Of a stretch of 64,000 nt of DNA, positions 1 through 64,000 are shown one piece after another. Origin of the DNA: Rhizophagus irregularis (lineage: Eukaryota); NCBI RefSeq assembly GCF_026210795.1, contig NC_089430.1, positions 5,952,001 through 6,016,000 of the forward strand, in the 5' to 3' direction. Each line of letters begins with the position of its first letter. Positions within the stretch are counted from its first letter, which is position 1. Both the position numbers and the translations under genes were made by a program. Below the pieces are notes generated by a model that was not told where the DNA came from, ran no database searches, and saw nothing but the letters and a program-made list of their open reading frames with translations.

Positions 1-13583: not shown

Positions 13584-13868
13584 ATACAAACGACAATATT
13601 TTCAACCATTTATGTTTGGAATGGAAAATTTTTGACTCTTTACCATAAAAAACAAGTAATTAGCATTAATTGAATATAAAATCCAATAAGAGTCATTATC
13701 AGTTATATTTTTGTTTATAATAGGTAATTTTTATTTTAGGATGTTGCTCCGGGATAATGGTTTTGATTCGGGTTAATAATATTGGATGGGTTCGGGAAAT
13801 TTTCCATTTCGGGATATCTAATGGGATTCGGGGATTCGGATATTGGTTTCGGTATTCGGGAAATTAAA

Positions 13869-14426
13869 TAGTGTTTCAATCCGCGGATAATCCATTATCC
13901 GTCAATCCGATCCGATTAATATCCGTCACCCGTCAATCTGATCCGTCTAATAAAATACAATCCGGATATCCGTAGTGACGGATTGAAAATTATCCGGATA
14001 TCCTCTGATAATCTAAATATATGGGAATTTACTACGATATTTCCAAAGTTTAAGTGGCCGAAGAACCGAAGGATCTAAAGAAGGATCTAAAGAAGAAAAA
14101 CGAAATTAGTGAAAGAAAAGAAGCGAAAAAGGAAATTAGAAAATATTAACCATCCGTTGTCTCCAAAGTCTAAGGACTTTAAAGAAGAAAAATGAAAAAA
14201 GTAACGGAAAAAAGAAATAAAAAAGTTAACCTAACTATTGTCTCCGAAGTCCAGGTGGTCGAAGAACGAAGGATCTAACGAAATTAGAAAAGCTGAAAAT
14301 AAAAAAAACTTTTTTCACACGATAATATCCGTTACGGATATCGTTTAAAAAATCCTATCCGGATAACCGTAAATGGCGGATATCCGTCCACGAATACGGA
14401 TTGCGGATAAACGGATTGAAACACTA
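13869..14426. mobile_element. hAT-type MITE with ATCCG subterminal repeats
   Basis: TIR tagtgtttcaatccg / cggattgaaacacta; many atccg/cggat motifs; TSD not clearly preserved. Confidence 0.7.
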
Positions 14427-14559
14427 AATCAAGCTTCTCTCAAAGCTATATTCCTTCTGTGATTGAGAAACATATTTGTTTTACTTGATTCTGTTAGGGT
14501 CCTATGGGTCAAAAAGAAAATTTCAGGCACTCTTACACTACGTTGCATCAGTGCAATAG

Positions 14560-14650
14560 ATTAGAGCATCTTGATATATAACTGTGGGATTTGGGTATTC
14601 GTGCTATTGCGCGTTTATGTCCTAAACTCAAACATCTTGACCTCGGTCAG
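14560..14650 (+). pseudogene. Leucine-rich-repeat (F-box/LRR-type) fragment
   Basis: LEHLDI and IARLCPKLKHLDLG readable across a frameshift. Confidence 0.4.
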
Positions 14651-16518
14651 TGTAAGATCGGTAATTCAAGATTTTATGTGTGAAACACTAGAAGGGACAT
14701 TTCATTCCAGATTTGGGAAAATAGTTCAAGGCAATTATCCAGTAACAGTTTATTATTTGAGGCTAAAGAAGTATAACGAAACAGTGATGATTGTCTCAAG
14801 TATATTTTCATGTATAATTTGTGTTGCGAGGTTTGAATTAGATCATGCTCTAGTTGAAATGATAGAAATGTTCGAGCAGAAAACAAAGAGACAAATCTGA
14901 GTGGTGATCATCAGCTCACAATGTGTGTACTCCTGATCACCATGTGACAAATATATGGATCACTAGACAAGCTCTGTGCGACATATTAATTTTCGGCCCT
15001 TCGTTCGGGATGAAAACGAGTTCATAGCTCTGAATAATTTTTTTCGAATACAATGCCTTCAAGCATGTTTAGGTTCATAGTTTCTAATAAACTTTCTAAT
15101 ACAATATCTTTCAAAGTATGTTTAGACTATCATTCCGCAGATCAAAGATTGGGGGATATTTTTTCCTGAACAAACATGAGAAAAATGTGAAAGAGTGTCT
15201 ATTTGCAACACAGGGCATACTCTATAAGTAAATAGTGTCGACGAAAGCATATGCTATGAAGAGCTGAGGACTTCGCAATTTTGAGATCGCCAGGCGTAAA
15301 ACCAAGTTTGTGTCTTGCAAGATAGATCTATATGTGCTTTCATGGAACTCTTGGCATCATACGACAATGCTAATTATGACTCATATCTCCTTAACTTTTT
15401 CCTAGTAAGATACAAAGCATGTAGTGGTATGTGGAAGCCAACTTTCCCGCAAAAATTTTAAGGTATGTACAGTATATGCCATAAGTTATGCTTACATGCA
15501 AGCGAAAATTTCTCACAATGGGCCTTGTCTTCCAGTGCAGATAATGATATTATCAGTCTTAACTTCCGCTATCGTAATGCAGAAAATAAAAATATAATTT
15601 TCGCGCTTGAGATTTCTAAGGATAAAAAAAGTTTCAGATCTTGAAAATGAAGTGAGAAAAAGGTTGGGGCCAATCGAACATAATGACTTCCTCCGTAAAA
15701 TTTATCCTGAGGAGAAGCCCTATACGAACAGAAGATAGGATTTTTTCCTATTTTAACGAGACGCCTGATGATGAGGATCGTATTCACATCTGAATTCTTC
15801 CCTAACGAGTAGTTAGAGGTTTTTTTTTACCTATATTTGCATCATGTAAAGCGATCTATTTGCAATTTTTATATATTATTGTCCGCTTCCGGCGAGTTTA
15901 TTTCATAAATATTTATTTATTTATTTTATTTCTATTTATTTCATTATTATTATTTTACCAGTACATGAGAAAGCGGTCACGTGTAATGATGCAATGCCTG
16001 TGCGACATAAAAACATATATAACAATTGGTTAAATAGGTGCATTAGGTAGTATGGAGGGGAAGGAACTCTCATTTATTGATTAGAAACAACCGTTAACAA
16101 AATAAAGATTTCACTTGAACCTTTTTAAATTATGTAAGTTGTGTGTGCCAATTTTTATACTTTATTGATAAAAAGGAAGAAATGGAGAAGCGACCAAACA
16201 TGCACAAGTTTTACATAGCAATTGAGAAAAATATAGGTAGCAGAAAGAATAGAAAAGTTAAGACAAGATATTCCCTTATTCTTGCAATAGTAACTTGAAC
16301 TATGCTTTTTACTTTACATGACAAAAAATCGCGAAGAAGTAAGCTATACAATTTTTCATATTTGTGATAATAATGTTTGAGAAATCCAGATTGCTAAAAT
16401 AATTTTAAATGTGCCGATTTGATTTATCAGACTACGGATTGATTAACGTTATCGTTATTGTGTACGTGGTCAAATCTGTCCAATCATAATGCTATAATTG
16501 GTTAATAATAGTTGTTAA

Positions 16519-17760
16519 TCAACGCAAAGCACAATAGCTTATCTTTGTTTCACGATAATTACGATGTTTGTAATTATAATCTAATTTATTCAATCCCACA
16601 GTAGAAAAATTTTGATCAGTATCTGAATCACCACTATCTGGATCACTATCAGAGATAGCAGTTATATTAGTATGGTTAATTATTTCTAGTCGTATGATAT
16701 TATCGAGTTCAAACATAGCATAATCTATGAATTCTTGCTTAAGGGGCATCTGGTAGTTTCCAAATATGGTATAGCTTCTTATGTGATCCAGAAATGGTAA
16801 TTTTATACCCTTTGCCCTTTGGATATTAGAAATTTGATATACAAATCACATAAAAAACACCATTTTTTAGATACTGCTATATAACCAATGTCCTTCTTGC
16901 CCCATTAACTTGACCAATACGTTTAATTCTGCGTGTAAACACAATTTTTTTGTTACTTCACAGTCCAACATACCTGGCGTTTCTTTGCCATTTTTGCCAT
17001 ATACACGTACTAGATTTTTCTTTATCACAGGATCATTCAAACATCTTTTCTTAAATTCATCAAATTTATAATTAGTTCGATCAAGAAAATAATGTTCGAC
17101 AGTATCACTCCATGAAGATACGGTTTTATCGACCGTATTAGGATTCAATAATTCCAATTCTATGCAAGAAAAAAGAGGTTTGTACTTTTGTTTACATGCG
17201 CAATTTGTGATATCAATAAAAGATGTAGTATAGGACGCTACTTTTTTCATATGTCTTAAAAATTTTTCCGGAATTGTCAGATCCTTTTTTGCTGTTGGAT
17301 AATAATGGTAACAAAACATAGATATAACCCTAACCTTAACCCTAACCCTAATCCTAACTAATTCTAATAATAGCGTGGATTTCACTAAGTATAACATCAA
17401 CATTTTCAGATTTAGCATAATCTAAAAAAGAATTAATATATTTTTTGTCTTTATTGACGGTTATATCTTTCCTAAGTTTGTTCAATCTCCTTATGAGCTT
17501 ATATTCACAGTACTCAAATATAGTAATTGCTAATTTTTTCACATCATCTCTTTCCTGTGCCTCTTCAAATGTCATGGGAGCATCTTTAGGATTTCTTTAA
17601 CTTTGTCGATATATTCATGATCTTTTTTTTGCCATTTATCATTTTTAGCGATATAAATTTTACACTTCTTTGATAAATTTTCCAAGTTTACTGCCATTAC
17701 TTCTTTATCCCTTGCTAGTATGGCTGTTAGTTTACCAATAAATTTGTCAAGATCTGACAG
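16519..17760 (-). pseudogene. OTT_1508-like nucleic-acid deaminase, frameshifted
   Basis: LTAILARDKEV...IYIAKN N-terminus; CLHAELNVL, YIAVSKKWCFLC and SGSHKKLYHIWKLP (HAE...CxxC zinc site) spread across several frames. Confidence 0.75.
17325..17360. repeat. Interstitial telomere-like (TAACCC)x6 tract
   Basis: taaccc taacct taaccc taaccc taatcc taacta. Confidence 0.65.
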
Positions 17761-17774
17761 TATTCAACTCCTGG

Positions 17775-18400
17775 ACCTTCCCTAAAGTGTGTGAGCTCTA
17801 TGAGCTTAGCGATGACCCGAATCCTAGTATTGATGTATATCCCGTTTTTCATTGTGGTTCTGTGGACACGAAGGATGGTAAGTATAAAGAGGCATTGCGA
17901 AAACTTTTTGATGAATTGGAGACACGCATTGCAACAACCCCACAAAAAGCATCTATTCCTACACTTATCTCGCCTCTGCAACTTTCCCGTTTAAAAGCCA
18001 AATAAAAATAGTACCTGAGAAGTTGGTTGAAGGTAAAAATGGACGCGGGAATCTTGACTATGGAATTGAATCGCGTACAACCGGGAGAACAATTGGTTTG
18101 ATCGAGGTCAAAAAAGATGACTTTAAGCAGGGCTTTGCTCAGGCTACTGTGCAGATGGAATCTTCTCTTTCTCGCAAGCGCAAAGCGAATGAAATAGACG
18201 ACGAGCACGAATATGGATAAAGTATAGGAATTGTAACAGATGCGGAAAAATGGTATTTTATGGAATGTACATTAGAAAATGAAAGGAAACTAGTGTTTAA
18301 GCTGTCGGCCTCTATTTGTTGCGTATGAAGGATGAGGTATGAAAGACATGGCGGAAAAAGTCGGCCGAGTCGTATTTTATGGTTTTAGAAGAAGCGCGAG
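17775..18400 (+). pseudogene. PD-(D/E)XK-like (Crinkler-associated) protein fragment
   Basis: GRGNLDYGI...IGLIEVKKDDFKQGFAQATVQMES...GIVTDAEKWYFMEC; deletions and frameshifts. Confidence 0.65.
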
Positions 18401-18480
18401 AAGCAGGTGAAAAATAAAAAGGGTAAGGTCAGGTGATCTTGCGGGGATTTAGGCATAGAAAATTCGTAATGTATCACATA

Positions 18481-18641
18481 AGACCTGGGACAAACTAAAG
18501 TTTTGAACCCGATCCGCCGATCCGGTATTTTTAGATGGGCACGTGATCCTGATTTGATAGTTTGATTTGTAAAATAAATAACAACTGAACCGGATCGGTG
18601 GGTCGGCGGTCGGGTTCAAAAATTTATTTTGTCCCAGGTCT
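18481..18641. mobile_element. Small MITE
   Basis: TIR agacctgggacaaa...ttttgaacccga / cgggttcaaaa...tttgtcccaggtct, TA-flanked. Confidence 0.75.
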
Positions 18642-18764
18642 TATGAATACAGCTGTAAATAAAAAAAATTCTTGGCAAATTTCAGCCGGGGGCCCCGGCC
18701 AAAAATACGTATATATTTTTATTTTGAATAATTATGTACAGTGTATTAGTTATATATATAGATC

Positions 18765-20350
18765 ATGTCATCCGAGCTTGAATTATTGAAACAGCGCATC
18801 ACTGAGCTTGAGGCTGAGAATTCCGGTCTTAGAATCAAGCTCTCAGTGTCTGATGCTGAATAAGAGCGAATGGGGAATATAATAAGAGGCGTGATGCTGA
18901 AAATGCCAAACTCAAGGCCAGAATCGAGGAGTTGGAATCTGAGTTTAGAGATAGAATTATGAAAGTGGAACAGAAGCAGACACTAAATGATTATTCTTCT
19001 AATCTCAGTTCATCTAACTTCAATTTGGTTGCAGATCAGGTACCCATGGTAACGCATCACGAGAAATCATCGGTGGATACTTCATTACCTGAAGACAAGG
19101 AAACGGACGCTTTCTTGGATGAGGTGCATAAGAAAAAGGTTAGTAATGAGATTAGACAACGTAATAGAGAGAAGAAACTTCAAGCTCAAGAGTCTCTTCC
19201 AATATCTCCTGAAGAGAAAAGGCCTCAAGTTCTCGACTCGATTACTTATCAGCTAATTCAAAGTGCAAGAAGGGGAAGGGTGTGAATAAGCTTAAGCAAG
19301 AATTATTTGCTCCGGAGTTGTCTACACAAGATTGAACATGTGACCGAAATTTCCGAGACATTATGTCCCGGAAAATTTACCTCTGATAACAAATCTAGCA
19401 TTGATGAAGCCTTACAACATCTAGCTCAGTTATGCGATAGAGCTTTTGACGCTGAAGATAAAGCAAATCGAGCTAATCAGGAAGAAATTTTATGCCGGTG
19501 CCTCTATGCGAAGGATTTCATAATTCAGCTCAATGGATTATAGAAAACAGTGGAGATAAATTTGGTGAAAAGAAGGCAAAAGGCTTACTATATGATTCCA
19601 TTACAAAACAGCTTAACTTGCTTCGTAAACAGAGATCCCAAGAAACGGGGTTACAACTTCGAGATGTATCACGAGATAGTTTGCGCAAGAAAACTCAGAG
19701 AGCTGAGAAAGTCTATAAATTTATCGAACAAGTGGGCCTGGATAAAATCAAGTATATAAAATCTTATAGTGCAACTTCTATTTCAGAGCTTACTAATGAG
19801 CAAATTCAAGAGGTTATAGATTGTGGAATATCTTCGGAACAATTATCTCTAGTAACTGATCATGTGACTGAAATTTCCGAGACATTATGTCCCGGAAAAA
19901 AATTGCCCATACCTGAAGAAAATACATCATCCACACCTCAAATCGCTCCAGTTAAGGCAGAGATCAATCGACTATGATGATGTATATTTTGATGAAGAAC
20001 TTGATTATGATTCCACACCTCAGTCGGTGAAAGAAACGAATGAAGAAGTTGTTTCGCAATCAGTTAAGACAGACGATGATAGTAACTGTAATCGCAACAG
20101 TGATTCTGAAGAAGAGATACCAGACGATGGATATAATGGATACGGTGGATATAATGAATATGGTGAATGTGATAGAGGTTATTATTCTCGTGACGGAAGA
20201 TACGAAAGAAAAACCTCCCCAATGATGAGTCCTATTACCTCTCCGGTACCGCCTAGGAGAATTATCGGGCAGAACGCAAGACGAATTATTTGGATTATCT
20301 ATTTCTTTTTTTTTCGAATCACGTGGATGGCAATACATCATGCGCAGTAA
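18765..20350 (+). pseudogene. Coiled-coil family gene (MSSELELLKQRITELEAEN type), multiply frameshifted
   Basis: N-terminal heptads; EEILC..LYAKDF; LRKKTQRAEKVYKFIEQVGLDKIKYIKSYSA; acidic and GYNGYGGY tail; broken into at least 5 ORFs. Confidence 0.6.
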
Positions 20351-20481
20351 TAAGCTTATCAGCTTATCATGTGATTAGCCGTTAGATCCCGCTTCTATTG
20401 GTTGGAAGTGTGAACGATTATCATACTGTATTATTGATTTTGTTTCGTAAGACATCACTTTAATAACTTCCCATACTTCCC

Positions 20482-22171
20482 ATGCCTGTTCATGTTTACT
20501 TCAAACGAAATTCTGAGCACTGGGGTATTTTGGATTTTTTAAACAAATCTACTGAGGAACCTTTCAAACTCAAAATAGACACATACCTTAAATCTCTTGA
20601 GTTGATTATGAACAGTGAACAGGGAAAAAGGTGTGACAAAGCAAAGTTGTTATACGATGATTATAAGAAGGCAAGTAAAAATCTTTTTGCTGAAAGTGTT
20701 GAAATATGTGGCGTGACGGACCGAAATCTCTTAGATTGTTCGTCATTCAAAACTCTTAGTTGAGCCACCAAACTAGTAATGGGGCACAGATGACCTCCTA
20801 GCTTGTCTGTTGTTAAAAAGACTCTTAGTCAATCCAGCACTAGACCCATTAGGGTACAGATGACCTCCTAGCCTTGTCTGATGTTCTGATGGGATTAGAA
20901 ATCGAATGAAAATCAATGAGAGTTGAAAAGAGTTTTACTAATTTCAAAACATTTTATTCAAGGAACCTCGATCCGATAAAAAGAAGGCGATTGATTGGGA
21001 TAAAGAGCGTTCAAGGAATCAAGTCCACATCCACCAGCAAATTTCTGGCAGTGGAACTGTATTCTGAAGATATATCTGTGATATGCGCGTTTGATAAGTC
21101 GATCGCCGAGTTGAATTTAGTAATCGGCGCGGAGCTTGCAAACAAGTTTTCTTCTGTACGCGATATTAACCCTGAAATATGGACGCCCGATTTAGAAAAA
21201 TACATTGACAATGTCCTAAAAAAATCCGGAAAACAATTTAAAAATGCTACGTTAGTTGATGTTCCGGACGACCTTTTCCGATTGTACTGTGAAAAAGTCT
21301 TCCTTGATTTGTAAGTAAATGTAGAGACTTATCGGTTAATCAAGAGAAAAAAAATACTGACAACAAATCTTTAGCTACAATCTAGTTGATATTAACCCCA
21401 CGATGGACAAAAAGATAGGCGAACGTAAATACATAACTTACCAAATTTCGTCAATTTATAAATATTATGAGAGAACATTCTTTAACCTCGATTTCGACTG
21501 GATCGAGTCTCATGCCCGCTCCGCAAGAATTACGAAATCCGTGACAAATTCAGGAATTGTCAAGGTAGATTCCATAGCGACTAGACATTACGATGGATTA
21601 AGTATATGGCACATGGAGGTAGCTGGCGGACCATGTAACGCGACGGACACACACACCTTGGGCGATACAAAAAAAACACTCCGTATGGATGTGTTAAATT
21701 TAATTGCAATATTGAGAAACCATTTTGATTGTAGTGTGGAACTCGCTACAAAAATAAAAGTTTTTTGTACCCAGGTTGTTGGTAAGTGATATATCTGTAT
21801 AGCTAGTGAGGTTGAAATTTTCTGTTACTTATGTTTTACTTTTTTAGGCACTCGGATGACTCTCTATGCACTTAGTATGCTCCCAGATGGAAGGTTTATC
21901 TCTTCAGAACTTGCTACCGCAGTAGTCCCTTTTAGCTTCCATGGCCGGAATCAGTTCAAAGCTATCTTCAGGATGATGGCTATTTTTCATGTATGTGTAT
22001 CTTATGATTTTTTTATTTTCCCAAAATATTTATTCGGGGGTGGTACTTTTTCTCCAGAATGAAATAACGAAACAAGAAGAACTTATGGGCGAGATTGATA
22101 GAGTTGTACTTCGATCCAAAGGAACGACAGTTCGACATGTATTGAAAATCCCTGAGGGATTATTCGAGTGA
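20482..22171 (+). pseudogene. Multi-exon gene with C-terminal restriction-endonuclease-like (PD-(D/E)XK) domain; exon 2 frameshifted
   Basis: Introns approx. 20671-20962 (GC-AG), 21311-21374, 21782-21848, 21991-22058; VKVDSIA...HMEVAGGP...HTLGDTKK...QVVGTRMTLYAL. Confidence 0.6.
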
Positions 22172-23280
22172 GTTTATGTATTTAAGTTAGAATAATATAA
22201 TAGATTACCGTAGACATTAATTGTTTTATAATACATACACTAACATTAACGAATTACTTTTGCTATCATTATATATCTTTGCCATATATTTTAATCTTAG
22301 TATTAATGCACAAATAGATGCTGTTTTGCGTTATGCTCAATTAGTGCACTTTCCGTATAGTATCAATGATTAGAAAACCGATTATGAGTTAGTATTATTG
22401 GGGTGATGACCGGGATGTTTTAGTATAGAAAATCTTCTGCAAGATTTAATCTACATGTCATAGCACATACATTGTATCAAGAATGATTTTTATGATGACG
22501 TATTGTGCATTGGAAAATAAAAAAATGTTTTCGTATACATAATAACGTTTAGTGCATGGATGCCAAGGATTATTAAACTACAGATCGAAATTTTATCCTG
22601 AATTATTAAAACCGTTCCGTTCCCTCAGGGAACGATCAGAATTACACAAAATTTTCCGATCATGAAATTTTGTCCCGTTTGCCAAGAGAATGCCAGAAGT
22701 AAACGAGATCCACCAGTACGATATCGGAAAATTTCTTGTGTTACGCGATCATGTGATTTCCGATGTTGAATGATGATCCGATACAATTTCAGTACATTTG
22801 TGTACATGTCCATTTATGACGTTATGACGTTATGTGCCGATTTATATCGATATACAACTGCAGATTATTCTCGTGAAAGATTATTTTAAAAGTCAAAATA
22901 TTAGAAACATTAATAGCTAATAAATAATTAGATTTAATGTGGTCATATTTCTTTTTCGTTCCAGTTCGGTTATGGGTTTTTTAAACTTTAAAATTATGAA
23001 TTATTACATTTTATTTGAATATTGTGACAGACAGCACTGGTCAATAAAAGTCTGATTATTGCGCCAAATGTGGCTCGTGAACGTAATTCGGGTTAATGAC
23101 ATTCCTCGCATAAATTACCAATAATTTGAAAATTGAAATCTTATAAAGCGCAAGCTGGACATCAATATTACCCAAAAATTACGTAAAAATATTTCTATAT
23201 AAAGTCATGGATCCAAAAATATTTTCTGACTCGATACCGGTTGCGAATTTCTCTATTCAAGCAAACGTGTCAAGACGTCT

Positions 23281-23900
23281 TTACTTTCCTTTGTTCTGCG
23301 GCGTAGGAACAGTTGGTATCAATTTTACAGACATCCCATTACTACTACAAGATGAATCATCACGATTATCAAAGTTATTATTCTCGGAAATTTTCTTATT
23401 ATTCGCATTTATCAATTTCTCTATAATTTCTATTTGAATGATGGTTTCGTTGAGAAGATTGCGAGTTGTTACCAAGGTTTCAATAAACGTAATCAGGTCA
23501 CTTGGTATATCTGTTAGTAAATCAATTTTTAATAATTCTTGCATGTGAAATAACGGGTCGAACCAAAATAATGCTAGGAAATACTAACCATGTACAGTAT
23601 ATGTAAAGCATAAAGTTTAATACACTTAATATATGTGATATATGGTTGAATGAATCCAGGTCTTCACATTGATAATATAAATAGTCCCAGGAATCTTTGC
23701 AAAACTTTGCTCTCAACACTATTCCTATAAGTTAAAATAATTAAAAAAGTATTTTTGCAATAACTTCAAATTCAAATTACTTACCAAGCAAGATGAATAT
23801 TTTTTATTTCGCTTCGCAAATAATCAATAATGTGAACAATATATTGACAGATAAACGTAGGTTCAGATATTGCTTTTCGAATTGATCATCATCCCAAATG
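23281..23900 (-). pseudogene. C-terminal fragment of a spliced hypothetical gene
   Basis: MQELLKIDLLTDIP...FIETLVTTRNLL...PTPQNKGK with an upstream GT-AG intron (~23727-23785); disrupted. Confidence 0.35.
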
Positions 23901-24305
23901 TTATCGTTTCTTTTTGTATCATGAAAAAGAACAAAAATTAAATTAAAAATGTAAAAACAAATAACTCACATTTGTCTATGAAAATTTTAATTGTTAGGAT
24001 AATGATTAAGAATAAATACTTGATGCATAAAAAAAATACCATTTTGAATATCCTTTATGATTTTTATGCAATGAAGTAGATCGTCCTTTTCCATTAAAAG
24101 GAACGTATTGCCGCATCGGCAAGTGCATTGTTACAATTTCCTTTTTTGGGAATGGGTGACAAGTATACGTACGCATGTTACATTTTCCATATCAGTTCAA
24201 CTATCATATAATAGCTTGGGAAAAAATCGACTCTCAAAATTGTATTTTAACACCTCTAGCAAAAACAGTGTAACCCGCTCTTTTGAATCCTAAAAATTCA
24301 CCAAT

Positions 24306-27300
24306 ATGACTAGTGAAGAAAGGACTTTAGAGGAGTTATTAAGAGAAATTCTACGACTTAATTATGATAAGCCTAAAATTTGTGATTTAGTAAATGAAGG
24401 AATTTTGAGCGTTCAAGTAAATAAAGTTATGAAAGCTTTTGAAAATGATTCGGAAGTTTTTCCACAAGGAAATGAAATTAAGCATTGGAATAAAGTGAAT
24501 ATACGAAATTGGGCAGATTCTATAAAAGGAACAGAAATTACAAAGAATCCAGAGTTTTTAGAAGAAATGATAGCAGTTCTTAAGAGGACAAATTTCCTTT
24601 ATTGTAAGCATAATCTGAGAATAACACAAGTTTTAGCTATATTACTCTTTGTGTCACCAAATGAACAAGGAAGATTGTTACAAATATCAACAGGAGAAGG
24701 AAAGACTACCATATGTGCTATGCTCGCAAGTATTAAGGTATTGCAAGGAGAGAATGTGGATATAATAACAAGTTCCCCTATTTTAGCGAAAAGAGATGCT
24801 GAAGAGAGAGAAAGTTTCTATAAAATATTAGGAATCAGTTGTGGGTCTAATGAAGGCGAAGACTATTCATTAAGCATAGTAGATGGTCGTAATGGAATTC
24901 AATTAGAAACAAATAAGAACTGCTATTTTAAAAATATAGTATATGGGGATGTAAGCGAATTTCAGTTTGATTGGCTAAAACATGAACATAAGAAAATAGG
25001 TACTAAAGGAAATAGAGGGTTTGGTGTAGTAATTGTAGATGAAGTAGATACCATGATAATTGATGACTGTAGCAGGAGTGCAAGGTTAACAGGAGAACTG
25101 GCAGGGTTTGAATATTTAAATCCAGTATTTTGTGGGGTAGCAAATGAGTTAACTAGATTAAGCAAGCGAATAATACGGACAGAAGAGAATTTAATATATT
25201 TAGATGGTGAGTTCAAAGAAGGAGGAGAACTTATCTTAGGAGAAGAGATAAAATGCTATGAAATAAATAATTGGTATGAATTTATCTCTGAATATTTAAC
25301 AGAATTTACAATAAATATAATAAAAAAAAGGAAAATAGAACTGCCAGATTTTTTAAGAGATTTTTGTTTAAAGTCAGTAGAAGAGTTTGTTAAATCAGCA
25401 ATTGAAAGTTGGAATGTATATCAAGAGAAGATAGAATATCTAACAGTAAAAGGTAAAAATGAAAACTCGAATATTGCACCAGTTGACTATGAAAGCACGG
25501 GAATAGTGCAAGAGAATGAGACATTTTCTGATGGATTGCATCAATTTCTGCAGATAAAGCATGGGCTCAAACTTACACCTGAATCAGTAGCTACAAGCTT
25601 TGTTTCAAATATGGGATATTTTAAAAATATGGTGCTAAGATATATGGGTTAACAGGAACAATTGGATCTAAGGAGGACCAAGATATGTTATCCTCAATTT
25701 ATACAGTAGATTTTGGATTTATGCCAACATATAAAGCAAAAAAATTTAAAGAGTTAGAAGGGATAGTGACCAGTAATAAGAATGCATGGATTATGGAAGT
25801 AGTGAGTAATATAAAGCAAGAAGGAGAAAGAGGAAGAGCAGTACTAGTTATTTGCGAGACAATAGATAATGTAAAAACAATTTATGATATTCTAATAGAA
25901 GTTTATTCAACAAGGAAAATAAGGTTATATTCTAGAAATGATAATGATGAATGTTCAGCAGTAAAAGAAAGAGTTAACTCAGGAGATGTAATAATTGCAA
26001 CAAATTTAGCAGGAAGAGGAACAGATATCAAAACAAGTTTTAGCGTTGAAAAGAATGGAGGTTTACATGTAATAGTTACTTTTTTACCATCAAACTCAAG
26101 GGTAGAGGAACAAGCATTTGGGAAAACAGCAAGACAAGGAGCAAAAGGAACAGCCCAATTAATAATTAATAAAATATATACAGAAAACAAATTAAATATG
26201 ACTGGAATTTTAAGTAATATATATGAATTTAAGCAACTTAGAGATAGTAAAGAATATATAAGAATACAAACAGTTAAATTATATAAGGCAAAAGAAGTTG
26301 AATTAAGAGATAAATTATTTGAAATATATTTAGAGGTTGATAATGATTTACGAGAGATAGAAGAAAATAAGAAGAAAGAAAAGACGATATTAGACATATT
26401 AGAAAAAGATAAGAGATATAAATATAAATTACTGCAAGTAGAAGAAAAATGGGGATTAGAGCTAAAAATATTTGAAAAAACATTAGCTTATGATAGCAAA
26501 ACAAGAGAAGAACTAAAACAAGTAGCGAAAAAATTTGGATTTAAACCATATGGTAATAATGAAGCAATGTTTAGTTTATATAAGGCAATTAGTGTAAGTT
26601 TAGGAAATAAAGCAAGTAGTGAGCAGTTGCTATGGCTAGCAGTAGGTTATTTTTTAGATAATTTTACTGGAATGTATTACCGTAATGATATTAATTTTTA
26701 TAAAAAAGCTGCAAAAAGTTTTAGTGATAAAAAGGCATTAAAAAGTTTGACTTCAGTATTAGGAAGAAATATAGTAATAATAAGTAGCAATCAAGAAAAT
26801 TTGATGATTTACAAAATAAAGGATGTGAAAGAAACGATTTATATAGGTTTAGAAGATGGAAATAAAAAATATTTTAAAAATTATAGACCTTTAAGAAAAG
26901 TTTCGTATAATTATGATATAATAGAAAAGTATTCAATAAAAGTAGAAGTAAAAGCTACTGAGTATAAAAGTATTACAAATCTTTTTGAAAGAAAAGATTT
27001 AAAAAAATTGATAGATGAAATTATAAAACAAAAGTCAAAAGAAGTAGAAGAATGCAATCTAGCAAAAAGAAATGAGGGAATTAGTTATTTTAAAAATTTC
27101 TTTAATAAAATAAAAGAAGAATATAAAACAGGCAATAAAATAATGAAAAACTCAGCATATATGGTACAAATGGGAATTGAAAAGTCAGAAGTCAAAGAAA
27201 AAATAGATATATTAGAAGGTGCATGTAATTTAGAAAAAATATATTCATTGCCAGCACGTTATAATTTAGCTCATGCAGTAATTGAAGAACAGAAAGGAAA

Positions 27301-38659: not shown

Positions 38660-41600
38660 TTTCGAAGGTATACATATACCTTCAAATTTTCACTTCTTTT
38701 AACAAAACGTTTCACTAATGTTTTCGTTTTTTTCTTTTTTAGATTCAAGACACCCATTTAAAAGGCTCGAATGGGCTTCTAAAGTACAGAAACCCCAAAG
38801 ATTCCTAAGTACGAATTCTTTGGAGTTTTTTTTTATATTTTTAATATGAACGGTTACTAACCATTTTTTTTTTACTTTTTTTTTAGATTTGGCTATTTGG
38901 GTGGGTTTCCGAAGTATAGAACCCCCAAAGATTCGTAAGTACAAATTCTTTGGAGTTTTTTTTTATATTTTTAATATGAACGGTTACTAACCATTTTTTT
39001 TTACTTTTTTTTTAGATTTGGCTGTTTGGGTGGGTTTCCGAAGTATAGAAACCCCAAAGATTTGTAAGTACGAATTCTTTGGAGTTTTTTTTTTATATTT
39101 TTAATATGAACGGTTACTAACCATTCTTTTTTTACTTTTTTTTTAGGTTCGGCTGTTCGGGTGGGCTTCCGAAATATAGAAACTCCAAAGATTTGTAAGT
39201 ACGAATTCTTTGAAGTTTTTTTTATATTTTTAATATGAACAGTTACTAACTGTTCTTTTTTTACTTTTTTTTTAGGTTCAGCCGTTCAGGTAGGCTTTTG
39301 AAGTATAGAAACCCCAAAGATTCGTAAGTACAAATTCTTTGGAGTTTTTTTTTATATTTTTAATATGAACGGTTAATACTAACCATTCTTTTTTATTTTT
39401 CTTTTTTAGGTTCGGCTTTCAAGTGACTTCTGAAAAATGGAAAAAACCAAGTTTCGTAAGTTCGAAACTTGGTTATTTTTTTTGTTTATTTTTAATATTA
39501 TGAACAGTTATTAATAACCGTTCTTTTTCTTTTTTTTTTTTAGGATCGGATGTTCGAAGGACGGAAAAATTCCAAGATTCGTAAGAATCTTGGATTTTTT
39601 TTATTTTTTTTAAAAAAAATATTATGAACGGTTACTAATAAAGCTCCGAACAGGTCGGTTTGGTCCGAATTATAGACGGTTTGGATTAGAGCCAAAATCC
39701 GTAAGAACCGAACTGAAAAACTGGCAGTTCGGTTCAATTTAATCCGATTTTTATAAAAATGCGAAAAATCAAATAGCCGGCCATCTAGTGATCGTATAAA
39801 GTCGAGCCATATTTCATTGGATTCGTCTCGATGAGACGCGACGAATGGTGCTAAGATCATGTCTCTAGCATCGATAGATCACACGTTAATCCACGCTAAA
39901 TGATTTATAAATAATTGGAATTAGCAAGCTATCTATCGGTGCTAGAGACATGATCTTAGCACCATTCGACGCGTCTCAGTGAGACGAATCCAATGAATAT
40001 AAATTCGTTCATGTACGACTACTGGATGGCGAATAATATCAAGTTTAGCATTTTTTAAAAAATTTCGAGCATTAAAAATTAAAAATTCCGATACATGAAT
40101 TTATTCGTCGTCCAATGGTCGTACAAATATGAATTATGACTCATTGGATTCGTCTTGATGAGACGAGTCGAATAGTGGTGAGATCATGTCTCTAGCATTA
40201 ATAGATCGTAAGTTAATTCACGCTAAATAATTTATAAAAAATTGGCATTAGCAAGCTTCTATCGATGCTAGAGACGTGATCTTGCCACCATTCGACTCGT
40301 CTTATCGAGACGAATCCAATGAGTCCTAATTCATATTTGTACGACCATTGGATGACGAATAAATTCATGTATCGGAATTTTTAATTTTTAACGCTCGAAA
40401 TTTTTAAAAAAATGCGAAACTTGATATTATTCGCCATCCAGTAGTCGTACACGAACGAATTTATATTCATTGGATTTGTCTCACTGAGACGCGTCGAATG
40501 GTGCTAAGATCATGTCTCTAGCACCGATAGATAGCTTGCTAATTCCAATTATTTATAAATCATTTAGCGTGGGTTAACGTGTGATATATCAATGCTAGAG
40601 ACATGATCTTAGCACCATTCATCGCGTCTCATCGAGACGAATCCAATGATATATGGCTCGACTTTGTACGATCACTAGATGGACGGCTATTCAATTTTTC
40701 GCATTTTTATAAAAAATCGGATTAAACTGAACCGAACCGCCAGTTTTTTGGTTCTAATACCCGAACTGAACCGAACCGAATTTTGAGCCAGTTTCGGATT
40801 GGTTCCCTGGTTTAGCCCGAACCGTTCGGAGTTTTAGTTACTAATAACCGTTCTTTTATTTTTTATAGATTCGGGTAGACTTCCGTGTTCTGAAGAACGG
40901 GAAAATTCCAAAGATTCGTAAGAATCTTGGATTTTTTTTTTATTTTTTTTTAAAAAAATATTATGAACGGTTACTAATAACCATTCTTTTCTATTTTTTA
41001 GGATCTAGTGGACTTCCAAAGAAAGGAAAACCAAGAAATCAAGATTAATAAGTAAGTACGAATCTTGGTTTAATTTTTTTGTTTTTTTTTTAATATATGA
41101 ACGGTTCTAACCGTTCTTTTCTTTTTTTTTAGGATCTGGTGGGCTTCCAAAGAATGAAAACCCAAAGATTCGTAAGTACGAATCTTTAATTTTTGGTTTT
41201 ATTTATTATTATTACGAATGGTTTACTAACCATTCTTTCTTTTTTTTTATAGATTCGGATGGGCTTCTGAAGAACGAAAACCCAAAGATTCGTAAGTACG
41301 AATCTTCAATTTTTTTTTTATTTATTATTATTACGAATGGTTTACTAACCATTCTTTCTTTTTTTTTATAGGTTCTGGTGGGCTTCCGAAGAATGAAAAT
41401 CCAAAGATAAAGATTCGTAAATACGAATCTTTATATATTTTTTATTTTTATTTTTTTATTATTTTGGAACGGTTTACTAACCGTTCCTTTCTTTTTTTAT
41501 AGGTTTGGGCGGGCTTTTGTGTGAAAAAACCAAGATTCGTAAGTACGAATCTTGGTTTAATTTTTTTAATTTTTTTTTTAATATTAATGAACGGTTACTA

Positions 41601-42200
41601 ATAACCGTTCTTTTTTTTTAGGATCGGGTGGAGTGGACTTCTGACCTTCGGGAAAAGAAGAACCAAGATTCGTAAGTACAAATCTTGGTTTATTTTTTTT
41701 GATTTTTTTTTTTTAATATTAATGAACAGTTACTAATAACCGTTCTTTCTTTTTTTTTAGGCTTTGGGTTGGCTTCTGATCTTTGGAAAAGTGAAACCAA
41801 GATTCGTAAATATAAATCTTGGTTTATTTTTTTTGATTTTTTTTTTTTAATATTAATAAACGGTTACTAATAACCGTTCTTTCTTTTTTTTTAGGCTTTG
41901 GGTTGGCTTCCGATCTTCAGAAAAGTGGAACCAAGATTCGTAAGTACGAATCTTAGTTTATTTTTTTTGATTTTTTTTTTAATATTATTATGAACAGTTA
42001 CTAATAACCGTTCTTTTCTTTTCTTTTTAGGTCTCAGGTGTCTCAGGTGGCTTCTGAAGAACGAAAAAAACCAAAGATTCGTAAGTAAGTACGAATCTTG
42101 GTTTTTTTTCTTATTTTTTTAATATTATAAACGGTTACTAACCGTTCTTCTTTTTTTTTATAGGTTCAGGTGGATTGCTAAAGAACAATCAAAGATTCGT
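38660..42200 (+). repeat. Tandem array of ~18 mini-exon (mostly 36-50 nt) + intron (~75-90 nt) units
   Basis: Repeating ttttag|exon...aagattc|gtaagt...tactaac...ttttag with ~120-135 bp period. Confidence 0.88.
39639..40836. mobile_element. hAT-type non-autonomous element containing a ~1-kb palindrome
   Basis: TIR taaagctccgaac / gttcggagtttta; perfect 8-bp TSD gttactaa. Confidence 0.85.
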
Positions 42201-43228
42201 ATATACGAATACATGAATCATGTAATTGTGGAATTGTATTTGAATTAGCAATATTTTTTGTAAATTAGATAGATAATGCAATAATAATAATATAATTATA
42301 AAGTATTTAAGCATTAATAAATACATTTATTTAATAAATTTGATAAAAAAATCAAAATAAATTCATAAATAGATGGGTTGTTATTAGACCATAATTCGGC
42401 TTAAAGTTTTAATGTCGAATATTGGTCAATTTAAACCTGAATAATGGTTGAATAATTTGTCCAAATTTGGGACGATTGGCACCCTAAATGCGTCCAAAAA
42501 TTTGACCTCAATTTGACACAGATTAGATCATCATTTGACCTATATTCGACCTGGTCAAATTTAAGTCAAATTGTTCTTTTTCGACTAGTGTAGTTTTTCA
42601 AATGTTAAGGTTCATTTTTTACCACCAAATACAACATCATTTCTTCAACCATTAGATCAAGGTATTATTTATAGTTTAAAAGCACAATATCGCAAATTGC
42701 TATGTCAAAATCATATTCAAGCTTATGATTTTTATGAAGAGGGAGACCCCATTCCACCCCCAATTAATATTTTTGATTCAATCAGTTTAATTGCTGATGC
42801 CTGGAAAAAAGTATCTAAAAAAACAATTCTTAACAGTTGGGCTAAAGCTGAAATCCTTCCCAATAATATGGAAGATTCTGAATATTCAGACAATTCCGAT
42901 TATGAAGAAGATAATATGGACATGAATTACAATTATTAATTGATGAGTTAGGATTCATAGATCCTTTAGCTATGAATGACTATATTAATATTGATAATAG
43001 AGCATCTGCTGAAGAGAAATTATCATTACAAGAAATTGTTGACGTTGTAAAGGGAACAAATGAAAGGGAAATTGAAGAGGAAAAGAAGCAAGATGAAATC
43101 TCTACAATAGTTGCGTTAAATAGCATTGAAAATGTAATTAAATATATTCAACAAAAAGATTTAGAAATTGGTAATTTAGAAATGAAAAATTTAATTAAAT
43201 TGAAAAAAAGGATCTTTTTTGATAATAT

Positions 43229-43940
43229 GGTGTCGGAACTCTATACTCAAAAATAAAATTGTGATAATTATAAATCTTTCAACACTTTAATAAAATAAAA
43301 TTTCAAAGAAATAAACTGGTAACTTTGTTCTACAAGACAAGTACTATTAAATTACCGGTCAGATTTTCAAAAAAATATCTACATAAAAAGTTATAAGCGT
43401 TTGAAATTTGGTTATTTTTATATGATTGGCCCAAATTTGAAACAAAAAGTCACATAAATGCATTTATTTTATGAGAATTTACATAATTTGTATTGACATT
43501 TAATTATTTTAAGGCTTAAAATGGCTTAAAATGTCCTTAATTTACTTAAAAATCTAAATTTAACTCCATTTTAGCTTGATTGTTCTTAAATAAATACTAC
43601 TTTCTATACTTATCAGTGGAATTGAATTTTTGAATTATGACAGACGTAATTAAAATGCCGCAATTCACCGTAATTATATATTTTATTAGTAAACATTTGT
43701 ACTGACGTAATTATTTTTGGCTATGCCGTAATATTTTGACATTGACTTTTTAATTCTACTGAGAAATATACTAGAAATATACTACTTTCTGCTTTATTCT
43801 TAAGCCGATTTCCTTTTTTTTCCTTTTTTGTATATGCTCGTATCTGTTTTTTCTAAAATTGTGAATTTTTATTGGTTATTGTACTTCTCACGTAATAAAT
43901 TAAAAATTTGAAACATTTTTGAGTATAGAGTTCTGGCACC
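43229..43940. mobile_element. MITE with 4-bp ATAT TSD (Sola-like)
   Basis: TIR ggtgtcggaactctatactcaaaa / ttttgagtatagagttctggcacc; removing it plus 4 bp restores the pogo frame. Confidence 0.85.
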
Positions 43941-44909
43941 ATATAAATGAAAAAAGGCAAAGTAAACTAAATGAATATTTTGATTTTAATGTATGACAGA
44001 TAGTTCTTTTATAATAATAAAATTATATTCATTTTTGAATAAAATTTTGAAAATTTTGAACAAAAAATCACGTGATTTCTTGGTATTTTGGATTTTTCAT
44101 ATATTTTTATATAAATCCGGTTTGGCAAGATTTTTTCGATATATCGGATGTCTTGATATATCGGATATTTTTACTGGAACTAACTGATCTGATTTATCAA
44201 AATTGCCTGTGTATTTATGTTTAAAGTTGAGATACAAATTTTTAATATATATAGTAAGTGCTAAGAATTATATTAATTTAAAAGAAATATTTACCAACTT
44301 ATAGTATAATAACATTAAATAAAAGTTTTTTAATACTCAGTTACTCCTAATTTACTGTATATTATATAGTATTTTGTATAATAAAAATGTAATAAAATCA
44401 ATATTTTAATTAAAGATAGACAAATCAGCCCATATGAGTACAATACATTTTCATATATATGCAATATATGTAACTTATTAACTAATATTTATACAAGTTA
44501 TGTAAATTTATTTATTATATATTATAAAAGAAAATTATATATTAAAAGGATTACGCAAATTATTTTTAAATATAAATTCTAATTTCTATTTAGCATTAAT
44601 ATTTTCTGCTAGATGTTTCAATATCTTTAACATTTATATCACTAAAATCTTTTTTACTTTCACTATATTCATCATGTTTACCATCATACTCATTATCTTC
44701 ATTTTGCTGTAGTTTTTCTAACCATTCATTTAAATGATCATTAAATTGAAAATTCAAATTTTCTTTTAAATCTATACTATTTTGATCATTATTAAGATCA
44801 TTATCATTTAATTCTTCATTTTGTAAATATTTTTCATTTTCATTTTTATTTCATTTTCATTATCATTTTATTTTTATTTTTATTTTTGGTTATTATTATT
44901 AGTAGATTC

Positions 44910-45471
44910 TAGTGCTCCGTACGAGCCAATCCAGCTCGAGCCAGCTCACGAGCCAGGTATATCAAGCTGAGCTGAGCCGTGGCTCATAATAAATTTGGCT
45001 CAGCTCATTCAAGCTGAACTTTGATACAGCTCGTTCGAGTTAGCTCGCGAGTTATGAGCTAGTTCGCGAGCTCCAGAACTTTTTTTCTTTATTATTGCCG
45101 GCATCACGTGATTTTTAATTTTGGCCAGAATTAAGTGATCAACATGGAAATTTCCTTTTTTAGAATCCTGTGCAATGCATTTCCCCATTTTTGATAAGAA
45201 ATAAAATTGCCTTTTGGATTGTATAACGTTACTCAGGTGTTCAAAAAAGGAAATTTCCATATCAATTATTTAATTCCGGCCAAATTAAAAAAATCACGAG
45301 AAATATGCAGAATTTGATAAAAGCTCAGTTCAGCTCGAGCTAAGCCACCTTAAAACTCAGCTCGGCTCGACTCGAGGTTGGCTCAATACAAGCCAAGCTC
45401 GAAAATTCTAATCGAACCGAGCCTGCTCAAATTTTAGCTCGGCTCGCTAAGCCGACTCGTGCGGAGCTTTA
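44910..45471. mobile_element. hAT-type MITE
   Basis: TIR tagtgctccgtacgag / ctcgtgcggagcttta; TSD gtagattc/gtaaattc; gagct/gctcg subterminal repeats. Confidence 0.82.
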
Positions 45472-45905
45472 GTAAATTCTTGTTGATCATTATTATATCG
45501 ATTATAGTTATAGATGCTGTCAGAATTATTTTTACGGTTATAGCATATGCCGTAATGCTATAATTAAATGCCATAAATCGTAAATACCGTGATGCTGTAA
45601 TGCCATAATGCCGTAATTTAATTTAACGCCGTAATGTTGTAAATAAATATGCTGTAAATGAATAAGACTAAACTTAATTTCAGCTAAGTTCGCAATGCTG
45701 GATCAATTTTTTTTCATGTTTTATCACGTGACATTACACGGATTTCAAAAAAATGAAATTTTGTCCCTCAATAAAATTGAATAATGAGTTGCACAAAGTT
45801 ACACAAGATTCCAAAAAAGAAAATATTCATATCAATCATTTAGCATTTGTAAAGGTCATGTGATCGTGATTAATTATAACCTGATACCTCATCATTCGAC
45901 CAGTA

Positions 45906-48330
45906 GTTTAGTAACGTTTCTTAAAGAATATAATAAAAAAATCTACTCCCTAACCTCCTTTTTTACCTAAATTCCAAAGTCCAGTTCGTATTATTTGTCT
46001 GGCAACCTAAAAAAAAGAAAGAGAAGCGTTAGAACGTTTCTCTTAAAAAAAAATATTATTCCTCCTCTCCTTCACTTTACATAATTCCAAAGTCTGGTTT
46101 GTAGTTTTCGTCCAGCAACCTAAAAAAGAAGCATTTAGTAATGTAATAAAATAAAAAAAACCCACTTCCTGACTCCTCTTTTACCTAAATTCCAAAGTCT
46201 GGTTCGTATTATTCGTCTGGCAACCTAAAAAAAAGAAAGAGAAGCGTTAGAACATTTCTCTTAAAAAAATAAAATATTATTCTTCCTCTCCTTCACTTAC
46301 ATAATTCCAAAGTCCAGGTCGTATTATTCGTCTGGCAACCTAAAAAAAAGAAAAAGAGAAGCGTTAGAACGTTTCTCTTAAAAAAAAATATGTTATCCCA
46401 GTTTGTAGATATGATATTGACCGATTGATGATCAATTTCTTTTCCTGCAATTTGTGTCATTCGTGAATTGGGTGAGATGTGATCCGTAATCTAGATCAGG
46501 ATAATCTGATTTGGAAAAAAAAATTTCTTTTTTGTGAACAAAAAAAATTGCCGGACTTTGAGAATTGAAGTAAGAGAGGAGTTTTTCGTTGTTTTTTTTT
46601 AATAAATTAAACTAATTTATTTTTCTCTTTTGTAGGGTTACTGAATGAAAACTAGACTCTTGGAATTGAGGTAAGGGAGGGCTGAGGGAGAAGGTTTTTC
46701 GTTTTTTTTTAATATATTTTTTTCTTTTTTGTAGTGTTGCCAGATGAAAAATATTGCCGGACTTTTGGAATTGAAGTAAGAGAAGGCTGAGGGAAAGCTT
46801 TTTCATTGTTTTTTTAATAAATTAAACTAATTTGTTTTTTTCTTTTTTATAGAGTTGCCAGACGAAAACATTGCCAGATCTTTGGAATTGAAGTAAAAAA
46901 GGGCTGAGGGAAAGCTTTTTCATTGTTTTTTAATAAATTAAACTAATTTATTTTTTTCTGTTTGATAGGGTTGCCAGACAAAAAACATTGCCGGACTTTT
47001 GGAATTAAGGTAAGGGAAGGTCGGGAAAAGGATTTCATGATTTTTTTTTTTAAATAATTTAATTTATGGTTTTTCTTTTTTTAAGGTTAGCCAGACAAAA
47101 AATATGATCAGATTTTTGGAATTGAGGTAAAGGAGGACTGAGCAGAATCTACTTTTTTGTAGAGTTGCTGGATGAAAATATACTAGTGTTTCGTTCCTTT
47201 AAACTAATTTGAATCTTGATGAAAAATAGAGTTGTTTCTTTTCTAAGCAGATCCAAGGCATTGGAAAGTTTGGCTGGAACCTGGAATTTTTTAGACGTTT
47301 CTGGATCATTGATTTCGGTGGAACAGAGCAATTTTTTTTTTTAAAAAAAATTTTTTTATAACGAAATGCTTACTAACGTTTCAATTTTTTTTTTTATAGT
47401 TGAAGTATTCAAATTCGGTGAGCATTGTTTTTTATCTTTAATTCTTTTAATGAATAATCCCTAAAGGTTTATTCTTTTTTTTTCTTCTGTAGACGGCTGG
47501 TGCTTTGGAACATTTGGATGCATGTGAATCGGTAAGGAAGGTTTTTTGAATAATGAAGCGATACGGTTACTAATTATTTCATTTTTTTTTTTGTAGATAG
47601 TGATATTGGAATTCGGTGAATTTATTATTCAAAATATATTGTGAAGGCAATTGGATGATGATTATCTAACGAAGATTATGTTATAGAGTCTTTGAACAAA
47701 AAAATTTAAAGGTTCTTAAGATCTCCTTAAACGTAAGTATCGTTATGTTTATTTTTTTTTAAAAAAAAAATAATCTTTTTTAATGAATCGTTTATTAAAA
47801 TGTTTCGTTTATTTCATTTTTATAGACGACCAATTCTTCATTATCTTTGGACATGGATTTTGGTAAGGGGTGAATATTCTTGGATTATTTATTTAATTAA
47901 ATAATTACTAATGTTTGTTTGTTTAAAAATCTTTTAGACAGCTCTTCTACTCTTTAAACGTGGGAATTTGGTGAGTGTGATGTTTCTTTTAATTTTTTAT
48001 TCTATCTTTTAAAGGACATTAACTAATTTCTTTTTTTTAGATGGTTTGTTTCTTAGCTCTTTGGACGTGAAATTCGATGAGAACATTCCTTTAACAAGAC
48101 GTTTTGTATTCCAGGTCTTTAGATGAGTGAAAACTTTCGTAGGGATTAGGCCATCGAATATAAATCTACTCCACTTTTCCAACACTTTTGCCGTCTTTTC
48201 CATTCCTTTTCCATCCCTTTCCACACTTTCGTCTCCCCTTTTCCATTCTTTTTTCATTTCCATTTCTTTTATCTTTTTTAGATGACTTCTCAGCCCTTTG
48301 GATATGGCATTCTGGTAAGTTTTGTAATGG
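45906..48330. repeat. Second, divergently oriented mini-exon/intron arrays (minus 45906-46390, plus 46530-48330)
   Basis: ag|gttgccagac...ggactttggaattta g|gtaa units on both strands with ctaac/ctaat branch sites. Confidence 0.7.
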
Positions 48331-48657
48331 TTCTGTAAGGTAAAATCAAATATTAGTCCAAGATGGTTTTCAGTATATAATAAGGTAAAATTGTTTATAT
48401 TTCCGAACCTGTATAATATTTAGTCATTAGCGGATTAGATTTTTTCAATAACGGATTTAATAACATGTTTTAAAATATTTTTTTTTATACAGTTTTTATA
48501 AACTGGTTCAAAACTCTTTAAACTCCATATGGGAAGAGTTATATAGGATATCTGATGGAAAATTTTTTTTAAGAGATTTTCTAAGAGTTCATATGGGAAG
48601 GGTTCGTATGGGATATCTGATAGAAAATTTTTTTTTTTGAGAGATTTCCTAAGATTC

Positions 48658-51012
48658 CACTGGTCGAATGATGAGGTATCAGGTTATAAGCTATCATGAT
48701 GTATCGGTCAAATAGGACCCCGAACAATATATATAAAGGTAGGTTTTGAGTTTGCTTAACCAACATATAAAAATTTTTCCTATGTGAGATTTATTATTGC
48801 TTATTTGATACCATAATTTTTAAATAGTCAGATATAATTATGCGTAGCAGAGTATTAAATTATTAATAGTCAGATATATATTTGCGTAGCAGGATAGATT
48901 TTTTTAATATATATATATAATATAATATATATTTACATTTTTCACATTAAAAAAATTTAATAAAATATGTAAACAAAGTTATAAACATGTTTGTGTAAAA
49001 AAAATTTACTATTTTTAATACAAAGAATAAGTTAATTGTATACGTAATACAGGAATCATTTTTAGACGTGATTGTGTAACGTGTTTTTGATAAAACAAAT
49101 ACGCGTCCGCGTAACATTAAAATTATAAATTATATACGCGTCCATGTAACAGTAAAAAAATATATATTAAAAATGAGAGCAAGAAAAATAAGTGTTTTTC
49201 TGTTTTTTTATAATTTTACACTATAATTTTTGTAATAATCAGTAAAAGTTATTTCATTTTTACTTAGAAAATTTTTTAAAAATATTTTTTTTGACAAATT
49301 TTACAGTAAATTTTAAAAATAAAAATTCCGCGTATTGGTGGCGTTACAAAAAACATGAATAAATCCATAAATATCTATTCAATCGTGATAAAAATTTATA
49401 TGTAAGTAGATTCGAACCTGCTGAACAACTTTACTTAAGAAGGTTTTGGATGTTTCCTTTGACTAAAGTGCCTAAATTACGCTCTGAAGTCACAGAACAG
49501 ATATACGAAATATTAATAAGAAACATTTATAAGTTGTAATATTACAAAAAAATAATAATAGCTTTATCCATACTTTATTTCAAAAATTTTTGTTTTTTTA
49601 GTTTTTTTTATATACATATTTTATAAAAAAAATTATATATAAATATATATATGTCATAAAATAAATTGCTTAGCAGTGTAAAAAATTTATGGGTTAGATA
49701 AAAGTTTGCTTAGCAGACATGAAAAATATTTGCTTATTGACCTTAGTAAATTTTGAATTTTTTATCTGACCTATATATATATTGTTCGGGGTCCTGGTCA
49801 AATATCAGAAATCTGATATGGCATGATAGGTATATTGGTATCCGATATTATTTATAAAATTATATCAGAAAATTTTAATATACCTATCAGTAATCCGATA
49901 GGTTATTGATATTTCTAAAAAACAATTGATTCATATCAGGAAAAGATTGACTCAAATTGAATGATTATCTGATTATTTTTTTCCAGAAACGAATTACAAA
50001 AAAAATAAACTCTTTCATGTAACATTTTATTTTTTTTTTCCAACAAAAAGTATCATTTATATTTTAAGAAACAATGACTGAACGGTCAGTCTTTCAGTAG
50101 ACTTATAGGAATGCAAGAAGTGCAGAAGGTTAATATATTTTTTGTTTTTTTTTTCTTTTTCTTTTTTCTTTATTTTTTTCACCTTATTCTTATTTCTTTA
50201 GGGATGAGTCTTTTCTCTTGGAATGGCGATTTTGGTAACTACTGAGAATGCAAAAGATGCAGAAGGTTAATATATTTCTTTTTTTTTCATTTTTTTTTTT
50301 AATTTTATTGTTTTTTTCTTTACTTATTTAATTCTTATTTCTTTAGGAATGGGTCTCTTCTCTTGGAATGGCAATTTGGTGATTTCTAAAAATGTAAAAG
50401 ACGCGAAAAGTTAGTACTTAGTATATTTTTTTCATTTTCATTTTAATTTTATTGTTTTTTTCTTTACTTACCTAATTCTTATTTCTTTAGGAACAGGTCT
50501 CTTCTCTTGGAACGGCAATTTTGGTAATTTCTAAGAATGTGAAAGATGCGGAAAGTTAGTATATTTTTTTCATTTTCTTTTTTTAATTTTATTGTTTTTT
50601 CTTTACTTACCTAATTCTTATTTCTTTAGGAACGGGTCTCTTCTTTCGGGATAGTGATTGGGAATAGAGGTAAATGTGAAGTGGCTGTGTGTAGGTCAGT
50701 GTATTTATTGTAATTAAGAGACGTTCTCTTCTTTTTGTAGAACATTATTAATCAAGCAATTTAGACTCAGATTGATTCGACTCATCAACTCGTTTTGGAG
50801 CACTACTGCTTCAGTTCTGATTTTTGGGTTTGGATATATAGGTGAGTTTTGAAGAGAACTTTAAAAAATTTTTTTTAAAAAAATTTATTTAACTTTTTTT
50901 TCTTTTATTTTGTAGGTTTCAGCTTCAGTTTTTGGGTGTTGGATAGGTGAGCGAAGCTTTGAAATTTTAAAAACCTTATTTTTTTTTAAAGTTTATTTAA
51001 TTTTTTTTCTTT
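48658..51012 (+). mobile_element. Left part of a CACTA-type element with a third mini-exon/intron array (50040-51010)
   Basis: Begins cactggtcgaatgatgaggtatcaggttata (inverted copy at 45876-45905); repeats tctttag|gaa..gtctcttctcttggaa...gcggaa|gttagt. Confidence 0.65.
48714..49795. mobile_element. Non-autonomous AGGACCC-TIR (P-like) element
   Basis: TIR aggaccccgaacaatatatata / tatatatattgttcggggtcct; perfect 8-bp TSD ggtcaaat. Confidence 0.88.

Positions 51013-64000: not shown

Follow-up and report, generated by a model that had tools for sequence, protein, structure and literature searches.

The element and its neighbourhood

A non-autonomous CACTA-type element of 4291 bp (about 4.3 kb) lies on the forward strand at 38300–42590 of the 64-kb stretch of the Rhizophagus irregularis genome that was analysed (the window, from whose first letter all positions are counted). 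Its host is the pseudogene of a pogo/Tigger-type transposase, the DDE_1 domain of which is broken at the insertion point (Table 1). Alignment of both ends gave perfect terminal inverted repeats (TIRs) of 15 bp that begin with CACTA, and a 3-bp target duplication, TAG, flanks the element at 38297–99 and 42591–93. These are the features by which the excerpted text of PMC8978399 describes CACTA elements, and they place the element in the CACTA/CMC-EnSpm group; together with the split host pseudogene they bear out the original prediction, made from the sequence of this locus, of an intron array carried by a transposon. One 8-mer, a candidate subterminal repeat, occurs five times near the two element ends. 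Neither a transposase ORF nor a captured gene was found in the element, which is called non-autonomous because no stop-free frame inside it is longer than 112 aa; it would be mobilised by a transposase encoded elsewhere in the genome. The observed/expected ratio of CpG is 1.4–1.7 in the array as compared with 0.26 in the host pseudogene. An assembly artefact was ruled out by the presence of related arrays at four other loci (L001–L004) and in sequencing reads.

Table 1. Features of the element and of its host pseudogene, in window positions
Feature	Position	Strand	Basis
Host pogo/Tigger-type transposase pseudogene, 5' part	37374–38299	+	PF03221 and PF03184 (profile positions 4–93)
Left terminal inverted repeat	38300–38314	+	Alignment of both element ends
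Pyrimidine-rich leader, likely first exon	38500–38667	+	90% C+T; gene models P0010, P0011 and P0014 take it as their first exon
Intron 1, unrelated in sequence to the repeat unit, predicted hairpins over donor and branch point	38668–38742	+	
Left array part: exons of 62, 48 (four times), 46 and 37 nt; donor 38805 mutated	38743–39638	+	Colinear with L003
Foldback insertion, MITE-like, nested inverted arms of 458 nt at 95%	39639–40836	.	Located in the branch point of intron 8
Right array part: 11 exons of 35–50 nt; donor 41048 mutated	40837–42198	+	Covered by RNA reads from family copies; X24 has loose ends that join exons here
3' tail with three AATAAA, likely transcript end	42199–42360	+	Motif positions; RNA depth falls beyond 42320
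Right terminal inverted repeat	42576–42590	-	Alignment of both element ends
Host transposase pseudogene, 3' part	42591–43256	+	PF03184 (profile positions 100–177)

The window contains further arrays of this general kind. Two mini-exon/intron arrays stand back to back at 45930–46400 (reverse strand) and 46540–48050 (forward strand), with exon sequence in common, different introns and branch-point palindromes in both, and are bracketed by inverted repeats of 42 nt at 45863–45904 and 48659–48700. A fourth array, with a unit of 144 nt and without splice-site hairpins, occupies 50100–51000 on the forward strand. More short elements with inverted ends are found at 43215–43954, 44911–45470 and 48714–49795, and the broken ORFs at 51795–53556 (reverse strand), none of whose three pieces has a Pfam match, carry what we take to be a motif of CACTA-type transposases. 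The forward strand also holds an intronless amidohydrolase gene (PF01979) at 6196–7683, presumably resembling guanine deaminase, and two long intronless ORFs of 452 and 1102 aa at 24294–28933 with what we assume to be SecA-like helicase motifs.

Anatomy of the intron array

Some 18 tandem units had been predicted between 38660 and 42200, and 18 introns do lie within 38668–42163. Seventeen of them measure 75–91 nt, while intron 8 (39581–40868) reaches 1288 nt because a foldback of 1198 bp was inserted into its branch point. This foldback of 1.2 kb makes up one third of the predicted range, in which it had gone unmentioned, and is flanked by an 8-bp target duplication at 39631–38 and 40837–44; the sister copy L003 is colinear with the window copy and has no foldback. 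As an observation in its own right, the foldback consists of nested palindromes made from a 326-nt unit, which would give long dsRNA if transcribed, and its Rfam scores are weak, miRNA-precursor-like and far below the cut-off.

The array introns have the GT donor, branch point, pyrimidine tract and AG of U2 introns. Near-consensus signals had been expected throughout, and this holds for the 3' end, where TAG is present in 18/18 introns, but not for every donor: GT is found at the homologous position in 16/18, the donors at 38805 (CT) and 41048 (AT) being dead. A spare GT lies 4 nt beyond the latter, and RNA reads of other family copies have intact letters at 41047–48. Because two of the 18 donors are dead, the foldback sits in a branch point and L003 lacks it, the foldback of the window is read as a later insertion and the window copy as a decayed member of its family.

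The exons measure 62, 48 (four times), 46, 37, 49, 46, 39, 39, 45, 36, 50, 45, 45, 50 and 35 nt, of which the ninth, listed at 46 nt, would be 50 nt if measured to the spare GT. The 15 lengths given originally were right, with three exons omitted. The leader is as rich in pyrimidines as had been claimed, and the tail as rich in AATAAA (at 42316, 42333 and 42356). The array likely arose by tandem duplication of one exon–intron unit; as its units descend from that one unit, they are not independent observations.

Relatives of the array

Metagenome contigs were scanned with an exact match of 22 nt, which led to the loci L001–L004, and all four contain related arrays at 70–80% identity. Locus L002 has the last exon and the start of the tail in common with the window element (81% over 85 nt) but ends in CAGTG, and the array of L004 runs on into unrelated introns. 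Because of this different end and this continuation, the array seems, as far as partial contigs allow it to be followed, to be a module common to several subfamilies. All units seen in the window and in L001–L004, which are few loci, sit in arrays. The proposed amplification of introns holds for tandem duplication inside the element and for nothing beyond it. Genome contigs yielded five bacterial 18-mer matches without extended similarity (best 26 nt), and viral contigs yielded none. At the protein level, a search with an unspliced frame of 86 aa gave ten matches, all named R. irregularis, and one of them, the gene model P0010, matched 149 protein clusters when used as query, of which the 120 listed all stand under R. 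irregularis names. Parts of the stretch occur in 20 public sequencing runs from seven studies.

Coding potential of the spliced product

No single ORF had been expected to run through the array, and in the spliced RNA as predicted the best frame indeed ends after 129 codons. A lysine-rich repeat protein encoded by the spliced exons could draw on this open frame, and on the fact that one reading of the exon core is the commonest in the annotated gene models (333 of 619 motifs, a share biased by the search query), yet the exon structure does not favour it: the length of 8/18 exons is not divisible by three, and the 48-nt units differ in phase from the 39-nt ones. The 120 annotated products use the three possible readings of the exon core 333, 191 and 95 times; the frame changes between 52% of neighbouring motifs, and 63 different N-termini and 54 C-termini are present. 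None of the 11 gene models tested reaches the Pfam cut-off. Such a repeat protein is therefore a very remote prospect, and a conserved protein was ruled out by the use of all three frames, the absence of shared termini and the Pfam result. Among known non-coding RNAs, including snoRNA hosts and miRNAs, none of 18 Rfam matches reaches the gathering score.

The spliced product is thus probably non-coding, as had been proposed, all three frames being in use, and the annotated ‘hypothetical protein’ models look like paths taken by gene predictors through a non-coding exon array. This explains a block of orphan gene models, namely the 149 R. irregularis protein clusters that match array exons. Because so many clusters match, and because some models splice array exons into other ORFs, the family inflates counts of orphan genes and may donate exons. 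The models in question, P0070, P0072, P0095, P0096, P0099, P0103 and P0105, splice array exons to unrelated ORFs, internally or at an end, a possible case of exon donation.

Transcription and splicing

RNA was examined over 40845–42600, which covers the right half of the array, in three raw-read runs selected by their species label: X24, which is presumed to be RNA, and X21 and X22, which are poly(A) runs. A contig run, X15, was taken as DNA. The three RNA runs gave 2426, 2984 and 627 reads, drawn from 24–30% of each run, and show that family copies are transcribed. Only 37/2426, 77/2984 and 8/627 of these reads are at least 99% alike to the window copy, for which reason they are assigned to other copies of the family.

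The clearest signs of splicing come from X24, where three of the six loose ends listed run from the end of an exon straight into the start of an exon, without an intervening pyrimidine tract (at 41378, 41415 and 41638, with 62, 65 and 43 reads and an agreement of 0.97–1.0), and a fourth, at 41365, is suggestive of such a join. The high agreement suggests that these ends come from one or two expressed loci. Read depth in X24 tracks the exon share (rho 0.51, p 0.014, 23 bins), with a depth ratio of 4.1 between exon-rich and intron-only bins, while X15 has 0/6 exon-to-exon ends, a rho of -0.17 and an exon to intron ratio of 0.58. A satellite without splicing was ruled out by the exon-to-exon reads of X24. 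In X21 and X22 the exon to intron ratios are 1.18 and 1.14, which amounts to nearly as much intron as exon; none of the ten loose ends listed for these two runs is a clear exon–exon join, and two lead from intron to exon. Over all runs, 22 of 824 loose ends were listed, and no adjacent GT..AG joint is among the 15 joints listed of 195, which come mostly from contigs. Mates spread evenly over both strands, so the libraries look unstranded and the intron depth may therefore be antisense or read-through from dead copies. In each of the three RNA runs, depth drops below 2 past 42320, at the AATAAA cluster.

Splicing thus occurs in some copies of the family; it is clear in one of three RNA runs, from copies other than that of the window. 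The heavily spliced RNA of the original prediction is to this extent present at three places in X24 and has no clear counterpart among the loose ends listed for X21 and X22. The intron-rich depth of the poly(A) runs would also suit an array that acts as a source of siRNA against its own family, with hairpins that would hold up spliceosomes and so supply RNAi. In Cryptococcus, siRNA is triggered by spliceosomes that have stalled (PMC6643885), and half of the sRNA loci of R. irregularis match TEs according to the accessible part of PMC8647823. For a selfish element there would be little gain in this, and the foldback of the window copy is a simpler origin of dsRNA, which makes such a role highly improbable.

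Hairpins over the splice signals

The hairpins claimed for donor and branch point are present, as all four array units that were folded form two local hairpins each (z -2.8 to -4.5), while units taken from two of the window's other arrays fold at z +0.8 and -0.7. The predicted donor hairpin pairs about ten bases of the exon end (-10 to -1) plus G+1 and U+2, and the second hairpin has the branch point in its loop or next to it. Stems were tallied over the window and L001–L004, with one bulged base allowed in 7/40 donor stems and with five rows dropped: for the donor, L001:745 (mis-anchored) as well as window:42199 and L002:697 (terminal sites that no intron follows), and for the branch point, window:40895 and L003:519 (exon sequence).

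Covariation of the stems had been put forward as a check. The 40 donor stems have no single-sided and five double changes in 240 non-CpG pairs. All five lie at one pair, which changes from A-T to T-A four times and to G-C once, and 35/40 stems are unchanged at the non-CpG pairs; the CpG pair of the donor stem has ten single changes and one double. In the 41 branch-point stems, the 246 non-CpG pairs include seven with a single-sided change, and the 82 CpG pairs include 13 with a single and five with a double change. By comparison, exon cores differ at 51/403 non-CpG positions (12.7%, from 31 of 41 exons), and TAG is kept in 41/41 units (17 from the window and 24 from L001–L004). Because the units share descent, the stem counts overstate the number of events; there are at least two independent non-CpG double changes.

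The stems stay while the spacers between their arms vary, from 4 to 16 nt in the donor loop and from 2 to 13 nt at the branch point, with minimal spacers of 1–2 nt also cited. This variation, above all that of the donor spacers, is unlike a dimeric binding site and disfavours the rigid palindromic protein-binding DNA site that had been suggested. A broader form of this idea has the palindromes bound, as DNA, by an element-encoded anti-silencing factor of the TnpA or VANC type, the array being a binding platform that overlaps the splice signals by chance. The arms are conserved at the sequence level, the array is rich in CpG and VANC has tandem non-coding targets in VANDAL elements (PMC10398659, in its excerpted text), all of which would suit a platform. 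However, the centring of the palindromes on splice signals would go unexplained and there is no candidate protein, so that a platform of this kind is quite improbable.

Single-sided stem changes comprise 8 G-U and 21 A-C, which is no preference for G-U, and most of them are CpG decay. In the donor hairpin of L002:945 the loop is inverted and the donor spoiled, which is a signature of template switching; homogenised arms and inverted spacers are known products of this process (PMC8604942). Such a process at the DNA level can by itself produce double changes. DNA template switching therefore also acts on these stems, given the lack of a G-U bias and the inverted loop. It could be the whole explanation if the array is a neutral relic, in which a captured or element-derived unit was amplified by slippage, the palindromes were made and kept by template switching, and splicing is a by-product without benefit. 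The minimal spacers, too short for RNA loops, fit such a history, as do a neighbourhood rich in palindromes, the decay of the window copy and the tandem repeats known from CACTA elements (PMC8978399, in the part cited above). Against this, what is kept in 35/40 donor stems is the sequence and not symmetry alone, while exon cores diverge; TAG is invariant, and the palindromes sit on the splice signals of several unrelated introns. A neutral origin of the whole arrangement thus appears unlikely, though it deserves to be taken seriously.

Intron 1 is one of these unrelated introns, and the same design had been claimed for it. Both hairpins are there, but only that of the donor is unusual: it is equalled by 26/1610 background windows, and the branch-point hairpin, which taken alone is not unusual, by 168/1610. 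In three unrelated introns of L004, a hairpin covers the donor or follows it directly. Branch-point stems of at least 8 pairs are present in 2/4 and 3/10 introns of the two neighbouring arrays as compared with 6/263 background sites; the background in these comparisons consists of windows and sites rather than introns of host genes, and its 44 donor-like sites are mostly chance motifs. Hairpin-free arrays exist as well, as the array at 50100–50650 has such branch-point hairpins in 0/4 introns.

The predicted hairpins would probably slow splicing, and a role for them at the RNA level has about even chances.

A model of the array as a transcribed unit

Taken together, the evidence tips us slightly towards a non-autonomous CACTA-type intron array whose family RNA is spliced and probably non-coding, with predicted hairpins that would make its splicing slow and partial. 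In this model the donor hairpin, which includes the exon end and the first two intron bases, would compete with the binding of U1, and the hairpins would slow the recognition of splice sites, which fits the mixture of spliced and intron-containing RNA. Active master copies would keep their splice signals and stems through selection, and with them a spliceable non-coding transcription unit, while one exon–intron unit multiplies in tandem. Inserted copies such as that of the window would decay through CpG deamination and further insertions. We consider it probable that a transposase acting in trans moves the element and that selection has kept splice signals and stems in the master copies.

The benefit that selection would act on may be gene mimicry, in which an intron-dense, spliceosome-loaded transcript would maintain the transcription of the master copies and hold down their CG methylation. 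In other organisms introns can shield transcripts from silencing. The CpG-rich array fits such mimicry but also fits youth of the array; as the benefit, mimicry is a tentative and rather unlikely proposal. The more general proposal that non-autonomous DNA transposons of Rhizophagus repeatedly evolved hairpin-masked tandem intron arrays for self-mimicry, in which a non-coding transcript would load many spliceosomes at a rate set by its structure and so escape both CG methylation and RNAi, is speculative and, on balance, doubtful. If true, it would be a third route by which transposons counter silencing, one that needs no protein of their own.

Regardless of the benefit, the family is a natural multi-copy test bed for the interplay of splicing and silencing: copies that are intact, that have dead donors or that are interrupted by a foldback occur together in one fungus, for which methylome, small-RNA and long-read data are public. 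The family is also a clear case of a transposon moving many introns that had arisen by tandem duplication.

Comparison with known systems

R. irregularis has many CMC and Plavaka elements, which are also expressed, and 24% of its genome consists of unclassified repeats (PMC8647823 and PMC11075540). A hairpin-masked intron array in a transposon has no description in the literature searched; TE libraries and supplements may contain the family. In the main texts of PMC8647823 and PMC11075540, neither ‘intron’ nor ‘splic’ occurs, and such arrays are undescribed in the excerpts of PMC11952901 and PMC10234402.

Among non-autonomous CACTA/CMC-EnSpm elements, including Plavaka, the likeness lies in the CACTA TIR and the 3-bp duplication, and CACTA elements of plants also have internal tandem repeats (PMC8978399, same excerpt). 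In contrast to these, the tandem unit here is an exon plus an intron with hairpins on both splice signals, and the element has neither transposase nor captured gene. SmTRC1 and maize Spm are likewise of the CACTA type and produce numerous transcripts by alternative splicing, some of them from truncated copies (PMC1636069). However, their exons contain ORFs and do not repeat a single unit, and the text drawn on reports no splice-site hairpins.

In the intron gain by tandem duplication described in the accessible part of PMC4974935, new introns likewise inherit their signals from a duplicated exon–intron boundary, but this was one event in a host gene, whereas the present array comprises 17 copies in a mobile, probably non-coding element. 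Introner-like elements and the symmetrical sister (stw)introns of Hypoxylaceae also form families, made up of fungal introns that resemble one another and are strongly structured (PMC8469720). These introns enter genes one at a time, at new positions, and their two ends pair with each other, while the introns here stand in tandem with a local hairpin for each signal. VANDAL elements, too, are DNA transposons with non-coding tandem repeats and a possible anti-silencing role through VANC; there the repeats are protein-binding DNA motifs, according to the available portion of PMC10398659, whereas here they are spliced units. Precedents thus exist for parts of the arrangement, namely CACTA transcripts that are spliced (PMC1636069), introns gained through tandem duplication (PMC4974935) and structured introns that proliferate (PMC8469720).

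Follow-up and report, generated by a model that had tools for sequence, protein, structure and literature searches.

A tandem array of short non-coding exons and introns in Rhizophagus DNA, apparently an undescribed variant of a transposon-associated repeat

Layout of the array

The stretch of DNA analysed here (64 kb in length, hereafter the window) is transposon-dense, AT-rich and fungal. An intact guanine deaminase gene at 6202-7683, the sole clear housekeeping gene within it, shows 93-100% identity to R. irregularis proteins, and the window is therefore Rhizophagus (irregularis-like) DNA. A large SecA-like helicase frame, made of two overlapping frames (Pfam SecA_DEAD and P-loop_SecA), lies at 24306-28933. 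At least four separate exon-intron arrays are found in the window. The array described here occupies 45906-48657 and is built of tandem units of about 117 bp, each consisting of a 35-41-nt non-coding exon and a 64-77-nt GT-AG intron. Four exons lie on the minus strand; five, and then about ten diverged ones, lie on the plus strand, followed by a terminal exon with 63/64-bp repeats. The tandem units thus form opposite-facing exon arrays on both strands around a core at 46390-46570, as an earlier note on this DNA had described. The parts of the array are as follows.

45906-46339, minus strand: left arm; exons of 39-40 nt at 46301-46339, 46185-46224, 46081-46119 and 45967-46006; GT-AG introns of 76, 65 and 74 nt plus a truncated fourth; repeat period a 218-bp dimer
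46340-46390, minus strand: 3' half of an intron alone, with branch site, T tract and AG
46390-46569, plus strand: core; likely the first exon of a rightward transcript, in a paralog
46570-47190, plus strand: right arm of units of about 117 bp, first donor at 46570; exons of 35-41 nt at 46636-46670, 46735-46775, 46853-46892, 46969-47009 and 47086-47126, plus a decayed sixth
47248-48314, plus strand: about ten diverged short exons with a TTGGA..GGAATT-type end in common
48493-48657, plus strand: probable terminal exon carrying tandem repeats of 63/64 bp, acceptor at 48492; truncated by the next element

DNA contigs of sequencing run X1, which is possibly the source sample itself, cover most of 45655-48485 (seven pieces listed, with 0-1 substitutions each), and the array sequence is genuine. 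All nine unit exons keep the acceptor AG and the donor-side GTAA (9/9 for each). This figure is a direct count, the multiple alignment having offset the arms by one column and not being used for the splice columns of this array. The invariant exon columns number 15 of 41, a difference (about 0.018) that carries an ascertainment bias because the units were identified partly through their splice motifs. The branch motif has gone from two of the five right-arm introns, which are otherwise furnished with a U2-type donor, T tract and AG. The exon pattern gave 5 matches against 0.00 expected. Together with an exon-exon junction found in RNA from a paralog, the kept splice dinucleotides bear out the exon-intron reading of the sequence. 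The terminal exon is indicated by read joints that step back by 63/64 bp and by further joints to 48592.

A protein-coding repeat gene was rejected, because exon lengths of 35-41 nt are out of frame and the longest ATG frames in the rows spliced in silico reach 5 and 44 amino acids. Exact protein look-up returned no match. Rfam likewise gave 0 matches at the gathering threshold, on which ground a known non-coding RNA or snoRNA host was rejected.

The exons of the left and right arms are homologous. In inverted orientation the two arms are about 70% identical over 430 nt, and the divergent arms do form the imperfect inverted repeat that had been claimed. They fall into separate clades (support 0.993), so that each arm expanded after their split; for the same reasons a recent inverted duplication was rejected. 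The exons were also said to be unrelated to those of another array of the window (array 1), and we found no relation for either the left (p=0.31) or the right arm (p=0.08). The diverged downstream exons are weakly related to the exons of both arms and to those of array 3 (p=0.003 in all three comparisons).

Core, copies and transcripts

Many dispersed paralogs of the array exist, 84-95% alike and differing mostly by transitions. At least half of the words of the stretch occur in each of 14 sequencing runs, which are labelled with three organisms or as soil (runs X15 and X17-X21 were excluded from all counts). Scanning the sequence collections with the exon pattern returned five loci, one of them real (metagenome contig L002) and four chance matches; the core pattern returned one viral chance match (L001, 23 nt only) and 0 in metagenomes. 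On contig L002, 63/64-bp repeats and an AATAAA precede two unit exons and, before these, the right-hand half of the core; the 930 nt upstream contain no left arm. Also upstream of its array, at L002:735-920, TAACGAA/TTCGTTA motifs are repeated together with a CACTA pentamer, possibly an element end.

About a quarter of each polyA RNA run was sampled. The reads are mostly paralogous, those at least 99% alike numbering 63 of 1340, 58 of 1182 and 45 of 871. Over position 46436 the paralog base was read in 28/28, 25/25 and 21/21 cases, so that no read over the core came from the present copy. An RNA joint from 46568 to 48592 with GTGTTGC between was seen in 14 and 16 reads with 22 different starts; it corresponds to the exon end GAATTGAG joined to the exon start TGTTGC, with the repeat behind it. 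This joined form occurred 0 times in the run X1 DNA contigs; 26 and 21 reads, and also one DNA contig, have an intron-bearing form (46740 to 48592). Reads over 46553, in the first plus-strand exon, carry the paralog base in 30 of 31 cases, with counts equal to those of the joint; 30 of the 31 run from that exon straight into the terminal exon. Hence it is likely that a paralog has a spliced plus-strand transcript of which the core is part. The junction could instead come from an intron-less DNA copy, as contigs drop rare variants. Most family reads retain introns, and 47 retain the acceptor before the terminal exon. Among the 15 joints listed for each of two read sets (15 of 44 and 15 of 61), none was a GT..AG or CT..AC skip for the present copy or the left arm; the method may miss some joints with 40-nt exons. 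The libraries look unstranded, first mates being split evenly between strands, so that the strand of a transcript cannot be read from them.

These observations bear on the proposal of a divergent promoter in the core. Two spliced non-coding RNAs would be driven outward from 46.4-46.5 kb by a true bidirectional promoter, in keeping with homologous arrays that diverge from the core on both strands, with intact splice sites in 4/4 left exons and with reads on both arms. The left arm, however, starts in mid-intron, and its first acceptor has no donor upstream on the minus strand at 46340-46640 (within 300 nt). L002 combines the right half of the core with an array that has no left arm, and two contigs of run X16 have different sequence left of 46424. 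Moreover, the unstranded paralog reads traverse the core with no peak of transcription starts in it, and no CT..AC skip is among the joints listed. Such a promoter is unlikely, though transcription leftward may still occur. Read-through over both arms might alternatively yield a fold-back RNA that is diced, and 313 of the 485 bases in the left arm do find right-arm partners in a predicted fold. Against it stand a longest exact complement of 14 nt, 21-mers within two mismatches numbering 6 of 465, and the lack of any core read from the present copy, which make this reading highly improbable.

Hairpins at the branch sites

The three branch-site palindromes quoted in the earlier note are present in the sequence, mostly in more than one copy:

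46354-46379, minus strand: quasi-palindrome, type 1; copies at 46019-46044 and near 46237-46262 (the latter differing by a further change)
46600-46622, plus strand: AT-only palindrome, type 2 (-2.5 kcal/mol); copies at 46816-46836 and 46931-46953
47364-47382, plus strand: hairpin, type 3, present once; folding energy -4.1 kcal/mol (MFE p=0.036), stem of 6 bp (stem p=0.445)

Hairpins were assessed by holding the branch 7-mer fixed and shuffling its flanks, with MFE p<0.05 as the threshold. Seven of the 16 introns of the array carry a significant hairpin (left arm 3/4, right arm 3/5, downstream 1/7). Elsewhere the same procedure gave 14/18 in array 1, 0/6 in array 3 and 0/2 in L002. Presumed coding-gene introns gave 3/16 by energy, one of the three being a mis-located non-intron, and 0/16 by stem length. 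These counts include acceptors 46342 and 40869, which are off by a few bases, control 25553, which is a non-intron, and control 20734, which is doubtful. In the whole region, 18 stems of at least 8 bp were found against 3.0 in shuffles, 5 of the 18 at branch points.

The branch-hairpin design thus exists in the introns that beat their shuffles but is not general, as 9/16 are without it. The seven significant hairpins are tandem copies of three motifs. The idea that the stem sequences differ from those of array 1 holds only for type 2, whereas a GAA(A)C(G)GTT-type 5' arm is common to the left-arm stem (type 1), the 47364 stem (type 3) and array 1. Most paralogs have a shortened type 2 stem, its innermost pair being altered: A46609T is found in about 95% of paralog reads (178/192 in run X22). 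The type 1 stem is more stable on the antisense strand (-13.6 kcal/mol) than on the splicing strand (-8.8 kcal/mol), its mismatch being G-U on the former and A-C on the latter. The hairpins are therefore real in the sequence, while the step from them to selection or a shared generating mechanism, rather than simple duplication, is a weak one for copies of three motifs. Both this claim and that of the bidirectional promoter are weaker than first put.

Several structures were seen in array 1 itself. Its units carry palindromes over both the donor and the branch site. In one unit, at 39410-39475, both arms of the donor palindrome appear to be altered by matching non-CpG substitutions. A 458-bp inverted repeat (95%) with nested inner repeats is inserted in array 1 at 39748-40715 and is a possible source of hairpin RNA.

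Transposon ends and the origin of the array

Six CACT[AG]GTCGAA-like ends are found in the window. Those nearest to the array are the following.

45863-45905, minus strand: CACTA-type end, first base T not C, body leftward; 42 nt are 90% identical to 48659-48700
48658-48700, plus strand: CACTG end, body rightward and leading into array 3; interrupts a 63/64-bp repeat
51013-53556, minus strand: CACTG end at 51013, then a broken CACTA transposase gene (51795-53556) with a DUF4218 match (E=0.0015, short of the cut-off)

The end at 45905 interrupts the last left-arm intron directly behind its branch site. Both this end and that at 48658 point outward from the array, and inward-facing CACT[AG] terminal repeats are absent at this locus. 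The features by which CACTA/CMC elements are tested include a 3-bp target site duplication (PMC8978399). None was found at the array, the two ends being flanked by GTT and TTC. A single element bounded by 45863 and 48700 was therefore rejected, given the outward-facing ends and the lack of a duplication, and we do not file the array as a member of CACTA/CMC. As neither inward ends nor a duplication was found for it, its CACTA membership would be by association. In another copy of the array, a CACTG end like that at 48658 is joined to 46695 in a DNA contig, which suggests repeated insertion into such arrays. A scan of viral sequences with the CACTA-end pattern gave 0 matches.

Other elements were noted around these ends. 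Array 3 (50050-51012) has exon-intron units of about 144 bp with GTTAAT/GTTAGT donors and without a branch hairpin, and lies behind the CACTG end at 48658. Within the element of that end, 48714-49795 is an insertion with 27-bp terminal repeats and a duplication of at least 8 bp. Array 1 belongs to a complete CACTA-type element (38300-42590) that sits in a pogo transposase gene and would serve better as a test case than the array described here. A lone CACAG end at 29223-29325 has a 41-bp subterminal inverted repeat, motifs of which recur in the core and in the loose end of a paralog. An element at 13869-14426, whose 15-bp terminal repeats are of a different type, carries a mini exon-intron array on the minus strand.

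The region is probably a tandemly amplified array of non-coding exons and introns that serves as the internal transcription unit in a family of non-autonomous CACTA-type transposons of Rhizophagus. This reading draws on array 1, which is enclosed by the ends 38300/42590 with a 3-bp TAG duplication, on array 3 behind the 48658 end, and on the cognate PF02992 transposase at 53137-53556, which shows 95% identity to PF02992 proteins of R. irregularis and lies behind the CACTGGTCGAA end. It also draws on the resemblance of array 3 exons to the downstream exons and on L002, where the same modules occur without the left arm. It is weakened by the similar mini-array in an element with other ends, and by the weak likeness of the core to CACTA subtermini (among nine comparisons the best gave p=0.012 and 0.040, and the 29325 end gave p=0.144). 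Apart from the core, the CACAG end at 29325 is the one place where a 12-nt core motif occurs, within its subterminal inverted repeat (3 matches, 0.04 expected, with a pattern picked post hoc), and the loose end of a paralog matches the 29325 subterminus.

In such a family the transcript would run from the core as exon 1 through a variable number of exons of about 40 nt to the 63/64-bp-repeat terminal exon with its poly(A) signal. The exon-intron units may multiply by unequal crossing-over or slippage, and unequal exchange of whole units would hold the splice sites in register and carry the hairpins along. The left arm may be an older sister array that was joined on inverted and in mid-intron, giving the divergent layout. 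Later CACTA insertions would then have clipped both ends of the array, likely scrambling it. We infer that the branch hairpins are three ancestral quasi-palindromes copied by duplication, with little effect on splicing. They would be favoured by A-rich sequence before the branch site and T tracts after it, and perhaps tidied by template switching. If the introns have any use, it may be that the RNA of the element is processed like an ordinary spliced transcript.

A different view of the hairpins is that they are selected RNA structures which hold the branch sites, and in array 1 the donors too, and slow splicing, leading to spliceosome stalling, siRNA or conditional splicing. They are indeed centred on branch sites in three arrays and most frequent in array 1, where a palindrome also spans the donor, and the stem test found none in presumed coding introns; most family reads are unspliced, and in Cryptococcus poorly spliced transposon RNA is described as entering RNAi (PMC5851062). 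Paired changes in array 1 and in one left-arm type-b copy, which selection could explain, likewise weaken the by-product view. However, only three motifs are involved, and array 3, L002 and 6/7 downstream introns have none. The covariation of array 1 (three cells changed on both sides, 9/120 unpaired) was equalled by 40/500 shuffles and its variable stem pairs are CpG positions, while the present array offers too few variants for a covariation test. The mismatch of the left stem, moreover, is A-C on the splicing strand and G-U on the other. We consider selection of this kind unlikely. Still less likely is a host long non-coding RNA family, or a set of captured host UTR exons, into which CACTA elements were merely inserted. 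Both adjoining ends do look inserted into the array, polyA reads and a spliced junction exist, and the sequence recurs in runs under three organism labels and in soil. Against this, array 1 has ends on both sides with a target duplication and disrupts a gene for a pogo transposase, and the dispersed paralogs are many and diverged mostly by transitions, with no Rfam match.

Relation to known systems and meaning

The CACTA-type reading finds its nearest likeness in CACTA/CMC-EnSpm elements and SmTRC1 of Schistosoma. SmTRC1 is described as CACTA-type with many spliced transcripts that skip the transposase (PMC1636069); shared features are the CACTA-type ends, the 3-bp duplication (at array 1), inner tandem repeats and, probably, spliced non-transposase transcripts. 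Unlike in those elements, the repeat unit here is a whole intron plus a non-coding exon of about 40 nt, with no protein frame, and own ends of the array were not found. Fungal introner-like elements and symmetrical sister (stw)introns are also multi-copy U2-type introns with hairpin symmetry, but are reported as single insertions in unrelated exons with terminal inverted repeats of 45-55 nt (PMC8469720). The array introns always lie between homologous tandem exons and have only local stems of 6-11 bp. An introner-like element was rejected for this reason and for the lack of whole-intron symmetry (folding z between -2.5 and +0.5 in 11 introns). Short stems near fungal branch points are also described for the yeast intron zipper and downstream stems; those sit beside the branch site, whereas the array stems enclose it in or at the loop (PMC12350175). 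The SCANR pathway of Cryptococcus acts on transposon RNA with poorly spliced introns (PMC5851062); likening the array to it would be an analogy only.

In R. irregularis, roughly a quarter of the genome is given as unclassified repeat (PMC8647823), and two-thirds of its transposable elements had been unclassified (PMC11075540). We found no description of such arrays in the literature searched, although subscription papers and supplementary libraries of transposable elements may list the family. The main texts of PMC10234402, PMC11075540, PMC8647823 and PMC11952901, as far as available, make no mention of them; the word intron appears 0, 0 and 4 times in the last three, and never on such arrays. 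The array is a real and apparently undescribed variant of a transposon-associated repeat.

With at least four arrays in one 64-kb window, this type of array may be common. Such arrays would mislead gene prediction, and with their many near-replicate introns they lend themselves to tests of the importance of branch-site hairpins. A bolder, unlikely reading is that non-autonomous DNA transposons of arbuscular mycorrhizal fungi (AMF) repeatedly evolved cassettes of tiny non-coding exons, with splice signals in selected hairpins that set RNA splicing and so host acceptance or silencing. If true, it would explain part of the unclassified repeats of Rhizophagus and of its multi-copy orphan gene models.
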